Shown here one piece after another: positions 1 to 64,000 of a DNA stretch of 64,000 nucleotides. The notes beneath the pieces are model-generated. The model was not told the DNA's origin and did no database searches. It was given only the letters and a program-made list of their open reading frames with translations. Location: positions 105,368-169,367 of the forward strand of contig DATION010000002.1 in the NCBI GenBank assembly GCA_035473115.1, in the 5' to 3' direction. How positions within the stretch are numbered: the first letter of the stretch is position 1; the number at the start of each line of letters is the position of its first letter. The position numbers were made by a program, and so were the translations under genes. Source of the DNA: Candidatus Udaeobacter sp. (lineage in GTDB: Bacteria > Patescibacteriota > Patescibacteriia > Magasanikbacterales > GWA2-37-8).

Positions 1-2417
1 TGCTCGGCTAATCTGGCTTGAACTTGTTCCAGCTGCAATTCAACTATATTGGCGATGTTTTTTTCAGTTAAAGAATGGAAAATAATTACATCATCAATAC
101 GATTTAAAAATTCCGGTTTGAAATGTTCACGCAAACCTTCCATAATTTTTTCGCGCATATTTTTTTCGCCGTTTTTATTTTCCGAACCGGCAAAACCAAA
201 TTCGCTTTTTTTGTTCCAATCCAAAATTAAACTGCTGCCAATATTACTGGTCATAATCACGACTGTATTTTTAAAGTTCACAGTTCGGCCTTTGGCATCG
301 GTCACATGGCCGTCATCCAGAATTTGCAACAAAATATTAAAGACATCCGGATGAGCTTTTTCGATTTCATCAAACAGTATTACCGAATAAGGTTTGCGGC
401 GCACGATTTCTGTCAGTTGACCGCCTTCTTCGTAGCCAACATAACCGGGAGGGGAGCCGATAATTTTGGAAGTGGAATGTTTTTCCATATATTCACTCAT
501 GTCTACCCGCACCAAAGCATCTTGAGTATCAAACATAAATTCAGCTAGCGATTTGGCTAATTCGGTTTTGCCTACGCCAGTTGGCCCCAAAAATATAAAT
601 GAACCGATCGGACGGTTAGGCTCGGCAATACCGGCGCGAGAACGGCGGATAGCGTTGGCTACAGCTTTGACCGCTTCTTCTTGACCAACTACTCGTTTGG
701 CCAGTTCGCTTTCCATATTAACCAATTTGTCGGCTTCGCCAAGCAGCATTTTGTAAACCGGAATACCAGTCCAGCGCGAAACTACTCTGGCAATATCTTG
801 ATCTGTAACTTCTTCTTTCAGAATGCCGCTGCTTTTTTGCAGTTCAATTAATTTTTTCTCTTCCTGACGGATTTCCGCTTCTAAGTTTGGGATTTTTCCA
901 TATCTAATCTCGGCCACTTTTTGCAAGTCACCCTTTCTTTCTTCAATTTCCGCTTTTTGGCGGATTTCTTCAATTTCTTTTTTATGTTTATGAATGCCGG
1001 TAATTATTTCTTTTTCATTTCGCCAACGCGCTTCCAGTTCGGTGCTTTTATCTTTCAATTCGGCTAAATCTTTTTCTAATTTTACCAAGCGTTCCTTGGC
1101 TTCTTTGTCTTCTTCTTTTTTTAAAGCGCGTTTTTCAATTTCTAACTTGATCATCGCGCGTTTCATTTTATCCAGTTCATCTGGCATTGAATCTATCTGC
1201 ATGCGCAGAGCCGAAGTGGCTTCGTCGATTAAATCAATTGCTTTATCTGGTAGAAAACGATCGGAAATATAGCGGGTAGACAGATCAACCGCTGCCAAAA
1301 TAGCTGAGTCAGTAATGCGCACACCATGATGCACTTCATATTTTTCTTTAATACCGCGCAAAATTGCTACGGCGTCGTCGCGTGTTGGTTCACTAACCAT
1401 TACCGGTTGGAAACGACGTTCCAAAGCCGCATCTTTTTCAATATATTTTTGGTATTCTTTCAGAGTTGTAGCGCCAATAGCGTGGAGTGTGCCGCGAGCC
1501 AGCGCCGGTTTGAGCATATTAGAAGCATCCATTGAGCCTTCGGAAGATCCGGCGCCAACAATGATATGCAATTCATCAATAAATAAAATTATTTTGCCGG
1601 CTGATTCATCAATTTCTTTTAAAACAGCTTTTAAACGATCTTCAAATTCACCGCGGAATTTTGTGCCAGCCAGTAGGGAACCGATATCCAAAGAAATAAC
1701 CTGTTTATTTTTTAAAGATTCAGGCACATCGCCATTAACGATTCTTTGCGCCAAACCTTCGGCAATAGCTGTTTTGCCAGTGCCGGGTTCGCCGATAAGC
1801 ACCGGATTATTTTTGGTGCGGCGAGTCAAAATTTGCATCACGCGGCGAATTTCATCATCTCGGCCAATAACCGGATCAAGTTTTTCTTTAAATGCCAGGT
1901 CGGTTAAGTTTTTGCCGTATTTTTCTAAAACGTTATATTTGCTTTCTGGTTCTGGGCTGTCTACTTTTTGCGTACCGCGAATTCCAGCTAGGATTTTTAA
2001 AGTTTCGTCATAGTTTACATTGTTTAAAGCCAGAAGTTCGGCAATAGGATTATGTCCGGTAAAAAATGCTAAAAACAGATGTTCAACGCTAATATATTCA
2101 TCTCCCATTTTTTTAGCTTCGCCAACGGCAATTTGAAAAATATAGAGCATGCTTTGACTAAGCAAAATTTGGCCAATGCCGCCGGTTGGCACAGAATTTT
2201 TAGGAAGTTTGTCTATCAAAGACTGGGCGCCAGCTTTTAAGCCAATAATATTTACATTAAACTTGCGTAAAATAGAAACTACTACGCCTTCGGTGTCTTC
2301 AAGCAAAGCAAAAAACAGATGAGGCGGTTCTATCTGGCCATGGCCATTTTCATAGGCAATTTTGGCCGCATTTTGAATAATTTCTTGGGATTTGTTGGTA
2401 AAATTTTGGGGGATCAT
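1..2417 (-). CDS. clpB: ClpB chaperone (AAA+ disaggregase), 5' portion; the 3' end lies beyond the window start
   Basis: Minus-strand translation from the ATG at 2417 gives the Clp N-domain, a Walker A motif (GEPGTGKT), a long coiled-coil M-domain and a second AAA module (GPTGVGKTE). The listed + strand ORFs at 49-2013 are shadow ORFs of this gene. Confidence 0.9.
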
Positions 2418-2439
2418 AATTTATTAATTAAGTATATTT

Positions 2440-2466
2440 TTATCACTCTACTATATTGAGTGATAA
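2440..2466. promoter_or_regulatory. CIRCE-like inverted repeat (TTATCACTC-N9-GAGTGATAA) just upstream of clpB
   Basis: Perfect 9-bp inverted repeat with a 9-nt spacer, differing from the HrcA operator consensus TTAGCACTC-N9-GAGTGCTAA by one symmetric substitution. It lies 23 nt upstream of the clpB ATG. Confidence 0.35.
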
Positions 2467-2558
2467 TACTATACCATCTTGTTAAACTATGTCAAGTTAG
2501 AAGCGGAGTTTTGCAATTACATCGGGCTTCAAAAGGGTAAAAAAGATTCTTTTCCTCT

Positions 2559-2588
2559 TTGACTTAGCCCTATTAATTATGGTACTAT
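2559..2588 (+). promoter_or_regulatory. Putative sigma70 promoter for uppS (TTGACT-N18-TACTAT)
   Basis: Sequence match only. It lies 15 nt upstream of the uppS ATG. Confidence 0.3.
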
Positions 2589-2602
2589 CTTAGCATAATT
2601 TT

Positions 2603-3304
2603 ATGTCAAATACTAACAAAAACGTCATTCCAGCACATGTGGCTATTATCTTGGACGGCAATCGGCGCTGGGCTAAGGCAAAGGGTTTGCCAGTTTTTTT
2701 TGGCCATAAAAAAGGCATGGAAAATGCCAAAAAAATTGTTTTATATGCCCAAAAAATAGGGGTAAAAATAATTACGATGTATGGATTTTCAACCGAAAAT
2801 TGGTCTCGTTCCGAAAAAGAGGTTGGTTATTTAATGAAATTATTTGAGAATTATATCGATAAATTTATTGATGAATATAAGAAAAAAGGCGTTCAGTTTA
2901 GACATGTTGGTTCAATGAAAGAATTGCCGATATCTTTGCAGAAAAAAATAACTAACGCGATTGAGTTAACAAAAAATAATCAAGGCATTATTGCAAATTT
3001 GGCTTTGAATTATGGCGGACGAGATGAAATTAAACGAACCGTGCAGAAATTGGTTGAAAAAAATGTAAAAGCCAGCAATATTACTTTGGATTTGATTAAT
3101 AAAAATTTAGACACAGCTGGTTTGCCTGATCCGGATCTGATTATTCGTACTTCCGGTGAACAGAGAACTTCTGGGTTTTTGCTTTGGCAGGGCGCATATA
3201 GTGAATTATATTTTCCAAAAGTTAATTGGCCGGATTTTGATGAAAAAGAATTGGATAAAGCTGTTGCAGAATTTAATAAACGGCAGAGAAGATTTGGGAA
3301 GTAA
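2603..3304 (+). CDS. uppS: Undecaprenyl-diphosphate synthase (cis-prenyltransferase)
   Basis: HVAIILDGNRRWAK and the C-terminal RTSGEQRTSGFLLWQ UppS family motifs. Confidence 0.9.
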   Translation: MSNTNKNVIPAHVAIILDGNRRWAKAKGLPVFFGHKKGMENAKKIVLYAQKIGVKIITMYGFSTENWSRSEKEVGYLMKLFENYIDKFIDEYKKKGVQFRHVGSMKELPISLQKKITNAIELTKNNQGIIANLALNYGGRDEIKRTVQKLVEKNVKASNITLDLINKNLDTAGLPDPDLIIRTSGEQRTSGFLLWQGAYSELYFPKVNWPDFDEKELDKAVAEFNKRQRRFGK

Positions 3305-3307
3305 ATT

Positions 3308-4027
3308 ATGGATTTTTTAAGTATAAAAATTGATGAAATTACTAAAGAACAGGCTTTACAAAAAGTGTCTGAATTTTTAAGTTCATCTAACCAGTATAAA
3401 ATTTTTACTCCCAACCCGGAATTTGTTGTCAAAGCGCAAAAAGATGAATATTTTAAAAAAGTTTTAAATTCCGGTGATTTGAATTTATGTGATGGAATGG
3501 GTTTGCGGATTTTTACCGGAATTAAAAGAATCCCCGGCGTGGATTTTATGCTTGAAGTTTGCAAACTGGCCGAAGAACAGGGGAAAGGTATTTATTTGTT
3601 AGGTTCTGGTAATGATGAAGTAGTAAGGCAAGCGTGCGAGCAATTGAACAAAAATTTTCCTAATTTAAAAATTTCTGGTTATAACAAGGGCCCGGAATTA
3701 GATGAAAATTCTGTTGGAAAGTTTGATAATTATATTTTTGAAGAAATTAACAAAACAGGCGCTGAAGTTTTATTTGTGGCGTTTGGCATGGGTAAGCAAG
3801 AAAAATGGATTTATGAAAATCTGAGCAAAATGCCAAGTGTAAAAATAGCCATGGGTGTGGGCGGGTCATTTGAATTTATCTCTGGAAAAATTAAGCGTGC
3901 CCCTTTATTTATGCGTCAGCTTGGATTAGAATGGGTGTATCGGTTAGCTCAACAACCACAACGAATTGGACGGATTTTTAATGCGACGATAAAATTTACT
4001 TGGTTAGCAATTTTTAAAAATATATGA
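3308..4027 (+). CDS. WecG/TagA/CpsF-family glycosyltransferase
   Basis: About 240 aa with a family-like LLGSG...ISGYNKGPEL core. Adjacent to uppS. Confidence 0.65.
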   Translation: MDFLSIKIDEITKEQALQKVSEFLSSSNQYKIFTPNPEFVVKAQKDEYFKKVLNSGDLNLCDGMGLRIFTGIKRIPGVDFMLEVCKLAEEQGKGIYLLGSGNDEVVRQACEQLNKNFPNLKISGYNKGPELDENSVGKFDNYIFEEINKTGAEVLFVAFGMGKQEKWIYENLSKMPSVKIAMGVGGSFEFISGKIKRAPLFMRQLGLEWVYRLAQQPQRIGRIFNATIKFTWLAIFKNI

Positions 4028-5493
4028 TCAAAACCCGTTTCGCTCCCAGCCCGACAGGCTATCTCCATGTTGGCGGACTGCGCACAGCTCTATATTCTTA
4101 TTTATTTGCCAAAAAGAATGATGGTAAATTTTTGCTGCGTATAGAAGACACTGATCGCGAACGATATGTGGCCGATGGCGTAAAAAATATTTTGGAATCT
4201 TTATTTTGGGCTGGTATTGTGCCTGACGAAGGTGTAATTCAGGAAGAAAGTGGAAAAATCGGCGAAGTTGGAAAAAATGGTCCATATACTCAATCTGAAC
4301 GCTTGCCTATTTATAAAAAATATTCCGAACAACTTTTGAGCGAAGGTCATGCTTATTATTGTTTTTGCACATCCGAAAGATTAACTCAGCTGCGTGAACA
4401 GCAAACTGCCAGAAAAATGCCCACTGGTTATGATGGGCTTTGTTTAAAAATTGATCCAACCGAAGCAAAAACCAGAGCCGAAGCCGGAGAAAAATGTGTT
4501 GTTCGTTTAAAAATGCCAAAAAGCGGTGAAACAGTTTTTACTGATATGATTCGCGGTGAAGTTCGGTTTAAAAATGAATTAGTTGATGATCAGGTATTAA
4601 TGAAATCCGATGGCTACCCAACTTATCATTTTGCGGTAGTGGTAGATGATCATTTAATGGAAATTACTCATATTATTCGCGGTGAAGAATGGATTAGCAG
4701 CGTGCCAAAACATTTACAGATTTATAAATATTTTAGTTGGGAAGTGCCGCAAATGGCGCATTTGCCTTTGTTGCTTAATCCGGATAAATCCAAACTCAGC
4801 AAACGTCAGGGAGACGTGGCCGTAGAAGATTATAGAAAAAAAGGCTATCTGCCAGAAGCTCTACTTAATTTTGTGGCTTTTTTGGGTTGGAATCCAGGTA
4901 CGGAAAAAGAAATTTATTCTTTGGAGGAATTAGTTCAGGATTTTGATTTTTCTAAAGTTGGAAAAACCGGAGCAGTATTTAATATAGAAAAACTGGATTG
5001 GTACAATAAACAATATATTAAAAATTTATCTAATAAAGAATTGGTAGAAAAAGCTAAGTCATGGCTGCAAGAAACGGGAATTGATGTAAAGTCTGAAATT
5101 ATTGAAAAAGCTGTCAGTTTGGAAAGAGAAAGAATTACAACCTTGTCAGAATTACCAGAAGCCATTAAATTTGTATTTGAATTGCCGAATTATCATTCTG
5201 ATTTATTGGTTTGGAAAAAGAGCGATATTGAAGAAGTAAAGAAAATTTTACCAATTTTTGTAGAATTTGTTGATACAATTGGTATTCAAGATTGGAATAA
5301 AGAAACCCTTAGCCAAAAGATAGGGGAATGGTCCGAACAAAATGGTTTTTCCAGAGGTTCAGTGCTTTGGCCGCTGCGTGTTGCTTTATCCGGTCAAGAA
5401 AATTCTCCAGGCCCATTTGAGATCGCGGAAGTTTTGGGAAAAGAAGAAACTTTAAACAGGCTTCAGTTGGCAGTTAAAAAATTAAGCATCTAG
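4024..5493 (+). CDS. gltX: Glutamyl-tRNA synthetase
   Basis: Class I HIGH region (RFAPSPTGYLHVGG) and KLSKR (KMSKS-like) motif. Length is typical. Confidence 0.9.
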   Translation: MIKTRFAPSPTGYLHVGGLRTALYSYLFAKKNDGKFLLRIEDTDRERYVADGVKNILESLFWAGIVPDEGVIQEESGKIGEVGKNGPYTQSERLPIYKKYSEQLLSEGHAYYCFCTSERLTQLREQQTARKMPTGYDGLCLKIDPTEAKTRAEAGEKCVVRLKMPKSGETVFTDMIRGEVRFKNELVDDQVLMKSDGYPTYHFAVVVDDHLMEITHIIRGEEWISSVPKHLQIYKYFSWEVPQMAHLPLLLNPDKSKLSKRQGDVAVEDYRKKGYLPEALLNFVAFLGWNPGTEKEIYSLEELVQDFDFSKVGKTGAVFNIEKLDWYNKQYIKNLSNKELVEKAKSWLQETGIDVKSEIIEKAVSLERERITTLSELPEAIKFVFELPNYHSDLLVWKKSDIEEVKKILPIFVEFVDTIGIQDWNKETLSQKIGEWSEQNGFSRGSVLWPLRVALSGQENSPGPFEIAEVLGKEETLNRLQLAVKKLSI

Positions 5494-5517
5494 CAAAAAA
5501 TGTGTTATAATATAGCC

Positions 5518-6729
5518 ATGAAAAAAATCATGGCTATATTTTTGGTTATTCTTGTTTTTGGCTTAACGGTCAATCCCATTTTTGCATTAGCGCAAACTCC
5601 TAATTCTGCCGAAATTGAAGAGCTAAATAAACAAATTGAAGCCAAAAAAGATAAAATAAAAGAACTGGAAGAAACCATCAATAAATACAATAAAAACATT
5701 GAGCAAAAACAGACTGAAGCGGTGTCGCTCAAAAACCAATTAAGTATTTTAGACAATCATCTTACCAAAGCCGAAGCGGATCTGGAATTAACTGAAGAAA
5801 AAATAAAACAGGCGCAGCTGCAGATAGATGCTTTGCAACTAAGTATTTCCGACAAAGAAGCGGTTTTGCAAAAACAAAAAGATATTATTATTAAAATAAT
5901 TCAGAACATTAATGCAGATAACCGAAAAAATTATTTGGAAGTGCTTCTTACCAACAACAGTTTTGCTCAATTCTATGACCAATTGCAGTATGCGATGAGC
6001 GTATTTAAAGATTTAGGACAGTCGCTAAAAGTGCTGCGTTTAATAAAAGAAGATCTGGAAGCCAAACAGAATCAAGTTATTAGCGTTAAAAAAACTTATG
6101 AAGATTTAAAAAATGAATTAGATGGCAAACGAGATAAGTTAAAACAGCAAACCAAAGCCAAAGAAATGTTGCTGGTGGAAACCAAATCTTCAGAATTACG
6201 TTACAAAACTTTGCTTTTCAGTTTAAAGCAGCAGTACCAGACAGTTATAAACGAACAGCGTGCCTACGAAGATCAAGTCAGGAAAAAATTAGCGCAGGAA
6301 GATAAATTAGAAACCAGCGTTGGCCAGCTGGCTTGGCCAGTGCCTAGCCGCACAATTAACGCGACTTTTCATGATCCGGATTATCCTTTCCAAAACGTTT
6401 TTCAGCATAGCGGTATAGATATTCGCGCTTCGCAAGGCACACCAGTGCGAGCCGCAGCTTCCGGTTATGTGGCCAGAGCCAAAATTTGCAGCACTGCCAG
6501 CTGTTACGCCTATGTTTTAATCGTTCATACCGGCAGTATTTCAACTTTGTATGGCCATCTTAGTCAGATTAACGTTCAAGGCGATCAGTTTGTAACCAAA
6601 GGCGATATTATCGGTTATTCCGGAGGCAGACCAGGCAGTGTGGGAGCTGGACCATTTGTAACTGGGCCGCATCTGCATTTTGAAGTTCGTTTAAATGGAA
6701 TTCCAGTAGACCCAATGGGTTATTTATAG
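5518..6729 (+). CDS. M23-family metallopeptidase with N-terminal coiled coil (EnvC-like)
   Basis: Signal peptide, then a long heptad-rich segment. C-terminal M23 motifs HSGIDI, GHLS and HLHFEV. The start was moved from 5500 to the ATG at 5518, which sits behind a TGnTATAAT-like box. Confidence 0.8.
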   Translation: MKKIMAIFLVILVFGLTVNPIFALAQTPNSAEIEELNKQIEAKKDKIKELEETINKYNKNIEQKQTEAVSLKNQLSILDNHLTKAEADLELTEEKIKQAQLQIDALQLSISDKEAVLQKQKDIIIKIIQNINADNRKNYLEVLLTNNSFAQFYDQLQYAMSVFKDLGQSLKVLRLIKEDLEAKQNQVISVKKTYEDLKNELDGKRDKLKQQTKAKEMLLVETKSSELRYKTLLFSLKQQYQTVINEQRAYEDQVRKKLAQEDKLETSVGQLAWPVPSRTINATFHDPDYPFQNVFQHSGIDIRASQGTPVRAAASGYVARAKICSTASCYAYVLIVHTGSISTLYGHLSQINVQGDQFVTKGDIIGYSGGRPGSVGAGPFVTGPHLHFEVRLNGIPVDPMGYL

Positions 6730-6758
6730 TAAAATAAGTTCAATCTATTATTAATATT

Positions 6759-7736
6759 ATGAAATTAAAAGTTGCAGTATTAATGGGTGGGCCATCTGCC
6801 GAAAGAGAAGTATCACTTGTTACCGGTAAAGCCATTTTTGATAATTTAAACAGGGAAAAATATTCGCCAACACTGGTGGAAATGAGCAAAGATAATAAAT
6901 TTTTTATTGTCCAAAAAAACAAGAAATCGAAATTTGATTTTTTAAAGTTAGCCAAAACTAAATTTAACATGGTTTTTATTGCTATGCACGGCACACCCGG
7001 TGAAGACGGACAGATCCAAGCTTTGCTGCAAACTTTAGGCATAAAATATACGGGTCCGGAAGTACTATCGAGCGCTCTGGCCATGAACAAAGTTTTTTCC
7101 GCTCAAATTTATGCAGCCAATGGCTTGCCTTATCCGGAATTTATTCATTTTAAGAAAGATGGTTGGAAAAGAAATTCGAATAAAATTATAAACGACATTG
7201 TTGCTAAATTAAGTTTTCCTTTAATAATAAAACCAGTTGACCAAGGTTCAGCTGTCGGTGTCAGCAAAATAAAATCTTCCGCTGAATTAAAAAAAGTAAT
7301 TGATAAAACCATAAAAAAATTCCCTTGGCTAATGGCACAGAAATTTATCAGCGGCCAAGAAGCCACCTGCGGAGTCTTAGAAAGAGACGGAGAGCTTATG
7401 GCTTTGCCGCCAACCCATATTTTGCCAAATTTTGACGAAATTTATGATTATAAATCTAAATATTCCAAAGGCGGTTCCACTCATATCTGTCCAGCAGATT
7501 TTGGAGACACTGTTAACCAACAAATAGAAAATCTAGCTATTGCAGCACATAGAGCGTTAAATTGCCGCGGAATGTCGCGCACAGATATTTTTGTCGGTGA
7601 TGATAAAAATTTATATATTTTAGAAACTAATACTATTCCCGGTATGACACCGACCAGTTTATTTCCAGAAGCCGCAGCCAAAGCGGGAATAAATTTTAGT
7701 AAAATGCTTGATTATGTTATTCAAGCCAGTCTTTAA
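6759..7736 (+). CDS. ddl: D-alanine--D-alanine ligase
   Basis: N-terminal KVAVLMGGPSAEREVSL and a C-terminal ATP-grasp domain. Confidence 0.9.
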   Translation: MKLKVAVLMGGPSAEREVSLVTGKAIFDNLNREKYSPTLVEMSKDNKFFIVQKNKKSKFDFLKLAKTKFNMVFIAMHGTPGEDGQIQALLQTLGIKYTGPEVLSSALAMNKVFSAQIYAANGLPYPEFIHFKKDGWKRNSNKIINDIVAKLSFPLIIKPVDQGSAVGVSKIKSSAELKKVIDKTIKKFPWLMAQKFISGQEATCGVLERDGELMALPPTHILPNFDEIYDYKSKYSKGGSTHICPADFGDTVNQQIENLAIAAHRALNCRGMSRTDIFVGDDKNLYILETNTIPGMTPTSLFPEAAAKAGINFSKMLDYVIQASL

Positions 7737-7745
7737 GATTTTTTC

Positions 7746-9888
7746 TATGAAAAAAACATCTGAAAGAAATTTAAACAAATTTTTTAACCCAAACTCAGTA
7801 GCAATTTTGGGAGCTTCTCGCGACGAAAAAAAACTTGGTCATATTGTTTTAAAAAATATTGTTAATTCCGGTTTTAGAGGAAAAATTTTTCCGGTTAATC
7901 CTAACTCAGAAAATATAATTGGCATTGATTGTTATAAAAATTATAAAGATCTACCAGAATCTCCGGATTTAGCAATCTTGGCTTTGCCGGCAGCTCTGGC
8001 CATTTCTTTGCTAGAAGATATTGCCAAAAAAAACACAAAAAATATTATAATTTTCAGCGCTGGTTTTAAAGAAGCTGGCCCGGAAGGAGAAAAAATGGAA
8101 AATGATCTGCGATTCTTGGCCGAAAAGCTTGGTTTAAATGTTCTTGGTCCAAATTGTTTGGGATTTGCCAGTACTTTAAGCTCTCTAAATGCTACCTTTA
8201 GCAAGGTTGGAGGTGAGAAAGGAAATTTGAGATTTATGTCTCAATCCGGAGCTCTGGCTTCGGCAATTTTTGATTGGGCGCAGGAAAATAATTTTGGATT
8301 TAGCGAATTTATTACTTTGGGCAACAAAGCAGTTTTAAATGAAAATGATATTTTAAAGTATTGGCTTAGCCAGCCAAAACCAAAATTAAACCAAACCGGT
8401 TTATCAAATTATCAGCCAATTGGTTTGTACTTAGAATCAATAAACGCTGGTCGAGAATTTTTAGAACTGGCCTCTAAAGCTTCTCTTAAAGATCCCATTT
8501 TTATTTTAAAGCCAGGCAAATCAAAACACGCTCAGCAAGCTATTCATTCTCATACTGGCTCGATGGCCGGAGACGATGCGGTACAAGATGCAGCCTTTGC
8601 TCAAGCGGGAATAATACGCTGTCAGGGGATAGAAGATATGTTTGATCTGGCCAAAGTTTTTTCTTGGGAAAATGCTCCGCGCGGACCAAAAGTGGCGATA
8701 ATTTCTAATGCCGGCGGACCTGCAGTAATTAGTACTGATGCTTTGGAAGTCGAAGGTTTAGAGTTGGCAGCTTTGAGCCAGAAAACTTTAACTAAATTAA
8801 AAAACAATTTACCAGCCGCTTCTAATATTTTTAATCCGGTTGATGTTTTGGGTGATGCTTTATCTGATCGTTATTATGAAGCTATAAATGATGTTTTGGC
8901 AGAAAAAAATGTTGACGCTTTAGTAGTTATTTTAACTCCGCAAGTAATGACGGAAGCTGAAGTTACTGCGGAGAAAATTGCCGCATTATCTGCCAAATAC
9001 GGCAAACCAGTGGTCTGTTCGTTTATGGGTGGAGAGATGATTGAAGATGGTGAAAAGATTTTGAATAAATACAAAATTCCATCTTTCCGTTTCCCGGAAC
9101 GAGCGGTCAAAGCATTAGCTAAAATGTGGCAATGGCAGAGTGGAATTAAAAAAAGAAGTTTAAAACTTAAAAATTTAAAACCGCTTGCAAAAAATATAAC
9201 TATCAAAATTGATAAATTAGTAAAATCTGCAGAGAAAAATAACAAAGTTTTACCGGCTGCTCAAGCTGATCAGATTTTAAGTTTATCTGGAATCAAAGTT
9301 CCACCAGCAACTAATATCAAAAATTTAATTGAAGCTCAGCAATTTTCTGAGAAAAATAATTGGCCAGTAGTTTTAAAAATTTCTTCTCCGGCTATGCTGC
9401 ATAAGACCGAAGCGGGTGGAGTAATAAAAAATATAAAGAGTAACGAAGATTTGGAAAAAGCTTGGAATAAAATCAGTTCTGTATTTAAAAAACTGCCAAA
9501 TAAAAAAGATTCATCTATTCAAATCCAAAAGCAGGTTGATTCGGGAGTGGAAGTAATAGTCGGCATAAAACATGATGCCAGCTTTGGCAATGTTTTAATG
9601 TTTGGAGCCGGAGGAATTTTGGCCGAGCTGGTATGGGATAGTAATTTAAAAATGTTGCCTGCTGATGAAAATGGAATTAGAGATTTAATATTTAAATCCA
9701 AAGTTTCCAAAGTGTTAAAAGGTTTTAGAAATCAAAAAGTGTACGCTGTAAATAAATTGGTAGATTTGATTGTTAAGTTAAGCAATTTAGCGCAGTCAGT
9801 TCCTTATTTTAGCGAAATCACAATTAACCCAATTATTGTTACCGAAAAAGATGCTTGGGCAGTAGATCCAAGAATTATTTTAAAATAG
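7746..9888 (+). CDS. Acetate--CoA ligase (ADP-forming), fused alpha/beta (CoA-binding, succinyl-CoA-synthetase-like flavodoxin and ATP-grasp domains)
   Basis: N-terminal SVAILGASRD CoA-binding motif, a His-loop-like HSHTGSMAG and a C-terminal ATP-grasp domain. The start was chosen at ATG 7746 rather than 7708 to avoid overlap with ddl. Confidence 0.75.
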
Positions 9889-9892
9889 AACT

Positions 9893-11596
9893 ATGAAACC
9901 ATTTACTTTTAAAATTGGCGGTGAAGCTGGTTATGGCATTATGTCTTCAGGTTTAACTTTTTCCAAAATAGCGGCTCGTTCCGGCTTTCATGTGTTTAAT
10001 TACGCCGAGTATCCATCTATTATTCGCGGCGGCCACAATGTAATGCAGATTACTATCGCCGATAAACCAGTAGCTGCGTCTTACCAAACAACTGACTTTT
10101 TAGTGGCTTTAAATCAAGAGACTATAGACTTGCACCTTAGCGAACTATCAGCCGGCTCAGGTTTATTTTATGATTCCGAAAGATGTGTTTTGCCAAAATT
10201 GCCGAAAGGAGTAAGCGCGTTCGGTTTACCCATTAAAAAAATACTAAAAGAGATAGCCGGTTCTTTGGTTTTTAGAGATACTTTGGCATTAGGGGCAGTT
10301 ATCACTCTTTTAGGCGGCGATATAAAAATTTTTAAAAATTTATTGACCGAAGAATTTGCCAAAAAACATCCGGAGTTGGTAGAAAAAAATCATCTGGTTG
10401 CTCAAGCCGGCTACGATTATATTTATGATAATTATTTTGATGAAATCAAAAATATTTTAGAACCAAAAAAGAAAATTGACAAACAAATAGTTATCACTGG
10501 CGACGAAGCTATCGCACTAGGAGCAATAGCCGGTGGCCTGCAATTTGCCGCTATTTATCCAATGACTCCGATCAGTAATATTTTGCATACCTTGGCACCA
10601 CTTCAGGAAAAATATAATTTTATTTATAAACAGCCGGAAGATGAAATCTCGGCCATCAATATGGCTATTGGCGCTTCCTTTGCCGGAGCGCGCGCTATGA
10701 CCGCTTCGGCTGGCGGCGGTTTTTGTTTGATGAGTGAAGGTTATGGTTTGGCAGCTATTACCGAAACTCCGCTGGTGATCATCGAAGGCATGCGCGGCGG
10801 CCCAGCCACAGGTTTGCCTACCTGGACCGAACAGGGCGATCTGCGTTTTGTGCTCAGCGCGCACCAAGGAGAATTCCCACGGATTGTTTTGGCTGCCGGT
10901 GATGCTAATGAAGCTTTTCATTTAACTATGGAAGCTTTTAATTTAGCCGACAAATTTCAAACACCGGTTATAATTGTGGTTGATAAACAGGTTTGTGAAA
11001 GTAGTTTTGGTGTAGCTCCGTTTGAGTATAATAAATATAAAGTAGATAGGGGAGAGTTTACCCTTAAAAAAATGGCAAATTACAAACGTTATGCTTTAAC
11101 TGGCGATGGTGTTTCCCTAAGGTCTGTGCCCGGATCAGGCAATCATATTGTAGCGAACTCAGATGAGCATAATGAACTTGGCTATTCCAGCGAAGGAGCC
11201 AAAAACAGAATAGATCAAATGAGTAAGCGCTTAAAAAAGTTAGAGATTTGCGCCAAAGAAGATATGCCTAAACCACAACTCTTTGGTCCAAAAAATGCTG
11301 ATCTGACCATTGTTTCTTGGGGAAGCAATAAAGGCGCAATCTTAGAAGCCATGAGTAATTTTAAAAATGTAAATTTCTTACATCTTACTTGGCTCAGTCC
11401 GTTTCCAACAGAAGCAGTTAAAAAAACTTTGAGCAAAGCTCGCCGTATTTTAAATATAGAATGTAATTCTACCGCGCAAATGGCTGGGCTGATTAAAGAA
11501 AAAACCGGTATTGAAATTAAGAATAATTTATTGAAGTTTGATGGCCGGCCATTTTTTACCGAAGAAATTATCGCTAAAATTAAAAAAACTTTATAA
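9893..11596 (+). CDS. 2-oxoacid:ferredoxin oxidoreductase, alpha (fused gamma-alpha) subunit
   Basis: POR/KOR-like N-terminal gamma domain and alpha domain. Directly upstream of the TPP-binding beta subunit. Confidence 0.8.
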   Translation: MKPFTFKIGGEAGYGIMSSGLTFSKIAARSGFHVFNYAEYPSIIRGGHNVMQITIADKPVAASYQTTDFLVALNQETIDLHLSELSAGSGLFYDSERCVLPKLPKGVSAFGLPIKKILKEIAGSLVFRDTLALGAVITLLGGDIKIFKNLLTEEFAKKHPELVEKNHLVAQAGYDYIYDNYFDEIKNILEPKKKIDKQIVITGDEAIALGAIAGGLQFAAIYPMTPISNILHTLAPLQEKYNFIYKQPEDEISAINMAIGASFAGARAMTASAGGGFCLMSEGYGLAAITETPLVIIEGMRGGPATGLPTWTEQGDLRFVLSAHQGEFPRIVLAAGDANEAFHLTMEAFNLADKFQTPVIIVVDKQVCESSFGVAPFEYNKYKVDRGEFTLKKMANYKRYALTGDGVSLRSVPGSGNHIVANSDEHNELGYSSEGAKNRIDQMSKRLKKLEICAKEDMPKPQLFGPKNADLTIVSWGSNKGAILEAMSNFKNVNFLHLTWLSPFPTEAVKKTLSKARRILNIECNSTAQMAGLIKEKTGIEIKNNLLKFDGRPFFTEEIIAKIKKTL

Positions 11597-11602
11597 GCCA
11601 TT

Positions 11603-12463
11603 ATGACTTTTGATATCCAAAATTTAAAAACTCCCAATGCTTGCAACTGGTGTCCGGGCTGCGGAAACTTTGGCATTTGGACTGCTTTTAAACAAGCTGC
11701 CGAAAAAGAAAATTGGAATAATACCAATTCTGTAATCGTGGCTGGCATAGGTTGTCATGGCCATATTAATAATTTTATTGAATTATCAAGTTTTGAAGGT
11801 TTGCATGGGCGGTCTTTGCCGGTAGCTTCCGGAATAAAAATGGTTAATGATCGGTTGAATGTAATCGTATTTACCGGCGATGGTGATTGTTTGGCCGAAG
11901 GCGGCAATCACTTTATGCATGCAGCCAGACGCAATCAAAATTTAACTGTTATTTTGCATGACAATGCCATTTACGGGTTAACTACTGGTCAAACTTCACC
12001 ACGCTCACCACATGGATTTAAATCCAAATCTACTCCAGATGGAAATTTAGATGAACCGCTTAACCCGTTATCTTTAGCTTTATCTGCTGGCGCTACTTTT
12101 ATTGCCAGAGCTTATTCTGGTGATGTGCCTAGACTGACAGAGTTAATAATTCAAGCCAATCAACATAAAGGTTTTTCTGTTTTACAAGTTTTGCAGCCTT
12201 GCGTTACTTTCAACAAACTTTACACTCATTCTTTCTTCCAAGAAAACACTTACCATCTGCCAGCCGATTATAATCCGCAAGATAAAAAAGCTGCTTTTGC
12301 CAAAATTTTGGAATGGGGTGAAAAAGAGATTCCACTAGGAATTATTTATCAAGAAGACCGAATTTCCTACGAAGAACAGATACCGCAAATAAAAGAAGCT
12401 GCTTTGGTAGCTAACGCGCCAGAAAAAAGAGATATTAATGAGATTTTAAAACATTATGAATAG
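11603..12463 (+). CDS. 2-oxoacid:ferredoxin oxidoreductase, beta (TPP-binding) subunit
   Basis: CPGCGNFGI and GIGCHGH...GDGD TPP-binding motifs. Confidence 0.85.
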   Translation: MTFDIQNLKTPNACNWCPGCGNFGIWTAFKQAAEKENWNNTNSVIVAGIGCHGHINNFIELSSFEGLHGRSLPVASGIKMVNDRLNVIVFTGDGDCLAEGGNHFMHAARRNQNLTVILHDNAIYGLTTGQTSPRSPHGFKSKSTPDGNLDEPLNPLSLALSAGATFIARAYSGDVPRLTELIIQANQHKGFSVLQVLQPCVTFNKLYTHSFFQENTYHLPADYNPQDKKAAFAKILEWGEKEIPLGIIYQEDRISYEEQIPQIKEAALVANAPEKRDINEILKHYE

Positions 12464-12932
12464 CCCTAAAGAAATTTTATTGCTTTACGCTACTAATTCT
12501 GGCAGCACGTTTGTATCCGGACAAATTATTAAAGATGTTTTGTCTCCGGATTTGGCTGTAAATATGCAAAATACCCTGGAATTTAATCCGGTAGATATCA
12601 AAAATTACGATACAATTATTTTAGGCTCGCCAAGCTGGGAGAGTAGGGGAGAGGAAGGTATGCCTACGGAAACAATGCTTAAACTATTCGATGTTTGGTC
12701 TAAAGAAGATTTTTCTAATAAAAATTTTGTTATTTATGGCTGCGGCGATGATGCTTATATAAATTTTTGCGGCGCGGTTGATCAGATGGAAAAGTTTGTT
12801 AACTTGGTAAAAGGCAAATTAATTTTTTCTTCGCTGCGTTTGAACGCTTTCTTTTTTGAATTAGATAAAAACGTGGAATTAACCAAAAAATGGGCAATTG
12901 GTTTAAAAGAAAAATTAAAGACTTTAGTTTAA
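12456..12932 (+). CDS. Flavodoxin-like protein
   Basis: ILLLYATNSGST...ILGSPSW flavodoxin fold signature. Its start overlaps the oxidoreductase beta stop (translational coupling). Confidence 0.6.
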   Translation: MNSPKEILLLYATNSGSTFVSGQIIKDVLSPDLAVNMQNTLEFNPVDIKNYDTIILGSPSWESRGEEGMPTETMLKLFDVWSKEDFSNKNFVIYGCGDDAYINFCGAVDQMEKFVNLVKGKLIFSSLRLNAFFFELDKNVELTKKWAIGLKEKLKTLV

Positions 12933-13891
12933 TTTTTGCCGCTGTGGAACTTTTTGTGGATGTCGCGCAGATGCGGATTAGTAAGATGAGTATAAATTTG
13001 CGTGGTTACTATATTTTTGTGTCCTAAAAGCTCTTGTACCGAACGCATATCCGCGCCTTGCTGCAATAAATCGGTGGCAAAACTGTGGCGCAGGGTATGC
13101 GGGGTTGCTTCTACTGGTAAACCAGCCATCACTGTATATTTCCTCACCAGTCTTTCGACTGATCTTTGAGTTAAGCGATGTTCGTTATCTTCTTCATCTT
13201 TTTTGTAATTTATAAATAGGGGAGCATACATGTCTTTTCTGGTTTTCAGGTAGTTGGCCAAAGCAGTCAAAGCTCGATTGGAAAAATAGATCGTTCGCAC
13301 GGATCCGCCTTTACCAGAGATACTTAATTCTTGGTCAGTAAATTTTCCTTTGGTTAAATCGGCAACATTAAACTGTCTTATATTAAGTGAGGTTAATTCG
13401 GAAACACGCATACCTGTAGAAAATAGTATTTCTAAAATAGCTCGATCGCGTAAACCTTCTGGAGCAGATAAGTCAGGCATCTGCATCAGTTTTTCTACCT
13501 GTTCAAATTTTAAAAATTTAATAGTTTTGTCTTTGTCAGTTAATTTTGGCAATTTTATTTTTTCTGAAGGCAAAGAAATAATGTCTTTTTCGGCAAAATA
13601 GTTTAGCAGGTTACGAATAGCGATAAGGTAGTAGTTTTGGGTCGTTTTTTTGGTATATTTGCCCTTAGAATCCTTTTTACGAGATAGATAGACCCGGTAT
13701 GACCAAATGTGCTCTGGAGTGAGTTCGTGGGGCTTTAAAGAGCTTAAATTGGACTCTGCCAACCAAGCAGTAAAGGTGCGGAGGAAGTTATTGTAGTTAC
13801 GGGTAGTTACCGGACTTAAACCTCTTTCTACCTCGCAGTATTCAAGAAAGGTAAGTATATGTTGGGGGATAGGTTTGTTGGATTGTTGCAT
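12929..13891 (-). CDS. Tyrosine site-specific recombinase (XerC/XerD-like integrase)
   Basis: N-terminal SAM-like core-binding domain. Catalytic HTLRHSFAT...LGH...TQIYTH with the terminal Tyr. Confidence 0.85.
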   Translation of the reverse strand: MQQSNKPIPQHILTFLEYCEVERGLSPVTTRNYNNFLRTFTAWLAESNLSSLKPHELTPEHIWSYRVYLSRKKDSKGKYTKKTTQNYYLIAIRNLLNYFAEKDIISLPSEKIKLPKLTDKDKTIKFLKFEQVEKLMQMPDLSAPEGLRDRAILEILFSTGMRVSELTSLNIRQFNVADLTKGKFTDQELSISGKGGSVRTIYFSNRALTALANYLKTRKDMYAPLFINYKKDEEDNEHRLTQRSVERLVRKYTVMAGLPVEATPHTLRHSFATDLLQQGADMRSVQELLGHKNIVTTQIYTHLTNPHLRDIHKKFHSGKN

Positions 13892-13952
13892 ATATAAATT
13901 ATGTCGCTTAATATAATACCATTTTTACTAATACAGCTCAACTAGAAAAATA

Positions 13953-13979
13953 TTGACTTTTTATTATAAATTTTATAAT
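13953..13979 (+). promoter_or_regulatory. Putative promoter of GC-rich cassette 1 (TTGACT-N15-TATAAT)
   Basis: Sequence match. It is followed by AGGAGG at 13988-13993, 9 nt before the ATG at 14003. Confidence 0.35.
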
Positions 13980-14002
13980 CTCTAATAAGGAGGATATGAC
14001 AA

Positions 14003-14302
14003 ATGAGAGATTATTCACGTGGAGAGGCCAGAAACATTCGACGCCTAAAGGCTGGGTTGGTCCGAACGCCTAGCGGAAAATTGGTTCGGACGAAAAATCC
14101 AGTCACCAGGAGGCGCTCGCGCTCAAAAAACAATGGCTATTGGGAGTGTACCGCTATGGTGAGCAGGAGAGCCGCTTCAACCTGGTCATCGGGCTTTGTT
14201 CATCACTACCTGCCGTGCTTTACTCGGAACAGCGCTCAAGAAGCAAGGTGTTCCAGCTGCAAACAGCCCAGAACAGCGCGCAATGAGATCAAGTTTGATT
14301 AA
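14003..14302 (+). CDS. GC-rich orphan small ORF 1 (99 aa, very basic, Arg-rich); could instead be a structured ncRNA
   Basis: Local GC about 50 % against about 33 % for the genome. Strong Shine-Dalgarno site and own promoter. No family recognised, and its codon usage is atypical for this genome. Confidence 0.35.
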   Translation: MRDYSRGEARNIRRLKAGLVRTPSGKLVRTKNPVTRRRSRSKNNGYWECTAMVSRRAASTWSSGFVHHYLPCFTRNSAQEARCSSCKQPRTARNEIKFD

Positions 14303-14338
14303 GAACGCCTAGTAAGAGTTGTGCGTTCTTACAGCAAA

Positions 14339-14410
14339 AACCATTCGTAGTTCAACCTTAGTTCTTAAAATAAGAATTGAGGTGGAGGATAGTTTACGAA
14401 TGGTTTTTTG
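14339..14410 (+). terminator. Hairpin terminator of cassette 1
   Basis: 11-bp stem (AACCATTCGTA / TACGAATGGTT) enclosing a nested TTCTTA-AAA-TAAGAA hairpin and followed by a run of six Ts. A second hairpin, AGAACGC...GCGTTCT, lies at 14303-14329. Confidence 0.5.
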
Positions 14411-14506
14411 TTTTGAGTGTTATTATTATTTTTTCTAATTGAAATATATTGCAAAAGCATTTATACTATAGCTTAAAGTAGGTTTTTAAAGTAAATAAAG
14501 TAAATT

Positions 14507-15136
14507 ATGAATCTAATAGAATTTATAGAAAGAACTAAGGGGTGGTTTGATAAAAATTGGATAGTTCTTTTAATTGGTTTTATAGCTGGTTGGTTTTTAG
14601 AACCAATGAGAGCTTTATTTAATGATTGGTTAAAAAATCAAATTGTTAAATTAGGTACAAGGATTGAAAGATTTGGAAAAGTTAAATATAAATTATCAAA
14701 AACTGGAGTTCCTATTGATGTTACAGGTATGCATTCAGGCGGGATTTTATCGGCAGTAAGTATAGTACCTTCAATTGACATTGAAACTGATCATATTGAT
14801 TTATTTACTGGTTATAAAGTCGAGATTTTTATTATAAATAATAAAAGAAGATTTAAAACACAACATAATTATTTTCATAAAAAATGCCATTGGTTATGGT
14901 CTTATACGCTTAATCAAATAAATACTTTCCCATTATCTATTGAAAATCTTCATTTTATTGATAATGAACCAATGAGAAAGCCGTACTATCAACTTTCAAC
15001 GGAAGTAGCAAGGATTGGCGTTCCCTTGGATGAAATTCGGGAAGAATTTGTAGATGTTCTGGTTTATATTAATGATAAGCTTGCAATTAAAGATAAAGTA
15101 AAAATTTTTAAAACGGGTAGTTACTTAATAGATTAA
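14507..15136 (+). CDS. Hypothetical protein with an N-terminal transmembrane helix
   Basis: 209-aa ORF with AT-rich codon usage like the host. No recognisable domain. Confidence 0.45.
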   Translation: MNLIEFIERTKGWFDKNWIVLLIGFIAGWFLEPMRALFNDWLKNQIVKLGTRIERFGKVKYKLSKTGVPIDVTGMHSGGILSAVSIVPSIDIETDHIDLFTGYKVEIFIINNKRRFKTQHNYFHKKCHWLWSYTLNQINTFPLSIENLHFIDNEPMRKPYYQLSTEVARIGVPLDEIREEFVDVLVYINDKLAIKDKVKIFKTGSYLID

Positions 15137-15306
15137 ATTCAAATACTTAGTTCGACTTTAGATGTCTATACAAGACGCCATGAACGAATTAGTTAAGAGA
15201 TAGTTCAATATATACGTCGCTTAATCTATGTTATACGACGTTAAGTATAAAACACTGAATAAAGCTGAAATGGCCAAACCTAATCCTTCCCTCTCTAAAA
15301 CCCGGC

Positions 15307-16320
15307 TTACTTCCAGTAAACCTTTTCCCCAAAGCGTAAATCAATATATTCTTTAGGTTTAATGGTGGAAAGAGTCTGTTTAAGTACATTTATTTGGCTA
15401 TCAACACTATTTGCCGGTTGAAAGATAATTTTCCATGGGCTGGCAGTTTCAATGCTTATTCCGGAATAAAGATCGTCTAAAGTAAAGAATTCAATCCCCA
15501 CTACCCTATCTTGCTTGTTTGTTTTAAACCAAGAGATAATTGCCGCAATCTGTTCAGGAGGCAAAATATGTTCCTGTTTTTCGGCAACTTCTAAGCCTCG
15601 TTTATCATAAACTAGTGGGTAATCACCAAACAATTTATTAATTTTTTTGTAGTCTGGTGTGTGTTCAAAGGTAGTAGAAGCCAGTTGAGTAGAAGTATTG
15701 TTTAAAGCAGCTAAACTAATAACGGTACTAGTATTAATTTTTTGTGATACTTCATAAGGCTGCACATCCTGTAAGAACTTAGTAGCCATACCAGAACTAT
15801 CGAGTAAGAAATATTTTTTTCCATTATCATAAATAATAGATGAGATTTTTTCTTTAACTTCAATATTTATCTGGTTAGGGAAAACTTTGGTAATTTTTAT
15901 AGTTTCAAAAGGAAATTTTTGATATAATCCCTGCTCCATCTCGGCGGCATCTACCAAAAAATAATTATTTAAAGACAAAAAACTTTTTTTATTTAAATAA
16001 TTTTCAAAAATAAATTTATCCATCTCATCTTTAGTGGTAATATTTAGGCCAAAATAATTTATTTTATTGATTTTAAAATAAGAGGCATAGGCCAAATAAG
16101 CCATCCAGCCGACCAAAATAATGATTAGGATAGTAATCTTGATTTTTGTCCCGCTTATTTTTTTGGTTTCTCTGTAAGGATTGCTTTTGTAATGAAACTT
16201 ATCTTGCGGAGCGGCGTTTATAGTTTTTTTTCTTTTAAAAATACGAAAAAAATTTTCCTTCCAACTGGTGTAAGGCTTATGCTTTTCAAAAGCGTACTCC
16301 GAGCGTATTTTTTTCATCAT
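15307..16320 (-). CDS. ftsQ: FtsQ/DivIB-like cell-division protein
   Basis: Basic cytoplasmic N-terminus, a single transmembrane helix, then a POTRA-like segment (KVFPNQINIEVKEK resembles the FtsQ P-LxIxVxER motif). Confidence 0.55.
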   Translation of the reverse strand: MMKKIRSEYAFEKHKPYTSWKENFFRIFKRKKTINAAPQDKFHYKSNPYRETKKISGTKIKITILIIILVGWMAYLAYASYFKINKINYFGLNITTKDEMDKFIFENYLNKKSFLSLNNYFLVDAAEMEQGLYQKFPFETIKITKVFPNQINIEVKEKISSIIYDNGKKYFLLDSSGMATKFLQDVQPYEVSQKINTSTVISLAALNNTSTQLASTTFEHTPDYKKINKLFGDYPLVYDKRGLEVAEKQEHILPPEQIAAIISWFKTNKQDRVVGIEFFTLDDLYSGISIETASPWKIIFQPANSVDSQINVLKQTLSTIKPKEYIDLRFGEKVYWK

Positions 16321-16330
16321 AGATAAAAAA

Positions 16331-17440
16331 CTAACGCAATATTCTTGGCAGCAACGGGTTTATACGATCCACTATCTCATAATTAATAGTTTGGCACCAA
16401 TTGGCCAGATCATCAACCGAAATAGATTTGCTTTTATCTTGACCAATTAAAGTTACCTTATCCCCTGCTTTTACTTCCAAATTAGTCACGTCAACCATAC
16501 AAACATTCATACAGATTCGACCCAGTACCGGACAAAATTTATCTTTGATAAGCACGTGGCCTGTATTAGACAATCTGCGGTCAAACCCGTCCCAGTAGCC
16601 TATTGGTAGGATAGCTATTTTGGTAGGCCGATTGGTGGTGTAGGTGCCGCCATAACCAACTTTAACACCAGCTGGGACTGTTTTTACCTGAATTACCTTC
16701 GTAAACCATGATAAAGCTGGTTTTAAGTTAATATCTGTTTTATTTTTTGTGGCATGCAGACCATAAAGACTTAGTCCTAATCGCGCTGCATTTTCATGGG
16801 CAAATTTATGGTTTATTATGGCTGCCGAACAAGCAATATGTTTGATCGGAATAATAACGCCATTATCTTCTAAGTTTTTACAAACTGATCTAAAAATTTC
16901 GTGTTGGTTTTTGGTGTAAATAAAATCATCTTCACTCGAAGCAAAATGACTCCAAATTCCTTCCAGTTCTATTTTTTTATATTTTTTAATTTCATTTACA
17001 AAATTTATTGCTTCATCTGGCATTATTCCTAGTCTGGAAGCACCCGTATCTATTTTTAGATGCACCTTTATTTTTTTATTCAACCTCTCCCCTATCTTGT
17101 TAAATAGCCTGGCATTTTCCAGACTGTACAAAGGAAAAATAATATTATTTTTTATAGCTAGAGCCAGTTTTTTTTCATCTTGATCAAAAAAACTTAATAT
17201 CATTATTGGTTTTCTGGTTAGTTTATTTTTGATAAGCTCTAAAGCTTCATCCAAACTTACCACACAGATTCTATCTGCTTCGGAGCTGCTGTGACAAATT
17301 TTAGCAATATTTAAAAAACCATGCCCATAAGCATTAGCTTTTATTACCGGCATAAGCATAATTTTTTGGCCGATTGTTTTTTTAAATTGCCGTAAATTAT
17401 GCTTAATTGCTTGAGAATCAATTTCTAACCAGGTAAGCAT
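16331..17440 (-). CDS. alr: Alanine racemase
   Basis: PLP-binding motif VIKANAYGHG. The start was set at the internal Met (MLTWLEID), which removes the overlap with serS. Confidence 0.85.
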   Translation of the reverse strand: MLTWLEIDSQAIKHNLRQFKKTIGQKIMLMPVIKANAYGHGFLNIAKICHSSSEADRICVVSLDEALELIKNKLTRKPIMILSFFDQDEKKLALAIKNNIIFPLYSLENARLFNKIGERLNKKIKVHLKIDTGASRLGIMPDEAINFVNEIKKYKKIELEGIWSHFASSEDDFIYTKNQHEIFRSVCKNLEDNGVIIPIKHIACSAAIINHKFAHENAARLGLSLYGLHATKNKTDINLKPALSWFTKVIQVKTVPAGVKVGYGGTYTTNRPTKIAILPIGYWDGFDRRLSNTGHVLIKDKFCPVLGRICMNVCMVDVTNLEVKAGDKVTLIGQDKSKSISVDDLANWCQTINYEIVDRINPLLPRILR

Positions 17441-17450
17441 TTTAGGATAT

Positions 17451-18704
17451 TTATAATTTTTTAAACCCGGTATATTTTTGCAGAACTTTTGGCACCAAAA
17501 CACTGCCGTCTTTTTGTTGGTAGTTTTCTATTATTGCCAGCGGGAAGCGGCTGGTAACTATGGCTGTGCCATTTAAGGTATGGACAAAATCAGTGCTGCC
17601 ATCGGCTTTGCGGTATTTTATGTTTAAACGGCGCGCCTGATAGTCTGTGCAGTTACTGGTGCTAGTTATCTCGCCATAGCCGCCCTGGCTGTCATTTTCG
17701 GCCTTCATAGTCATCCAAGCTTCGATATCATACTTTCGGTAAGCTGGACCACCTAAATCACCGCTAGCGACGTCAATTACTTGGTAAGGCAGTTTTAAGC
17801 CGTCAACGATCTTTTTTTCCATCTGCAAGAGTTCCTGGTGCATTTTTTCACTATCTTCCGGTTGGCAGTAAATAAACATCTCTAATTTTGTGAATTGGTG
17901 AACGCGGTAAAAGCCTTTATTGGTTTTGCCATAAGCGCCAGCTTCGGTTCTAAAACAATGAGATAGAGCTACATATTTTTTTGGTCCTTTGCTTAGATCT
18001 AAAACCTCATTGGCATGATAACCGCCCATAGTTATTTCAGCAGTTCCAATCAGGCTTAAATCGGTATTTTCTAAAGAATAAACCTGGGTTTCTGCTCCGC
18101 GCGGGTTAAAGCCAATCCCGGTTAGAATTTCGTTTTTGGCAATATCCGGAGTTTCGATTAAAGAATAGCCATGCTTGGTCAGTATATCTATGCCATAACT
18201 GATTAAAGCTTGGTTTAAGCGAACCAAGTTATTTTTAGAGAAATAAAATTTGGCCGCAGCTACTTTGGCGCCTCTTTCAAAATCCGCTAAATCCAGATTA
18301 AGGATTATTTCTTCGTGGTTTTTTGGGGTAAATTTAAATGGTTTAGGTTTGGCGCTGGTATATACAACTTTAAAATCATTTTCCCCGCCAATCGGACTTT
18401 GTGGGTGGGTAAGATTAGGAACCTTTAATAGAAGTTCGCGATAATTTATTTCATTTTCTTCTATTTTTTTCTCTAGCGCAGCAATATCATCTCCAACTTT
18501 GCGCAGTTTGGCTATTTCCTCTTCGGTTGGTTTACCTTTGGATTTACTATTGCGTAAAGCGCGCAGATCTTCCATTTCTTTCAACAATCCGCGTCTGTCT
18601 TCGTCTAATTTTAAGAGCGCATCAACGTCTAGGTTAACATTGCGTTTTGCACAGTTGTCTTTAATTAAATCTCTATTTTCACGGATGAATTTTATGTCCA
18701 GCAT
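17451..18704 (-). CDS. serS: Seryl-tRNA synthetase
   Basis: N-terminal coiled-coil arm and a class II core. Typical SerRS length. Confidence 0.9.
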   Translation of the reverse strand: MLDIKFIRENRDLIKDNCAKRNVNLDVDALLKLDEDRRGLLKEMEDLRALRNSKSKGKPTEEEIAKLRKVGDDIAALEKKIEENEINYRELLLKVPNLTHPQSPIGGENDFKVVYTSAKPKPFKFTPKNHEEIILNLDLADFERGAKVAAAKFYFSKNNLVRLNQALISYGIDILTKHGYSLIETPDIAKNEILTGIGFNPRGAETQVYSLENTDLSLIGTAEITMGGYHANEVLDLSKGPKKYVALSHCFRTEAGAYGKTNKGFYRVHQFTKLEMFIYCQPEDSEKMHQELLQMEKKIVDGLKLPYQVIDVASGDLGGPAYRKYDIEAWMTMKAENDSQGGYGEITSTSNCTDYQARRLNIKYRKADGSTDFVHTLNGTAIVTSRFPLAIIENYQQKDGSVLVPKVLQKYTGFKKL

Positions 18705-18708
18705 ATTG

Positions 18709-19740
18709 TTAGTCTATATATTTTTTAAGAATATTTTGGTTTGCTTTTGATTGAATAACTTTTTTGTTCAAAGGCAATAGATCCATTTTTAAAGCTTCTT
18801 TATAAGTAAACCAGCCGTGTCCAGAGGTTTCCGCGTCAGCAGTTTTAAATTTACCTGATTTTATTTTGCAGATAGACATCAGCAGATGAACTTGGTAATT
18901 TTCTTTATCGTCCACCACAGTAGTAGTAAACACTTCCGGAAGCTGTTCTATTTTTTTTATATTATAACAGGTTTCTTCTTTGACTTCTCTAAGTAAAGTT
19001 TGGTCAAAACTCTCTCCATTCTCTACTCCCCCACCCGGAAACTCCCATTTATTATTAAATTCCGTCCGCAAGTCACGGCGTTTGGTCATCAACATTTTTC
19101 TGTCTTTAATAATAATTCCCGCCATACATATTACCTGCCGAAGAGAGTACTGGTTCATTAAAAAATATTTAAGCTGGTTGACCATCTTTCCTCTCTGGCT
19201 AACCATATTTTTTTCCAAGATAGGCATTTCTATATAAAGTTTTTTTAGAGGCGGATAATAAAAAACTGAAGCATAACCCATGTCATCTTTAATTTTTGGA
19301 CTCATCTCTTTGGCTATAAAACCGTCAGTTCGGCCGGTAAAGATAGAAAAATCATCAGTTTGAGGATTATACACACAGCCGGCAGTTTCAAAATAAGCGC
19401 TGCGTTTTTTATCAGGTACATTTTTTAATTGCTCCAAAAGTTTTTCATTTCTTTCTTTGGCGGTAGCGCCAAAGCGCTTGGCTTTTACTCCCGGAGCGCC
19501 ATTTAAATATTCCACAAAAAGGCCGGTATCTTCGGCAATGGTAAGCAGGTTGCTTTTTTTAGCAAAAAATTTAGCTTTTTCTAAAGCGTTTTGCCAAGTA
19601 GTGTCATGCGGTTCTTCAGCTTCAAACTTATCCAATCCAACATCTTTTAAATTAACAAAATTAAACTGTAAATCAGCCAGTTCTGTTTTTATTTCGATAA
19701 ATTTTTCCGAATTAGTTGTGGCAATCAGGATTTTCCTCAT
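18709..19740 (-). CDS. Fusion of a Ham1/RdgB non-canonical NTP pyrophosphatase and a NUDIX hydrolase
   Basis: The N-terminal 190 aa match the ITPase family (MRKILIATTNSEKF...). The C-terminal part carries the Nudix box GGGVENGESFDQTLLREVKEETC. Confidence 0.75.
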   Translation of the reverse strand: MRKILIATTNSEKFIEIKTELADLQFNFVNLKDVGLDKFEAEEPHDTTWQNALEKAKFFAKKSNLLTIAEDTGLFVEYLNGAPGVKAKRFGATAKERNEKLLEQLKNVPDKKRSAYFETAGCVYNPQTDDFSIFTGRTDGFIAKEMSPKIKDDMGYASVFYYPPLKKLYIEMPILEKNMVSQRGKMVNQLKYFLMNQYSLRQVICMAGIIIKDRKMLMTKRRDLRTEFNNKWEFPGGGVENGESFDQTLLREVKEETCYNIKKIEQLPEVFTTTVVDDKENYQVHLLMSICKIKSGKFKTADAETSGHGWFTYKEALKMDLLPLNKKVIQSKANQNILKKYID

Positions 19741-20159
19741 AGAGAATGATTTTTATCCCACTCGGCTCTTAATTTGGAACTTTTATAAATATCCGGTTTG
19801 TAAGATTCCAAACGAACAATTTTTGTTTTTTTATTAATATTTTTTTCTAAATCATCAACGAAAAAGTTTTGATCGTAACCAAGGGCAATTATATCTGGTT
19901 CTTCATCTATTACCACTTGATACTTATTGCCTAAATTTCCTAACCGGACTTTGTCGGCAATTTTTAACTTTTTTAAGTTCTTTAGACGAGTATCTTCATC
20001 AAATAAAGCTCGTTTGCCTTTTACTTTTTCCACTGTGGCATCTCTGGCCACGATTACCGTTAAGTGATCGCCTAGTTTTTTTGCTGCTTCAAGTGCATGG
20101 CTATGCCCAGGGTGTAAAATATCAAAGGTTCCAAAAGCCATTACTTTTTTCATAGGCAA
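19737..20159 (-). CDS. Cytidylyltransferase-fold nucleotidyltransferase (RibL/TagD-like; possible archaeal-type FAD synthase)
   Basis: 140 aa. GTFDILHPGH (HxGH) motif. The length and sequence resemble archaeal RibL. Confidence 0.55.
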   Translation of the reverse strand: MPMKKVMAFGTFDILHPGHSHALEAAKKLGDHLTVIVARDATVEKVKGKRALFDEDTRLKNLKKLKIADKVRLGNLGNKYQVVIDEEPDIIALGYDQNFFVDDLEKNINKKTKIVRLESYKPDIYKSSKLRAEWDKNHSL

Positions 20160-20174
20160 GAAAAAACCATTTTA

Positions 20175-21638
20175 TTATTTATTTTCCGGTTTTAAAAGAG
20201 GAAAAAGTATGACTTCTTTTAAGTTATGAGCGTCAACCAGTAGTTTTACCAATCTATCTATGCCCATGCCTAAACCGGCTGTCGGCGGCATACCGTGTTT
20301 AAGAGCTGTAATATAGTCTTCATCATAAGGCATGCTTTCTTTGTCTCCCTCAGTTCCTAAACGTTCCTGTTCTTTAAATCTAGTTTCTTGATCTAACGGA
20401 TCATTTAATTCCGAAAAACCGTTGCATAATTCATTTCCGCCTACGCAAACCAACTGCATACGTTCAACATATTTTGGATTGTCTGCTTTTCTTTTTGCCA
20501 AAGGAGAAAGCTCAACCGGATGGTCAATCATAAAAACAGGATTGATAATATTCGGCCGAGCAAAAGTTTTGTATATTTCATCAACCATTTTTCCGTAGCC
20601 AGTTTTAGCGTCAATGCCTTCTATGTTTAATTTTTTAACTTTGGCGTATAAAGATTTTTGGTCTGGGAATTCTTCAATATCCATCTTGGCGTATTCTTTA
20701 ATTATTTCCCGCATAGTTTTGCGAGGGTAAGGCGGCGTAAAATCCACCTCTTGGTCTTGAACTTTGAATTTTAACGGTAAAGAAGCTGCGCGAATAACTT
20801 TTGGCAGCAGATCTTCTATCAAATTCATTAAATCGTTATAATCGGCATAAGCCCAATAAAATTCTATCTGGGTAAATTCCGGATTGTGATTATTGTCTAT
20901 GCCTTCGTTACGAAAACATTTGGCTACTTCATAGACCTTTTCAAAACCGCCCACAATCAGGCGTTTTAGGTACAATTCCGGAGCGATTCTAAGATAAAGC
21001 GGAATATCTAAAGCGTTATGATGAGTTTTAAATGGTTCAGCCGAAGCTCCACCGTATAAGCTTTGCAAAACCGGAGTTTCAACTTCAAAAAAACCTTTAT
21101 CATCAAAGTATTTTCTTATCTCTCGAACCATAACACTGCGAGTTTTGGCAATATGCACGGAACTCTCATTGGCAATCAGATCCAGGTATCTTTGTCTATA
21201 CCTGGTTTCTGTATCAGCTAATCCGTGAAACTTTTCCGGTAAAGGCAAAAGAGATTTAGACAAAATTGTGAATTTTTTTACCAAAATACTTAATTCCCCT
21301 TTGTGAGTTGTAAAAATCTCGCCGCTAACATGGAGAAAATCACCCAGATCAAAATATTTTGTAAATAGTTTATACTGCTCTTTACCCAATTCTTTTTCAG
21401 AAAAAACAACTTGCATTCTGCCGCTTTCATCTTTTAGATGAGAAAAAGATATTTTCCCCATCTCTCTTTTTGAGATTAAGCGACCAACTGCTTTTACTTC
21501 CGACTTTTCCGGCTTGGCCAAAGCTTCTTTAATGGAGATTTTTTCTTCGGTGTGGCTCGGATAAGTTTCTATGCCTAAAGAGAGCAGATGATTTAAGCGC
21601 TCTAACCTCATTATATCTTCTCTGATTTCGTTTGTCAT
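20175..21638 (-). CDS. lysS: Lysyl-tRNA synthetase, class II
   Basis: OB-fold anticodon-binding N-terminus and class II motifs 1-3. Confidence 0.9.
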   Translation of the reverse strand: MTNEIREDIMRLERLNHLLSLGIETYPSHTEEKISIKEALAKPEKSEVKAVGRLISKREMGKISFSHLKDESGRMQVVFSEKELGKEQYKLFTKYFDLGDFLHVSGEIFTTHKGELSILVKKFTILSKSLLPLPEKFHGLADTETRYRQRYLDLIANESSVHIAKTRSVMVREIRKYFDDKGFFEVETPVLQSLYGGASAEPFKTHHNALDIPLYLRIAPELYLKRLIVGGFEKVYEVAKCFRNEGIDNNHNPEFTQIEFYWAYADYNDLMNLIEDLLPKVIRAASLPLKFKVQDQEVDFTPPYPRKTMREIIKEYAKMDIEEFPDQKSLYAKVKKLNIEGIDAKTGYGKMVDEIYKTFARPNIINPVFMIDHPVELSPLAKRKADNPKYVERMQLVCVGGNELCNGFSELNDPLDQETRFKEQERLGTEGDKESMPYDEDYITALKHGMPPTAGLGMGIDRLVKLLVDAHNLKEVILFPLLKPENK

Positions 21639-21657
21639 AATAAAAACAAGATTTGTT

Positions 21658-22128
21658 TTATTTAATTTCTAAAACTTCATAAATCTGTGTTCCAGCCGGT
21701 GTTTTGACAGAAATTTTATCGCCAATTTTATGTCCTAAGAAGGCTTCGCCGAGCGGAGATTCATTAGAAATTTTTCCTTGCAAAGGATCGGCTTCACGCG
21801 GACCAACAATAGTATATAGCTTTGTTTTGGCATTATTTTTAACTGTAATACTATTACCTACCGCGACTACTCCTTGAGTTTTTTTTGAAGATTCTACAAC
21901 TTTAGCGTGATCCAAAAGATATTGCAATTCTTGCAAACGCCCTTGTGCCCAAGCCATCTCTTCTTTGGCTTGCTGATACTCGGCATTTTCCGATAGATCG
22001 CCTTGCTGTTTGGCTTCATCAATAAGATTAGCTATGTCGGGTATTTTTCTATCTTTTAATTCTTCAAATTCTTTTTTTAAATCAGCCAAACCTTGCGGGG
22101 TTAAATATTGAACTTCTTCGTCGGTCAT
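21658..22128 (-). CDS. greA: Transcription elongation factor GreA
   Basis: Coiled-coil N-terminus with acidic tip and an FKBP-like C-terminus. 156 aa. Confidence 0.9.
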   Translation of the reverse strand: MTDEEVQYLTPQGLADLKKEFEELKDRKIPDIANLIDEAKQQGDLSENAEYQQAKEEMAWAQGRLQELQYLLDHAKVVESSKKTQGVVAVGNSITVKNNAKTKLYTIVGPREADPLQGKISNESPLGEAFLGHKIGDKISVKTPAGTQIYEVLEIK

Positions 22129-22195
22129 ATTTGTAGTTTAATTTATCAGGTAATTATAAAGGAAAGTATATCATAAAAAAAGCAGAAGTCAAAGC

Positions 22196-24163
22196 TTAAT
22201 TTGCGTATTTTTTACCCCACCAAGTCAGAAAATCACGAGCTACCGGTTCGGCCACCACACTTCCCTCAACCCCCTCCTCTACCAGCACCGTGACCACTAT
22301 TTTAGGTGATTCAAATGGAGCAAAAGATGTAAACCAAGCATGATTATCTTTGGTTGCGTTCCATTGAGCAGTTCCGGTTTTGCCGCCGCTGGCAAAAGGT
22401 AAACTTTTCATCATTTGGCAGCTGCCATAAGTTACGCAGTCCTTCATACCTTGGCGAACTATTGCTAAATTTTCAGCTGAGACCGGAACGGTACGCTTAT
22501 TAAAATTTAAAGGAATTTCATTGTGGGTTTTTGGTTCTTCCAGGTTATTTGCCAGATGAGGCTGCACTACAGTGCCACCATTGGCCACAATAGCAGTCCA
22601 AAGAGCTACCTGAAGCGGTGTTACCAGTAAATCTCCTTGGCCAATAGAAAGATTGTAAGTATCGCCAACAAACCAGGTTTCTCCTTTAGTTTTATATTTC
22701 CATTCCTTGCTGGGCGCAAATCCGGTAGCTTCTCCGGTTAAATCAACTCCAGTTTTTTGAGCAATGCCAAAATATTGCATATATTTTACAATGCGGTCGA
22801 TGCCCAAACCAATGAAATTTTCATAGCCACCACCAACATAATAGAAAAAAGTATTTACTGACCAAGCTAAGGCTTTGCCAACATTGGTAATACCATGGCC
22901 GCCAACTTTCCAGTCTTTAAAAAAACGATCGCCAACCTGCAAACCGCCGGTACTTAAAAAAGCCGTGCTGGCATTAATTATTTTTTCTTGCAAAGCTGCC
23001 GCTGAAATAATTAATTTAACGGTAGATCCGGAAGGATAGGTTCCGCCGATAGCTCTGTTAAACAACGGGTTATCCGGATTATTTGAATAATTATTATAAT
23101 TTTGCTGAGAAATTCCGCCGGAAAATTCATTGTTATCAAAAGCCGGCAAGCTTACCATAGCCAAGATAGCCCCATCGCGCGGATCCATAGCAATAGCGGC
23201 CGCTCTTTTTTTATGAGTTCTAAGTAGCATGCTACTTAATAAATTTTCTAACTTTTGTTGAGCTTCCAGATCTATAGTTAAAATTAAATTTTTTCCCGGC
23301 TGAGGCGGATCTTCTGCCAAAACTGTCTGTTCATGGCCTGAAGCATTTACTTCTATTTTTTTTATGCCGTATTTTCCCCGCAGTTCTTCTTCATAAGTTT
23401 TTTCCAGACCCGTTTTTCCAATATTATCAAAAAGCAGATAATCTTTAGATTTTAGTTTTTCGGCTTCTTCGTCGTTTAATTTTCCTAAATAACCAAGCAG
23501 ATGGGAAACGCTCAAAGTTGGATTAGCTGGGTCGTTGCCGGTAATATATTTTCGCTTACTACCCTTTTCTATGGAAATTCCCGGCAGCTGAGAGCTTTGA
23601 ATATATAATTTTAAAGCTGATTGATAATCGAGGTTTTCTTTAATAACCAAAGAAGCATAGCTGTAGGAACTATATTTTTTTAAAAGATCGGTAATTTTTT
23701 CTTTGGACACGCCGCTTAAATCAACGACTTTATTGATAATTTCTTCGCGTTTCTGTAAATCACGAGGCAAGTCTTGAGGAATAATTGTCAAAGAAAAATT
23801 AGGCACATTTTCGACTAATTCTGTGTGGAACTTATCAAAAATAATGCCTCTTTCCGAAAATATCGGCTGCAGGCGAATTCTATTGCCTTCGGCTAGATCT
23901 CGGTAATAACCGCCCCGAAAAATTTGCAAAAAACAGCTTCTGCCAAAAATAATTGCTAGTCCAATTATAGCAATAACACTCATTGCAAAGATTTTATTCT
24001 TAGCGATGCTCGTGCCTAAATAATTTTTGGTATGCGCCAAAGGAACTTGTTTCCCAGTTTTGTCTTCAAAATTAAAAGATTCTTCTATCCAGTCACGGCT
24101 ATACTTGCCTTTTAAACCTCCATAAGGGCTTTTCTCATCTATGATGTTAAATAAATTAGCCAT
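22196..24163 (-). CDS. mrdA: Penicillin-binding protein 2 (peptidoglycan D,D-transpeptidase)
   Basis: N-terminal transmembrane helix and dimerisation domain. Transpeptidase motifs SGSTVK and KTGT. Sits immediately next to mreBCD. Confidence 0.85.
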   Translation of the reverse strand: MANLFNIIDEKSPYGGLKGKYSRDWIEESFNFEDKTGKQVPLAHTKNYLGTSIAKNKIFAMSVIAIIGLAIIFGRSCFLQIFRGGYYRDLAEGNRIRLQPIFSERGIIFDKFHTELVENVPNFSLTIIPQDLPRDLQKREEIINKVVDLSGVSKEKITDLLKKYSSYSYASLVIKENLDYQSALKLYIQSSQLPGISIEKGSKRKYITGNDPANPTLSVSHLLGYLGKLNDEEAEKLKSKDYLLFDNIGKTGLEKTYEEELRGKYGIKKIEVNASGHEQTVLAEDPPQPGKNLILTIDLEAQQKLENLLSSMLLRTHKKRAAAIAMDPRDGAILAMVSLPAFDNNEFSGGISQQNYNNYSNNPDNPLFNRAIGGTYPSGSTVKLIISAAALQEKIINASTAFLSTGGLQVGDRFFKDWKVGGHGITNVGKALAWSVNTFFYYVGGGYENFIGLGIDRIVKYMQYFGIAQKTGVDLTGEATGFAPSKEWKYKTKGETWFVGDTYNLSIGQGDLLVTPLQVALWTAIVANGGTVVQPHLANNLEEPKTHNEIPLNFNKRTVPVSAENLAIVRQGMKDCVTYGSCQMMKSLPFASGGKTGTAQWNATKDNHAWFTSFAPFESPKIVVTVLVEEGVEGSVVAEPVARDFLTWWGKKYAN

Positions 24164-24698
24164 AGATGATTTCTGTTTTTATTCGTCTAATTCTTAAACT
24201 TCTAAAAAGTTTTGTAATAATAAAGTAAAATAAGAATAAAACTAAAGACGAGAGCAGTACTTCCCAAGCCAAATCTTTAGCAATTTCTTGGTATGACAGA
24301 GATTCGTGATGCAGGAAATAATTGCTTACAGTTAAAAATATCACAAATAGAAATCGGTAAAGAGCTGTTCCTAGCGCCAAAGAAAGAAAAACCATATATT
24401 CTGATCGGTTGGTAATAATATTGACTTGAAACCAGCTAATTATGAGCAGCGCCCCAATAGTTGCCGCTATATTAATTCCAAACGGAATAGCATTGAACAG
24501 TTCGGAAAAATAAGAGACCGCTAAGCTGAGCCAGATGATTTTCTGAGTTTGATTGATTGTAAAAAATAATAAAAGCGAAGAGAAAGCGATGTTTAGATGA
24601 TTGAAAGGAAATGGCAAAAAATTTATGACAAAAATATGTATTACCAAAATTGATAAAACAGAAATAAAAAATAAGAATGTTTTCCAGAGCAGCTTCAT
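24156..24698 (-). CDS. mreD: Rod shape-determining protein MreD (polytopic membrane protein)
   Basis: Five predicted transmembrane helices. Position directly after mreC. Confidence 0.5.
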   Translation of the reverse strand: MKLLWKTFLFFISVLSILVIHIFVINFLPFPFNHLNIAFSSLLLFFTINQTQKIIWLSLAVSYFSELFNAIPFGINIAATIGALLIISWFQVNIITNRSEYMVFLSLALGTALYRFLFVIFLTVSNYFLHHESLSYQEIAKDLAWEVLLSSLVLFLFYFIITKLFRSLRIRRIKTEIIYG

Positions 24699-24704
24699 AG
24701 CTTA

Positions 24705-25505
24705 TTAACTTGGAATTAAAACGCTAACAATTATGAGTTTGGATAAATCGGTGGCTGTTGTTAAAACCGCCTGCTGAAACGGCTGGTAGGCTTCATTTTC
24801 CGCAATTGCCACTTCACCAATCAGCAATCCGCGCGGAATGTTTTCTTCTAAACCGGAAGTGATAATTTGATCGCCGACAAGCACAGTTTCGTTTCTAGGT
24901 ATAAAGTTCATGCGCACGCTTAGGCCATAACCGCCTTCAACTACCCCCAAACTACCGTCTTTATTTAAAATGGTTGCTCCAACTTTGCTTTGATTGTCAT
25001 TTATCAAGCGAACCATGGAAATATTTTTTTCTACTTTGGCAATGGTGCCAATCAAAATGCCGTCACTAACTATGACCGGCTGGCCAAATTTTATACCTTC
25101 CGCTTCGCCCACGTTTATGATTACCATTTTCTCTACGCTGTCGGCGCTTTGTCCGACCACATCGGCGGTTACATTAGTAAAATTATGCCGATGAAAAAAT
25201 TGCAGCTGTTTTCTTAATTCAATATTCTCTTTTTCCAGATCTTTTAATTTTGCTTCACCTATTTCGGAAGTTTTATTTTTTTCCAAACAGCTATTATAGT
25301 CGTTAGCCATCGCTTTTTGATTGGAAAAATAACTATAAAAATCTTGCGAAGCTATCCGCCAGTGATTGATTTTGGTAGAAATAGGAATAGTTAGAGCGAA
25401 AACGCCGCGTTCTATCGGGTTGAGCCAGCCTAAATAATGAACAAAAATAAATAATAAAAATATAAACCCTAAAAACAGATAATTTTTAGTTTTGAAATGA
25501 AGCAT
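24705..25505 (-). CDS. mreC: Rod shape-determining protein MreC
   Basis: N-terminal transmembrane helix, a coiled coil, then a beta-rich domain. Position between mreB and mreD. Confidence 0.75.
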   Translation of the reverse strand: MLHFKTKNYLFLGFIFLLFIFVHYLGWLNPIERGVFALTIPISTKINHWRIASQDFYSYFSNQKAMANDYNSCLEKNKTSEIGEAKLKDLEKENIELRKQLQFFHRHNFTNVTADVVGQSADSVEKMVIINVGEAEGIKFGQPVIVSDGILIGTIAKVEKNISMVRLINDNQSKVGATILNKDGSLGVVEGGYGLSVRMNFIPRNETVLVGDQIITSGLEENIPRGLLIGEVAIAENEAYQPFQQAVLTTATDLSKLIIVSVLIPS

Positions 25506-25535
25506 AATTTTTTGCTTACTTAATAGCTAGAAAAT

Positions 25536-26573
25536 TTATATCTTATTTTTGGTAGCTATTTCATTTAACAATTCGTCATCATCCAGAAGCAGACCCGTTC
25601 CTCGAACTACGGAAGTTAGCGGATCATCGGCAATACGAACCGGAATTTCTATAGCTCGGCTGATTAACTGATCAAAACCGCGCAGCAAGGCTCCACCGCC
25701 CGATAGAACTATTCCCCGTTCGTGAATATCAGCCACTAATTCCGGCGGAGTAATTTCTAGAACACCTTTAATGTTTTCGATTATGGTCCGCAGTGATTTG
25801 GTGAGCGCTTCTCTAACCTGAGTATCATCGATCATTATTTCTTTTGGCAAACCAGTAACCAAATCTCGGCCGCGCATCGGGAAATGCATTGATTCGTTAA
25901 GTTCAATAGCCGAACCAATTTTTATTTTGATTTCTTCAGCCTGTTTTTCTCCCAAAAGAAGATTAAATTTATCGCGAGCGTATTGGATAATACTGCGATT
26001 TAATTCGTCTCCAGCCACTGGAATTGAACGCCAAACAACAATGCCGCTCAAAGAAATAACTGCGATTTCAGTAGTTCCGCCGCCAACTTCAACTATAAAA
26101 TTGCCGACCGGTTCGCGGATAGGCATACGAGCACCAATAGCCGCAGCCATCGGTTCTTGCACCACAATCACTTCTCTAGCACCGGCATTTATCACTGCAT
26201 CATGAATCGCTTTTAATTCAACTTCGGTAATTTCCATTGGCGCTCCCACCACCACTCTGGGGCGGGTCATAAAATTCATGCTGTCTTCATAAACTTTATC
26301 AATAAAATGTTTAAGCATTTTTTCGGTTACTTCAAAATCAGAAATAATTCCGCTTATCAGCGGACGAGTGGTAAGAATATGAGGCGGAGTTTTGCCAAGC
26401 ATTTCTTTGGCTTCGTTGCCAACGGCCAAAATTTGTTCAGTTTTGGTGTTTACGGCCACCACGCTTGGTTCGTTGATAATTATTCCCCTGCCCTTAACAT
26501 AGACCAGCGTGTTGGCAGTGCCAAGGTCGATACCAATATCTTTTCTTAATTTTTCTAAAAATTTTTCAAACAT
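25536..26573 (-). CDS. mreB: Rod shape-determining protein MreB (actin-like ATPase)
   Basis: DLGTANTLVYV and actin-fold phosphate and adenosine motifs. The start was set at the internal Met at 26573, which gives a canonical N-terminus. Confidence 0.9.
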   Translation of the reverse strand: MFEKFLEKLRKDIGIDLGTANTLVYVKGRGIIINEPSVVAVNTKTEQILAVGNEAKEMLGKTPPHILTTRPLISGIISDFEVTEKMLKHFIDKVYEDSMNFMTRPRVVVGAPMEITEVELKAIHDAVINAGAREVIVVQEPMAAAIGARMPIREPVGNFIVEVGGGTTEIAVISLSGIVVWRSIPVAGDELNRSIIQYARDKFNLLLGEKQAEEIKIKIGSAIELNESMHFPMRGRDLVTGLPKEIMIDDTQVREALTKSLRTIIENIKGVLEITPPELVADIHERGIVLSGGGALLRGFDQLISRAIEIPVRIADDPLTSVVRGTGLLLDDDELLNEIATKNKI

Positions 26574-26574
26574 G

Positions 26575-26976
26575 TTATTTGGTAAAATCTCGGTTATTAT
26601 ATTTCCTGTTGGTAAAAATAATTCCTTCGATGGCGACAAATAAAAGGATTAACAAAATTCCATTCCACCAGGCCAGCAGTTTCATCTGTAATAAAATTAA
26701 GCCAGAAATAATTGCACCTGCTGCCAGCATTCCCTGTCTAAAGGTGCTTTTAACATGATGAAAAACAATCTGATCGCTCTTTAGGATAATTTTTTTTATC
26801 AGAAATCCTATAACAGAAAAAGTTCCCGCTAGCGCCAAAAATAAGCTGGTATAAAAAAATATAAAACCAAAAAATCCGGACTGCTGCGGATCGATATTTC
26901 CCAAAACAAATAACCAGGCCAACCAGCAGATTAGGGCTCCGATTGACATTAAAATAAGGTATAACCGTAAAGTCAT
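26575..26976 (-). CDS. Small hypothetical membrane protein (3-4 transmembrane helices)
   Basis: 133-aa hydrophobic ORF. No family recognised. Confidence 0.4.
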   Translation of the reverse strand: MTLRLYLILMSIGALICWLAWLFVLGNIDPQQSGFFGFIFFYTSLFLALAGTFSVIGFLIKKIILKSDQIVFHHVKSTFRQGMLAAGAIISGLILLQMKLLAWWNGILLILLFVAIEGIIFTNRKYNNRDFTK

Positions 26977-27024
26977 AGTCAGTTTATTTTAGTCTTATTT
27001 TAGAGGTTTGGCAAGAGAACCTTT

Positions 27025-27351
27025 TTAGGCTAAATATCTGATTTTTTCAACAGTTTGAGCGCCTAATTTGGTGTTTAGAACAGAGAGAAAATTTTTTTCA
27101 TTTAAACGTATTTCTTGAGCCATTACTGAACTTAAACATGTGATGCTAATAGTACGGTCTTTAAAATAAATGGCCTGAGCAAACTTTTTGGATTCTAAAC
27201 CAAAAATTTCTTGCAATGTTTCATTAGCTTTTTCAACAATAACTGAAGCTTCCAGCTGTTTCCAACCTGTAGTTTGCTTCATCTGTTTTTTTAAAATTTC
27301 TCCCAATGATTTCATCATAAAATATAATAAAATTAAGCCCTGAACTGGCAA
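27025..27351 (-). CDS. DUF721/DciA-like protein
   Basis: C-terminal pattern ISITCLSSVMAQEI...LNTKLGAQTV..IRY matches the DUF721 hallmark L.V.V.SSAWAQEL...LN..LG. The true start may be the Met at 27318, which avoids overlap with the helicase stop. Confidence 0.45.
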   Translation of the reverse strand: MPVQGLILLYFMMKSLGEILKKQMKQTTGWKQLEASVIVEKANETLQEIFGLESKKFAQAIYFKDRTISITCLSSVMAQEIRLNEKNFLSVLNTKLGAQTVEKIRYLA

Positions 27352-30287
27352 ATATCTTTGAAATCACAGTGTTTACAGATCTGCGGGCTGGGCGTGGCGG
27401 CAAAGTTGCCGGAATGAATTTCGGTAATGGTATTTATGATCTTTTCTTTGAGCTTATCTGTTTCTTTGGGCGTACCCAAAAATGACACTTTAACATTTTC
27501 GTTTAAATAAAAATAGGTCAATTTGCCGGGCTGGCCGATATTATTATACTCAGGCAGCTGATTAACGGCAATTTGATAAATGAGCAACTGATCTTTGTCT
27601 TCGCCCTCTACTTTTTCTTTGACTGTACCGGTTTTATAATCAATGATTTCCAAACTGCCATCAGGCATCTGGTCTATACGGTCAATGCGTCCGTGTAGCA
27701 GATAATCGCCGATTTTTATCTTAAACCAGCCTTCCAAAGAAACGGGAATGCTCCAGTTGTCTTTTTCTGTATTATAAAAAGCGCGTAAAATCTCCTTACC
27801 CATTTTGTAATACTCTTCTCTTTGCGTTTTGGAAGTATACCAATCCTCTATCCAGGACTGATCATAAAACGATAATAATTCATCCAAAGTCGGAGCTTTG
27901 GTGCCGTTAGCGCTGGCAATTTGCGGTTTTTCAGGCAAAGAAAAAAGCGACGGCTGACTAATACTGTTTAGTTCTTTTAGGCGCTCATAAAATTTCTGCA
28001 TTGTGCTGTGCATGCTCTGGCCAAAACTAAAACTGGCACTGCCTTTGGTAGGTATTTTTAAAATATGACCAAGTTTGTATTGATACGGACAAGTGCGATA
28101 AGATTTTATCTGCGAAAAAGAAAAAGCTTTCGGCAATTCGTAAATAAATTCAGCTTTATTTTCAGATACCGCTTTGGCGGAAGCGGATACTGCCAGATTT
28201 ATTTTTTGTTTTACAGATTCCTCTGCTTCGGCTTGCCCAGCGGTAAAACCAAGTTCCGGCAAGAATCGGGAAATTTTTTTGCCTCTTACGCCGCCGTAAT
28301 CATCGGCGCTAGTAAGATACAAACGTTCTTTGGCTCTAGTCATGGCCACATAAAACAAACGCCGTTCTTCCTGGATATGGCTATCCCCTTCCGGCAATTG
28401 TTCTTTTATCAAAGCAGCGGGAATTTCAATGGCTTCACCGCGGCGGCGAGACGGAAATCTGTCTTCTACCAGATTTACTACAAAAACATATTTGAATTCT
28501 AAACCTTTTGATTTATGAGCGGTAATAATATTTACCGAATCTGGCGTATCAACTGGTTGATATAACGAACCCAAATCGCCTGATTCCATGACATAATTAA
28601 AATTTTCCAAAAAATTAGCTACCGTTGCTCCCGCAGTTACGCTTTCGTAGTTATTGATATATTCAAAAAATTCTTTGAGCTGATAAATTTGACGAATAAC
28701 TTCCCGATTATGATTTAATTCTTCTTTAGTTAAATATTCTAACAAACCACTTTCTTCTAAAAAATGAAATAATACCAAAGTTGGCTTTTCCTGTTTGGCA
28801 TTCTGCAATCCGGAATGGATTAAACTCAGTAATTTAGTGGCAATAGCTTGGCCATGCTGGGACAGACCAAATTCAGCCGCTCGTTTGAGTGCCTCGTAGT
28901 AAGTAATAGTTTTTTTCTTGGCGTTATAAGTGATTTTCTGCAAGTCATGTTCATCTACCTTCCAAAAAGGCATGCTTAGCAGTCGGTAAATAGAGGTTGA
29001 TTCCAGGTAATTATGCAGTACCTTAAAAAAGTTAATACAGTCCAAAACCAAAGGCTGGCGATACAGACCGGAAGCAGCTAAAAATTCATATGGGATACCG
29101 GCTTTTTCCAAAGCGGAAATAAACGGCTCACTGTGGCCATTAGCCCGTACTAAAATAGCAAAATCATCCCAAACAATGTCTTTGTTAATTTCTTTAATTT
29201 TTATAATTTCTTTAATGACACTGCCAACTTCTTCATCTAAAGTAGCACAATGGATATGCGCCACACTCTGTTTGTTGGTTTTTTTGGTTTGGGCCACCAA
29301 TCTTTTATCAACATTTAATTTTATTTCCAGCCGATCCGGATTATTATTTTGAATGAGTTTGTACGCGTAATCCAAAATATTTTTATCGGAACGATAATTT
29401 TCATTTAAAACAATTTCTTTTGCTTTAGGAAAATCGTCTTTGAAACGCAAAATATTAGAAACTGAAGCTCCGCGAAAAGCGTAAATGCTTTGATCATCAT
29501 CCCCTACTACTGTAAGTTGAGAATTAGCGGATAGCATCTGCACCAATTGATATTGCGCCCAATTTACATCTTGAAATTCATCAATCAAAATATATTTAAA
29601 TCTTTTTTGCAATAATTTTAATATGCCAGGCCTTTCTTTTAAGAGTTTGATGGTATAAAAAATTAGATCGGCAAAATCCATGGCATTATTATCCAACAGT
29701 AGTTGATTATAAATATGATAGGCATTAGCAATTTCAGTTAATCGGCTTTGATCTTCAATTTCTGCACTATCTTTATTAATACTAATTTCTTCGGCATGTT
29801 TCAGGTATTCTTCCGGAGAAATTAATTCATCTTTGCATTTTTGAAAATGAGCAATTAAAGAATGAATGTGGCTGGCAGGATTGCCCAGCGGTCGATAATA
29901 ATCCAGATTAAATTTATCTAAATTTTGCCGAACTAAAAGCCAAGCGTCTACTTCTGTTAGAAGTTTAAATTTATTGCTTAAACCAATATTAAGCCCGTAT
30001 TGTTCCAAAATCTTTTGACAAAAAGAATGAAAAGTAGAAATTTGCAGATCTACATAGCCTAAGTTTATTTCTCCGTCCACTCGATCAGACATTTCTGTAG
30101 CCGCTTTTTCAGTAAAGGTCAGAGCCAAAATTTCTTCCGGCGTTGCTAGTTTTTTAGCCAAAATATAAGCAATTTTTTTGGTAATCACTGTGGTTTTGCC
30201 AGTTCCCGCTCCAGCCACAATAATCAGCGGACCACCGGTATACTCCACCGCTTCTTTTTGGGCTTTATTTAAGTTATATTCAGACAT
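27333..30287 (-). CDS. UvrD/PcrA-family helicase fused to a C-terminal RecB-family (PD-D/ExK) nuclease with a Cys cluster (AddA/AddB-like)
   Basis: Helicase motif I (AGAGTGKT) and superfamily 1A motifs. C-terminal GRIDRID...IIDYKTG nuclease motif followed by CKHCDFKDIC. Confidence 0.85.
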   Translation of the reverse strand: MSEYNLNKAQKEAVEYTGGPLIIVAGAGTGKTTVITKKIAYILAKKLATPEEILALTFTEKAATEMSDRVDGEINLGYVDLQISTFHSFCQKILEQYGLNIGLSNKFKLLTEVDAWLLVRQNLDKFNLDYYRPLGNPASHIHSLIAHFQKCKDELISPEEYLKHAEEISINKDSAEIEDQSRLTEIANAYHIYNQLLLDNNAMDFADLIFYTIKLLKERPGILKLLQKRFKYILIDEFQDVNWAQYQLVQMLSANSQLTVVGDDDQSIYAFRGASVSNILRFKDDFPKAKEIVLNENYRSDKNILDYAYKLIQNNNPDRLEIKLNVDKRLVAQTKKTNKQSVAHIHCATLDEEVGSVIKEIIKIKEINKDIVWDDFAILVRANGHSEPFISALEKAGIPYEFLAASGLYRQPLVLDCINFFKVLHNYLESTSIYRLLSMPFWKVDEHDLQKITYNAKKKTITYYEALKRAAEFGLSQHGQAIATKLLSLIHSGLQNAKQEKPTLVLFHFLEESGLLEYLTKEELNHNREVIRQIYQLKEFFEYINNYESVTAGATVANFLENFNYVMESGDLGSLYQPVDTPDSVNIITAHKSKGLEFKYVFVVNLVEDRFPSRRRGEAIEIPAALIKEQLPEGDSHIQEERRLFYVAMTRAKERLYLTSADDYGGVRGKKISRFLPELGFTAGQAEAEESVKQKINLAVSASAKAVSENKAEFIYELPKAFSFSQIKSYRTCPYQYKLGHILKIPTKGSASFSFGQSMHSTMQKFYERLKELNSISQPSLFSLPEKPQIASANGTKAPTLDELLSFYDQSWIEDWYTSKTQREEYYKMGKEILRAFYNTEKDNWSIPVSLEGWFKIKIGDYLLHGRIDRIDQMPDGSLEIIDYKTGTVKEKVEGEDKDQLLIYQIAVNQLPEYNNIGQPGKLTYFYLNENVKVSFLGTPKETDKLKEKIINTITEIHSGNFAATPSPQICKHCDFKDICQFRA

Positions 30288-30352
30288 AATTTATCTAAAA
30301 AACAGCCTGTTTTGGCTGCTCCTAGTATAGTATAGACCCTTGGCTTTTTCAA

Positions 30353-32110
30353 CTAATCTATAAAACCGCCAGCTTGGACTTTCCAAAGCTTTTCGTAAAT
30401 ACCCGGATTTTTTAATAATTCGGTATGAGTGCCTTCTTCGGCAATTTTGCCGTCTTTAATGACAATAATACGATCCATCTTCATAATTGTCGATAAACGA
30501 TGAGCTACCACCAAAACAGTTTTACCTTGGATTAAAACATTGAGAGCGTCTTGAATTAATTTTTCCGATTCAGAATCCAAACTGGAAGTAGCTTCGTCCA
30601 AAATTAAAATCGGCGCGTTGTGCAAAATAGCTCGCGCAATCGCCACCCGCTGTCTTTCACCGCCTGATAGTTTTACGCCGCGTTCGCCAACATAGGTATT
30701 ATAATCTTCTGGCAAATCCTTAATAAATTCATGACAATGAGCCAGTTTAGCGGCTTTGATGACTTCTTCCTTGCTGGCCGAAGGTTTGCCGTAGCGAATA
30801 TTTTCTAGCAGTGTTCTGTGGAAAAGAATCGGATCTTGCGGAACCATACTAAGATTTTGCCATAAACTTTCTTGAGTAACTTTAGAAATTTCTTGGTTAT
30901 CAATCAAAATTTTTCCTCCGGAAACATCATGCATGCGCAGTAATAATTTGATTATCGTAGTTTTACCGGCTCCGGAAGGTCCAACCAAAGCAATCTTTTC
31001 TTTGGGAGCGATAGTTAAGTTAAATTTATGCAAAATTCGTCTGGTTTCGTGATAATAAAAATTTACATCTTTAAATTCTACTTTTCCTTCGGACAATTTT
31101 AAATTTTTAGCATTAGCAATATCGGTGATTTCGTGCGGTTCACTCAAGATTTCAGTCATTTCTTCAGCTTCAGCCAAATCTTCGTAGATATGCTGAATAA
31201 CCCGGCCAAAATCCCAGCTTTGGTGAACGACAATGAAAACATATGATTGAATTAAAACAAAATCACCAACGGTTAAAATATTTTCTTTCCAGAGTTGGAT
31301 AGCCAAATAGATACTGCCAATCTCTAAAGCCGTGGTCAGCAAAGATTGAACTGCTTCATAAATATTGGTTAAATTCCAGCTAAACCAACGCAGTCTTTTT
31401 ACTTCTCCAACCGCTTTGGCAAAATTTTTAATTTCGCGTAAATAACCGCCAAATAATTTAACATTGACATTATTGGTAATTGTGTCGGCGAGCAGTCCGG
31501 TGGCTTTGGAGTCGGCTTCGCTACGCTCTAAATCATAACGGCTTTTAAACTTAGTAAAAATTAAATTAATAGCAAAAAATATCAGTAGCCATAGCGCTAC
31601 ACCCAAGCCTAATTTTAAATTTCTTTTAGTTAAAACAAATAAAATTAAACCTATACTTACAGCCAATTGGATAATATTAAAGAAAATCCGATCAGTAATA
31701 TCTTCAAAGGAACGCGTAAAACGATTTACTTTCTTCACCAAAGATCCAACAAAAGTATTGTTAAAAAAAGAAAAGGAATGCTTATGCAAATATTTAAAGC
31801 AAGCATCCGAAAGACCGGCCATGATTGAAGATTGAAAATAAGAAACAAAAAAAGTTGCTAAACGCCAACTGATCCAAGCGATACCCTCTATCAGAACAAT
31901 GATGCTTAAAACATGCAAAATCTGTGGAGCCAAAGCGGCTTTGGTTTCAGATTGAGTTAAGATATCAAAAATTTTCTTAAAATATATAGGCGTAATTGCC
32001 GCTGCCGCAGAAGCGCTGACAATTCCGGCCACAACAATAAAACCAGAAATGCCATGTTTACGCACTTCCTGCCAAAAAATTTTTAACGTTAATTTAGTAT
32101 TAACTTTCAT
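30353..32110 (-). CDS. ABC exporter, fused permease-ATPase (MsbA-like)
   Basis: Six-transmembrane domain, then Walker A (GPSGAGKTT), the signature LSGGERQR and Walker B (ILILDEAT). No C39 peptidase domain. Confidence 0.85.
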   Translation of the reverse strand: MKVNTKLTLKIFWQEVRKHGISGFIVVAGIVSASAAAAITPIYFKKIFDILTQSETKAALAPQILHVLSIIVLIEGIAWISWRLATFFVSYFQSSIMAGLSDACFKYLHKHSFSFFNNTFVGSLVKKVNRFTRSFEDITDRIFFNIIQLAVSIGLILFVLTKRNLKLGLGVALWLLIFFAINLIFTKFKSRYDLERSEADSKATGLLADTITNNVNVKLFGGYLREIKNFAKAVGEVKRLRWFSWNLTNIYEAVQSLLTTALEIGSIYLAIQLWKENILTVGDFVLIQSYVFIVVHQSWDFGRVIQHIYEDLAEAEEMTEILSEPHEITDIANAKNLKLSEGKVEFKDVNFYYHETRRILHKFNLTIAPKEKIALVGPSGAGKTTIIKLLLRMHDVSGGKILIDNQEISKVTQESLWQNLSMVPQDPILFHRTLLENIRYGKPSASKEEVIKAAKLAHCHEFIKDLPEDYNTYVGERGVKLSGGERQRVAIARAILHNAPILILDEATSSLDSESEKLIQDALNVLIQGKTVLVVAHRLSTIMKMDRIIVIKDGKIAEEGTHTELLKNPGIYEKLWKVQAGGFID

Positions 32111-32130
32111 TATAAATATTAAACCGAGAT

Positions 32131-32259
32131 TTATTTAGCGCTGCATTCACAACCGCAAGTCTCATCACATTCGCAACAATGCGAACAGATGCTCTCGTTG
32201 CATAAACATTTTTCATCCTCCGCTTCAAACGGAAGACTGCATTTAGAACAACTTTCCAT
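32131..32259 (-). CDS. Cysteine-rich acidic 42-aa peptide (MESCSKCSLPFEAEDEKCLCNESICSHCCECDETCGCECSAK)
   Basis: Too short for the supplied ORF track. 11 Cys out of 42 residues. An extended -10 box (TGGTATAAT) lies on the minus strand at 32293-32301. Its stop is 20 nt upstream of the ABC exporter start. Confidence 0.4.
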   Translation of the reverse strand: MESCSKCSLPFEAEDEKCLCNESICSHCCECDETCGCECSAK

Positions 32260-32306
32260 ATATATTTATATTAAAAAAATAATTACAGATAAATTATACC
32301 AAAATC

Positions 32307-32335
32307 AAAAATCCGAGGCAACATCTCGGATTTTT
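32307..32335 (-). terminator. Rho-independent terminator after atpC
   Basis: AAAAATCCGAG-loop-CTCGGATTTTT hairpin followed by a T-rich tract on the minus strand. Confidence 0.6.
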
Positions 32336-32351
32336 GATTTGTCAAGAAGTA

Positions 32352-32771
32352 TTAGTTTGGTAAATTTCGATATTTTTTTGCTACTCGTATTTTGTTCACT
32401 TCCCTATCAATTAAAGCTTGCAGCTTGGCATAATCAACATCTTGGGAATTTTTAATATTTTTCATCTGTTCCTCGGCTCTCTGTCTGGCTTCTTCGGCTT
32501 TGGTAATGTCTATATCAGCCACTCTTTCGGCATGATCAGCTAAAATAACAACTTCATTTTGACCACGCACTTCCAAAAACCCACCCGATACCGCCAAATT
32601 ATGTTCACCGGTTTTATCTTTTATTTTTAACTCGCCAGCCTTTAACACAGAAATCAAAGGGATATGATTTGGCAAAATCGTAATTTCACCGCTCATGGTA
32701 GGAACAGAAACTTGAGAAATCTCATTTTCGTAAATAACTTTTTCCGGTGTGACGATTTTAAATTTAAGCAT
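32352..32771 (-). CDS. atpC: F-ATPase epsilon subunit
   Basis: Family-typical N-terminal beta-sandwich and C-terminal helices. Last gene of the atp operon. Confidence 0.85.
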   Translation of the reverse strand: MLKFKIVTPEKVIYENEISQVSVPTMSGEITILPNHIPLISVLKAGELKIKDKTGEHNLAVSGGFLEVRGQNEVVILADHAERVADIDITKAEEARQRAEEQMKNIKNSQDVDYAKLQALIDREVNKIRVAKKYRNLPN

Positions 32772-32814
32772 AGATTTTTAGTTTGTCATCCCTAGCATGG
32801 AACGACAATATAAG

Positions 32815-35077
<2,263 letters not shown>

Positions 35078-35113
35078 ACATCTTTATTATTCCCAATGAC
35101 AATTTAAAATAAA

Positions 35114-36601
35114 TTATTTATTATACTCCGCGCAAGCTGCTTTTAATTCTGTTTCAATCTTTTCATCCCATTCACCAGCGGCGATCTTATCAAGCAAAGC
35201 TCGTTTGGATTTACCCATAAATTCAGTTAGTTTCTTTTCGGCAGCCGAAATATCTTTTACAGCCACATCATCAAAATAGCCATTGTTGATTGCAAAAATA
35301 CCGGCTACTTGATTTTCTACCGCCACCGGCTGATATTGAGGCTGCTTTAATAATTCAGTAATGCGCTGTCCGCGTTCAATCTGTTTTTTGGTTTCCGGAT
35401 CCAAATCACTGGCAAATTGAGCAAAAGCTTCCATTTCTCTAAATTGCGCCATGGCTAATTTTAATTTACCAGCAACTTTTTTCATTGGTTTGATTTGCGC
35501 AGCGCCACCAACACGAGATACGGAAATACCCACATTTAAAGCTGGGCGAATACCGCGATAGAACAAGTCTGTTTCCAAGAAAATCTGACCGTCAGTAATA
35601 GAAATTACGTTGGTTGGAATATAGGCCGTAACATCAGATGCTTGAGTTTCGATGATTGGCAATGCGGTAATAGAACCTCCGCCTGATTCTTTGTTGCGGC
35701 GGCAAGCGCGTTCTAGTAATCTGGAGTGCAAATAAAACACATCACCCGGATAAGCTTCACGGCCCGGTGGACGGCGCAAGAGCAAAGAAATTTCTCGGTA
35801 TGCCCAAGCTTGTTTGGATAAATCATCATATACACACAAAACATCTTTACCCTGATCCATAAAATATTCAGCCATGGCTACACCAGAATAAGGAGCAATA
35901 TATGATAAAGCTGCCGGAGAAGATGCACCTGCCACAACCACAATCGTATAATCCATAGCGCCAGTTTCTTTTAATTTGGCCACAATGCGAGCAATCTTTG
36001 ATTCTTTCTGACCAATAGCCACATAGACACAAATCATATCTTTGCCTTTTTGGTTAATGATCGTGTCAATTGCTACAGCAGTTTTACCAGTCTGGCGATC
36101 ACCAATAATAAGTTCACGCTGACCGCGGCCAATTGGAATCATGGCATCGATTGCTTTAATACCTGTTTGAACCGGTTGAGTTACCGGCTCTCTAGTCATT
36201 ACGCCCGGAGCGATTTTTTCAATTGGATAAAAAGTTGTAGATTTTATTTCTTTACCGCCATCTATAGCTGTACCAAGCGCATTTACCACCCGGCCGATTA
36301 ACTGATCCCCGACCGGTACGGATAAGATTTTATTGGTTCGTTTGACAGTATCCCCTTCTTTAATATGTTCATATTCACCCAAAAGCACACAGCCGACAGT
36401 TTCTTCTTCTAAGTTTAAAGCCAAACCAAACACATCACCGGAAAATTCTAACATTTCGCCAGCTTGGCATTTGCTTAAACCGGAAATACGAGCGATACCA
36501 TCACCTACTTCAATTACTTTGCCGGTTTCTTCTTTTTCTACTTCTTTTTGGAAATGGGCAATATTTTTTTTCAATTCTTCAACGATGTTATTTGTGGACA
36601 T
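35114..36601 (-). CDS. atpA: F-ATPase alpha subunit
   Basis: P-loop GDRQTGKTA and alpha-subunit signature. Confidence 0.95.
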
Positions 36602-36604
36602 ATT

Positions 36605-36994
36605 TTAGGAAATTAACTTTTCTTTTAAATTTTTTAATTGAGTTTTTAAACTGGCGTCGTAAATCATATCATCAACTTTTATTTTTATTCCGCCCATTAA
36701 ATTTTTATTTACTACAGCGGTTATTTCTGATTTTTCACCGAAAGCTTTTTTAATTTTTGCCAGTATACTGTCTTCTAATTCTTTGGCAGTTTCGACAGTT
36801 ATCACTTTTATCCCGTTTTGTTTTTTTGAATAGTTTATAAAATCTTTTATGATATAATCAATTTTTTTTAACTTATTATTTTTTTGTAAAACTAAAACAA
36901 ATTGCTTCATGGCCGCCGGTAAATCTTTTTCCGGCAAACCGCTAGTTATTTCGTATAGAGCTTTCGCAAATTGAAAATTACTATTCTTTGGCAT
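36605..36994 (-). CDS. atpH: F-ATPase delta subunit (short, 129 aa)
   Basis: Position between atpF and atpA. OSCP-like helical N-terminal region. Confidence 0.6.
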   Translation of the reverse strand: MPKNSNFQFAKALYEITSGLPEKDLPAAMKQFVLVLQKNNKLKKIDYIIKDFINYSKKQNGIKVITVETAKELEDSILAKIKKAFGEKSEITAVVNKNLMGGIKIKVDDMIYDASLKTQLKNLKEKLIS

Positions 36995-36995
36995 A

Positions 36996-37547
36996 TTATT
37001 CCAGGCTTTTTACCGCTTCAGTAATTATTTTATTATCTTTTTCAATATCAATTTTTGAAGCTAAAATTTTCTCCGCAGCCGAAATAATCAAGTCTGCAGC
37101 TTGTGCTTTTAATTCTGTTATAGATTCGTCTCTCTCTGTTTTTATATTTTTTCTAGCCTGATCCACCAGCTGTTCTATATCTTTTTTAGCCTTTTCTCTC
37201 ATGGCTTCAGCCATTTGCAAAGATTCCAGGCTAGCTTTTTCTAAAATTTTATTAGCATCAACTTTGGCTTGGTCTATCTTTTCCTGATACTTTCTTTCAC
37301 TCATTCCCAAGTTAGCCTCTATTTTTTTGACATTATCTACGCTGTCACCGATCATTTTTTGTCGTTCAGCCATTTTTTTGGTAAGTGGTTTTAAAATCAA
37401 ATACCACAAAACCAGCATAACAACTACAAAGTTTATTATTTGAAAAGTGAAAAGGGTGCCGTTTATTCCTAGTGAAGACAATAATCCTTCTTGGCTGGTG
37501 GTAGGAACAGTTTCTTCAATAGTATAAGGGATATTTGGAGATGGCAT
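36996..37547 (-). CDS. atpF: F-ATPase b subunit
   Basis: Single N-terminal transmembrane helix, then a long charged helix. Confidence 0.8.
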   Translation of the reverse strand: MPSPNIPYTIEETVPTTSQEGLLSSLGINGTLFTFQIINFVVVMLVLWYLILKPLTKKMAERQKMIGDSVDNVKKIEANLGMSERKYQEKIDQAKVDANKILEKASLESLQMAEAMREKAKKDIEQLVDQARKNIKTERDESITELKAQAADLIISAAEKILASKIDIEKDNKIITEAVKSLE

Positions 37548-37619
37548 ATAATTTTATTTTTCCCGGATGATATTAAATAATTCAATTCCATTGGGCTTTT
37601 ACAAACCCAATGAGTTGAA

Positions 37620-37841
37620 TTATTTTAAAGTGAAAACAACTACTAAGGCGTAAATAGCGATAGATTCAGCAAAAGCTGCGCCTAACAACATCGGTACAAA
37701 TGATTTGTCTGATGCTTCCGGGTTGCGTCCGATAGCTTCCATGGCAGTTGCCACAATTTTTCCGATAGCTATTGCCGGGCCAAAACCACCGAGAGCCATT
37801 GTTAGGCCTTTTACTAAGACCAAAATTGATTCATGATCCAT
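37620..37841 (-). CDS. atpE: F-ATPase c subunit (proteolipid)
   Basis: Helical hairpin with the conserved acidic residue in helix 2 (AFAESIAIYALVV). Confidence 0.85.
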   Translation of the reverse strand: MDHESILVLVKGLTMALGGFGPAIAIGKIVATAMEAIGRNPEASDKSFVPMLLGAAFAESIAIYALVVVFTLK

Positions 37842-37905
37842 ATAATTTGAATCTTTCCGATATCCTTGCTCTTTAAATAAGAGCTTAAGGGTATCAATTA
37901 ATTAT

Positions 37906-38700
37906 TTAATGTGAATTAGAATGTTCTTCTCCATGGGGCGCGCTGGACAAAATTGTTAAATAAACCAACGTTAACATGGTAAATACACTTGCCTGTACCA
38001 ACCCAACCAGCAATTCTAAAACCATAAACGGGGTTGGCAAAAAAGCGGCGGCAATACTGGAAATTACCGAAATCAAAACTTCACCCGCAAAAATATTACC
38101 GAATAATCTCAAAGAAAGTGATAAAACTTTGGCAAACTCACTGACAATTTCTATAAGCCCCACTGCCATATTAATAATGGCTGTAAAAATAGCTATCGGG
38201 CCTTTGTTAAGGCTTTTAACAAAGCTGCCCAACTGAATAAATTTATTAATATGAGTAAAGACGCCAACAGTCACCAGCCCGATAATATGAGAAATAACTA
38301 CCACCGAAACAGCCATGGCCAAAGTTAAATTTAAATCAGAGTTAGCCGGACGAAGCAGCGGCGCTTCGCCAAAATGAATACTACCGGTGCCAGGCAATAG
38401 TCCCAGCCAGTTAGAAAGTAGAATAAAAAAGAACACTGAGCCTACCAAAGGTAGAAAGCGCAGTGTTTTTTTTCGGTCAGCCGTAATCTGATCAAAATAA
38501 TTAAGCAGTTTTTCTAAAAAGAATTCCATGAAGTTTTGCATTTTTCCGGGCTTTAAACTTATTTTTTTACCAAGTTTCAAACCCACAACCAGCAAAATAA
38601 CGATAGCCAACCAAACATTAACAATAGTATTTGTTACTGGCAATTTTCCGATGTGAAAAATTGTTTCTGGCGCTAAAGTTGGAATATGTAATTCTGTCAT
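37906..38700 (-). CDS. atpB: F-ATPase a subunit
   Basis: Polytopic protein with the conserved Arg region (LSLRLFGNIFAGE). Confidence 0.85.
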   Translation of the reverse strand: MTELHIPTLAPETIFHIGKLPVTNTIVNVWLAIVILLVVGLKLGKKISLKPGKMQNFMEFFLEKLLNYFDQITADRKKTLRFLPLVGSVFFFILLSNWLGLLPGTGSIHFGEAPLLRPANSDLNLTLAMAVSVVVISHIIGLVTVGVFTHINKFIQLGSFVKSLNKGPIAIFTAIINMAVGLIEIVSEFAKVLSLSLRLFGNIFAGEVLISVISSIAAAFLPTPFMVLELLVGLVQASVFTMLTLVYLTILSSAPHGEEHSNSH

Positions 38701-38703
38701 AGA

Positions 38704-38982
38704 TTATTCTGTTTGTTTTTTCCCGGCATCATTCATTTTTTTGTACTCTTCTCCATAAATTTTGGCTTTTCTGTAGATAATCTTTGCTGATGACAGAGCT
38801 GCCAAAACGAATCCTAGAATTGTAAAAAGCGGTGATTTGCTATATTTTTCGTCTATATATTGGCCAATCAGCACAAAAACCACAACTGGTATGGCAATGG
38901 AAGCGCCAAAATCTCCCAGCATTTTAAAAGCAAATAACTGATACTGACCGCTGTTGGTTTTATTTGGTTTATTTTCTTCCAT
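38704..38982 (-). CDS. AtpI/AtpZ-like small membrane protein at the head of the atp operon
   Basis: Two transmembrane helices. Directly upstream of atpB on the same strand. Confidence 0.5.
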   Translation of the reverse strand: MEENKPNKTNSGQYQLFAFKMLGDFGASIAIPVVVFVLIGQYIDEKYSKSPLFTILGFVLAALSSAKIIYRKAKIYGEEYKKMNDAGKKQTE

Positions 38983-39075
38983 AACTTATTGGCAATTTTC
39001 TCTTGCCGCCATTACTTTACATAAAAAACCCCCAGAAGTCAAGGATTTTTCAATTTGAGAATGTGAATAGATTGG

Positions 39076-39921
39076 CTAGACTGCTTTTTGAAAGAGATTT
39101 TGAGCGTTTTTGGTGGTAGCCTCTATAACTTCGGCAAAAGACAAGCCTTTTGTATAAGCGATTTTTTTGGCTACTTCTTCTACCATCCATGGTTCGCAGC
39201 GCTTGCCGCGATAAAGGTTTGCTGCCAAATATGGCGCGTCAGTTTCCAGAAGCATTCGGTCTAAAGGACAGTTTTTTACCACTTCTAGCAGCGCTTCCTG
39301 GGCTTGCGGATCAGATTTTCTAGGCGGAAAAGTAATTACTCCGGTAAAACCAAGATGCAAACCTAAAGCCAAATATTTTTGCGCATAGTGCCAATTGCCA
39401 GTATAGCAATGAATTGTGGCGCGAATTTTATCAGATAAACTACTTAATAATCCAACCATTTCTTCATGTGCTTCACGAACATGAATAACCATTGGTAAAT
39501 CAAGCTCTTGCGCCAATTTACATTGAGCTAAAAAAGTTAATTTTTGTTTTTCCAAAACCTCCTCTTTGCTTCTGCCTTCAGGCAAACGGTACAAATCCAA
39601 ACCGCACTCCCCGATCGCGATAACTTTTGGACTTTGGCCTAATTTTTTATAATATTCGTAATCAAAATTTTCTTCACGAGTCAAAAAACTGCTTTCTTCT
39701 TCATCAACGTGAGTGGAAAACAGATGCATGGGATGAAGCCCGACACTAGCATAGATAAACGGATATTTTTGCGCAAACTCCACAGCGGCACGGCTAGTAT
39801 CTTTTTGTGTGCCAACTGCGTTTAGAATTATAGAGCTATCTTTTTCTACACATCTTTTTATCACTTCGTCGTAATCATTTTTAAAACCATTAAATTGGAT
39901 ATGGCAATGCGTATCAAACAT
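39076..39921 (-). CDS. tatD: TatD-family metal-dependent hydrolase (DNase)
   Basis: N-terminal FDTHCH motif and TIM-barrel hydrolase pattern. Confidence 0.85.
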   Translation of the reverse strand: MFDTHCHIQFNGFKNDYDEVIKRCVEKDSSIILNAVGTQKDTSRAAVEFAQKYPFIYASVGLHPMHLFSTHVDEEESSFLTREENFDYEYYKKLGQSPKVIAIGECGLDLYRLPEGRSKEEVLEKQKLTFLAQCKLAQELDLPMVIHVREAHEEMVGLLSSLSDKIRATIHCYTGNWHYAQKYLALGLHLGFTGVITFPPRKSDPQAQEALLEVVKNCPLDRMLLETDAPYLAANLYRGKRCEPWMVEEVAKKIAYTKGLSFAEVIEATTKNAQNLFQKAV

Positions 39922-39931
39922 ACAGGTAAAG

Positions 39932-40456
39932 CTAGATTAAATTTTCTACAGTGCTATGTAATAATCTTAAAGCTTCCGGGAGTAACGGCAAAAGTACTGA
40001 AGCTAGTTTAACTAACGGCGGAGCCAGTTCTGATTTGCCCAGACTTTCCATAAAAGCGGCGCTAATTGGGAAACGAGCAATAAAAAATAGAGAGATACCA
40101 ATCACAATCGCCCCTTCCAAAATTCCAAAAACCAAACCAAATATTCTGTCGAGGCCGCGGATAAATGGCAGTTTGGTAATGATGGATAATACTTTTTCGA
40201 TAAGCCAAAAAGCAAAGCCAACTAATCGGGTAATAATTAAAAATGTTAGGGTAAAAATAATAACTTTGACATAATTTTGATTCCAGCCTGTGGCATTGAT
40301 AATCCATAAAGCTGCCGGTTCATAATAACGGCTTGCCAAAAAAACTCCCAGCACGGTTCCGACTAAAGATCCCAAAGTATGGATTAAACCGAACCACAGT
40401 CCAAATAAAGCAAAACCGGAAAGTATAATTATCAGTACTATGTCAAAAAAAGACAT
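39932..40456 (-). CDS. cvpA: CvpA-family membrane protein
   Basis: N-terminal FDIVLIIILSGFALFG.. signature of the CvpA family. Four transmembrane helices. Confidence 0.7.
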   Translation of the reverse strand: MSFFDIVLIIILSGFALFGLWFGLIHTLGSLVGTVLGVFLASRYYEPAALWIINATGWNQNYVKVIIFTLTFLIITRLVGFAFWLIEKVLSIITKLPFIRGLDRIFGLVFGILEGAIVIGISLFFIARFPISAAFMESLGKSELAPPLVKLASVLLPLLPEALRLLHSTVENLI

Positions 40457-40476
40457 AAATTAAAATTAATAATAAA

Positions 40477-42009
40477 TTAGGTTAAGCGTGGAAACAGCTG
40501 CTCTGGTTTTTTGATTTTATTGCCAACTAATATTTCTTCCCAAATTTGTAATTTTTCTAATGGTTTTGCAAGTTCGGTATTAACATCTAATCCGAGCTGA
40601 ACCAGTAATTTTTCTCCTGTCTCTGGCATTATTGGCCAGATCATTACCGCGATATGGCGCAAAGCTTCACATAAATAAAATAGCAAATCTTTTACTTCTT
40701 GATCCTTGCCGACTTTCATCATGGCCCAAGGCTGCGCAGTAGTAATTGCCAAATCACAATCCTTAATAATTTGCCAAATTAATTCCAGAGCGCGATCAAA
40801 CTTCCAAGACGACATCATGATATTGTAATCCAAATTAAAATTAATAAATTCAGACACTCGTTCTTTGCTATCTTTTTTCTTTGCTTCAGGGATCACGCTA
40901 TCACAATATTTTTCTACCATCACCAAAATACGATTGGTAAGGTTGCCCAAACCGTTAGCTAAATCAGATTCATAGCGCTGATTAAATTTAGCATAAGAAA
41001 AATCTCCGTCATTATCAAATTGAATTTCGCGCATTAAAAAGTAGCGTACTGCTTCCAGCGGAAATTTTTGAGTTAACTCCAGTGGGTCAATTACATTGCC
41101 GATCGTTTTGCTCATTTTTTGACCATCAACCGTTATCCAACCGTGCACAGCGATCTGTTTGGGTAGATCAGCACCGACAGACAAGAGCATAGCTGGCCAT
41201 AACAAAGAATGAAAACGATTAATTTCCTTGCCAATCACATGCGCGTCAGCTGGCCAATATTTTTTAACTAGGCTTTCATCTTTGCTTCCATAACCCAAAG
41301 CAGTTATATAATTTGTCAGAGCGTCAAACCAAACATACATTACCTGTTTATCATCTCCCGGCACCGGAATGCCCCAGGATAGTTTTTCTTTGACTCGAGA
41401 AATACTGATATCTTCCAAACCGTTTTTAAGGATGTTTTCCATTTCTTTAAAACGATGCTCCGGATAAACAAAGTCAGGATTTTTGGCAAAATGATTTTCT
41501 AACTGTTTTTGAAACTTTGATAGTTTAAAGAAGTAATTTTCTTCGGACAACAATTCCGGAATTGTGTGGTGATCCGGACATTTGCCGTCAATTAGATCTT
41601 TTTCCAATTTAAAAGCTTCACAACCCACACAATATAATCCGGTATAACTTTTTAAATAAATATCTCCGGCTGCCAAAGATTTTTGCCAAAATTCTTGGGC
41701 GCCTTTAATATGCCGTTCTTCGGTTGTGCGAATAAAATCATTATTGGTAATATTCCATTGATCTGCCAGCAATTGGTACTGAGCGGACTTTTCAGCGGCA
41801 AATTCTTCAACTGTTTTCTTGGCATCTTTGGCAGTATGCAACATTTTTTGGCCATGCTCATCGGTGCCGGTTAAAAAATGAACTTCTTTTCCCAGCAATC
41901 TTTGGTAACGCGCCATGACATCGGTATATAAAATTTCTAAAGCAAAACCAATATGCGGATTGGCATTGGCATAGGGAATGGCGGTTGTTATATAAAATTT
42001 TTCTTTCAT
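40477..42009 (-). CDS. metG: Methionyl-tRNA synthetase
   Basis: HIGH-like (PYANANPHIGF) and KMSKT motifs, with zinc-knuckle Cys residues. Confidence 0.9.
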   Translation of the reverse strand: MKEKFYITTAIPYANANPHIGFALEILYTDVMARYQRLLGKEVHFLTGTDEHGQKMLHTAKDAKKTVEEFAAEKSAQYQLLADQWNITNNDFIRTTEERHIKGAQEFWQKSLAAGDIYLKSYTGLYCVGCEAFKLEKDLIDGKCPDHHTIPELLSEENYFFKLSKFQKQLENHFAKNPDFVYPEHRFKEMENILKNGLEDISISRVKEKLSWGIPVPGDDKQVMYVWFDALTNYITALGYGSKDESLVKKYWPADAHVIGKEINRFHSLLWPAMLLSVGADLPKQIAVHGWITVDGQKMSKTIGNVIDPLELTQKFPLEAVRYFLMREIQFDNDGDFSYAKFNQRYESDLANGLGNLTNRILVMVEKYCDSVIPEAKKKDSKERVSEFINFNLDYNIMMSSWKFDRALELIWQIIKDCDLAITTAQPWAMMKVGKDQEVKDLLFYLCEALRHIAVMIWPIMPETGEKLLVQLGLDVNTELAKPLEKLQIWEEILVGNKIKKPEQLFPRLT

Positions 42010-42022
42010 AATAAATTAACTT

Positions 42023-42691
42023 TTACTTTTGATTAACTACTACCACAAACTCCCCTCTTTCATCCTGCATATTTTCTAAAACCTGGCTGATAGTACCACG
42101 ATAAATCGTTTCAAATTTTTTAGTTAATTCGCGGCAAACCATTAAATTTCTACTGGCTTCAAGATTTTCTTTTAATTCCTGTAAACATTTTTTAATTCTA
42201 TGACCGGATTCATAAAAAATAACTGTATATTCGGCTGCGGCCACTTCTTTAAAAAATTTCTGCCGCTTGTTTTTGTGCGGCGGAAAACCCATAAAAATAA
42301 ACTTATCAGTTGGAAATCCGGAAATACTTAGCGCCGTGGTAACTGCTGCCGGACCGGGAATAGGAATAATTTCCAGCTGAAAATTTTTTACCAATGCTTT
42401 GATGAGCAAATTTCCCGGATCGCTGATCCCAGGGGTGCCGGCATCGGTAACCAAAGCTAAATTTCTGCCTTCTTCCAACAAAGCCGCGATTTCTTTTACT
42501 TTTCTTTCTTCCGTATGTTGGTGATAGCTAACCATCGGTTTAAATATCTGATAATGATTAAGCAAATTTTTGGTCACTCTGGTATCTTCGCACAAAATAA
42601 AATCAACATTTTTTAATGTTTCAATGGCGCGAAAAGTGATATCCGCCAAATTGCCGATAGGTGTAGCTACAATATAGAGTTTACCAAACAT
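42023..42691 (-). CDS. rsmI: 16S rRNA (cytidine1402-2'-O)-methyltransferase RsmI
   Basis: N-terminal LYIVATPIGNLADIT...CEDTR tetrapyrrole-methylase-fold signature. Confidence 0.8.
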   Translation of the reverse strand: MFGKLYIVATPIGNLADITFRAIETLKNVDFILCEDTRVTKNLLNHYQIFKPMVSYHQHTEERKVKEIAALLEEGRNLALVTDAGTPGISDPGNLLIKALVKNFQLEIIPIPGPAAVTTALSISGFPTDKFIFMGFPPHKNKRQKFFKEVAAAEYTVIFYESGHRIKKCLQELKENLEASRNLMVCRELTKKFETIYRGTISQVLENMQDERGEFVVVVNQK

Positions 42692-42728
42692 AGTATATAT
42701 CTTAACAAAATCGTTCTAGGAAGGCAAT

Positions 42729-42920
42729 TTATTCTTCCCAAGAAATTGCTTGGGTCGGACAAGAATCTATTGCCATCTGTACCATACCTTCTTCATCTCC
42801 CGCAGCATTAAAAACTTCCGCTTTAGTATTATCATCATTCATCCGGAAAGTAGCGGCCACTATGGACGGACAAAGGCCGCAGGCAATACATTTATCTTTG
42901 TCTATTTTTGGTATTGGCAT
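42729..42920 (-). CDS. Small 4Fe-4S ferredoxin
   Basis: C-x2-C-x2-C...CP cluster motif. The start was set at the internal Met (MPIPKIDKDKC), which avoids overlap with iscS. Confidence 0.7.
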   Translation of the reverse strand: MPIPKIDKDKCIACGLCPSIVAATFRMNDDNTKAEVFNAAGDEEGMVQMAIDSCPTQAISWEE

Positions 42921-42924
42921 ATTT

Positions 42925-44118
42925 TTAACGGTTAGCTCGCTGCTGAGAAACAATCGCTGGTAAATATTTCATTACATAATCAATATCTGCTTTAGTATTG
43001 CAATGGCCAAGAGTAAACCTTAAACTGCTGCGCGAATCTTCGGCCGAAATCCCCATCGCTTTTAAGACATGAGATTGATTTATAGATTTAGCTGTACAGG
43101 CAGCTCCGGCCGAACACATAATGCCATATTCATCCAAATACAAAAGCAAAGCTTCACTTTCTGTTCCTAAAAAGCTGATATTTAAATTGTTTGCCAATCT
43201 GTCAGCGCCAATTGTTGGGCCGTTTAATACAATGTTTGGAATATTTTTTTGTAATTTTTCCCAAAAATATTTAAGCAAACTTTCTAAGCGTTTTTGTTCT
43301 TTTCCTTTATTGATTTGGGCCAGTTCTAAAGCTTTGGTAAAACCGACAATTCCGGTAATATTTTCGGTTCCGGCGCGTAAATTACGCTCTTGCTCCCCTC
43401 CTAAGATTAATGGCTTGATATTTACTCCTCTGCGTAGATACAACATTCCCGTTCCTTTTGGACCATAAATTTTACTGCCATTAATGGTCATTAAATCAAC
43501 ATGCAATTTCTCGACATCTAAATCCAAAAAACCAGCGGCTTGGCAGGCGTCAGTATGAAAAAATGGATAAACAGTATTATTATTTTTTCTATATTGCAAT
43601 AATTTACGGCCAATTTCGGCAATCGGTTCAATGGCACCCATTTCATTGTTGGCGTACATTGTAGAAATCAAAATTGTATCCGGGCGAATAGCTTTAATAA
43701 CTTCTTCGGCATCAACAATTCCTTTTTCGTTTACAGATACATAGGTAATTTCAAAACCTTGTTTTTTTAAATCTTCCAATGGATGAAGTATGGCATGATG
43801 TTCTATAGCTAAAGAAATAATATGTTTGCCATGCTGCTGGTGCGCTTTGGCAATTCCATAAATAGCCAGATTGTCCGACTCCGTGCCACTGCTAGTAAAA
43901 ATAATATTTTCCGGCAAAGCATTGATTATCCTGGCCACACTGCGGCGACTATTATTTAAAACTCCGTTTACTTTTACACCTTCTTGATGAAGCGAAGATG
44001 GATTGCCGTAAAATTTGTTTAGATACGGCTGCATAGCCAAAATAACCTTCTTATCTAAATAAGTGGTAGCAGCGTGATCCAGATATACCTGTTTTATTTT
44101 TTTTGGTTTTGACAACAT
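42925..44118 (-). CDS. iscS: Cysteine desulfurase (NifS/IscS family)
   Basis: PLP-lysine region (HKIYGPKGTGMLY) and the active-site Cys loop (SAGAACTA). Confidence 0.85.
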   Translation of the reverse strand: MLSKPKKIKQVYLDHAATTYLDKKVILAMQPYLNKFYGNPSSLHQEGVKVNGVLNNSRRSVARIINALPENIIFTSSGTESDNLAIYGIAKAHQQHGKHIISLAIEHHAILHPLEDLKKQGFEITYVSVNEKGIVDAEEVIKAIRPDTILISTMYANNEMGAIEPIAEIGRKLLQYRKNNNTVYPFFHTDACQAAGFLDLDVEKLHVDLMTINGSKIYGPKGTGMLYLRRGVNIKPLILGGEQERNLRAGTENITGIVGFTKALELAQINKGKEQKRLESLLKYFWEKLQKNIPNIVLNGPTIGADRLANNLNISFLGTESEALLLYLDEYGIMCSAGAACTAKSINQSHVLKAMGISAEDSRSSLRFTLGHCNTKADIDYVMKYLPAIVSQQRANR

Positions 44119-44121
44119 TTT

Positions 44122-44712
44122 TTAAAATGGCAAAGTTAAATTGATATTCTTTTTGGCAGTGGAATCTTTTTTATCAGCTGCAGCATCAAAATTAACGGCA
44201 AAAGGAGTTATCTCTCCAACTAGTGATTTATAAAATAACTGTTTATTATTTTTACCAAACTCATAAATTTCTTTGGTCACTTTTACATCCTGTTCGCAAT
44301 ATTTTTTAATTTCGTCTATCTTACCTTCTTTCCACCATTGAATCGCCTGCAGCCCATCAGCGCTTTTTTCTATATCTAAAGTTGCCATGGCCACATCGTT
44401 TAATTTTAAACGCTTACCCACGCTTTCTTTAACTTTTACCATAATATCCAAATGGTTTATGACCGATAAATCACCTGGGTAATAATTATGCAAAATTGGC
44501 AAATCAAAATGCTCGCTGTTATAGCCGATAATCCGATCCGCTTTTTCCAAAATCGGCCAGAGTTTGTTTAGCTCATTTTCGGAAAAACTCATATAACTAT
44601 CGGTAGCGTAGCTGTAGATAGACACGCAAGAAATACGAAATTTTGTAAAATCATTGTCCACGTCGGCAAAAGTATTTTGGGTTTCTATATCAAAAACTAT
44701 TTCGTTTAACAT
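44122..44712 (-). CDS. DEDD-family 3'-5' exonuclease
   Basis: Exo I motif FDIET, then YNSEHFD and a C-terminal YCEQD, consistent with a DnaQ/RNase T-like fold. Confidence 0.6.
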   Translation of the reverse strand: MLNEIVFDIETQNTFADVDNDFTKFRISCVSIYSYATDSYMSFSENELNKLWPILEKADRIIGYNSEHFDLPILHNYYPGDLSVINHLDIMVKVKESVGKRLKLNDVAMATLDIEKSADGLQAIQWWKEGKIDEIKKYCEQDVKVTKEIYEFGKNNKQLFYKSLVGEITPFAVNFDAAADKKDSTAKKNINLTLPF

Positions 44713-44725
44713 AACCAGATTTTAA

Positions 44726-44809
44726 TTGTCATCCCGAGCGAGCCGTAGCGACGAGGGATCTTTACTTTAAATGAATAGATTCCTCACGTAAGGTTCGGAA
44801 TGACAGTTG
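44726..44809. repeat. Palindromic repeat element copy A (TGTCATYCYGA terminal inverted repeats)
   Basis: Roughly 84-bp imperfect palindrome: TTGTCATCCCGAGCG...GAGGGATC...GATTCCTC...TTCGGAATGACA. It supplies the last 8 codons and the stop codon of thiI. Confidence 0.7.
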
Positions 44810-46019
44810 AGTGAATTAAACCATTTTTAGCAATATACGGTATGACTTCTGTTTTTGCAATTACCGCTTCATCGATTAATTTTTCGTACTTTAAAACCTC
44901 TTTTAATCTGGATTTTGTGGCTGGATGTCTGGCTACAAACAGGCTGCAGCAATCCTCGTATGGGCGAGCGGAAATTTCCATTGTGCCAATTTTTCTAGCC
45001 AAATCTATTATATCTTTTTTGTTTGTTCCTATCAACGGAGAAAGCTTTAACAAATTAGATGCTTCAGCGATAACAGCCATATTTTCCAGAGTCTGAGAAG
45101 CTACCTGCCCCAGACTATCGCCATTTACCAAAGCTAAAAACTTGTTCTCTCGAGCAACTTTTTCGGCAATTTTATTAAAAATGCGGCGAGTAACTATCAT
45201 GCGGTAAGGCGCCGGAATTTTCATAATTATCTGTTTCTGCACATTGGCAAACGGCACCATAAACAGTTTGATTTCCGGCTGATAACTAGACAAAACTTTA
45301 GCTAAATCAAAAATTTTCTCGCTTACCTCTTCGGTAACTTGGGTTTGATTTTGAAAATGAATTAAATTTACTTCGCCGCCGCGGCACATTATTTTGTAAG
45401 CTGCCACTGGGCTGTCGATACCGCCAGATAACAAAGCCAAAACTTTACCCGAGGTAGAAGTTGGCAAACCGCCAATCGTATTTATAGTATTACCATAAAT
45501 ACAGGCGTCATTTCTGCCAATAGCAATATGAATATCTAGTTCTGCGTTATTTAGAGAAACTTGCCAATTATATTTTAAACGCACATACTCCCCTATCTCT
45601 TTTTCGATTTCAAGTGAAGATAGAGGAAAATTTTTATAAGATCGTTCTGCGGAAATACGGAAAGTTCGTTTGTCATTCTGAGCGGAACAAAGTGGAGTCG
45701 AAGAATCCCTTGTACTTTGGTTTAAGGGATCTCTCGACTGCGCTCGAGATGACAGTTGAATAATTTGATCTATCCCATCTTTAATATCTTGAATTGTGCT
45801 TTTTGTTTTTAGCGCTTCGGCATAATTAGCAAAACCTGGAATAAGAACCAATTGCTGTAACTGCTCTGCTTGAATATTTTCCAGCCACAAACCACTTTCT
45901 ATCCTCGAAACTTTTACTCCTGATAATAAATTTTCTAAGTTATTTATTAACTTACGATAAAAAATAGGCTGATTTGAGCCTTTCAAAAATATCTCATCAA
46001 TATGAATAATTACATTCAT
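44784..46019 (-). CDS. thiI: tRNA 4-thiouridine synthase ThiI carrying a 30-codon in-frame palindromic-element insertion
   Basis: N-terminal ferredoxin-like and THUMP domains and the PP-loop SGGIDSPVAAY. The segment RAQSRDPLNQSTRDSSTPLCSAQNDKRTF is encoded by repeat copy B. Confidence 0.8.
   Translation of the reverse strand: MNVIIHIDEIFLKGSNQPIFYRKLINNLENLLSGVKVSRIESGLWLENIQAEQLQQLVLIPGFANYAEALKTKSTIQDIKDGIDQIIQLSSRAQSRDPLNQSTRDSSTPLCSAQNDKRTFRISAERSYKNFPLSSLEIEKEIGEYVRLKYNWQVSLNNAELDIHIAIGRNDACIYGNTINTIGGLPTSTSGKVLALLSGGIDSPVAAYKIMCRGGEVNLIHFQNQTQVTEEVSEKIFDLAKVLSSYQPEIKLFMVPFANVQKQIIMKIPAPYRMIVTRRIFNKIAEKVARENKFLALVNGDSLGQVASQTLENMAVIAEASNLLKLSPLIGTNKKDIIDLARKIGTMEISARPYEDCCSLFVARHPATKSRLKEVLKYEKLIDEAVIAKTEVIPYIAKNGLIHSTVIPNLT
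45669..45758. repeat. Palindromic repeat element copy B, inserted in frame within thiI
   Basis: TGTCATTCTGAGCG...GAGTCGAAGAATCCCTT...AAGGGATCTCTCGACTG...CGCTCGAGATGACA. 90 bp, equal to 30 codons. Confidence 0.75.
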
Positions 46020-46023
46020 GATT

Positions 46024-47103
46024 TTATTTTATTACCAAAGATTGTCGTATTTCTTCGGCGTTTCGCAGCTGTCCGCAAGCAGCAGCAATATCTTGGCCTT
46101 GAGAATAACGCACGGTAGAAGTAAAACCGGCATTCATAAGCGAAGTATGCCAGTGTTCAATATTTTCTTTTGGCGACTCATCAAAATCCGAAGGCATGGC
46201 CACGGTAGAAATATTGTTATATGGAATTAAATTTATTTTTATCTTTCCTAATTTTGAAGCTAGAGTCATCAGCGCTTTTAAATCTTTTGGTCCGTCATTA
46301 ACTTTACCAAGCATAATATATTCCAAACCAATAAAATGGGCTCGGCTAGGGTGCATCTGGTGATACTTTTTGGCCCAGCCAACCAAGTATTCCAAAAATC
46401 CTTTTTGGTGCGAAGGCATGATGGCAGCGCGAGTTTCTTCGATGGCGCTATGCAAAGATAAAGCAAAACGGACTGGTGGAAAATCTTTGTCTACAGCCAA
46501 TTTATCCATCATCACTGGAATACCACAGGTAGATAAAGTAATTTTGCTTGGACCAAGAGTGGTATATTTTAAAATAATATTTAAAGCAGTTTTGATGTTT
46601 TCGTAATTGAGCAGCGGTTCACCCTGGCCCATGATTACCATATTATCTATTTCGCCCAAATTCCTTTCTGCCAAAAATCTTTGCCAAAAACGATATTGAT
46701 CCACAACTTCTTCGGGAGTTAAATTTCGAGAAAATCCAGCTTTGCCAGTAGCACAAAAAGCGCATTTCATGCCGCAGCCGACTTGCGAAGAAATACAGAT
46801 AGTATAACGATCGCGACCACCCGCAGCGGTTAAGTTTTTTCTGCCCATTAATACAGCTTCAATTAATCGGTCATCAGATAATTTCAATAAAGCTTTTTTG
46901 GTATTATCTTTTTTACTCTCATGCATCACATGCAAGCGCAGGGATAGCCAAGGTTTATCTTTCAATTTTTCTCGCAATTCTTTTGGTAAAGTGGTAATTT
47001 TTTCGTAACTATCTACTTTCGCGTCAAACCAGGCTCGGAACACTTGGTCCTGCCTGAATTTCTTTTCCGTAGATAAAATTTGTAATAAGTCTATTTCTGC
47101 CAT
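46024..47103 (-). CDS. rlmN: 23S rRNA (adenine2503-C2)-methyltransferase RlmN (radical SAM)
   Basis: CGMKCAFCATG radical-SAM motif and the RlmN/Cfr family pattern. The start was set at the ATG at 47103; the ORF-track start at 47142 is a TTG. Confidence 0.8.
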   Translation of the reverse strand: MAEIDLLQILSTEKKFRQDQVFRAWFDAKVDSYEKITTLPKELREKLKDKPWLSLRLHVMHESKKDNTKKALLKLSDDRLIEAVLMGRKNLTAAGGRDRYTICISSQVGCGMKCAFCATGKAGFSRNLTPEEVVDQYRFWQRFLAERNLGEIDNMVIMGQGEPLLNYENIKTALNIILKYTTLGPSKITLSTCGIPVMMDKLAVDKDFPPVRFALSLHSAIEETRAAIMPSHQKGFLEYLVGWAKKYHQMHPSRAHFIGLEYIMLGKVNDGPKDLKALMTLASKLGKIKINLIPYNNISTVAMPSDFDESPKENIEHWHTSLMNAGFTSTVRYSQGQDIAAACGQLRNAEEIRQSLVIK

Positions 47104-47146
47104 ATTCGGGCTAAGTATGCCACAGTTTTGCTGTTTTGGCAATATG

Positions 47147-47175
47147 TTGACGGGAATTTTTTTTCGAAGTATATT
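47147..47175 (+). promoter_or_regulatory. Putative promoter of GC-rich cassette 2 (TTGACG-N17-TATATT)
   Basis: Sequence match. An AAAGGAG Shine-Dalgarno site lies 6 nt before the ATG at 47220. Confidence 0.35.
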
Positions 47176-47219
47176 TAAGAAGCGAAAAGTGCTTCATCAA
47201 CAAATTAAAGGAGAATTTA

Positions 47220-47450
47220 ATGGCCACAAGCCATAAAGTCGAGAGTTTCGACTTCGAGGCAGCAGAGCCTGGAGCTGAACAAGATTCTCACACTCCTGAA
47301 CAACACCTAAACCTGACAATCTTGTGCGACCTTGCAGATCGCAAGGCACCTATAGCTGAAATCAGGGTCTATACAGATCCCAGAGCAGCGCATATTTCCC
47401 ATTGCGAAAAGTGCCAAAATGCCCTAGGCTTCTACAAAATTTCGTTTTAG
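47220..47450 (+). CDS. GC-rich orphan small ORF 2 (76 aa, acidic)
   Basis: About 48 % GC. Strong Shine-Dalgarno site. An 8-bp stem hairpin (AGTATGCT...AGCATACT) overlaps the stop. No recognised family. Confidence 0.3.
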   Translation: MATSHKVESFDFEAAEPGAEQDSHTPEQHLNLTILCDLADRKAPIAEIRVYTDPRAAHISHCEKCQNALGFYKISF

Positions 47451-47525
47451 TATGCTGCTAACTAAGCATACTTGGAGGTTTGCGGCTCCTGAACAGGTAA
47501 AACTGATTTAGGGGCTTTTTCATTT

Positions 47526-49760
47526 TTACTCTAAAGCTCTTAAAATCTTTTCTTTAATATCTACTGAAGTCATCCCAGCTAACTCATATACCTCAGCCAC
47601 ATTACCGGATTTTAAATAATGGTTTATACCCAAAGCTTTTTTAGAATAATCCGCTGGTAACATAAATGGATACAAAAATCCTGGCCAACCATTATGCAAA
47701 GTAATTACTAATTCCCTTTCTTCATCTGATAAAATACTTTTCGCTTTAGTTGGATTAGTTTTTTGTAAATCTTCAAATAATTCCGGGGAAGTAACAGCTA
47801 TAATTTTTATATCTAATCCTTGCTTTTCCAGTTCAGGCAAAACTTCTAAAGTATTTAACAAAATTTGCATACCGCAAATTGCTAAAACCGTCTTTTTGCC
47901 TTTACCAGAGAATTGTTTATAAACATAAGCGCCATTATTGGCTTCTATGGCCGCTGGCACTTCAGCACGCTTTATTACCGGCTGTTCCGGCCGGTAAAGA
48001 GACAGAATAATTGGCTCACCTTTTTCTAAAGCGCCAAACAGCATTTCTATAGTTTCATTGGCATCTGTTGGTTTATATACTTTTATTCCCGGCAAAGCAT
48101 TATAAAGAGACATCCAATACATTCCTTGGTGGGTTGGACCATCTTCGCCAGTTTCCGGGCCGTCGTGGGCAGCCAAAGCAATAAAAAAGCCTTTGGTTTC
48201 GGGATTAAGTTGATTACCAATTACCGCCAAGCGAATCGCATTGCCCATCATATTGGTAAAAACGGCAAAAGTACCAAAGACCGAAACTGGTTTGTATCCG
48301 CCCGGCAAAATATCTTGCGTCAGTCCGGCGCCCATCATGGCCATATTTTGTTCAGCAATGCCATAGCGAATACCGCGGCCCAGTGGATTATTTTTGGAAA
48401 TCAATCCATAAACTTCTTCGGCAGAATTGGTATAAACAGATTTAGCCAAATCTCCGGCTCCAGCATAAAAAAAGGCGGTCTGTTTCATATACCAAGCCAT
48501 CCAGGCTTGCACAGCTTTGCGAGTAGCTACTTTTTCGCCTTCGGCAAAAACTAATTCCGGCGGCAAAACTTTTGGCCGTTTTATAGCTAGAGGATCAACC
48601 ATTGGTCGGCCGCGCAAAGCTTTTTTCATTTTTTCTACCAAAATTGATTCTGGCACAATTTTCTGCGCGCCGACTTCTAATCTTTCCAAAATATATTTTT
48701 CATCTTCTGGATTAATTTGCGCCAAAACAGTTTGAATATCCGGCAATACTTTCCCCGGTTCGCCAGCAATATTAAAGCCTAATTTTTTCATTATATTTAC
48801 ATAATCATCGTGCTTGGCCAGAGTACTGTGGGCAGCGGCAGTATTTTCAGTCTTGCCATAACTTTTAGCTTTTAAAGTATGACAGATAACTACCGTCGGC
48901 GCGCCATTGGCAAACCCTTGCGCAGCCAACTGATAGGCATAAACCATTTCCAAAACATTATGCCCGTTGGTTTCTATAACATTCCAACCCAAACCCAGCC
49001 AATGATTAATATATGGCGAAGCCACAACTTCTTCTATTTCATCATCGATGCCAAAATGATTATAATCTAAACTGACAATTAAATTTTTTAAGCCGTTGGT
49101 AGCAATGATATTTCGCGCTTCATAGGTCATACCTTCTTCGCTTTCGGCATCGCCCATAAATACCCAAGTTTTGGTATCCAAGCCGCAAGACTGGTGTACC
49201 ATAGCCATTCCGCCAGCTACAGCAAACCCGTGCCCCAACGGGCCGGTAGTAAAATCAGAATATGGATATTGGGCTTCGGCATGGCCTTGCGGGCCATCAG
49301 CATGACGAAAACGAATCAGGTCTTCAGGCATGACTGCTTTTACTACTGCTTCGCCAAATTGGCGGCCAGCCCGTTTTAAAACTTCGTAATATAAGGCTTG
49401 TCCGGCAAAAAGCAGATCAGCGCAATGGCCTGAACTCCAAATTAATCTGTCTCGACCAGGATTTTTGGGGTTGGTTGGATCAAAGGCCATTACTCCACTT
49501 AGTGTCATGGCCAAAAATTGCTCCACCTTGCTGCTGCTGCCCGGATGACCGGATTGTCCGGCTTCGACAGCAGCAAAAATAAGGCCGCGAATAATTTTGG
49601 CTAGTTTGTCTAATCTAGGAACATCTATGCCGTCTATGGAAGCCAGATCTAAATCTTCGATATTTAAATACTGCCCGCTCTGGACAGAATATTGCAAAAG
49701 GTTTTTTTCTTTCTTTTTAAAATCTGCCATTCCTTTTTTGTCTAGGAGGTTGTAGGGCAT
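47526..49760 (-). CDS. tkt: Transketolase (long form, 744 aa)
   Basis: TPP-binding N-terminal domain (GHPGSS..), pyrimidine-binding domain and C-terminal domain. Confidence 0.85.
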   Translation of the reverse strand: MPYNLLDKKGMADFKKKEKNLLQYSVQSGQYLNIEDLDLASIDGIDVPRLDKLAKIIRGLIFAAVEAGQSGHPGSSSKVEQFLAMTLSGVMAFDPTNPKNPGRDRLIWSSGHCADLLFAGQALYYEVLKRAGRQFGEAVVKAVMPEDLIRFRHADGPQGHAEAQYPYSDFTTGPLGHGFAVAGGMAMVHQSCGLDTKTWVFMGDAESEEGMTYEARNIIATNGLKNLIVSLDYNHFGIDDEIEEVVASPYINHWLGLGWNVIETNGHNVLEMVYAYQLAAQGFANGAPTVVICHTLKAKSYGKTENTAAAHSTLAKHDDYVNIMKKLGFNIAGEPGKVLPDIQTVLAQINPEDEKYILERLEVGAQKIVPESILVEKMKKALRGRPMVDPLAIKRPKVLPPELVFAEGEKVATRKAVQAWMAWYMKQTAFFYAGAGDLAKSVYTNSAEEVYGLISKNNPLGRGIRYGIAEQNMAMMGAGLTQDILPGGYKPVSVFGTFAVFTNMMGNAIRLAVIGNQLNPETKGFFIALAAHDGPETGEDGPTHQGMYWMSLYNALPGIKVYKPTDANETIEMLFGALEKGEPIILSLYRPEQPVIKRAEVPAAIEANNGAYVYKQFSGKGKKTVLAICGMQILLNTLEVLPELEKQGLDIKIIAVTSPELFEDLQKTNPTKAKSILSDEERELVITLHNGWPGFLYPFMLPADYSKKALGINHYLKSGNVAEVYELAGMTSVDIKEKILRALE

Positions 49761-49780
49761 ACTGGAAATTGAGTTATGTA

Positions 49781-51145
49781 CTATATTTCAAACTCTCTAA
49801 AATATTTTCTAAATCTATGATTATTCATCTCCATTCTATGAAAATATTTATCCGAAAACCCATCTTTATTTGAATGTTTTAGCAGCACCATATAAGAATC
49901 ATTCATTCTTTCAAAAAAACGTATCAAAAAACTCATCTGCTCTTTTGTTAATTTTCCACTATCCACAGTTTCCATAAATCTTCTTTGCATTCGTTCTTGT
50001 AGCATAAACAACTCTTCAAGCATCATCGGATGAGGTCTTTCTTCATGAGAAAAATGTTCTATAAAGTGCAGAACTCGTTCCTGGTTTCTATTAAATTCAA
50101 TAAAAAAATCATCATCTAAATTTAACTGTTTAACAAGATGCTGTAACTCTTCGCCTAACATTCCTTGCTGCATGATAAACTCATGAAATAAAGGATGTTT
50201 AAAATCTCTTGAGTGTAAGATCTTATGAACAACATAATTTCTTTCTTCTAAAGATTTAACTCTTTTGACATCTTGGAGGATTTTTTTATCAACTATTTGT
50301 TTGTAATACTCACCAGCAAGTTCTAAAAATTTTTCTGGGTCATACATATGAAAATCTACACCCGCCTTATCTTGAATTTCTTTTTTTAATTCATGCCTAG
50401 GCCCTATAACAGTTCCAGATTGTATCCACCACCAATCTTCTTTTTTATCTCTAGTAATAAAAATTATCGGTTTTTTTAACTCATTGGCCTTATCAATAAT
50501 TTGGTACCATAAAATCAAATCACCATATTCACGTTCATTATCTTTTGATGCATCTTTATAACCAGGAGGAACGTCATTTGAATATCTTTCTTTTCCTTCT
50601 TTATATATTTCGTCAAGTTTTTCCTTAAGGTATTCTTCACCAATACTATCTTTAAAAATCTTATTTAATTCACCTAAAATATTATCTTTATTAACCCAAT
50701 CTGGATGAGATTTTTCATTTTTATTAATACTGAGAGTAATCTTTTTTAAACAGCTATCTAATTCATTGCTAATTTCTTTAAGGTCTAAAAATGGATGTTC
50801 CTTGTGATACTTATCCTCAATTTTCTTTTGAGCATCCTTAATAGAGGTGTCTAAAATAGACCTTATTTTAGAGTAAGAATTTTTTAAATCAGCTATTTGA
50901 ATTATTCTTCTTTTATGAAACTCTAAGCCCACTTGATGCGGGATCCATATTCTATTTTCATCTTTAATTTTTTTAAGAATACCAATATATTTATCCGAGG
51001 TAGTATTGTTATACCTGTACAAGTCAAGCAAAACATTCGTGTCAAACACAAATACACACTCCTGCCATATTTTTTTTATTTCAGCATCAGAATACTTATA
51101 AAATTCTTTAAACTTATTCTTCATACGGCTTTTCATTAATAACAT
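49781..51145 (-). CDS. Orphan protein with an N-terminal PIN-like nuclease domain and a roughly 280-aa helical C-terminal region
   Basis: The VFVFDTNVLLDLYRY start is typical of PIN domains. Later ...IFITRD... provides further acidic residues. The C-terminal half is not recognisable. Confidence 0.5.
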   Translation of the reverse strand: MLLMKSRMKNKFKEFYKYSDAEIKKIWQECVFVFDTNVLLDLYRYNNTTSDKYIGILKKIKDENRIWIPHQVGLEFHKRRIIQIADLKNSYSKIRSILDTSIKDAQKKIEDKYHKEHPFLDLKEISNELDSCLKKITLSINKNEKSHPDWVNKDNILGELNKIFKDSIGEEYLKEKLDEIYKEGKERYSNDVPPGYKDASKDNEREYGDLILWYQIIDKANELKKPIIFITRDKKEDWWWIQSGTVIGPRHELKKEIQDKAGVDFHMYDPEKFLELAGEYYKQIVDKKILQDVKRVKSLEERNYVVHKILHSRDFKHPLFHEFIMQQGMLGEELQHLVKQLNLDDDFFIEFNRNQERVLHFIEHFSHEERPHPMMLEELFMLQERMQRRFMETVDSGKLTKEQMSFLIRFFERMNDSYMVLLKHSNKDGFSDKYFHRMEMNNHRFRKYFREFEI

Positions 51146-51240
51146 ACTTACATTATACCAATTTCCCTACACCTAAACAAGTTTCCTCTATCTCAAAATA
51201 AATGCTACAATTTAAATAGCTTAATTTTAAATAAAAAAAT

Positions 51241-51588
51241 ATGGACCAACAAAACCCAACTACCCAATCAGCAACACCCCAACCACAATCACCAAAACAC
51301 AACACTTTGATGGCTGTAGTAGCTTATCTTTTGTTTTTTATTCCCCTGCTTACCGATGCCAAAAATGATCCTTTTGTTAAATTTCATGTAAAGCAAGGAT
51401 TAGTATTTTTTATTTCTTGCTTGGCTGCCGCCATAATTATTCGGCTGCCAATCATCGGTTGGCTCTTGATGTTCCCAATAAATATTTTTCTTTTTGTAAT
51501 TTGGCTAATTGGGATTTTGAACGCTCTAAGCGGTAAACAAAAACTGCTCCCAGTGATCGGCAAGTACGGAGAGCAGTTTGAGTTATAA
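51241..51588 (+). CDS. DUF4870-like small membrane protein
   Basis: Pro/Gln-rich N-terminus, then the DPFVKFHVKQGLVF motif typical of DUF4870, plus two transmembrane helices. Confidence 0.5.
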   Translation: MDQQNPTTQSATPQPQSPKHNTLMAVVAYLLFFIPLLTDAKNDPFVKFHVKQGLVFFISCLAAAIIIRLPIIGWLLMFPINIFLFVIWLIGILNALSGKQKLLPVIGKYGEQFEL

Positions 51589-51598
51589 ACTTCTTTTT

Positions 51599-52030
51599 TT
51601 ATTTAATTGCTTGTTGAAGTGCTTGTTCTAATTTTTGCGGCTCATCGGTGCCAATCCGGTATATTTTTCCATTCTTCATAATAATTTCTACGGCATCAAA
51701 ACCGGAAACATTAAAAATCCAGGTTGTTGGATTTAATTTTAATCTTATCCCCCAGCCATAATACCATTTATTTTTTACCGCTTTAGCTGTTGCTATTTCT
51801 TTAAGAACAAATTTTTTGCTAAATAAACCAAAGGCTATATGAAGATGACTGTCATCTATTGTTACAGTAAGCGAAATAAACGAAACTAAAATTAGCAAAA
51901 CAATAAGCATCACGCTAGTAAATCCCGAAAAATCAAAGGCTCTTTGTAGTAAAAAAAATAGATAAAGCGCTGCTATGCCAATGGCGGCAAACAATATTAC
52001 CTTTCCGATCTGGGTGTGCTTGTAGAGCAT
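51599..52030 (-). CDS. Hypothetical membrane protein (two N-terminal transmembrane helices plus a small soluble domain)
   Basis: Hydrophobic N-terminal segments. No family recognised. Confidence 0.4.
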   Translation of the reverse strand: MLYKHTQIGKVILFAAIGIAALYLFFLLQRAFDFSGFTSVMLIVLLILVSFISLTVTIDDSHLHIAFGLFSKKFVLKEIATAKAVKNKWYYGWGIRLKLNPTTWIFNVSGFDAVEIIMKNGKIYRIGTDEPQKLEQALQQAIK

Positions 52031-52107
52031 AAAAAAATTAGATAAATAACTATATTATTATACCAATTTTGGCTTTTTAAGACAAACAAATTCTCTACCC
52101 TCGAGGC

Positions 52108-52136
52108 TTTACAAAAAGGCCTTTTTGTGGTAGACT
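52108..52136 (+). promoter_or_regulatory. Putative promoter of GC-rich cassette 3 (TTTACA-N17-TAGACT)
   Basis: Sequence match. A GGAGGG Shine-Dalgarno site lies 5 nt before the ATG at 52183. Confidence 0.35.
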
Positions 52137-52182
52137 ATTCGCACTCTGAACAACAAACCAAACCAACCTGCGGAGGGCTAGC

Positions 52183-52479
52183 ATGAGCCAAAATCTTGAT
52201 CTGGGCGTACGCCTCGATCTTGCGGCCATGCTTTCCCAGCGCGCCGCAACAAACGATCCCAAGAGCCGAATCAGCTCAAGGGAGATAGCTCGCGAAGAAG
52301 CTCGCGAGTATGACAAATTGAGGAATTCTGCAGAACGAGCCAGCATGGATCTTTATGACAGCCAGGCAACGTTTGCAGATCCGGAACATCGAGAACTATT
52401 GAGAAAAAAACAAAGGGCAGACTATGCCTTAGACGTTTTTCTCAGAAACCTAATCTCGAAAAAGCGGCCTGGTAAATAG
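52183..52479 (+). CDS. GC-rich orphan small ORF 3 (98 aa, charged, predicted helical)
   Basis: About 52 % GC. Strong Shine-Dalgarno site and own promoter. It is followed by hairpins and a terminator. No recognised family. Confidence 0.4.
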   Translation: MSQNLDLGVRLDLAAMLSQRAATNDPKSRISSREIAREEAREYDKLRNSAERASMDLYDSQATFADPEHRELLRKKQRADYALDVFLRNLISKKRPGK

Positions 52480-52505
52480 CGAGAGCAATCTCGCTACCGT
52501 CGGCG

Positions 52506-52550
52506 GCCCGTTGCCTGGAGACCAAAATCCAGCACGGGCCTTTGTTATTT
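52506..52550 (+). terminator. Hairpin terminator of cassette 3
   Basis: GGCCCGT...ACGGGCC stem (7 bp) followed by TTTGTTATTT. An additional AGCGAG-AGCAAT-CTCGCT hairpin lies at 52478-52495. Confidence 0.5.
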
Positions 52551-52569
52551 ATAAACACAACAGTTTTGC

Positions 52570-53205
52570 TCAATCTCCAATTTTATAAAGGATGTTATTT
52601 TGTATATAAACCGGCATTTCCCAATCCAAATGATCGGTCCATGGATTATAGATCCATTTTTCTAAATCTTTATTTATTCTAACAATTCTAGCTGGTTCTC
52701 CAAATGCGTTCCGCACTTTTTCAACGCTCCAACCGCGCAAATCATTTCCAACATGACCAATTAAACTACCTCTCCTGTCTGTTTGCATTTTGATTTGTAT
52801 TTTTTGACTAAGATTTTCATAATTTTTACCAAAAGCATAAAAATCTTTTTCCCAAAGATAAACCGTTCTCCCAGCCGTTATCGTAGCTCCAGGCACAAAC
52901 GGATCTTCTCCTAAATCAAATCTAATCTCTCTTTTATAGGGAGGAGCAATAAATAAAAAAATAAAAACAAAAAATAAAATAATCGAAAAAATAATATATT
53001 TCCCAATTATTTTAATATCTAATACCTTCAAAACTGCTAATCTAAACCAATATATCCAATTTAAAAGTATAGACAAAATAAATACAATAAAATTAAATTT
53101 CCAGTTATAGCCTTCTTTAGCCGCAGCAAAAGAAGCAATTAAAAAGCAAGCTCCTATGAAAGTTATTATTAATGATGGTAAAAAATATAGATATTTCTTA
53201 TTCAT
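52570..53205 (-). CDS. Hypothetical membrane protein
   Basis: Three N-terminal transmembrane helices and a C-terminal soluble domain. No family recognised. Confidence 0.4.
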   Translation of the reverse strand: MNKKYLYFLPSLIITFIGACFLIASFAAAKEGYNWKFNFIVFILSILLNWIYWFRLAVLKVLDIKIIGKYIIFSIILFFVFIFLFIAPPYKREIRFDLGEDPFVPGATITAGRTVYLWEKDFYAFGKNYENLSQKIQIKMQTDRRGSLIGHVGNDLRGWSVEKVRNAFGEPARIVRINKDLEKWIYNPWTDHLDWEMPVYIQNNILYKIGD

Positions 53206-53208
53206 ACT

Positions 53209-55506
53209 CTATTTACCCCAGAATCTTCCCTGTTCAAACATCTGTCGTTTCCATTTATAAAAATCTAAATATTCACATAAAGTAAGCGGTGTATTGCTAG
53301 CCACAATACTATTTTCTTGAGAACATTGCAGATCGCTTGGAATGGCATAGCTAATATTCTGTTTTCCATTTTCTTCTTGGTTTATATATAATCCGTATTC
53401 ATGCATTCCCAAAACATTTGGATATTTATTTCTATCATCAAAAACAGAATGGCCTTCAAAATTACTGGCGGTGTTAATATTTAAAATTTGCAACAAGGTA
53501 GGTGCTATATCTATACCGGAAGCAATGGTGTTTGATTCTTTTGGCAAAGTTCCATCTGGCAAATACATCATCAGCATATTTTCATCATAAAAACTCAGCT
53601 TATCGGCATCCTTAGGGAATAAATTTTTTATATCCGCACCCGGAAAAACTGCATGATCAGCCACAGCTACAACAATTGTATTATTGTAATATTTACTCTG
53701 TTTAAATTCTTGCCAGAATTTACCAAAAGCATCGTCGGTGGTGTGATACGAATTTAAAACATCATTTTTCCCATCTTGATACGGCGTCACATCTTTGGAT
53801 AAATTAAATGGCGCATGCGAATCAATGGTCGACATCATCATCAAAAATGGTTCCTGTTTTTCTTTATTGACTAATTGCCACATGGCTGGAAAGAGCTGAT
53901 GATCGGAGTATCCCCAAGACAAGGGCTCGTCTTTGATAATATTTTTTAATTCATCCTGACCATAAATACTTTCGGTATCCATGCTGGAAAAAATATTATA
54001 TTTATTCTCAAACTCTTTTTTTACCGCTGTGATATAAGTGGCGGATTTAAAGCCATTATTTTTTAAGATGGTTGGCAGACAAAGCAAACGCAATCTCTGC
54101 AAATTTTTATTATCTTCAACTTCGGTATAGCCAGTCGGTGGCAAAAAAGAACAAAGCTGGCCGATAATGCCGTTTATAGTTGGTGTGGAAGCGTTAAAAT
54201 AATTTTTAAATACAGTTGTATGCGGATCACTAGCCATATTTTCTAAACCAGGCGTTAAGCCAACTAAATTTTTATTATAAACACTAGTCAAGCGGCTAGA
54301 AAAAGATTCAAAAAAAACGATGATTACATTTGGTTTTGTAATGGCAAATTTTGGCGGCAGGATTTTTTTATCTGATGTAAAAATTTTGTCTTTACTGGTT
54401 AAATAAAAATCATCTGAGTGGTAAAATAAACCAAATTTTTCTAATTTTTCTTTGGTTATTGGATTTAATTTAACTTCAATTTTTTTTCCTAAAAAATAAT
54501 TATAAAAATTTCTGGCCACACTATATTCCGGAGTGTTTTGAAAAGAACTTAAGCCAAATAAAGAAATAAGACTAATAGCAATTAAAGCTAAACTATAATA
54601 TGCCCATTGTCTAAAAGAAGTCGTTCCAAAAGATTTAATAATTCTATGAAAAATTAAGCTAAAAATAATCAGTACAGCCAAAGCGATAGCCACCACAGTT
54701 GCCATAAACCAGTTAAACCCTACACTGCTGGCGCCGCTGGCAACTTGCAGCATTAACGGACTTAAATATAGTCCGGTAAAATACATAATGCCAATATTTA
54801 CTCCCCAAAAAACTAGTAGAAAAACGAATAAAATAACCCACAATCCCAAGGCCAAGTATCGCCAAAATGATTTAACTTTCCAATAGATAAGGGTAGAAAC
54901 CGAAAACCCTAAGACTAAAAACATAGTTATTGCCCAGGAGCGGAAAAAGACAATATTATAAAATTTTAGATAAGGATCAAAATTGGCAAACCGATAGGCC
55001 GAGTATTGTAAAATAAAAAATAAGCTAAACAAGAAAAAAATTAACCTAAAAATATTTTTGTTTACCAATTTCCATTCTTTAGCATTGGGATGAAGCGACA
55101 AATACTGTTGAGAACGATAAAAAAACAAAATCATCACATATAAAAATATGCCGGCGCTAAGCATCTGTTGACGGCTAAAGAAAACTAAGAAAAAAAGCGA
55201 GAAAATAAAAAACAGACTGTCCAAAAATCTACCGAACTCCTTTTGCCAAAAAACATGCCTATTAAATTTAACCGTAAAAAACTGATATAGCCATTTGAAT
55301 ATCGCATAGCCAACGTAAACAAAAATCCAGGTAGCCAGAGAAATAAGAATAAATCGGCTATGTGGCCGATACGCCGTATGATACCAATTCCAACCGGCGG
55401 CAATAACAAAAGCGCCGACTATTCTAAAAAAAGTCGGCAGCTTGCCCGGCGTAGTATTAATGAAGACGGGCTGTTTTTTTATTTTATTTAAAAAATCTTT
55501 CAGCAT
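53209..55506 (-). CDS. LtaS/MdoB-like sulfatase-family membrane protein (phosphoglycerol or phosphoethanolamine transferase-like)
   Basis: Polytopic N-terminal half and a C-terminal alkaline-phosphatase-superfamily (sulfatase) domain (IVFFESFSS..., ...DHAVFPGAD). Confidence 0.65.
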   Translation of the reverse strand: MLKDFLNKIKKQPVFINTTPGKLPTFFRIVGAFVIAAGWNWYHTAYRPHSRFILISLATWIFVYVGYAIFKWLYQFFTVKFNRHVFWQKEFGRFLDSLFFIFSLFFLVFFSRQQMLSAGIFLYVMILFFYRSQQYLSLHPNAKEWKLVNKNIFRLIFFLFSLFFILQYSAYRFANFDPYLKFYNIVFFRSWAITMFLVLGFSVSTLIYWKVKSFWRYLALGLWVILFVFLLVFWGVNIGIMYFTGLYLSPLMLQVASGASSVGFNWFMATVVAIALAVLIIFSLIFHRIIKSFGTTSFRQWAYYSLALIAISLISLFGLSSFQNTPEYSVARNFYNYFLGKKIEVKLNPITKEKLEKFGLFYHSDDFYLTSKDKIFTSDKKILPPKFAITKPNVIIVFFESFSSRLTSVYNKNLVGLTPGLENMASDPHTTVFKNYFNASTPTINGIIGQLCSFLPPTGYTEVEDNKNLQRLRLLCLPTILKNNGFKSATYITAVKKEFENKYNIFSSMDTESIYGQDELKNIIKDEPLSWGYSDHQLFPAMWQLVNKEKQEPFLMMMSTIDSHAPFNLSKDVTPYQDGKNDVLNSYHTTDDAFGKFWQEFKQSKYYNNTIVVAVADHAVFPGADIKNLFPKDADKLSFYDENMLMMYLPDGTLPKESNTIASGIDIAPTLLQILNINTASNFEGHSVFDDRNKYPNVLGMHEYGLYINQEENGKQNISYAIPSDLQCSQENSIVASNTPLTLCEYLDFYKWKRQMFEQGRFWGK

Positions 55507-55510
55507 GGTA

Positions 55511-55870
55511 TTATTCTTCCATTCTGTATTCTTTGTCGGCTCGGCCCATTTTTTTATCTTTGGATTGCACGCGCTGCTTTAATTTATATTTTTTTAATTC
55601 TGCTTCCAGATAATCACGGACTTTGTCTATCGCTTTATACAAATTTTCTTCCTGTTTGGCGGCAAAAATATTCTTGCCCGGTACATCCAGCTTGAATTCG
55701 GCGTTAAACATATCGCCTTTGCGGTGGTGCTGACTATTAACACCGACGATTATCTCTGTTCTGATGATGCGATTATTATAAAATTTATTTAAAGATTCGG
55801 CTTTTTTACTGGCATAATCTTTGATGGCTTGGGTAAGTTCAATGCCTCTGCCCGTAATTTGTATTTCCAT
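55511..55870 (-). CDS. hpf: Ribosome hibernation-promoting factor (HPF/RaiA family)
   Basis: MEIQITGRGIELTQAIKDYA... sigma-54-modulation-protein fold signature. 119 aa. Confidence 0.8.
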   Translation of the reverse strand: MEIQITGRGIELTQAIKDYASKKAESLNKFYNNRIIRTEIIVGVNSQHHRKGDMFNAEFKLDVPGKNIFAAKQEENLYKAIDKVRDYLEAELKKYKLKQRVQSKDKKMGRADKEYRMEE

Positions 55871-55892
55871 AAAAAAATTAATTTAAAATATT

Positions 55893-56840
55893 TTATTTTA
55901 CAATTTGCACTTCCGGCTCCAGTTCCACGCCAAATTTATTATATACCCTTTGTTTGATCTCTTCAACCAAAGTCAATACATCAATTTGAGTCGCATTATG
56001 ATAATTTATCACATAATTACCATGCTCATCAGAAATTTTGGCGCCTCCGGAAGACAAACCGCGCAACCCCAGCTGTTCAGTCATCCAACCGACCGGCACT
56101 GAACCTCTCTGCAAAAATATTTCCGGCAAATCTTTGGTGTCTCCGGGCCATTTATGCAGTTTTAAATTCTTAAAAAAGCTGCCAGCTGAAGGAAACGGCG
56201 TATGTTTGCGCTGTTTTAAGTAAGCTTGCATGTTTTCCATTATTTTTTGCTTGTCCCCCGGTTCCAAATAAATTGAAGCGCGTAAAATTATATCTTTATT
56301 ATGTTTAAAAATAGTATCACGGTAAGCAAATTTGCAATCTTCATTTTTTAACCTGACAACTTCACCGTCACGCCAAATATCAACCCACTGGATAACTGTA
56401 GATATATCTTTGCCCATTGCGCCGGCATTGCCTCGTATAGCTCCGCCAAACGTACCCGGCACGCCCACAGCCCAATCCATACCAGCCAAGCTGTTTTTGG
56501 CCGCTAAATTCACTACCATGCCCAAAACTGTGCCTGCATCTATCTCAATATCAAAGCCAATTCCTTTGGGTGTAATTTTTGGAGCGTCATTAGTAGCAAT
56601 TTTTATTACCAATCCGTCATAACCATTATCATTCATCAGCAAATTTGATCCGCCGCTTAAAACAAAATAATCAGCGCCTTCTTTTGCCAAAAAATTGAGA
56701 AGTTTAACCAGAAGATCTGTCTTGCGGACAATAATAAAAAGTTTGGCCGGACCGCCAATTTTAAAAGTGGTATGTTTGGATAAAAGTTCGTTTATCTTAA
56801 CATCGCCAAACTCCTTTAATTTGTTATAAAAGTCATCCAT
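55893..56840 (-). CDS. murB: UDP-N-acetylenolpyruvoylglucosamine reductase
   Basis: FAD-binding domain (FKIGGPAKLF, SGGSNLL) and a C-terminal MurB domain. Confidence 0.85.
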   Translation of the reverse strand: MDDFYNKLKEFGDVKINELLSKHTTFKIGGPAKLFIIVRKTDLLVKLLNFLAKEGADYFVLSGGSNLLMNDNGYDGLVIKIATNDAPKITPKGIGFDIEIDAGTVLGMVVNLAAKNSLAGMDWAVGVPGTFGGAIRGNAGAMGKDISTVIQWVDIWRDGEVVRLKNEDCKFAYRDTIFKHNKDIILRASIYLEPGDKQKIMENMQAYLKQRKHTPFPSAGSFFKNLKLHKWPGDTKDLPEIFLQRGSVPVGWMTEQLGLRGLSSGGAKISDEHGNYVINYHNATQIDVLTLVEEIKQRVYNKFGVELEPEVQIVK

Positions 56841-56933
56841 AAATTAAGTAGATTTATTCTTGCTTTTTATTGCTTTTTCCAGTATGATAAGCACCATGAC
56901 AAGTATGAATATACCATAGTATATAGCAAACTT

Positions 56934-58169
56934 ATGCCGATTTCAAATAACCTATTAACAATACTTGCTCAGCACCTAGTATTTTATGTCTGCCGAGACT
57001 TGGAGCGAGCCATTGGAATTGACTTATCTTTGCCAAATTATCGAATAATTACCAACTACAACGAATTTTCGGCCAAACTTGCCCGGCAGTATGCAAATAT
57101 TACTTTAATTAAAGCAGAAAAACAACTTGATACCGCCAGTTTGCTAAAGCATAAACAAACACAAAATTTAATTAAAAAAAACGATTTTGTCCTGGTATTC
57201 AAAAATAACGTCATTATCGAAACTGAATGCAAAAAAAACGGCTGGAAATTATTAAACCCCGATTCAAAACTTGCCGATAAAGTTGAAGGAAAAATATCGC
57301 AAGTTAAATGGCTGGGAAGCTTGGCTAAATATCTGCCGCCTTGCCAAATCACTACTTGCGGTAAAATTAAATGGAACAAAAAAACTTTTGTTTTGCAGTT
57401 CAATCATTCTCACACCGGCAGCGGCACATTTTTTATAAGTTCAAATAAACAGTTAAACGATCTAAAAGCCAAATTTTTTAATCGAGAAGCGCGCGTAATG
57501 CCATTTATTAACGGACCGGTATTTACCAATAACAATATAGTTTGGGGAAATAAAATTTTAATCGGCAATATAAGTTTTCAGATCACCGGCCTATCCCCTT
57601 TTACGGAAAATAAGTTTGCCACTATCGGCAATGACTGGGCTTTACCCCATCAGCTATTAAACGCTAAACAGATTAAGCAATATAAACAAATAGCAACTGA
57701 AGTCGGAAAAAAATTAAGCCGCGACGGTTGGAAAGGTTTGTACGGCATTGATATAATTATCGACAAAAAAACCGGCCGATTATATTTACTGGAAATAAAT
57801 GCCCGTCAACCAGCCTCTACCACTTTTGAATCACAGTTGCAAAAATTAAATACAATTGATGACAAAGCAAAAATTTCTACCTTTGAAGCGCACTTGGCAA
57901 GCTTGTTAGAAGTTAAACCAAATAATTACCAACTTACTTCTATAAACAACGGCGCGCAAATAATCCAAAAAGTTACAACCAAAATAACCAAAATAAAATT
58001 ACCGCAAATTAATAATAAATCTACCGCGCAAATCATCAGTTACAATAATGATTCCCTTGAATCCGATCTGTTCCGAATACAGACTAGCGCTGGTCTAATG
58101 CAAACAGTCAATACATTTAACAAATTCGGCAAAGAAATCCGTTCGGCTATGCTGGCGCTTAAAAAATAG
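56934..58169 (+). CDS. ATP-grasp domain protein of unknown specificity
   Basis: C-terminal GLYGIDIIIDKKTGRLYLLEINARQ resembles the ATP-grasp catalytic loop. The N-terminal region is not recognised. Confidence 0.5.
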   Translation: MPISNNLLTILAQHLVFYVCRDLERAIGIDLSLPNYRIITNYNEFSAKLARQYANITLIKAEKQLDTASLLKHKQTQNLIKKNDFVLVFKNNVIIETECKKNGWKLLNPDSKLADKVEGKISQVKWLGSLAKYLPPCQITTCGKIKWNKKTFVLQFNHSHTGSGTFFISSNKQLNDLKAKFFNREARVMPFINGPVFTNNNIVWGNKILIGNISFQITGLSPFTENKFATIGNDWALPHQLLNAKQIKQYKQIATEVGKKLSRDGWKGLYGIDIIIDKKTGRLYLLEINARQPASTTFESQLQKLNTIDDKAKISTFEAHLASLLEVKPNNYQLTSINNGAQIIQKVTTKITKIKLPQINNKSTAQIISYNNDSLESDLFRIQTSAGLMQTVNTFNKFGKEIRSAMLALKK

Positions 58170-58170
58170 T

Positions 58171-58980
58171 ATGACTAAAACCTTATCTCTTACAGCCGAA
58201 AAAACAATTCATGATTACCTTAATCTGCCTTTCACCGGCATCTACGGCGTACGCTGCCCTTATTTTAATAATTCCAAACTCGGTCAGCGAGGACAGTTAA
58301 GAGTTTTAATCGGCAAAGGCTCACCGGAAGAAATTGTGGAAGAAGCAAAGATAATTTCCACCCAATACCACAAAGATATTTTTGATAAGAACGGAGTTTT
58401 TAACGCGCATACCGATCACCCGGCCGAGCATGAACAAATAGAATGCATACGACAATTTTTGATAGAAAATAATTTGGGCATAGATTGCTCCGGCTTTGTT
58501 ACTCATGTTCTGCAAAAACATTTTCAAGAAACAAATAATATTAATTTGGTCAAAAAACTTTTTATTACCTCAAAGAAAAATTTCTGCCGCTGGCTTATCA
58601 GCCGCCTGCGTCCGATTGAGCAAATTGATGTAAATGTCTATGCTAATGACAAAAATACCATAGTAATAAACGATTTACGGGCAATTGAACCTGGTGATTT
58701 GGTTATTATGTTAAAAACCGGACCAAGAAAAACCTATAACCACATTTTGCTTATAGAAGAAGTAGATGGAAATAAAATTAAATACGCGCAATCCCGCGCT
58801 TGGCCCAGCGATGGCCGCTACGGACATGGCGTAGCCCAAGGTTTTATTACAATTAATAATCCGGAAAAAAATTTGCTGGAACAAACCTGGGAAGAAAAAA
58901 ATAAACTAAATGAAGAAAACGAAACTTATTTAGAAGCCAAACAGGCTGAAGTTTTAGAAATTAGAAGAATTAAATTTTAA
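58171..58980 (+). CDS. NlpC/P60-like (papain-fold) putative cysteine peptidase/amidase
   Basis: The GIDCSGFV motif is typical of the NlpC/P60 catalytic Cys, and a downstream His (NHILLIEE) is present. Translationally coupled to the ATP-grasp gene. Confidence 0.45.
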   Translation: MTKTLSLTAEKTIHDYLNLPFTGIYGVRCPYFNNSKLGQRGQLRVLIGKGSPEEIVEEAKIISTQYHKDIFDKNGVFNAHTDHPAEHEQIECIRQFLIENNLGIDCSGFVTHVLQKHFQETNNINLVKKLFITSKKNFCRWLISRLRPIEQIDVNVYANDKNTIVINDLRAIEPGDLVIMLKTGPRKTYNHILLIEEVDGNKIKYAQSRAWPSDGRYGHGVAQGFITINNPEKNLLEQTWEEKNKLNEENETYLEAKQAEVLEIRRIKF

Positions 58981-59061
58981 TTGTCATTCTGAACAAAGTG
59001 AAGAATCCCTGTCTCAAACACCGAATGGACAGAGATCCTTCGTTCCACTCAGGATGACAAA
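58981..59061. repeat. Palindromic repeat element copy C (intergenic, NlpC/P60-like gene to mraY)
   Basis: TTGTCATTCTGAAC...GTGAAGAATCCCTGTC...GACAGAGATCCTTCG...CACTCAGGATGACAA. It starts immediately after the stop codon at 58980. Confidence 0.7.
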
Positions 59062-59073
59062 CTAAACAATTTT

Positions 59074-60189
59074 ATGAATTTACAATTAATTCAACAAGCT
59101 CTAACTTATTTAATTTTTTCCGCTGTCGGAGCGTTTGTTTGGTCGCCACTGCTTATCAAATTTTTATATAAATACAACATCACTCGCCGCGATGAATTTG
59201 ATTTTACCCTTAAAGGTGATCGCAATAAAAAAATTGGCACACCAATTATGGGCGGACTGCTTGTGATAATTACGGTAACGTTAATTACTGTGTTCTTTAA
59301 CTGGAACCGAGAAAGTACTTATGTGCCTATGGGTGTGATGGGGATTGCAGCGCTGCTGGGAGCGGCCGATGATTTATTAAACATTTTTGGCAAAAAACGC
59401 CGCGAACGAAAAATCTCGCATATTATAAATTTAATAAAACTGCACAAACAATGGTATATGCGTTTGTGGTATATCTTTATTTTGCCTTGGGAAATTTTTA
59501 GAAAACTGGCTTCCATGCTTGGCTCTCACCCTGGCCGAGGTATTCAAGTTCACGAAAAACTATTGTTTCAATTCTTGGCCGGAGCGGTTACGGCTTGGTG
59601 GATATATTTTAAATTGGGAATTTTTTGGCACTCTTTATGGATGCCGTTTGACGGCCAACCATTTATTGGCTGGTGGATAATCCCAATTGTCATTTTTTTC
59701 GTAATGTTTACCGCTAATGCCGTGAATTTTGCTGATGGTTTGGATGGTTTGGCTGGCGGATCACTGATCATAACTTTCTTGGGCTTAATGATAATCAGCT
59801 GGACTGAAGGCCGAGTCTCTTTTACTATTCTTAATGCTACAGTTGTTGGTGCTTTAATGACTTACACTTATTTTAATGTAAAGCCAGCCAGGTTTCAGAT
59901 GGGAGATGTAGGTTCCTTGGGGTTAGGCGCATTGTTAGCTATTAACGCCATTGCCGTAAACCGCACGATGCTTTTGCCGTTTCTCGGTTTTATTTTTTAT
60001 ATAGAAATAATTTCTGTACTTATCCAAGTTTTCTGTCGCCGTTTGCTGGGAAAAAGATTTTTTAAGATGGCACCGCTACATCATCATTTTGAATTCCATG
60101 GCTGGAGCGAAGAAAAAATCGTGATGCGTTTTTGGCTAGTGCACGCGTTTTTTGTAATTCTAGCAATTTGGATGAGTTTGTATAAATAA
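59074..60189 (+). CDS. mraY: Phospho-N-acetylmuramoyl-pentapeptide transferase
   Basis: NAVNFADGLDGLA and PLHHHFE motifs. Polytopic membrane protein. Confidence 0.9.
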   Translation: MNLQLIQQALTYLIFSAVGAFVWSPLLIKFLYKYNITRRDEFDFTLKGDRNKKIGTPIMGGLLVIITVTLITVFFNWNRESTYVPMGVMGIAALLGAADDLLNIFGKKRRERKISHIINLIKLHKQWYMRLWYIFILPWEIFRKLASMLGSHPGRGIQVHEKLLFQFLAGAVTAWWIYFKLGIFWHSLWMPFDGQPFIGWWIIPIVIFFVMFTANAVNFADGLDGLAGGSLIITFLGLMIISWTEGRVSFTILNATVVGALMTYTYFNVKPARFQMGDVGSLGLGALLAINAIAVNRTMLLPFLGFIFYIEIISVLIQVFCRRLLGKRFFKMAPLHHHFEFHGWSEEKIVMRFWLVHAFFVILAIWMSLYK

Positions 60190-60198
60190 TTAAAAAAG

Positions 60199-60304
60199 CA
60201 TTATATAATTTGTTAATTTTTGCAGTGGTCATCGCACCTCCGGGTAGGCGTCCCGACAAAGTCGGGACAGTTTGACCACAAAAAAATTAACAAATTATAT
60301 AATG
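60199..60304. repeat. Nested palindrome with GC-rich core between mraY and the downstream gene
   Basis: 24-bp AT-rich inverted arms (CATTATATAATTTGTTAATTTTTG / CAAAAAAATTAACAAATTATATAATG) flank a GC-rich core that holds two further hairpins (GTGGTCA...TGACCAC and GTCCCGAC-AAA-GTCGGGAC). Confidence 0.6.
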
Positions 60305-61042
60305 ATCCATGATATGTACCTAAGCTGGCAAGAGAAAACTTTAACTGAATTTAATGACACAGATATAGAAAATGCCTATGACCAAGGCTTTGTTTTTACG
60401 CGTATTGGTAGAGGAGTAATGAATCAAACGAGAAGCTTACGAATCGATTTAGCCAAATTTGAATTATCTTCGGAAAACCGCCGTATCTTGAATAAAACTG
60501 AAGAGTTGAATTTATCTGTAGAGCCAATCCCCTATGCCGAATACGAATGGACAATCCATAAAATGGGCAAGGAATTTTACGAAACAAAGTTTGGAGATAA
60601 AGTTTTTAGCGCGCAAAAAATAAAAGAGCTGATCACAGACAAGGAAAAAAGTAATTTTAATAAATTATTTGTTTACGCTGTCATCCCGACCGCAGTGGAG
60701 GGATCCCTTAAACCACAAAGTATAAGGGATTCTTCGACTCCGCTCCGCTCCGCTCAGAATGACAAAGCGACGCCGATTGGTTACTGTATTACTTTAGAAA
60801 CCAAAAATATTTTACACTACTGTTACCCTTTTTATGACCTGGCTTTAAACTTTCCTAACTTAGGGATGGGCATGATGCTCAAAGCAATTGTTTGGGCAAA
60901 GGAAAACAATAAAAAATATATTTATTTAGGCTCATTCCAACGGCCAACTGACACTTACAAACTGCAATTTGCTGGATTAGAATGGTTTGAAGGAACAGAA
61001 TGGAAAAATGATTTAGAAGAATTAAAATTAATAAACTTATAA
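60302..61042 (+). CDS. Bpt/ATE-family aminoacyl-tRNA--protein transferase-like protein (GNAT fold) carrying an in-frame palindromic-element insertion
   Basis: QGF...RxG, FELSSENRRIL and YLGSFQ...TYKLQF resemble Bpt/ATE1 motifs (NGFRRSG, LSRSQKRLL, YLGY...NYKVRF). The start was chosen at ATG 60302; the ORF-track start at 60272 is a TTG inside the upstream palindrome. The segment IPTAVEGSLKPQSIRDSSTPLRSAQNDKATP comes from repeat copy D. Confidence 0.45.
   Translation: MIHDMYLSWQEKTLTEFNDTDIENAYDQGFVFTRIGRGVMNQTRSLRIDLAKFELSSENRRILNKTEELNLSVEPIPYAEYEWTIHKMGKEFYETKFGDKVFSAQKIKELITDKEKSNFNKLFVYAVIPTAVEGSLKPQSIRDSSTPLRSAQNDKATPIGYCITLETKNILHYCYPFYDLALNFPNLGMGMMLKAIVWAKENNKKYIYLGSFQRPTDTYKLQFAGLEWFEGTEWKNDLEELKLINL
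60678..60760. repeat. Palindromic repeat element copy D, inserted in frame in the Bpt-like gene
   Basis: TGTCATCCCGACCGC...GTGGAGGGATCCCTTA...TAAGGGATTCTTCGAC...GCTCAGAATGACA. Confidence 0.75.
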
Positions 61043-61049
61043 CTATAAT

Positions 61050-61673
61050 ATGACAATAAATATAACCACTACTATACTAGAAAATATTAATACTGTAGCC
61101 CAATCCATAATCGCTCTTTGCTCTATATTTGCACTTAATTTAATAAGAATTGCAAAAACAGACATACTAACTCGTTCACAACGTGAAGCAGCTACATCCG
61201 CATTACAAAAAATTGAAGAGTTTAAAAAAATTTTAGTATTATACCTCGAATTCAATAAAACATTGCATGAGCACAACATACAAGCATACAATGAAGAATG
61301 CGGGGATTTTGTTGCAACATCTAAAGTTCTTAGGTGGGGTGGAGTTTCAAATAACAAATGCATGAACGCAGCAATTCGGCTAGCAAATGACCTTGAGTGC
61401 TTCTCAGCATATTTTATGCATAGAGTAGCTGATGAAGAAATAGCATTTACACCCACATCAATTGAATTCTGTGCAGCAGTAAAAAGTATATACCCTTATA
61501 TATCATCAATGAGAGATAGTGAAACGCATAATTTATATAAAAATGTAATTCAACTATATCAAATTTGGTTTAAAAGAATAAAAAATGAAAATATAAAAAA
61601 ACAAATGGTAACATTATCTAAGGAACTAGAAACAAACACTCCAAAAATCAATCCTCCAATTGGGACTAAGTAA
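61050..61673 (+). CDS. Hypothetical protein (N-terminal transmembrane helix)
   Basis: 207-aa ORF co-oriented with its neighbours. No family recognised. The overlapping minus-strand ORF 61043-61456 is judged spurious. Confidence 0.4.
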   Translation: MTINITTTILENINTVAQSIIALCSIFALNLIRIAKTDILTRSQREAATSALQKIEEFKKILVLYLEFNKTLHEHNIQAYNEECGDFVATSKVLRWGGVSNNKCMNAAIRLANDLECFSAYFMHRVADEEIAFTPTSIEFCAAVKSIYPYISSMRDSETHNLYKNVIQLYQIWFKRIKNENIKKQMVTLSKELETNTPKINPPIGTK

Positions 61674-61679
61674 AAAATC

Positions 61680-63140
61680 ATGAAAAATAAACATATTCAT
61701 TTTATCGGCATCTGCGGTGTGGCCATGAGCGCTCTAGCGATCGCTTTCCATAAAGAAGGCTGGGAAGTTACTGGCAGCGATGTCGGATTCTTTCCGCCTA
61801 TTTCTGATTATTTAAAAAATAATAATATTTCTTTTTATCCGGGCTGGCACCCAGAAAAAATGACAGCTAACGGCAATCCGGATATTATCGTGGTTGGCAA
61901 CGTGGCCGGATCGGCAAACCCGGAATTTATTTACGCCCGAAAAAATAACTTGAATTATAAATCTTACCCGGAAGTTATTGCCGAATATATTGTGCAAAAA
62001 AATTCCCTTGTCTGTGCCGGTACTTATGGCAAAACTTCCACTACCGCTCTACTGACTCTTATATTAGAAAAAGCCGGCATCAACACATCATATATGTTCG
62101 GTGGTTTAAGTTTAAATTTGCCAAACAGCGCAAAAATTATTCCCCGCTTGGGCGGGGAAGACCTAGACGACCAACCCACCCCTACCCCGCCCAAGCGGGG
62201 AATTGACGGGTGGAGTGTGCTTGAGGGCGACGAATATAAAACTGCTCGTTGGGACAGTCGGCCAAAATTTAAACTCTATTCCCCTACCCATCTTTTACTC
62301 ACTTCCGTATCTTGGGACCATGCCGATATTTACCCAACTGAAGAAACTTATCTACAGGCATTTAAAGATTTGGTTGGCATGATTCCAAACAACGGATTGA
62401 TTGTTGCCTGCACTGATGATTTAAAAATTAAAAATGTTTTAAAATCAAACACCAATGAAACAAAAATTGTTACTTATGGAAAAAATGAACCAGCTGATTA
62501 TTGTTATGCAAATTTAAAACAAACCTCTGCCGGAATTTCTTTTACAATTAAACACCAAAGTAAAGAAACAGTTATTCATGCTCCGGTTTTGGGTGAACAT
62601 ATGGCTGAAAATATCTGCGGAGCTTTTGCTCTGGCCAAAGAAATAAATATTGATGAAGAAGTAATTATTAATACTATCGCTGAATTTAAAGGTATAAAAA
62701 GGAGATTGGAAAAAAGAAGTGAAGGAAAGATTGCTATTTATGACGACTTAGGCCATTCTCCAACCAAAGCTGCTGCCACCTTAAAAACCTTGCGAGATAT
62801 ATACCCTACCAACAAAATAATCGCTATTTTTGAACCAAATACCGGCAATCGCAAATCCCAATCCGCGCCAAGCTATGCCAATGCATTTAATAATGCCGAT
62901 GAAGTTATTATTCCTTTACTGACAAAAATAAAAATTGATCCTAATGACATTGATCCGCCATTTGATGGAGAGAAATTAGCAGAAATAATTTCTCAAACTC
63001 ATCCAAATACAATATTTATCGATAATGACGACAAATTGATTGAACATGTAAAAAACAATACCAAAAAAGAAGACATTACTGTCTTCCTTGGTTCGCACGG
63101 ATTTAGAGGAATGATTGAAAAACTAATGGAAACGAATTAA
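61680..63140 (+). CDS. mpl: Mur ligase family protein (Mpl/MurC-like) carrying an in-frame GC-rich palindromic insertion
   Basis: N-terminal HFIGICGVAMSALA and a P-loop GTYGKTSTT. The insertion PRLGGEDLDDQPTPTPPKRGIDG sits just before the conserved LEGDEY segment. Confidence 0.75.
   Translation: MKNKHIHFIGICGVAMSALAIAFHKEGWEVTGSDVGFFPPISDYLKNNNISFYPGWHPEKMTANGNPDIIVVGNVAGSANPEFIYARKNNLNYKSYPEVIAEYIVQKNSLVCAGTYGKTSTTALLTLILEKAGINTSYMFGGLSLNLPNSAKIIPRLGGEDLDDQPTPTPPKRGIDGWSVLEGDEYKTARWDSRPKFKLYSPTHLLLTSVSWDHADIYPTEETYLQAFKDLVGMIPNNGLIVACTDDLKIKNVLKSNTNETKIVTYGKNEPADYCYANLKQTSAGISFTIKHQSKETVIHAPVLGEHMAENICGAFALAKEINIDEEVIINTIAEFKGIKRRLEKRSEGKIAIYDDLGHSPTKAAATLKTLRDIYPTNKIIAIFEPNTGNRKSQSAPSYANAFNNADEVIIPLLTKIKIDPNDIDPPFDGEKLAEIISQTHPNTIFIDNDDKLIEHVKNNTKKEDITVFLGSHGFRGMIEKLMETN
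62151..62211. repeat. GC-rich perfect inverted repeat (17-bp arms, 27-nt spacer) inside mpl
   Basis: TCCCCGCTTGGGCGGGG...CCCCGCCCAAGCGGGGA. About 70 % GC in a roughly 33 % GC genome. The insertion is 61 bp and in frame. Confidence 0.7.
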
Positions 63141-63143
63141 AAA

Positions 63144-63308
63144 TTATTTGCCTTCATCCACGACTTCGCAAACAATCTCGTTGGCATTCATCTCATTGAC
63201 AAGTAATGTAATTCCGCAAACATTGCACTCAATTACATTGCCGACCGCCAAGTTGGAATAACTGGAAAAATCAACGTCATTTTTGCATTCTGGACAGATA
63301 AGTTTCAT
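63144..63308 (-). CDS. LysW-like zinc-ribbon small protein (54 aa)
   Basis: Too short for the ORF track. MKLICPECKNDV...ECNVCG...EVVDEGK has a CPEC...ECxxCG ribbon and an acidic tail, resembling the LysW/ArgW amino-group carrier protein. The C-terminus is not Glu-terminal. Confidence 0.35.
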   Translation of the reverse strand: MKLICPECKNDVDFSSYSNLAVGNVIECNVCGITLLVNEMNANEIVCEVVDEGK

Positions 63309-63371
63309 AAGGTTAAAATAATGTTAGAATGACAATATTATACGCCATATTTTAGACAAGTCAAGTTTAAC

Positions 63372-64000
63372 ATGATTACCCCTCAATCACAAGCCAAACA
63401 GCTAGCCCAAACTCTCGGTTTAACTACCGAGCTGTATTTAAAGCGCGAAGATTTGCACCCATACGGTTCTCACAAGGGCAGATCCATACCGCTAATGATT
63501 GAACATTATACCAGTAAAGGTAAGGCTAATTTTTGTATTTCATCATCTGGCAATGCCGCCCTAGCCGCAATTTATGCCATAAAAAAAATTGGATCAAAAC
63601 TTAATTTACAAATTTTTGTCGGTAAACATATTGATTCAAAAAAACTAACCAAGCTGCAAGAGTTAGTTGGCGATTTAAAAAATATAACTATCAAACAAGT
63701 TGAGAATCCAAAACAATCAGCTTTTCAGATGGAAAAAACTGGCCAAGCTAAAAACTTACGCCAATCAACTGACGATTTGGCTCTAATCGGCTATGAAACT
63801 TTAGCAGATGAACTGATGGAAATAAAAAATCTAGCCGCTATTTTTATTCCTACTTCCAGCGGCACGGCAGCTCAAGGTTTATACAATGCTTTTAAAAAAT
63901 ATAATCTTAACCCACAAATTCATATCGTGCAAACTTCGGCTTGCCACCCAATGGTTGAATCTGATATCCAAACAAAAAATTCATTAGCCACAGCCATTGT
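63372..64000 (+). CDS. PLP-dependent fold-type II enzyme (ACC deaminase/D-cysteine desulfhydrase or threonine-synthase-like); 3' end lies beyond the window
   Basis: YLKREDLHPYGSHKGR matches the family pattern KREDL..GGNKxRK around the PLP-lysine region. Confidence 0.45.
   Translation, partial: MITPQSQAKQLAQTLGLTTELYLKREDLHPYGSHKGRSIPLMIEHYTSKGKANFCISSSGNAALAAIYAIKKIGSKLNLQIFVGKHIDSKKLTKLQELVGDLKNITIKQVENPKQSAFQMEKTGQAKNLRQSTDDLALIGYETLADELMEIKNLAAIFIPTSSGTAAQGLYNAFKKYNLNPQIHIVQTSACHPMVESDIQTKNSLATAI

What the first reader, a model, noticed from the sequence alone, without database searches (positions are those of the whole stretch)
49781..51145. Orphan 454-aa protein with an N-terminal PIN-like domain and a large unknown C-terminal domain
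VFVFDTNVLLDLYRY is a classic PIN-domain opening with its first catalytic Asp. Later ...IFITRD... provides more acidic residues. The remaining roughly 280 aa are helical and Glu/Lys/His/Phe-rich with no recognisable family. The gene stands alone, 20 nt upstream of tkt. Large PIN-domain singletons are frequent abortive-infection or toxin proteins.
Basis: partly seen in the sequence, partly recalled or inferred. Interest (0 to 1): 0.5.

Follow-up and report, generated by a model that had tools for sequence, protein, structure and literature searches.

The report
Stand-alone PIN_8 nuclease gene cassette
This gene is a horizontally acquired, single-gene copy of a widespread but functionally untested nuclease family (Pfam PIN_8) whose distribution points to phage or plasmid defence, so it is neither an orphan nor a housekeeping gene.

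Summary
The ORF is real (49781-51145, minus strand; probable start at M8, giving 447 aa). It is not an orphan. It matches Pfam PIN_8 (PF18476) over the full model (E=1e-68) and has over 700 homologs, in at least 584 species genomes, 70 plasmids and 113 viral contigs.

All five PIN acidic residues are invariant. An AlphaFold model (pLDDT 88) shows a PIN core split by a 120-residue helical insert, followed by a six-helix C-terminal bundle. The bundle is family-specific and diverges fast.

The closest relatives keep the MamF–tkt synteny without this gene. The window-specific segment (about 49770-51199) is just the gene plus a promoter-like extended −10.

Close homologs sit at a different site in each genome. 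No conserved antitoxin-like neighbour exists. Immediate neighbours elsewhere often include restriction, Avs, Dnd, HerA and integrase genes.

The family has no experimental characterisation. DefensePredictor (Science 2026) lists an E. coli PIN_8 protein as a predicted, untested defence gene. The same study validated the sister family PIN_12 (DS-5) and an analogous one-protein split-PIN system (DS-3).

Best reading: a self-contained, auto-inhibited immune or abortive-infection nuclease. This is a new member of a known, uncharacterised family, of moderate interest.

The parts
49781..51145 (-). Full ORF from the first ATG (454 aa plus stop). The likely true CDS is 49781-51124 (447 aa, starting at M8).
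   Evidence: ORF; all homologs and the 100%-identical P0001 start at the M8 position; codon check
50387..51055 (-). PIN_8 (PF18476) PIN-like nuclease domain, ORF residues 31-253
50579..50938 (-). Long helical insertion between PIN strands 2 and 3 (ORF residues about 70-189). It carries the invariant HP, HPDW and PPGY motifs.
   Evidence: helices 63-182 in M8 numbering; invariant H117/P118, H147/P148, P193-Y196
51041..51043 (-). Catalytic Asp D35 (DTN motif)
   Evidence: invariant in 74 sequences
50921..50923 (-). Catalytic Glu E75 (QVGLEF motif)
   Evidence: invariant in the clade, nearly invariant in the family
50519..50521 (-). Catalytic Asp D209 (YGD motif)
50435..50449 (-). Catalytic Asp D233 and Asp D237 (TRDKKEDWWW motif)
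49796..50287 (-). C-terminal six-helix bundle (ORF residues about 287-450). It is specific to the family, diverges fast, and is the proposed regulatory or sensor module.
   Evidence: helices, pLDDT about 80-90; only 7 single-sequence hits in 1.84e9 proteins; hhalign 95% to the main family C-terminus; 44% identity against 73% in the PIN core
51152..51180 (-). Promoter-like element: TTGTTT, 17 nt, then an extended -10 TGGTATAAT ending 6 nt before the first ATG
   Evidence: Read directly from the sequence. The consensus scanner did not list it because the -35 matches only 3 of 6. This is an inference, not shown to be functional.
49770..51199 (.). Window-specific segment (about 1.43 kb) that is absent from the syntenic MamF-tkt spacer of the closest relatives. 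It is the inserted single-gene cassette.
   Evidence: relatives lack the gene; homology breakpoints near 51200 and 49761-49769; no PIN remnants

Best explanation
The gene encodes an intact member of the PIN_8 family (PF18476). This is a VapC-group, metal-dependent PIN nuclease whose core is interrupted by a long helical insert and followed by a fast-evolving helical bundle.

It was acquired horizontally as a single-gene cassette of about 1.4 kb with its own promoter. The cassette sits between the MamF/MmsF-like gene and tkt in a Patescibacteria genome.

The most likely function is a self-contained immune or abortive-infection module. The PIN active site (D35, E75, D209, D233, D237) would be the effector, most probably cleaving RNA as VapC-type PINs do. 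The helical insert and/or the C-terminal bundle would keep it inactive until an infection-derived cue is sensed.

Shown: family membership, catalytic residue conservation, fold, insertion and lack of synteny, absence of a conserved partner, and mobile or defence-rich contexts elsewhere.

Inferred: the defence role, the RNA substrate, and auto-inhibition or sensing by the C-terminal domain.
For: Family and fold:
- Membership and intact catalytic set.

Accessory, transferred gene:
- The closest relatives keep MurB-S30AE-sulfatase-...-MamF-tkt-RlmN-ThiI but lack the gene and any remnant of it.
- GC is 28.8% against 36.6 +/- 3.4%.
- Seven close homologs lie in seven different contexts.
- A Pacearchaeota archaeon carries the same clade.

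Self-contained module:
- No conserved upstream or downstream ORF in 85 loci, and no universal neighbour.
- It is one of very few cargo genes on a 4.2 kb Psychrobacter plasmid and a 5.2 kb Klebsiella plasmid.

Conflict context:
- The +/-1 neighbours in 80 genomes include type I, II and IV restriction, Avs4, DndF, RmrA, NsnA, PbeA, PD-T4-2, HerA/mad8, integrases and transposases.
- L004 and L006 islands carry GmrSD, NYN and Schlafen/AlbA genes.
- One cultured phage and 113 IMG/VR contigs carry relatives.

Divergence pattern:
- Conserved effector against a rapidly diverging C-terminus: 73% vs 44% identity; homologous only at profile level.

Literature (PMC13092281):
- E. coli PIN_8 protein WP_114499597.1 is a 'predicted novel defense gene'.
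- The one-protein split-PIN DS-3 and the PIN_12-based DS-5 are validated, with catalytic mutants losing defence.
- The authors suggest that DS-3, which has no antitoxin, is auto-inhibited.
Against: - No PIN_8 member has been tested experimentally in any paper I could read. PF18476 appears in 0 main texts, and Matelska 2017 lists it as 'Function unknown'.
- There are no PADLOC hits.
- In this window the gene is not in a defence island. Its flanks are housekeeping genes.
- The low GC comes mainly from codon position 2, i.e. amino-acid composition.
- There is no positional bias in prophage contigs.
- DS-3 is not homologous (hhalign 0.6%), and DS-5 needs a partner protein that is absent here.
- Substrate and trigger are unknown. 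The methylase and HerA-NurA couplings in some clades hint at DNA-related roles instead.
- The neighbour enrichment was not measured against a matched control.
Confidence: 0.55

Rival explanations
1. It is the toxin of an unrecognised toxin-antitoxin pair. The antitoxin would be a small unannotated peptide or an antisense or structured RNA, and the main role would be addiction or stabilisation of mobile DNA rather than immunity.
For: - It is a VapC-group PIN.
- Small ORFs lie just upstream on two tiny plasmids: 65 aa and 91 aa.
- A 50-aa ORF lies 7 nt upstream in the window.
- The family occurs on 70 plasmids.
Against: - The upstream and downstream small ORFs form no conserved family across 85 loci.
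- The window's 50-aa ORF overlaps the divergent MamF gene start and looks spurious.
- The cassette defined by the synteny breakpoints holds only this gene.
- The protein is three times the size of VapC and has extra domains that could supply regulation in cis.
Confidence: 0.15
2. It is the nuclease arm of a restriction-modification-like system that partners with a DNA methyltransferase. That would make it a PIN-fold restriction enzyme. The window copy would rely on a methylase encoded elsewhere in the genome.
For: - Close homologs P0009 and P0007 are translationally coupled to an EcoRI-type methylase, with a 3-nt gap and a 4-nt overlap.
- A third CPR locus (L016) has the methylase 1.1 kb upstream.
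- Six Bacteroidota loci have PIN_8-HerA-NurA-N6/N4 methylase operons.
- The variable C-terminus could act as a specificity domain.
Against: - Only about 3 of about 82 loci have an adjacent EcoRI-type methylase.
- There is none in the 64 kb window.
- A 4.2 kb plasmid carries PIN_8 with no methylase.
- The methylase and PIN_8 phylogenies disagree: L004 vs L016 are 78% identical for the methylase but 41% for PIN_8.
- VapC-group PINs are RNases. No DNA-binding domain was detected.
Confidence: 0.08
3. It is a housekeeping RNA-processing PIN nuclease that is co-transcribed with tkt.
For: There is a 20-nt gap to tkt and no terminator-like site between the two genes. Many PIN proteins process rRNA or tRNA.
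Against: - The gene is absent from the closest relatives at the same locus.
- Each homolog has a different context.
- The distribution is sporadic across bacteria, archaea, plasmids and phages.
- It is not NYN, YacP, Fcf1 or Nob1 by Pfam or NCBIfam.
Confidence: 0.03

Closest known systems
Pfam PF18476 PIN_8 (cluster 'PIN_8' of Matelska, Steczkiewicz & Ginalski 2017, VapC structural group)
   Same: Full-length HMM match, 4-5 conserved acidic residues, found in bacteria, archaea and viruses, about 410-450 aa proteins.
   Different: Nothing at family level. The window protein belongs to a small CPR/DPANN-associated sub-clade with a longer, divergent C-terminal bundle. The family's function is listed as unknown.
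DS-5 of DefensePredictor (PIN_12 / PF16289 protein WP_021513009.1 plus a DUF5830/AcrIF4-like partner)
   Same: Sister PIN family. The window protein scores 31.9 bits on PIN_12, and the profiles align collinearly over the DTN motif, the P..V..EF motif and the helical insert. The PIN catalytic residues of DS-5 are required for phage defence.
   Different: DS-5 is a two-gene system that needs its partner, and no such partner is present here. The C-terminal region differs (alpha/beta in DUF4935/PIN_12 against an all-helical bundle here).
DS-3 of DefensePredictor (WP_022645725.1, working id 'PIN8')
   Same: [quoted passage not shown] Its catalytic residues are needed for defence, and auto-inhibition was proposed.
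   Different: Not detectably homologous: no PF18476 hit and hhalign probability 0.6%. The working id does not refer to Pfam PIN_8.
VapC toxins of VapBC type II toxin-antitoxin systems
   Different: VapC proteins are about 130-150 aa with an adjacent VapB antitoxin gene. This protein is 447 aa with an insert and a C-terminal domain, and it has no conserved partner.
HEC-03 (ABC ATPase + PIN) of Payne et al. 2024
   Same: A PIN effector in a validated defence system.
   Different: HEC-03 is a two-gene system with an ABC ATPase sensor. The window protein has no PADLOC hit and no ATPase neighbour.

Membership tests
Pfam PIN_8 (PF18476) | HMM score above the curated gathering threshold, covering the whole model | tested here: met
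   232 bits against a cutoff of 26.1; model positions 1-227 of 227; residues 31-253
Pfam PIN_8 (PF18476) | 4-5 conserved acidic active-site residues (Matelska 2017) | tested here: met
   D35, E75, D209, D233 and D237 are invariant or nearly invariant in 14 and 74 sequences
Pfam PIN_8 (PF18476) | PIN (VapC-group) fold | tested here: met
VapBC type II toxin-antitoxin (VapC toxin) | Adjacent, usually overlapping, small antitoxin gene conserved with the toxin | tested here: not met
   No conserved small ORF upstream or downstream in 85 loci. The upstream gene in the window is a divergently transcribed membrane protein.
VapBC type II toxin-antitoxin (VapC toxin) | Compact single-domain PIN protein of about 130-150 aa | tested here: not met
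   447 aa with a 120-residue insert and a bundle of about 170 residues
VapBC type II toxin-antitoxin (VapC toxin) | Site-specific tRNA or rRNA cleavage | not testable with these tools
   Needs biochemistry
DS-5 / PIN_12 (PF16289) two-gene defence system | PF16289 match above the gathering threshold | tested here: inconclusive
   31.9 bits against a cutoff of 32.0, E=2e-7; hhalign to the DS-5 protein gives E=0.004, probability 8.6%
DS-5 / PIN_12 (PF16289) two-gene defence system | Upstream partner gene (DUF5830 / AcrIF4-like) required for defence | tested here: not met
   No same-strand upstream gene in the window. The cassette contains one gene.
DS-3 one-protein split-PIN system | Sequence homology to WP_022645725.1 | tested here: not met
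   The Pfam scan of DS-3 shows no PIN_8; hhalign probability 0.6%
NYN / YacP-type housekeeping PIN nucleases | NYN/LabA family match and conserved synteny | tested here: not met
   No NYN hit. The gene is absent at the syntenic site in relatives.
Type II restriction-modification (nuclease subunit) | Cognate DNA methyltransferase encoded next to the nuclease | tested here: not met
   No methylase homolog in the 64 kb window. One is present next to only 2-3 homologs.
Catalogued anti-phage systems (PADLOC-DB v2.0.0) | Match to any defence-protein model | tested here: not met
   0 hits at E<=1
Anti-phage defence gene (functional class) | Protection against phage on heterologous expression, dependent on catalytic residues | not testable with these tools
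   Only a machine-learning prediction exists for the E. coli member WP_114499597.1

The most novel reading that the evidence does not exclude
PIN_8 proteins would be a large immune family that no defence catalogue currently lists. They would be self-contained sensor-effector nucleases, present in at least 584 species including CPR bacteria and DPANN archaea.

The fast-evolving helical C-terminus would recognise invader cues. In some lineages the family would have been repeatedly wired to DNA methyltransferases (EcoRI-type in CPR; HerA-NurA-methylase operons in Bacteroidota). That would create a PIN-fold, modification-linked system for telling self from non-self, which is a nuclease fold not known among restriction enzymes.
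Probability: 0.12. Interest if true: 0.7.

Novelty: new member of a known kind. Interest (0 to 1): 0.38.

Why it matters
PIN_8 is a large family. It has hundreds of species, plasmids and prophages, and it crosses the bacteria-archaea boundary, yet it has no assigned function.

This case adds a clean natural experiment. A 1.4 kb single-gene cassette sits between conserved housekeeping genes of a reduced Patescibacteria genome. This indicates that the gene is a self-sufficient mobile unit.

If the defence reading is right, it would add a one-protein nuclease system to the sparse known immune repertoire of CPR and DPANN organisms. It would also give a compact sensor-effector scaffold for mechanistic study.

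The methylase-coupled and HerA-NurA-coupled variants are concrete leads for new system types.

Tried and rejected
- PADLOC and NCBIfam scans of the protein found nothing.
- afdb50 was unavailable.
- DS-3, whose working id is 'PIN8', looked like a direct match. I rejected it after a Pfam scan and hhalign.
- HEC-03 (Payne 2024) has a different architecture. The integron paper has no mention of PIN. Brenes & Laub 2025 is not held, so its validated PIN system could not be compared.
- No conserved small-ORF partner was found.
- No flanking direct or inverted repeats or other insertion scar were found.
- Prophage-end ('moron') position bias is not significant: 12 of 46 against about 9 expected.
- A DNA search of E. 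coli complete genomes with a Klebsiella plasmid member gave no match.
- The C-terminus is not a clade-specific novel domain. Although phmmer found only 7 hits, a profile comparison shows it is a divergent form of the family-wide C-terminus.
- Compositional evidence for transfer is weaker than it first looked, because the effect is mainly in GC2.

Full report
**Observation**

The stop codon lies 20 nt before the start of a 744-aa transketolase-like gene (47526..49760).

All 13 close homologs, and the 100%-identical database entry P0001 (447 aa), start at the position of M8 (MKNKFKEFY). The true CDS is therefore probably 49781..51124.

**Identity**

The protein matches Pfam PIN_8 (PF18476) at E=1.1e-68, covering the whole 227-position model (residues 31-253). 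It also scores just under threshold on the sister family PIN_12 / ex-DUF4935 (31.9 against 32.0 bits).

It has no PADLOC hit and no NCBIfam hit. It matches an unknown-function PHROG, phrog_9788, at E=7e-63.

Matelska et al. 2017 (PMC5499597) defined PIN_8 as a VapC-group PIN-like cluster. They described 458 proteins from bacteria, archaea and one dsDNA virus, with 4-5 conserved acidic residues and 'Function unknown'. PF18476 appears in the main text of no paper in the library.

The protein is therefore not an orphan:
- 718 homologs at E<=1e-3;
- relatives in at least 584 of the GTDB species-representative genomes, from Patescibacteria, Bacillota, Bacteroidota, Cyanobacteria, Actinomycetota, Pseudomonadota and several archaea;
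- 70 plasmids;
- one cultured Clostridium phage;
- 113 IMG/VR contigs.

**Anatomy**

D35 (DTN), E75 (QVGLEF), D209 (YGD), D233 and D237 (TRDKKEDWWW) are invariant or nearly so in alignments of 14 and 74 sequences. The enzyme therefore looks catalytically intact.

An AlphaFold2 model built on 74 sequences has mean pLDDT 87.8 and pTM 0.68. It shows three parts:
- a PIN sheet;
- a helical insertion of about 120 residues between strands 2 and 3, carrying the invariant HP, HPDW and PPGY motifs;
- a C-terminal bundle of six long helices.

The C-terminal bundle alone finds only 7 proteins among 1.84 billion representatives by phmmer. However, a profile comparison shows it is homologous to the C-terminus of the main branch of the family (hhalign 95%, E=3e-8, 141 columns). 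A Flavobacteria branch carries something unrelated.

Within the window's clade, mean pairwise identity is 73% in the PIN core, 62% in the insert and 44% in the bundle.

**Genomic status**

The genome is a Patescibacteria MAG, with nearest tkt relatives in Magasanikbacteria and Parcubacteria.

In relatives whose tkt is 81-84% identical, the order ATP-grasp–MurB–S30AE–sulfatase–…–MamF/MmsF–tkt–RlmN–ThiI is conserved. The PIN_8 gene is absent, and a small unrelated ORF of 101-116 aa occupies the slot.

Homology with those relatives breaks at about 51200 and resumes at about 49761-49769. No PIN_8 remnant exists in them. The window-specific segment is thus about 1.43 kb, which is the gene plus about 55 nt upstream.

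That upstream stretch contains TTGTTT, 17 nt, then TGGTATAAT, ending 6 nt before the first ATG (read from the sequence). No terminator-like site separates the gene from tkt. No flanking repeats were found.

The gene has the second-lowest GC of 48 genes (28.8% against 36.6 ± 3.4%). This comes mostly from codon position 2, so it is only suggestive of transfer.

Seven close homologs (52-69% identity) lie in seven different neighbourhoods. These are tkt, EF-G with PRiA4_ORF3, an EcoRI-type methylase with GmrSD (twice), a radical-SAM gene, Fic with proC, and AHSA1. A Pacearchaeota archaeon carries the same clade.

**Partners**

Clustering the neighbours of 82 non-redundant loci finds no universal partner. 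No conserved small ORF lies upstream or downstream. This argues against a VapB-type antitoxin.

On a 4.2 kb Psychrobacter plasmid the only genes are RepM, a 65-aa ORF, the PIN_8 protein and MobV. A 5.2 kb ColE1-type Klebsiella plasmid is similar.

Clade-specific couplings do exist.
- In two CPR homologs an EcoRI-type methylase is translationally coupled upstream, and a third has it 1.1 kb upstream. The methylase and PIN_8 trees disagree: 78% against 41% identity for L004 and L016.
- Six Bacteroidota loci carry PIN_8–HerA–NurA–N6/N4-methylase operons. Their HerA matches PADLOC HerA and MADS mad8 models.

The window has no methylase related to these.

Among 148 immediate neighbours there are strong hits to type I, II and IV restriction, Avs4, DndF, RmrA, NsnA, PbeA and PD-T4-2, and to integrases and transposases. 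No matched control was run.

**Literature**

DefensePredictor (Science 2026, PMC13092281) validated 42 new E. coli systems.
[quoted passage not shown] Its catalytic mutants lose defence, and the authors propose auto-inhibition.
- DS-3's lab label is 'PIN8', but it is not PF18476.
- DS-5 uses a PIN_12 protein plus a partner. The PIN_8 profile aligns collinearly but weakly with it.
- The supplementary tables list a genuine E. coli PIN_8 protein (WP_114499597.1, PF18476 at 99.9%) as a 'predicted novel defense gene', with log-odds of about 6.8-7.6. It is not among the cloned systems.

HEC-03 of Payne et al. is an ABC ATPase plus PIN pair and has a different architecture. Brenes & Laub 2025 could not be read.

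**Interpretation**

The shown facts are these:
- an intact PIN_8 nuclease;
- a single-gene insertion with its own promoter-like signal;
- no partner;
- a sporadic cross-domain, plasmid and prophage distribution;
- defence-rich neighbourhoods elsewhere;
- a conserved effector with a fast-diverging C-terminus.

They best fit a self-contained immune or abortive-infection nuclease that is held inactive by its accessory helical modules until infection. I put this at about 0.55.

Rivals:
- a toxin with an unrecognised antitoxin (0.15);
- a methylase-linked restriction-like nuclease (0.08);
- a housekeeping RNA-processing enzyme (0.03).

The substrate (RNA, by analogy with VapC-group PINs) and the trigger are inferred, not shown.

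**Verdict**

This is a new member of a known but uncharacterised family, of moderate interest (0.38). The interest lies mainly in the testable defence hypothesis and in the methylase- and HerA-NurA-coupled variants.

Noticed in passing
window 52040-52560: A GC-rich patch (about 45% against about 30-36% around it). Its minus-strand RNA fold is far more stable than shuffled controls (-187 against -152 +/- 5.9 kcal/mol, z = -5.9). It has no Rfam match even at E<=1 and no similarity in the relatives' loci. It overlaps two unannotated ORFs (98 aa on the plus strand, 83 aa on the minus strand). It could be a novel structured RNA or a foreign GC-rich ORF.
   Followed up: partly
L024 10001-15769 (also L036, L044, L049, L063, L082): Six Bacteroidota genomes carry an operon made of a short PIN_8 protein (about 345-370 aa), then HerA/DUF87 (about 737 aa, matching PADLOC HerA and MADS mad8 models), then NurA (about 460 aa), then an N6/N4 DNA methylase (about 374 aa). 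This looks like an undescribed multi-gene system built around PIN_8.
   Followed up: partly
L004 6798-9359; L006 3220-5609; L016 7640-11278: An EcoRI-type adenine methylase lies immediately upstream of PIN_8 (3-nt gap; 4-nt overlap; 1.1 kb gap) in three CPR genomes. These sit in islands with GmrSD, NYN, T5orf172 and Schlafen/AlbA genes. Methylase and PIN_8 divergence disagree (78% against 41% for L004 and L016), which suggests repeated juxtaposition.
   Followed up: partly
window 49770-53208 compared with L094-L096: The stretch between the sulfatase gene and tkt is a variable spot in this lineage. Each relative carries different small or accessory genes there (LRR proteins, an aminotransferase, unknown ORFs). 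The window has three unannotated ORFs (143, 98 and 211 aa) plus the PIN_8 cassette.
   Followed up: partly
L013 10001-11377: A Pacearchaeota (DPANN archaeon) MAG carries a full-length PIN_8 protein of the same C-terminal type as the window's Patescibacteria clade. This suggests transfer between CPR bacteria and DPANN archaea.
   Followed up: no
L026 455-2737; L088 3155-4879: Some family members are much longer: 760 aa in a Methanoregula MAG and 574 aa on Klebsiella plasmid pC51_006. They therefore carry extra C-terminal modules that were not examined.
   Followed up: no
window 47526-49760 (tkt) and its database twin P0127: The identical transketolase-like protein is deposited on a 234 kb MAG contig labelled 'Candidatus Udaeobacter sp.' (Verrucomicrobiota). 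All near relatives are Magasanikbacteria, Parcubacteria or Patescibacteria, so the label is probably a binning or taxonomy error.
   Followed up: no
window 1-64000: No tRNA or tmRNA gene and no Rfam family at gathering threshold was found in the whole 64 kb window.
   Followed up: yes

What the first reader, a model, noticed from the sequence alone, without database searches (positions are those of the whole stretch)
52108..52550. GC-rich autonomous cassette 3, with the best-formed promoter, RBS, ORF and terminator
TTTACA-N17-TAGACT precedes GGAGGG and, 5 nt later, a 98-aa charged helical ORF (MSQNLDLGVRLDLAAMLSQRAATNDPKSRISSREIAREEAREYDKLRNSAERAS...) at about 52 % GC. It is followed by two hairpins and a GGCCCGT...ACGGGCC-TTTGTTATTT terminator. 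This is the third instance of the same pattern: a foreign-composition, self-contained small-protein gene on the + strand placed between native minus-strand genes. Recurrence of this architecture with unrelated cargo suggests a class of acquired small-protein genes. Possibilities include toxins or antitoxins, anti-defence proteins or host-interaction factors, but this is speculation.
Basis: partly seen in the sequence, partly recalled or inferred. Interest (0 to 1): 0.62.

Follow-up and report, generated by a model that had tools for sequence, protein, structure and literature searches.

The report
Fast-evolving orphan small-protein gene
The GC-rich island is a real, self-contained gene for a 98-residue helical protein found in only two related groundwater (Patescibacteria-like) genomes; it is inherited in place rather than freshly imported, its protein sequence changes very fast, and its promoter, leader, ribosome-site hairpin and terminator are conserved.

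Summary
A promoter-like site, GGAGGG, a 98-codon ORF (52183-52479) and a hairpin/T-tract terminator sit on the + strand between minus-strand genes, in a GC island (49% against 37%).

I first suspected a structured RNA: fold z = -6.2, and no protein homologue among clusters representing about 15 billion proteins. No Rfam family matches. A syntenic relative (L030; neighbour proteins 84-92% identical) then showed an orthologue at the same position. It is also 98 codons, 29% identical (pairwise E 2e-8; core alone z 5.4), with codon position 2 best conserved. So it codes for protein.

That orthologue is only 41% GC, and no donor, phage or plasmid homologue exists. The "recently acquired foreign gene" reading is therefore not supported.

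The promoter (82%) and terminator (85%) are far better conserved than neutral sites (~45%). In both genomes a 20-21 nt pure A/C leader precedes a stem that buries the SD and AUG (P(unpaired) 0.26 against 0.50±0.13 for native genes; one compensatory pair). This suggests standby-type translational control.

Relatives carry unrelated small stand-alone genes in the same slot, one behind a near-identical promoter. The "class with swapped cargo" idea is therefore partly supported.

Biological role is unknown. Interest is modest.

The parts
52103..52123 (+). Short palindrome/hairpin (GAGGCTTTACAAAAAGGCCTT) overlapping the -35 box. Its core CCTTTACAAAAAGG is conserved in L030. It may be an operator or merely part of the promoter.
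   Evidence: (I20)
52108..52136 (+). Sigma-70-type promoter: TTTACA, 17-nt spacer, TG-n-TAGACT.
   Evidence: 9/12 plus TG. 82% identical to L030. The module occurs only 4 times in 914 kb and never in shuffles.
52143..52168 (+). Predicted unpaired 5' leader containing a 20-nt pure A/C tract (52149-52168). Proposed ribosome standby site.
   Evidence: Unpaired in the MFE and centroid folds. Only 2 A/C-only runs of at least 20 nt occur in the window, both strands counted. L030 has a 21-nt tract at the same place.
52169..52243 (+). Stem-loop that sequesters the SD (52172-52177) and the AUG (52183-52185). They pair with codons ~15-21: CAUGCU at 52227-52232 and CCC at 52235-52237.
   Evidence: P(unpaired) over -14..+3 is 0.257 in the window and 0.266 in L030, against 0.495 +/- 0.134 for 44 native sites, of which 1 is as low. 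One compensatory G-C to C-G pair and one C-G to U-G change.
52183..52479 (+). 98-aa ORF, pI 9.6, GRAVY -0.93, with no Cys or Trp. Predicted helices are 7-22, 26-59 and 67-94.
   Evidence: Orthologue in L030 at 4541-4837(-).
52477..52496 (+). Perfect 8-bp hairpin with a GCAA tetraloop, overlapping the stop codon. It is specific to the window and absent from L030.
52505..52550 (+). Intrinsic terminator: compound hairpin GGCCCGU..ACGGGCC followed by UUUGUUAUUU. It probably also ends the convergent gene.
   Evidence: 85% identical to L030, with one compensatory and one wobble change in the stem.

Best explanation
This is a monocistronic gene that is taxonomically restricted: it has been found in two related Patescibacteria-type genomes so far. 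It encodes a ~98-residue, soluble, basic protein predicted to form three helices.

It is inherited vertically at a fixed position. It is transcribed divergently from a small membrane-protein gene (mem143) and lies inside a variable islet between a sulfatase-family gene and transketolase.

The protein body evolves almost neutrally (dN about 0.9; 22% identity in codons 25-98) but keeps its length, its frame and a position-2 conservation signal. The expression signals are under much stronger constraint.

I infer the following expression mechanism. Transcription starts about 40 nt upstream of the AUG. The mRNA folds so that the SD and AUG are paired with codons ~15-21. A single-stranded pure A/C leader immediately 5' of this stem serves as a ribosome standby site. 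Synthesis is therefore limited or conditional rather than constitutive. A strong hairpin/U-tract terminator ends the transcript.

Shown here: the ORF, orthology, coding-type substitution pattern, conservation of promoter and terminator, and predicted TIR occlusion in both orthologues.

Inferred: standby-type translational control.

Guess: the fast divergence reflects either a conflict or interaction role (immunity, anti-defence or partner binding) or weak constraint on a young gene.
For: - Orthologue at the same position, with the same length.
- BLASTP 29% identity and 52% positives over 95 aa, E 2e-8.
- Global alignment z 8.7. The core alone gives z 5.4-6.2, with 0 of 3000 shuffles reaching it.
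- Codon-position identity in the core is 0.38/0.54/0.27. The chance that L030's diverged core stays open is 0.008.
- A chance ORF of at least 98 codons arises in 1.9% of shuffles, and in 0.34% with an SD-like motif.
- Frame 0 scores best in the codon test, and GC1/2/3 is 0.58/0.41/0.47.
- Promoter 82% and terminator 85% identical, against 41-53% at four-fold sites of neighbouring genes.
- SD/AUG sequestration in both orthologues, in the lowest ~2% of native initiation regions, with one compensatory pair.
- A rare A/C-only leader conserved in place.
- CA-rich unstructured 5' tails are experimentally established standby sites that rescue a structured RBS (PMC5934652).
- Both transcripts fold unusually stably: z -6.2 and -3.9. 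The ORF body gives z -3.5 to -4.0, against -0.5 +/- 1.2 for native genes.
Against: - Only two family members exist, so covariation support rests on one compensatory pair. The paired CAUGC segment is also constrained by the conserved LAAML peptide.
- No expression data are available.
- The AlphaFold model (pLDDT 78) is weak evidence, because the antisense 83-aa ORF also scores 73.
- Near-neutral evolution of most of the protein is also what a marginally functional proto-gene would show.
- The promoter match alone is no better than chance.
- The gene is missing from the other ~15 fetched relatives in which both borders of the slot are visible.
Confidence: 0.7

Rival explanations
1. It is a structured non-coding RNA gene, and the ORF is accidental. 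GC-rich islands in AT-rich genomes are often RNA genes.
For: - Fold z -6.2 on the + strand, and -4.0 for the ORF body, which is outside the range of 40 native controls.
- A GCAA-capped perfect hairpin is present.
- There is no protein homologue in very large databases.
- The codon-usage frame signal is only about half the native one.
Against: - No Rfam family matches, even at E<=10, and there is no tRNA or tmRNA.
- The orthologue keeps exactly 98 codons despite ~44% DNA identity in the core (P about 0.008 by chance).
- The proteins align significantly, and codon position 2 is the most conserved.
- An SD at the correct spacing is present in both orthologues.
- The GCAA hairpin is absent from L030.
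Confidence: 0.05
2. It is a recently acquired foreign gene cassette: a mobile, self-contained small gene dropped between native genes.
For: - GC 49% against 37%, with C3 raised and T3 lowered.
- It lies in an islet whose content differs in almost every relative and is empty in L006 and L008.
- Unrelated cargo sits behind a near-identical promoter in L009.
- It is positionally equivalent to a family-A gene in L026.
Against: - The orthologue in L030 sits at the same place with conserved flanks and only 41% GC.
- No homologue exists in metagenome, viral, phage or plasmid collections.
- No meaningful flanking repeats are present. No tRNA gene is present in the window.
- The GC3 excess is only ~2.3 SD.
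- Family A, the GC3-rich comparator, is itself restricted to this lineage (10 clusters). High GC there is a sustained property and not a donor signature.
Confidence: 0.12
3. It is a young, barely functional proto-gene: an expressed ORF drifting nearly neutrally, with no specific role yet.
For: - Core dN is about 0.9 with saturated dS.
- It is restricted to two genomes.
- The fold is simple and all-helical, matching only generic hairpins.
- Orphan bacterial smORFs commonly fold as simple alpha-helical proteins (bioRxiv 10.1101/2023.08.08.552426).
Against: - Length and frame are preserved.
- Position 2 is more conserved than positions 1 and 3.
- There is a conserved N-terminal motif.
- Promoter, leader tract, TIR hairpin and terminator are strongly conserved. 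This indicates that selection maintains regulated expression.
Confidence: 0.2
4. It is the toxin of an RNA-controlled (type I-like) toxin-antitoxin module, kept silent by its folded mRNA.
For: The sequestered SD and AUG, the upstream single-stranded tract and the highly structured mRNA resemble tisB and zorO-type toxin mRNAs.
Against: - The protein is 98 aa, hydrophilic (GRAVY -0.93) and has no transmembrane segment.
- No antisense promoter-like site lies within or next to the 5' region.
- There are no PADLOC or Pfam toxin hits.
Confidence: 0.05

Closest known systems
Taxonomically restricted (orphan) bacterial small-protein genes, e.g. the alpha-helical smORF proteins of Apilactobacillus kunkeei (bioRxiv 10.1101/2023.08.08.552426)
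   Same: It is short and has no homologues outside very close relatives. The predicted fold is simple and alpha-helical. It is located among conserved housekeeping genes.
   Different: Here an orthologue pair shows strongly conserved expression signals and a conserved structure at the translation initiation region. That argues for regulated function and against mere emergence. The host is an uncultivated Patescibacteria-type lineage.
Ribosome-standby translation initiation (MS2 coat cistron; tisB +42 mRNA; synthetic CA-tail constructs, PMC5934652, PMC7708055)
   Same: A stable stem-loop buries the SD and AUG. A single-stranded C/A-rich tract lies immediately upstream.
   Different: The evidence here is purely computational. 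The anti-SD lies inside the coding region. No processing step or antisense RNA is evident. The product is not a membrane toxin.
Integron gene cassettes / other cassette-type accessory small genes
   Same: Small ORFs with unrelated 'cargo' occupy one genomic slot in one orientation, each ending in a GC-rich imperfect palindrome.
   Different: Each gene has its own promoter. No cassette array was seen in the window. An attC site and an integrase were not specifically searched for. The 3' palindrome is followed by a T-tract and behaves as a terminator. ORF98 is orthologous in place in two genomes.
Slot 'family A' small proteins of related genomes (alignment A1; L005, L009, L010, L012, L026)
   Same: Same slot, same orientation and a similar length (98-115 aa). 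Each has its own TTGACA/TATAAT-type promoter, which in L009 is 24/29 identical, and a GGCCC...GGGCC terminator. Both are fast evolving, lineage-restricted and GC-richer than the host.
   Different: No sequence or profile similarity in any frame. Family A appears from its sequence to contain beta-strand-like segments and has far higher GC3 (0.53-0.94). Its initiation region is not sequestered.

Membership tests
Any Rfam RNA family (RNase P, tmRNA, 6S, SRP, large ornate RNAs) | Covariance-model match at or near the gathering score | tested here: not met
   No hits at gathering score in the 64-kb window. Only noise at E<=10 in 51950-52700. ARAGORN found nothing.
Protein-coding gene | Reading frame and length preserved in a diverged orthologue, with a coding-type substitution pattern | tested here: met
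   98 against 98 codons. Core identity by codon position is 0.38/0.54/0.27. Protein alignment z is 5.4-8.7.
Known protein families (Pfam, NCBIfam, PHROGs, PADLOC, PDB sequences) | Significant profile or sequence match | tested here: not met
   Searches gave nothing significant. Foldseek against PDB returned only generic helical hairpins with E>0.1.
Recently horizontally acquired gene | Absent from close relatives at that position | tested here: not met
   It is present at the same position in L030, the closest relative found. It is absent from more distant relatives.
Recently horizontally acquired gene | Homologues in a plausible donor or on a mobile element | tested here: not met
   None in 5.8 billion clusters, 1.84 billion representatives, metagenome or viral contigs, phages or plasmids.
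Recently horizontally acquired gene | Atypical base composition | tested here: inconclusive
   The window copy is 49% GC against 37%, with GC3 0.47 against 0.33 (about 2.3 SD). The L030 copy is 41% against 34%, with GC3 0.37.
Type I toxin-antitoxin toxin | Small hydrophobic, membrane-active peptide | tested here: not met
   98 aa, GRAVY -0.93, 36 charged residues.
Type I toxin-antitoxin toxin | Cis- or trans-encoded antisense RNA antitoxin | tested here: inconclusive
   No minus-strand promoter-like site lies in 52140-52480. A consensus scan cannot exclude one.
Standby-type translation initiation | RBS and AUG buried in a stable structure | tested here: met
   P(unpaired) is 0.26 in both orthologues against 0.50 +/- 0.13 for native sites. 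The local stem has z -3.3 and -2.7. This is prediction only.
Standby-type translation initiation | Adjacent single-stranded tract able to hold a 30S subunit | tested here: met
   A 20-21 nt pure A/C tract is unpaired in both folds, rare in the genome and conserved in position. This is prediction only.
Standby-type translation initiation | Translation depends on the tract | not testable with these tools
   Needs reporter fusions or toeprinting.
Slot family A | Sequence or profile similarity to alignment A1 | tested here: not met
   hhalign probability 0.04%. tblastn in all frames gave only noise.
Integron gene cassette | Promoterless ORF followed by an attC site, in an array next to intI | tested here: not met
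   It has its own conserved promoter. It is a single gene flanked by housekeeping or membrane genes. attC and intI were not specifically modelled.

The most novel reading that the evidence does not exclude
The sulfatase-transketolase islet of this Patescibacteria lineage may be a recombinase-free 'expression slot'. In this reading a conserved promoter and a GC-clamp terminator frame hold unrelated small-protein genes that are exchanged between genomes: ORF98, family A with GC3 up to 0.94, and family B. The cargo would be kept GC-rich and RNA-structured in AT-rich genomes, possibly as a rapidly diversifying toolkit for episymbiont-host or phage conflict. ORF98 would be one allele class of that system, held under standby-type translational control.
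Probability: 0.12. Interest if true: 0.7.

Novelty: new member of a known kind. Interest (0 to 1): 0.33.

Why it matters
Taken alone, this is one more lineage-specific small gene of unknown function, already annotated as a hypothetical protein.

It is a useful cautionary case. A GC-rich, strongly folding, homologue-less island looked like either an RNA gene or a foreign import. One syntenic orthologue showed that it is neither.

Two aspects could interest specialists. First, it is a natural candidate for ribosome-standby control in a CPR bacterium: a pure A/C leader followed by a buried SD and AUG, conserved while the protein drifts. Second, one chromosomal slot holds unrelated, independently transcribed, GC-rich small genes behind a shared promoter type. 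If that pattern is general, it would say something about how ultra-small symbiotic bacteria turn over accessory small proteins.

Tried and rejected
- **Known structured RNA (RNase P, tmRNA or other).** Rfam in gathering and E-value modes and ARAGORN found nothing. The orthologue's coding pattern then rejected this.
- **Protein homology.** The word-indexed search found only the query itself. Exhaustive HMMER against 1.84 billion representatives added only two tandem-repeat proteins whose scores are inflated by repetition.
- **Back-translated scans** of metagenome and viral contigs found nothing. Phage and plasmid tblastn found nothing.
- **AlphaFold as a coding test.** I rejected it as decisive after the antisense-ORF control scored pLDDT 73.
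- **Fold search** returned only generic helical hairpins.
- **ORF98 as a diverged or frameshifted family-A gene.** No support.
- **Excess divergence of the ORF core.** I first read the core's position-3 identity (0.27) as divergence beyond neutral, implying allelic replacement. I withdrew this after seeing that four-fold sites of neighbouring genes are themselves near saturation at 0.41-0.53.
- **More orthologues through mem143 homologues.** Seven further contexts (nine look-ups in all) were non-syntenic.
- **Defence-system context.** PADLOC found nothing for ORF98 or the window genes next to it.
- **Flanking direct or inverted repeats** that would suggest insertion: only short, chance-level matches.

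Full report
**Observation.** The window averages 36.9% GC. The region 52060-52559 is a GC island that peaks at 55%. It lies between two minus-strand genes for small membrane proteins: mem143 (51599-52030) and mem211 (52570-53205).
- TTTACA-N17-TAGACT at 52108-52136, preceded by an extended -10 TG.
- GGAGGG at 52172-52177, five bases before ATG 52183.
- A 98-codon ORF ending at 52479.
- An 8-bp GCAA-capped hairpin overlapping the stop codon (52477-52496).
- A compound hairpin GGCCCGT..ACGGGCC followed by TTTGTTATTT (52505-52550).

The ORF itself is 48.8% GC. Promoter-like matches in the region are not enriched over shuffles. An ATG ORF this long appears in only 1.9% of composition-matched shuffles, and in 0.34% with an SD-like motif.

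**First hypothesis: an RNA gene.** In AT-rich genomes a ~400-nt GC island is often a structured RNA. The transcript also folds far better than shuffles, with z -6.2 on the sense strand and -5.3 on the antisense strand. The ORF body alone gives z -3.5 to -4.0, against -0.5±1.2 (minimum -2.8) for 40 native coding chunks. The protein had no homologue apart from itself in 5.8 billion clusters. In an exhaustive HMMER pass over 1.84 billion representatives, the only other hits were two tandem-repeat proteins with repeat-inflated scores. However, Rfam found nothing at gathering score or at E<=10, and ARAGORN found nothing. The codon statistics were ambiguous. Frame 0 scores best, but by half the native margin. 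GC1/2/3 is 0.58/0.41/0.47, a typical coding profile for a ~49% GC gene.

**Comparative data.** Anchoring on neighbouring genes brought in 29 syntenic loci. Their gene order is g269-g411-MurB-HPF-sulfatase-[variable slot]-transketolase-[slot 2]-RlmN. Several come from 0.1-µm groundwater filtrates. Named homologues of mem143 are mostly Patescibacteria. The window is therefore almost certainly a CPR genome, despite the bin label 'Ca. Udaeobacter'. The slot ranges from 66-89 bp (L006, L008) to 5.4 kb. None of these 29 loci contains ORF98 at the DNA or protein level.

Many of them do carry other small stand-alone genes in the same slot and orientation. Each has a TTGACA/TATAAT-type promoter and a GGCCC..GGGCC-T-run terminator, and each is GC-richer than its host.
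- Family A is found in L005, L009, L010 (2 copies), L012 and L026 (4 copies). Members are 25-41% identical to the L005 member, and GC3 ranges from 0.53 to 0.94.
- Family B is found in L009, L010 and L015.
- Family A is clearly protein-coding and is itself confined to this lineage, with 10 clusters in 5.8 billion.
- ORF98 is unrelated to family A by BLASTP, by profile comparison and in any reading frame.

**The orthologue.** Contexts of the closest mem143 homologues were then fetched. One, L030 (a 14.3-kb Logan contig), is the closest relative seen. Protein identities to the window are MurB 92%, HPF 92%, sulfatase 86-87%, transketolase 84% and mem143 63-65%. Divergently upstream of its mem143, exactly where ORF98 lies, is a 98-codon gene (L030 4541-4837, minus strand).

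Evidence that the two are homologous proteins:
- BLASTP gives 29% identity and 52% positives over 95 residues, E 2e-8.
- The global score is 8.7 SD above shuffles. Residues 25-98 alone are 5.4-6.2 SD above, with 0 of 3000 shuffles reaching the score.
- In that core the codon-position identities are 0.38/0.54/0.27. Position 2 is best conserved and position 3 is random.
- The probability that L030's diverged core would remain open by chance is about 0.008.

This settles that the ORF is translated and under protein-level selection, and it refutes a purely non-coding RNA.

L030's copy is 40.7% GC with GC3 0.37, in a 34% GC locus. The GC-richness of the window copy is therefore not a fossil of recent import. 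No homologue exists in metagenome, viral, phage or plasmid collections.

**What is conserved.** Four-fold sites in conserved residues of the neighbouring genes are only 41-53% identical. Against that near-saturated background, segment identities between the window and L030 are:

| Segment | DNA identity |
|---|---|
| Promoter | 82% |
| Terminator | 85% |
| Codons 1-24 | 70% |
| ORF core (codons 25-98) | 44% |

The core's dN is about 0.9, compared with roughly 8% amino-acid difference for MurB and HPF. I first thought the core was more diverged than neutral. The four-fold-site benchmark showed that this inference was wrong, so I withdrew it.

The 29-nt promoter module occurs only four times in 914 kb and never in shuffles. 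The four sites are the window, L030, a weaker match in L021, and L009. In L009 it is 24/29 identical, spacer included, and drives a family-A gene. In L026 a family-A gene occupies the position divergent from mem143 that ORF98 occupies here. The slot therefore keeps a promoter and terminator frame while the coding cargo differs.

**Likely mechanism of expression.** Folded independently, both orthologous 5' regions give the same design:
- An unpaired leader containing a pure A/C tract: 20 nt at 52149-52168, and 21 nt in L030. Such tracts are rare; the window has only two of at least 20 nt on both strands combined.
- Directly after it, a ~75-nt stem-loop (52169-52243) in which the SD and AUG pair with codons ~15-21.
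- The start-codon context (A)GCAUG pairs with the internal GCC-AUG-CU of the conserved LAAML motif. In L030 a C-to-U change keeps the pair as G·U.
- In the SD stem the change GGAG-G to GGAG-C is matched by C-to-G in the partner, which is one compensatory pair.
- Mean P(unpaired) over -14..+3 is 0.257 and 0.266, against 0.495±0.134 for 44 native initiation regions. Only one native site is as low.
- The other cassettes and family-A genes are not occluded, with values of 0.33-0.67.

Unstructured CA-rich 5' tails have been shown experimentally to act as ribosome standby sites that rescue translation from an inaccessible RBS stem-loop (PMC5934652; tisB, PMC7708055). I therefore propose standby-type, limited or conditional translation. 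This is inference from predicted structures in two sequences.

**The protein.** It is basic (pI 9.6), hydrophilic (GRAVY -0.93) and lacks Cys, Trp, a signal peptide and a transmembrane segment. AlphaFold2 on the single sequence predicts helices 7-22, 26-59 and 67-94, with pLDDT 78 and pTM 0.56. The antisense 83-aa ORF also gets pLDDT 73, so this says little. Foldseek returns only generic helical hairpins with E>0.1. Pfam, NCBIfam, PHROGs, PADLOC and PDB sequences give nothing. The biological role is unknown. The fast divergence, together with conserved and tightly controlled expression, fits either a conflict or interaction protein or a weakly constrained young gene. Orphan bacterial smORFs often encode simple helical proteins (bioRxiv 10.1101/2023.08.08.552426).

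**Verdict.** This is a real, autonomous, lineage-restricted small-protein gene. It is inherited in place, not demonstrably foreign, and not an RNA gene. Novelty: a new member of a known kind (an orphan small protein), with a plausible but untested standby-translation leader and an interesting but still anecdotal 'same frame, different cargo' context.

Noticed in passing
window 13972-14420 (+), ORF 14003-14302: 'Cassette 1' is a GC-rich island (52%) with a 99-aa, very basic (pI 11.4) ORF that has no coding signature. Codon scores are equal in all three frames and GC2 exceeds GC1. The ORF body folds no better than shuffles (z 0), but a long hairpin plus T-run lies at 14333-14412. It has no Rfam match. 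It sits exactly where cumulative GC skew peaks and gene orientation converges (~14.5 kb), which is probably the replication terminus.
   Followed up: partly
window 47220-47450 (+): 'Cassette 2' is a 76-aa acidic ORF (47% GC) between RlmN and transketolase. It has weak protein homologues in the same slot in L015 (10214-10351) and L027 (1262-1417), so it is probably a real fast-evolving gene too.
   Followed up: partly
L026 3576-3899(-), L012 7539-7835(-), and other family-A genes: Family-A small genes reach GC3 of 0.92-0.94 in genomes whose native GC3 is about 0.33-0.40. The family is nevertheless confined to this lineage (10 clusters in 5.8 billion). I have no explanation for what sustains such codon composition.
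   Followed up: partly
L009 2820-3246, L010 6753-7001, L015 5013-6069: A second multi-copy small-protein family occupies the same slot in tandem copies. Its motif is GVxGCG...LxVYL..DTPE.R.AVL. It has no Pfam or PHROG match.
   Followed up: no
window 49781-51145(-); L030 5662-6666; L005 12252-12713: The same islet carries a different nuclease-type gene in each genome: PIN_8 in the window, HEPN_Apea (weak match) in L030, and a NOV_C-like protein in L005. L030 also retains a degraded DUF4870 remnant. The pattern looks like a small defence or accessory hot spot, but PADLOC recognises no system.
   Followed up: partly
window 51599-52030(-): The mem143 family (a bPH/DUF304-like small membrane protein) has more than 2000 clusters. 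They are spread over Patescibacteria and DPANN archaea (Woesearchaeota, and one Methanococcoides) at 50-60% identity, in unrelated genomic contexts. This suggests frequent transfer.
   Followed up: partly
window 52570-53205(-): mem211 (29% GC) is absent from L030. There the sulfatase stop and the ORF98-orthologue stop are only 68 nt apart and share the terminator. mem211 therefore looks like an insertion in the window lineage, or a loss in L030.
   Followed up: no
whole window: The source bin is labelled 'Candidatus Udaeobacter sp.' (Verrucomicrobiota). Composition, gene content and all relatives point to a Patescibacteria/CPR genome, so the contig is likely mis-binned or mislabelled. No tRNA gene occurs in 64 kb.
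   Followed up: partly
window 52095-52346(-): The 83-aa antisense ORF across the ORF98 5' half receives a confident-looking helical AlphaFold model (pLDDT 73). Single-sequence pLDDT therefore cannot be used to call small helical ORFs real.
   Followed up: yes

What the first reader, a model, noticed from the sequence alone, without database searches (positions are those of the whole stretch)
62151..62211. A second, GC-rich palindrome inserted in frame into the Mur ligase gene mpl
A perfect 17-bp inverted repeat (TCCCCGCTTGGGCGGGG ... CCCCGCCCAAGCGGGGA) with a 27-nt Pro/Thr-coding spacer sits inside mpl. It adds about 20 residues (PRLGGEDLDDQPTPTPPKRGIDG) just before the conserved LEGDEY motif. 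Local GC is about 70 % against about 33 % for the genome. It is a different family from the TGTCAT elements. This suggests that multiple selfish palindromes colonise coding sequence in this genome.
Basis: seen in the sequence. Interest (0 to 1): 0.55.

Follow-up and report, generated by a model that had tools for sequence, protein, structure and literature searches.

The report
Mobile GC-rich hairpin repeat inside a gene
A 66-base GC-rich palindrome sitting in frame inside a cell-wall ligase gene is a worn copy of a 33-base hairpin repeat that is scattered, nearly unchanged, through the genes and spacers of related ultra-small (Patescibacteria) bacteria, much like the selfish palindromes known from Rickettsia.

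Summary
The palindrome is real, but it lies about 10 nt left of the reported coordinates. The arms are 62139-62160 and 62182-62203, with perfect 17-mers at 62141-62157 and 62185-62201. It is the most GC-rich 60-nt stretch of the window (70-72% against 36.9%).

It adds 22 in-frame codons (I154-I175) to a MurC/Mpl-family ligase. The closest syntenic orthologue lacks them. AlphaFold places them in a low-confidence coil.

It is not a one-off. Its right half is a perfect copy of a sharply bounded 33-nt unit, CCAACCCACCCCTACCCCGCCCAAGCGGGGAAT. I found at least 113 copies in 11 or more assemblies, up to 52 in one Patescibacteria genome, all within 3 mismatches.

- Units occur singly, as inverted doublets, and nested inside TGTCAT…ATGACA elements.
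- They show no target-site duplication.
- 37% lie inside long ORFs, read in five frames on both strands.
- The window copy is a doublet with an internal deletion.
- The same ligase loop carries other hairpin inserts in about 38% of close homologues.

Best reading: a selfish, non-autonomous palindromic repeat tolerated in a permissive loop. It has REP/REPIN-like architecture and RPE-like behaviour in coding sequence. The mobilising enzyme is unknown, and no RAYT or IS200-like gene was found. I found no prior description.

The parts
62139..62204 (+). The whole in-frame insert: 22 codons (I154-I175, IPRLGGEDLDDQPTPTPPKRGI) inside the Mur ligase gene.
   Evidence: It is absent from the syntenic orthologue L003. 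The repeat-derived DNA is 62139-62203 (65 nt), and base 62204 completes the last codon.
62139..62157 (-). Left partial unit in reverse orientation (ATTCCCCGCTTGGGCGGGG). The AAT end and the CCCCGC/GCGGGG hairpin are kept, but the GGGTGGGTTGG tail is lost.
   Evidence: Alignment with 32 canonical doublets.
62158..62170 (.). Spacer remnant AAGACCTAGACGA. It replaces the roughly 37-nt segment TCGGCCTCAAGGCCGG-GGGTGGGTT-CGACAACGTTGA of canonical doublets, so it marks an internal deletion.
   Evidence: The junction 22-mer has 0 hits in JGI metagenomes.
62171..62203 (+). Right unit, a 33/33 match to the family consensus CCAACCCACCCCTACCCCGCCCAAGCGGGGAAT. It consists of a 14-nt C-rich tail, a 6-bp stem with a 4-nt loop, and AAT.
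62175..62192 (-). The G-rich strand reads GGGCGGGGTAGGGGTGGG, four G-runs that fit the G-quadruplex consensus. This comes from reading the sequence only and was not tested.
   Evidence: Sequence. The quadruplex is an inference.
61680..63140 (+). Host gene: a MurC/Mpl-family Mur ligase of 486 aa, in a conserved mraY / ATE_C-like / DUF4760 / ligase / LysW-like / PALP neighbourhood.

Best explanation
The feature is a decayed copy of a small, non-autonomous, GC-rich palindromic repeat that spreads at the DNA level in Patescibacteria genomes.

The family's building block is a 33-nt unit: a C-rich tail, a 6-bp hairpin and AAT. It occurs singly, as inverted doublets that can fold into one long hairpin, and nested in the loops of other palindromic elements.

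A doublet landed in, or was recombined into, the variable loop just before the WSVLEGDEY strand of a MurC/Mpl-type ligase. It then lost about 24 nt internally.

It survives there for three reasons. The net change keeps the reading frame. The unit has no stop codon in 5 of its 6 frames. The encoded Pro/Gly/Asp-rich peptide sits in a disordered surface loop.

Shown:
- membership of the repeat family;
- absence from the nearest orthologue;
- reading-frame continuity;
- a low-confidence coil in the structure model;
- sharp unit boundaries;
- no target-site duplication;
- use of five frames and both strands.

Inferred:
- The units are moved in trans by an enzyme that recognises a hairpin plus flanking tail on single-stranded DNA. 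An HUH/Y1 enzyme of the RAYT or IS200 type is the best-fitting known mechanism, at roughly 25-30% likelihood.
- The peptide is neutral.
- The 22-bp GC-rich mRNA hairpin may impose a modest cost on expression.
For: **Observation.** Searches confirm the palindrome and exclude chance.

**Insertion.** The syntenic empty site in L003 and the alignment of 41 homologues show it is an insertion.

**Family size.** The 20-mer CCAACCCACCCCTACCCCGC hits 100 stretches of GTDB genomes. Copies per assembly are 52 in JBBTSL, 18 in CAYHHR, 14 in CAYIHE, 13 in CAZXML and 7 in JBBUEJ.

**Sharp boundaries.** Information content is about 2 bits at positions 0-32 and about 0 outside, among 69 single units.

**Architecture.** There are 34 doublets with a conserved layout, and the window copy aligns to them with an internal gap.

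**Homogeneity.** 68 copies are exact, 35 have 1 mismatch, 10 have 2, 1 has 3, and none has 4-8 mismatches in 725 kb.

**Empty versus filled sites.** L037 (filled) against window 47770-48055 (empty) gives a gap of exactly 33 nt.

**No target-site duplication.** For k = 2, 3 flank pairs match against 3.4 expected, and results for k = 3-5 are similar.

**Coding-sequence behaviour.** 41 of 112 copies lie in ORFs open for at least 50 codons on both sides, against 60% of random 33-mers from the same loci. 18 are on the same strand as the ORF and 23 on the opposite strand. All five open frames are used.

**Structure.** pLDDT is below 50 for residues 157-174.

**Hot spot.** 19 of 50 close homologues carry an expanded loop (14 aa or more) here, of at least 8 kinds, and the inserts examined as DNA form hairpins.
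Against: No mobilising enzyme was found.
- No multi-copy transposase-like ORF family turned up.

Only one copy lies in this 64-kb window, so activity in this particular genome is unproven.

The Mur ligase loop varies among orthologues, so the exact insertion boundaries and any accompanying deletion cannot be reconstructed. The net gain is 16 codons, but the element encodes 22.

The extreme homogeneity, and identical units at orthologous sites whose flanks are only about 60% identical, are not what a simple model of insertion followed by neutral decay predicts.

The window copy rests on a single assembly. The only identical protein in the database, P0001, comes from one contig.
Confidence: 0.82

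Rival explanations
1. The units are kept uniform and spread between genomes by a drive other than transposition. One candidate is gene conversion among copies. Another is preferential DNA uptake followed by homologous recombination of unit-bearing fragments, as with uptake signal sequences. On this view the window copy arrived by recombination, not by a transposase.
For: - There are no diverged copies with 4-8 mismatches.
- Units are 94-100% identical at orthologous sites whose flanks are 59-64% identical.
- One orthologous pair (L041/L099) has a right flank 100% identical over 120 nt but a left flank only 85% identical, which looks like a recent recombination tract.
- There is no target-site duplication and no transposase.
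- Single units and inverted pairs both occur, in coding and non-coding DNA, which is also true of USS and DUS (my own knowledge).
Against: - Empty versus filled comparisons show clean insertions of 33 nt or 50 nt, not motifs built up by point mutation.
- Density is far below that of known uptake sequences. Those occur about once per kb (my own knowledge). Here there are 52 or more per genome-scale MAG and 1 in this 64-kb window.
- Nesting inside other palindromes and the conserved doublet architecture look like mobile-element behaviour.
Confidence: 0.1
2. The insert is removed or processed at the RNA level, behaving like an intron or a cleavage site for a double-strand-specific RNase. On this view the protein does not contain the 22 residues, or the hairpin serves to regulate the ligase mRNA.
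For: The mRNA hairpin is very stable: a 22-bp stem within a 96-nt segment that folds at -46.8 kcal/mol. The element is GC-rich in an AT-rich message. Patescibacteria are known for unusual insertions in rRNA genes (my own knowledge).
Against: - The single unit is exactly 33 nt, and 41 copies, 10 of them composite doublets, keep long ORFs open on both sides. RNA-level removal would not require this.
- The frame containing a stop codon is never used.
- Units lie on both strands relative to the gene, 18 against 23. An RNA signal would be strand-specific.
- There is no Rfam match beyond generic hairpin hits far below threshold.
Confidence: 0.04
3. The segment is a lineage-specific loop expansion selected for a protein function, for example a new interaction surface on the ligase. 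On this view the DNA palindrome is incidental.
For: The insert lies next to the conserved EGDEY motif. The same loop is expanded in many homologues and in Psychrobacter Mpl 3hn7.
Against: - The same DNA unit is translated as five unrelated peptides in unrelated proteins: QPTPTPPKRG, SPLGRGRGGL, NPPLPRPSGE, IPRLGGVGVGW and PTHPYPAQAGN. It also occurs in intergenic DNA.
- The loop inserts of different homologues are unrelated in sequence.
- The model shows no structure for the segment.
Confidence: 0.03

Closest known systems
Rickettsia palindromic elements (RPEs; Ogata et al. 2000 and 2002, as summarised in PMC10969869)
   Same: Both are selfish palindromic repeats inserted in frame into unrelated housekeeping genes of a small-genome bacterium. 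Both are tolerated at positions compatible with the protein fold. No transposase is known for either.
   Different: - RPEs are about 100-150 bp, and each family encodes a conserved peptide in one frame. Here the unit is 33 nt (65 nt in the window) and is read in five frames on both strands.
- These units are nearly invariant across species.
- They form inverted doublets and nest inside other palindromes.
- The host phylum is different.
- Sequence similarity to RPEs was not tested.
REP sequences, REPIN doublets and BIME mosaics, mobilised by RAYT (Y1/HUH) transposases (PMC3116915, PMC3337134)
   Same: - The unit is about 33 nt and consists of a short GC-rich hairpin plus a conserved flank.
- There are tens of copies per genome.
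- Single units coexist with inverted doublets separated by a conserved spacer.
- Units combine in mosaics with other palindromic motifs.
- There is no target-site duplication.
- Copies are very homogeneous.
   Different: - REPs and REPINs are extragenic by definition. Here 37% of copies lie inside long ORFs.
- No RAYT-like gene was found near the copies, though that test was weak.
- No GTAG lies 5' of the hairpin in the REP arrangement.
- Nothing of this kind has been reported for Patescibacteria.
GC clusters of yeast and fungal mitochondrial genomes (my own knowledge, not checked here)
   Same: Both are short GC-rich palindromic mobile modules in an AT-rich genome. Both are found between genes and inside genes, and both often insert into one another.
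   Different: The mitochondrial elements are organellar, belong to unrelated sequence families, and are thought to spread by a different route. No comparison was run.
Classical bacterial MITEs (Correia, ERIC, Nezha and others; PMC10969869)
   Same: Both are small, non-autonomous and repeated, and both occasionally create in-frame fusions with host ORFs.
   Different: Classical MITEs have terminal inverted repeats derived from an insertion sequence and make target-site duplications. Here the single units have no terminal inverted repeats and show no duplication, and no parent insertion sequence was found.

Membership tests
Rickettsia palindromic elements (RPE) | A palindromic repeat inserted in frame in protein-coding genes | tested here: met
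Rickettsia palindromic elements (RPE) | About 100-150 bp long, with one conserved encoded peptide per family | tested here: not met
   The unit is 33 nt, the window copy 65 nt and canonical doublets 89 nt. Five different frames are used. The RPE features are taken from PMC10969869.
Rickettsia palindromic elements (RPE) | Sequence similarity to RPE-1 through RPE-10 of Rickettsia | not tested
   No RPE sequences were available in the tools used.
REP / REPIN | A short (about 20-40 nt) imperfect-palindrome unit present in many copies per genome | tested here: met
   The unit is 33 nt, with 52 or more copies in MAG JBBTSL.
REP / REPIN | [quoted passage not shown] | tested here: met
   34 of 103 copies examined are doublets with a conserved spacer. 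The window copy is one of them.
REP / REPIN | Extragenic location | tested here: not met
   41 of 112 copies lie inside ORFs open for at least 50 codons on both sides, including the window copy.
REP / REPIN | A cognate RAYT (Y1/HUH transposase) gene, typically flanked by the repeats | tested here: inconclusive
   tblastn with remembered RayT, IS200 and IS608 sequences found nothing below E = 0.1 in 725 kb. ORFs lying between unit pairs are housekeeping genes such as RnpA, YidD and a tRNA synthetase. No profile search and no complete genome were available.
Classical MITE | Target-site duplication flanking the element | tested here: not met
   Flanking k-mers match no more often than in permutations. 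One empty-site comparison gives a clean 33-nt gap.
Classical MITE | Terminal inverted repeats related to a full-length insertion sequence in the same genomes | tested here: not met
   Single units have unlike ends (CCAACCC... and ...GGGGAAT). No multi-copy transposase ORF was found in the loci.
CRISPR repeat | Regularly spaced direct repeats forming an array | tested here: not met
   Loci with two copies have them 0.05-4.6 kb apart and in mixed orientation. The stem merely resembles type I-E repeats, a comparison from my own memory.
DNA uptake sequences (USS / DUS) | Very high density (about one per kb), arising by substitution within existing sequence | tested here: not met
   There is 1 copy in 64 kb here and 52 or more in a whole MAG. 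Copies are insertions of 33 nt.
Mpl (TIGR01081) / MurC (TIGR01082), for the host gene | A score above the curated equivalog cut-off | tested here: not met
   murC scores 273.5 bits against a cut-off of 335.1. mpl scores 239.3 bits against 388.7. The three Mur ligase Pfam domains are present.

The most novel reading that the evidence does not exclude
Patescibacteria carry a previously undescribed system of tiny, frame-neutral palindromic modules. These are the exactly 33-nt unit, its doublets, the TGTCAT elements and further hairpins. They insert into one another's loops and into permissive loops of essential proteins.

They are held almost invariant across species by an active process: ongoing precise excision and re-insertion, gene conversion, or a drive based on DNA uptake. 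They appear to be mobilised by a hairpin-recognising activity that is not a recognisable RAYT or IS200 transposase.

If so, a sizeable share of the odd loop insertions in proteins of this phylum would be mobile DNA rather than adaptive protein evolution.
Probability: 0.3. Interest if true: 0.7.

Novelty: new variant of a known kind. Interest (0 to 1): 0.5.

Why it matters
If this holds, three things follow.

1. **A second clear case of protein-coding palindromes.** The phenomenon was called 'unique' to Rickettsia. This would place it in an unrelated, very large and uncultivated phylum, using a REP-sized module.

2. **Consequences for annotation and phylogenomics.** Loop insertions in Patescibacteria proteins split HMM matches. 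Here the murC model matches in two pieces and falls below its cut-off. They also inflate apparent protein novelty. Masking these repeats would improve annotation and alignments.

3. **An open mechanistic question that can be tested.** The units are 33/33 identical at orthologous sites whose flanks are only 60% identical. No transposase or target-site duplication is visible. Read-level presence/absence polymorphism and complete genomes could show how hairpin repeats are moved and homogenised.

For the window itself the finding is modest: one decayed copy that is probably neutral for the ligase.

Tried and rejected
- **Rfam.** The region gave only sub-threshold generic miRNA-hairpin hits, and the whole window gave nothing at gathering scores. 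It is not a known RNA family.
- **CRISPR-like repeat.** Rejected because there are no arrays.
- **Further copies in the window.** None of the 17-mer, 20-mer or 18-mer within 3 mismatches.
- **The window-specific junction** GGGGAAGACCTAGACGACCAAC in JGI metagenomes: 0 hits. This deleted form is not a propagating subfamily.
- **The 20-mer in IMG/VR viral contigs:** 0 hits, so there is no sign of a phage vector.
- **Y1/HUH transposase.** Clustering the ORFs of all loci found no multi-copy transposase. It found only pilin-like, response-regulator, DUF559-like and housekeeping families. The DUF559-like ORFs are not consistently adjacent to units.
- **Target-site duplication or a flanking inverted repeat around single units:** none.
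- **Literature.** Full-text searches for the sequence strings, and for palindromic or MITE elements in Patescibacteria/CPR, found nothing relevant.
- **DNA for P0027.** This is the homologue with a TGTCAT-type insert in the same loop.
- **Protein-level function of the insert.** Rejected because the unit is translated in five frames.
Full report
**1. The observation**

TCCCCGCTTGGGCGGGG is at 62141-62157, and its reverse complement CCCCGCCCAAGCGGGGA is at 62185-62201, with 27 nt between them. With flanking bases the arms are 22 nt and 95% complementary, at 62139-62160 and 62182-62203. The reported range 62151-62211 is therefore about 10 nt too far right.

The 17-mer, allowing up to 3 mismatches, is expected 0.05 times per window. 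The 96-nt segment folds at -46.8 kcal/mol as RNA (z = -4.7) and at -26.6 kcal/mol as DNA (z = -5.2). None of 200 shuffles was as stable.

GC is 0.70 for 62140-62199 and peaks at 0.72. That is the highest 60-nt value in a window averaging 36.9%, not 33%.

Each arm is itself a mini-hairpin: CCCCGC-TTGG-GCGGGG on the left and CCCCGC-CCAA-GCGGGG on the right.

**2. The host gene and the insertion**

ORF 61680..63140 (486 aa) has the three Mur ligase Pfam domains. Its best solved relatives are Psychrobacter Mpl 3hn7 and MurC structures. It falls below NCBIfam's cut-offs for both murC and mpl, and the murC match is split in two at the insert. 'MurC/Mpl-family ligase' is the defensible name.

Of 5.8 billion clustered proteins, only one (P0001, 100% identical, one contig) carries this insert. 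The next relatives are 76-82% identical, and most are 462-470 aa long.

The syntenic locus L003 has the same gene order: mraY, ATE_C-like, DUF4760, ligase, LysW-like, PALP. There the ligase reads SAKI-NNKEAK-DGWSV. The window reads SAKI-IPRLGGEDLDDQPTPTPPKRGI-DGWSV.

The repeat-derived DNA occupies codons 154-175 (62139-62204). The net gain is 16 codons, so a few ancestral loop codons were probably lost as well.

An AlphaFold model (mean pLDDT 80, pTM 0.83) leaves residues 145-177 as coil, with pLDDT below 50 for 157-174. The model also has low-confidence stretches at 186-189, 197-201 and 208-219, so a low score here is not unique to the insert.

**3. It belongs to a dispersed repeat family**

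A more distant homologue (P0040, locus L001, 66% identical) has a longer insert in the same loop. It shares an exact 20-mer (CCAACCCACCCCTACCCCGC) and an exact 18-mer (CCCAAGCGGGGAATTGAC) with the window, although the coding flanks have diverged.

Together with the window and L001 that gives 113 copies. By assembly:

| Assembly | Label in the record | Copies |
|---|---|---|
| JBBTSL (H41-bin286_1) | Patescibacteria | 52 |
| CAYHHR | 'Gammaproteobacteria' | 18 |
| CAYIHE | 'Gammaproteobacteria' | 14 |
| CAZXML | 'Gammaproteobacteria' | 13 |
| JBBUEJ | Patescibacteria | 7 |
| six other assemblies | various | 1 each |

CAYIHE encodes the syntenic ligase P0023. The assemblies labelled 'Gammaproteobacteria' are therefore probably relatives of the window organism that have been mislabelled.

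**4. Anatomy of the family**

*The unit.* Among 69 single copies, information content is about 2 bits at positions 0-32 and about 0 outside. There is only a weak preference for T at -3 and G at -1. The unit is exactly 33 nt: CCAACCCACCCC-TA-CCCCGC-CCAA-GCGGGG-AAT. The most variable position lies in the hairpin loop.

*Homogeneity.* A fuzzy search of 725 kb found 68 exact copies, 35 with 1 mismatch, 10 with 2, 1 with 3, and none with 4-8.

*Doublets.* Thirty-four copies are inverted doublets with a conserved layout of 89 nt: ATTCCCCGCTYGGGCGGGG-TCGGCCTCAAGGCCGG-GGGTGGGTT-CGACAACGTTGA-unit. Roughly 15 of the 33 aligned doublets lie between TGTCAT... and ...ATGACA, that is, nested inside the other palindrome family.

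*Nesting.* Single units also sit in the loop of a TGTCAT element (L069). In L001 a further 35-nt hairpin sits inside the unit's own loop.

*The window copy.* It aligns as a doublet. Its right unit matches the consensus 33/33. Its left unit keeps only the hairpin. AAGACCTAGACGA replaces about 37 nt. That junction is unique in JGI metagenomes.

**5. Behaviour**

*Insertion without duplication.* Joining the flanks of each copy and searching all loci found empty sites. The L037 insertion corresponds to a clean 33-nt gap in the window's own gene at 47770-48055. Another pair shows a 50-nt gap, made up of a spacer fragment plus a unit. Two further sites are occupied by a different element in the other genome. 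Flanking k-mers show no target-site duplication.

*Coding sequence.* Forty-one of 112 copies (37%) lie in ORFs open for at least 50 codons on both sides, against 60% for random 33-mers in the same loci. Insertions into genes are therefore depleted but common. They occur on both strands (18 same, 23 opposite) and in all five stop-free frames:

| Peptide read from the unit | Copies |
|---|---|
| SPLGRGRGGL | 20 |
| QPTPTPPKRG | 11 |
| NPPLPRPSGE | 6 |
| IPRLGGVGVGW | 3 |
| PTHPYPAQAGN | 1 |

It is the DNA that is conserved, not a peptide.

**6. The loop is a hot spot**

Of the 50 closer homologues whose loop could be measured, 31 have 6-12 residues there. Nineteen have 14-42 residues, of at least eight unrelated kinds. 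One of these (P0027) is the same TGTCAT-type peptide that interrupts the window's ATE_C-like gene. Three other inserts, examined as DNA, form hairpins, two of them GC-rich, and one carries a nested extra hairpin.

**7. Mechanism**

The following are shown:
- a sharply bounded hairpin-plus-tail unit;
- single units and inverted doublets;
- nesting inside other palindromes;
- no target-site duplication;
- a frame-neutral length with almost no stop codons;
- survival in permissive loops.

The best-fitting known mechanism is recognition of a single-stranded DNA hairpin by an HUH/Y1 enzyme. This is how RAYTs mobilise REP and REPIN sequences (PMC3116915, PMC3337134). That assignment is an inference.

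I found no such gene:
- ORF clustering gave no multi-copy transposase.
- The genes lying between unit pairs are housekeeping genes.

This is a weak negative. The loci cover only parts of fragmented MAGs, and no profile search was possible.

*An unexplained point.* At two orthologous sites in JBBUEJ and CAYHHR the flanks are only 59-64% identical, yet the unit is 94-100% identical and sits at the same position. This implies constraint, gene conversion, repeated re-insertion, or a recombination drive. I keep a drive that does not involve transposition as the main rival.

*Other rivals.* Removal at the RNA level and a protein-level function are unlikely, given the frame statistics, the use of both strands, and the five different translations.

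**8. Comparison with known elements, and novelty**

Behaviour in coding sequence matches Rickettsia palindromic elements. However, those are about 100-150 bp and have one conserved peptide per family. Architecture matches REP, REPIN and BIME elements. However, those are extragenic and associated with a RAYT gene. Classical MITEs fail on target-site duplication and terminal inverted repeats. CRISPR repeats and uptake sequences fail on arrangement and density.

No paper in the searchable library mentions these sequences or describes such elements in Patescibacteria.

I rate the family as a new variant of a known kind. The window copy itself is a single, decayed and probably neutral relic.

**9. 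Verdict**

- the gene name 'mpl' is unproven;
- the GC baseline is 37%, not 33%;
- the window copy is a degenerate doublet, not an intact element;
- the family is physically linked to TGTCAT elements rather than fully separate from them.

Interest is 0.5. This is not a new principle. It is a clean, well-populated and apparently undescribed example with an open question about mechanism.

Noticed in passing
window 60679-60764 (gene 60302..61042 +, ATE_C-like): A TGTCAT...ATGACA palindromic element (GTCATCCCGACCGCAGTGGAGGGATCCC...GGGATTCTTCGACTCCGCTCCGCTCCGCTCAGAATGAC) adds about 27 in-frame residues (VIPTAVEGSLKPQSIRDSSTPLRSAQND...). The syntenic orthologue in L003 lacks them. The same peptide type fills the ligase loop of homologue P0027.
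   Followed up: partly
window 58981-59071 (intergenic, just upstream of mraY 59074..60189): A third palindromic element of the TGTCAT type: TTGTCATTCTGAACAAAGTGAAGAATCCCTGTC...GACAGAGATCCTTCGTTCCACTCAGGATGACAAA. Close copies occur in many of the fetched loci. In L069 the same element carries the 33-nt unit in its loop.
   Followed up: partly
window 60199-60304: A perfect 23-bp AT-rich inverted repeat encloses a 60-nt GC-rich core with nested stems (TGGTCA...TGACCA and GTCCCGAC-AAA-GTCGGGAC). The DNA fold is -34.4 kcal/mol with z = -10.6. It lies between mraY and the ATE_C-like gene, and its right arm runs into that gene's ATG at 60302. It may be another element family or a regulatory hairpin.
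   Followed up: partly
window 47770-48055 (ORF 47526..49760 -, 744 aa) and 53417-53693: These are the empty counterparts of unit insertions present in MAG CAZXML (L037 and L065). The L037 comparison gives a clean 33-nt gap.
   Followed up: partly
L012/L038, L067/L094, L041/L099: Units at orthologous sites are 94-100% identical while the flanks are 59-64% identical. In L041/L099 the right flank is 100% identical over 120 nt but the left flank only 85%, which looks like a recombination tract.
   Followed up: partly
L001 10512-10546; L104 2954-4489: Hairpins are nested inside hairpins. A 35-nt palindrome sits inside the unit's own loop in L001. An extra GCCCGCC...GGCGGGC hairpin sits inside the LSVAHTSLP/SSQEGI-type loop insert of P0007.
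   Followed up: no
P0001; assemblies CAYIHE, CAYHHR, CAZXML: The taxonomic labels look wrong. The window's own protein is filed under 'Candidatus Udaeobacter', and several repeat-rich MAGs are filed under 'uncultured Gammaproteobacteria'. Their ligase, gene order and closest relatives are Patescibacteria (Magasanikbacteria-like).
   Followed up: partly
homologues P0023/P0038, P0007/P0019, P0015/P0026, P0017, P0044 (alignment A1): The ligase has further insertion sites outside the main loop: RRVSMDVTRHDSAES, SPYGGSPAGR, GPQGGPFGS, a 25-residue C-terminal insert, and SLHQPPQ-type C-terminal tails. This suggests many permissive sites colonised by other small elements.
   Followed up: no
window 1-64000: No Rfam family reaches its gathering score anywhere in the 64 kb.
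   Followed up: no
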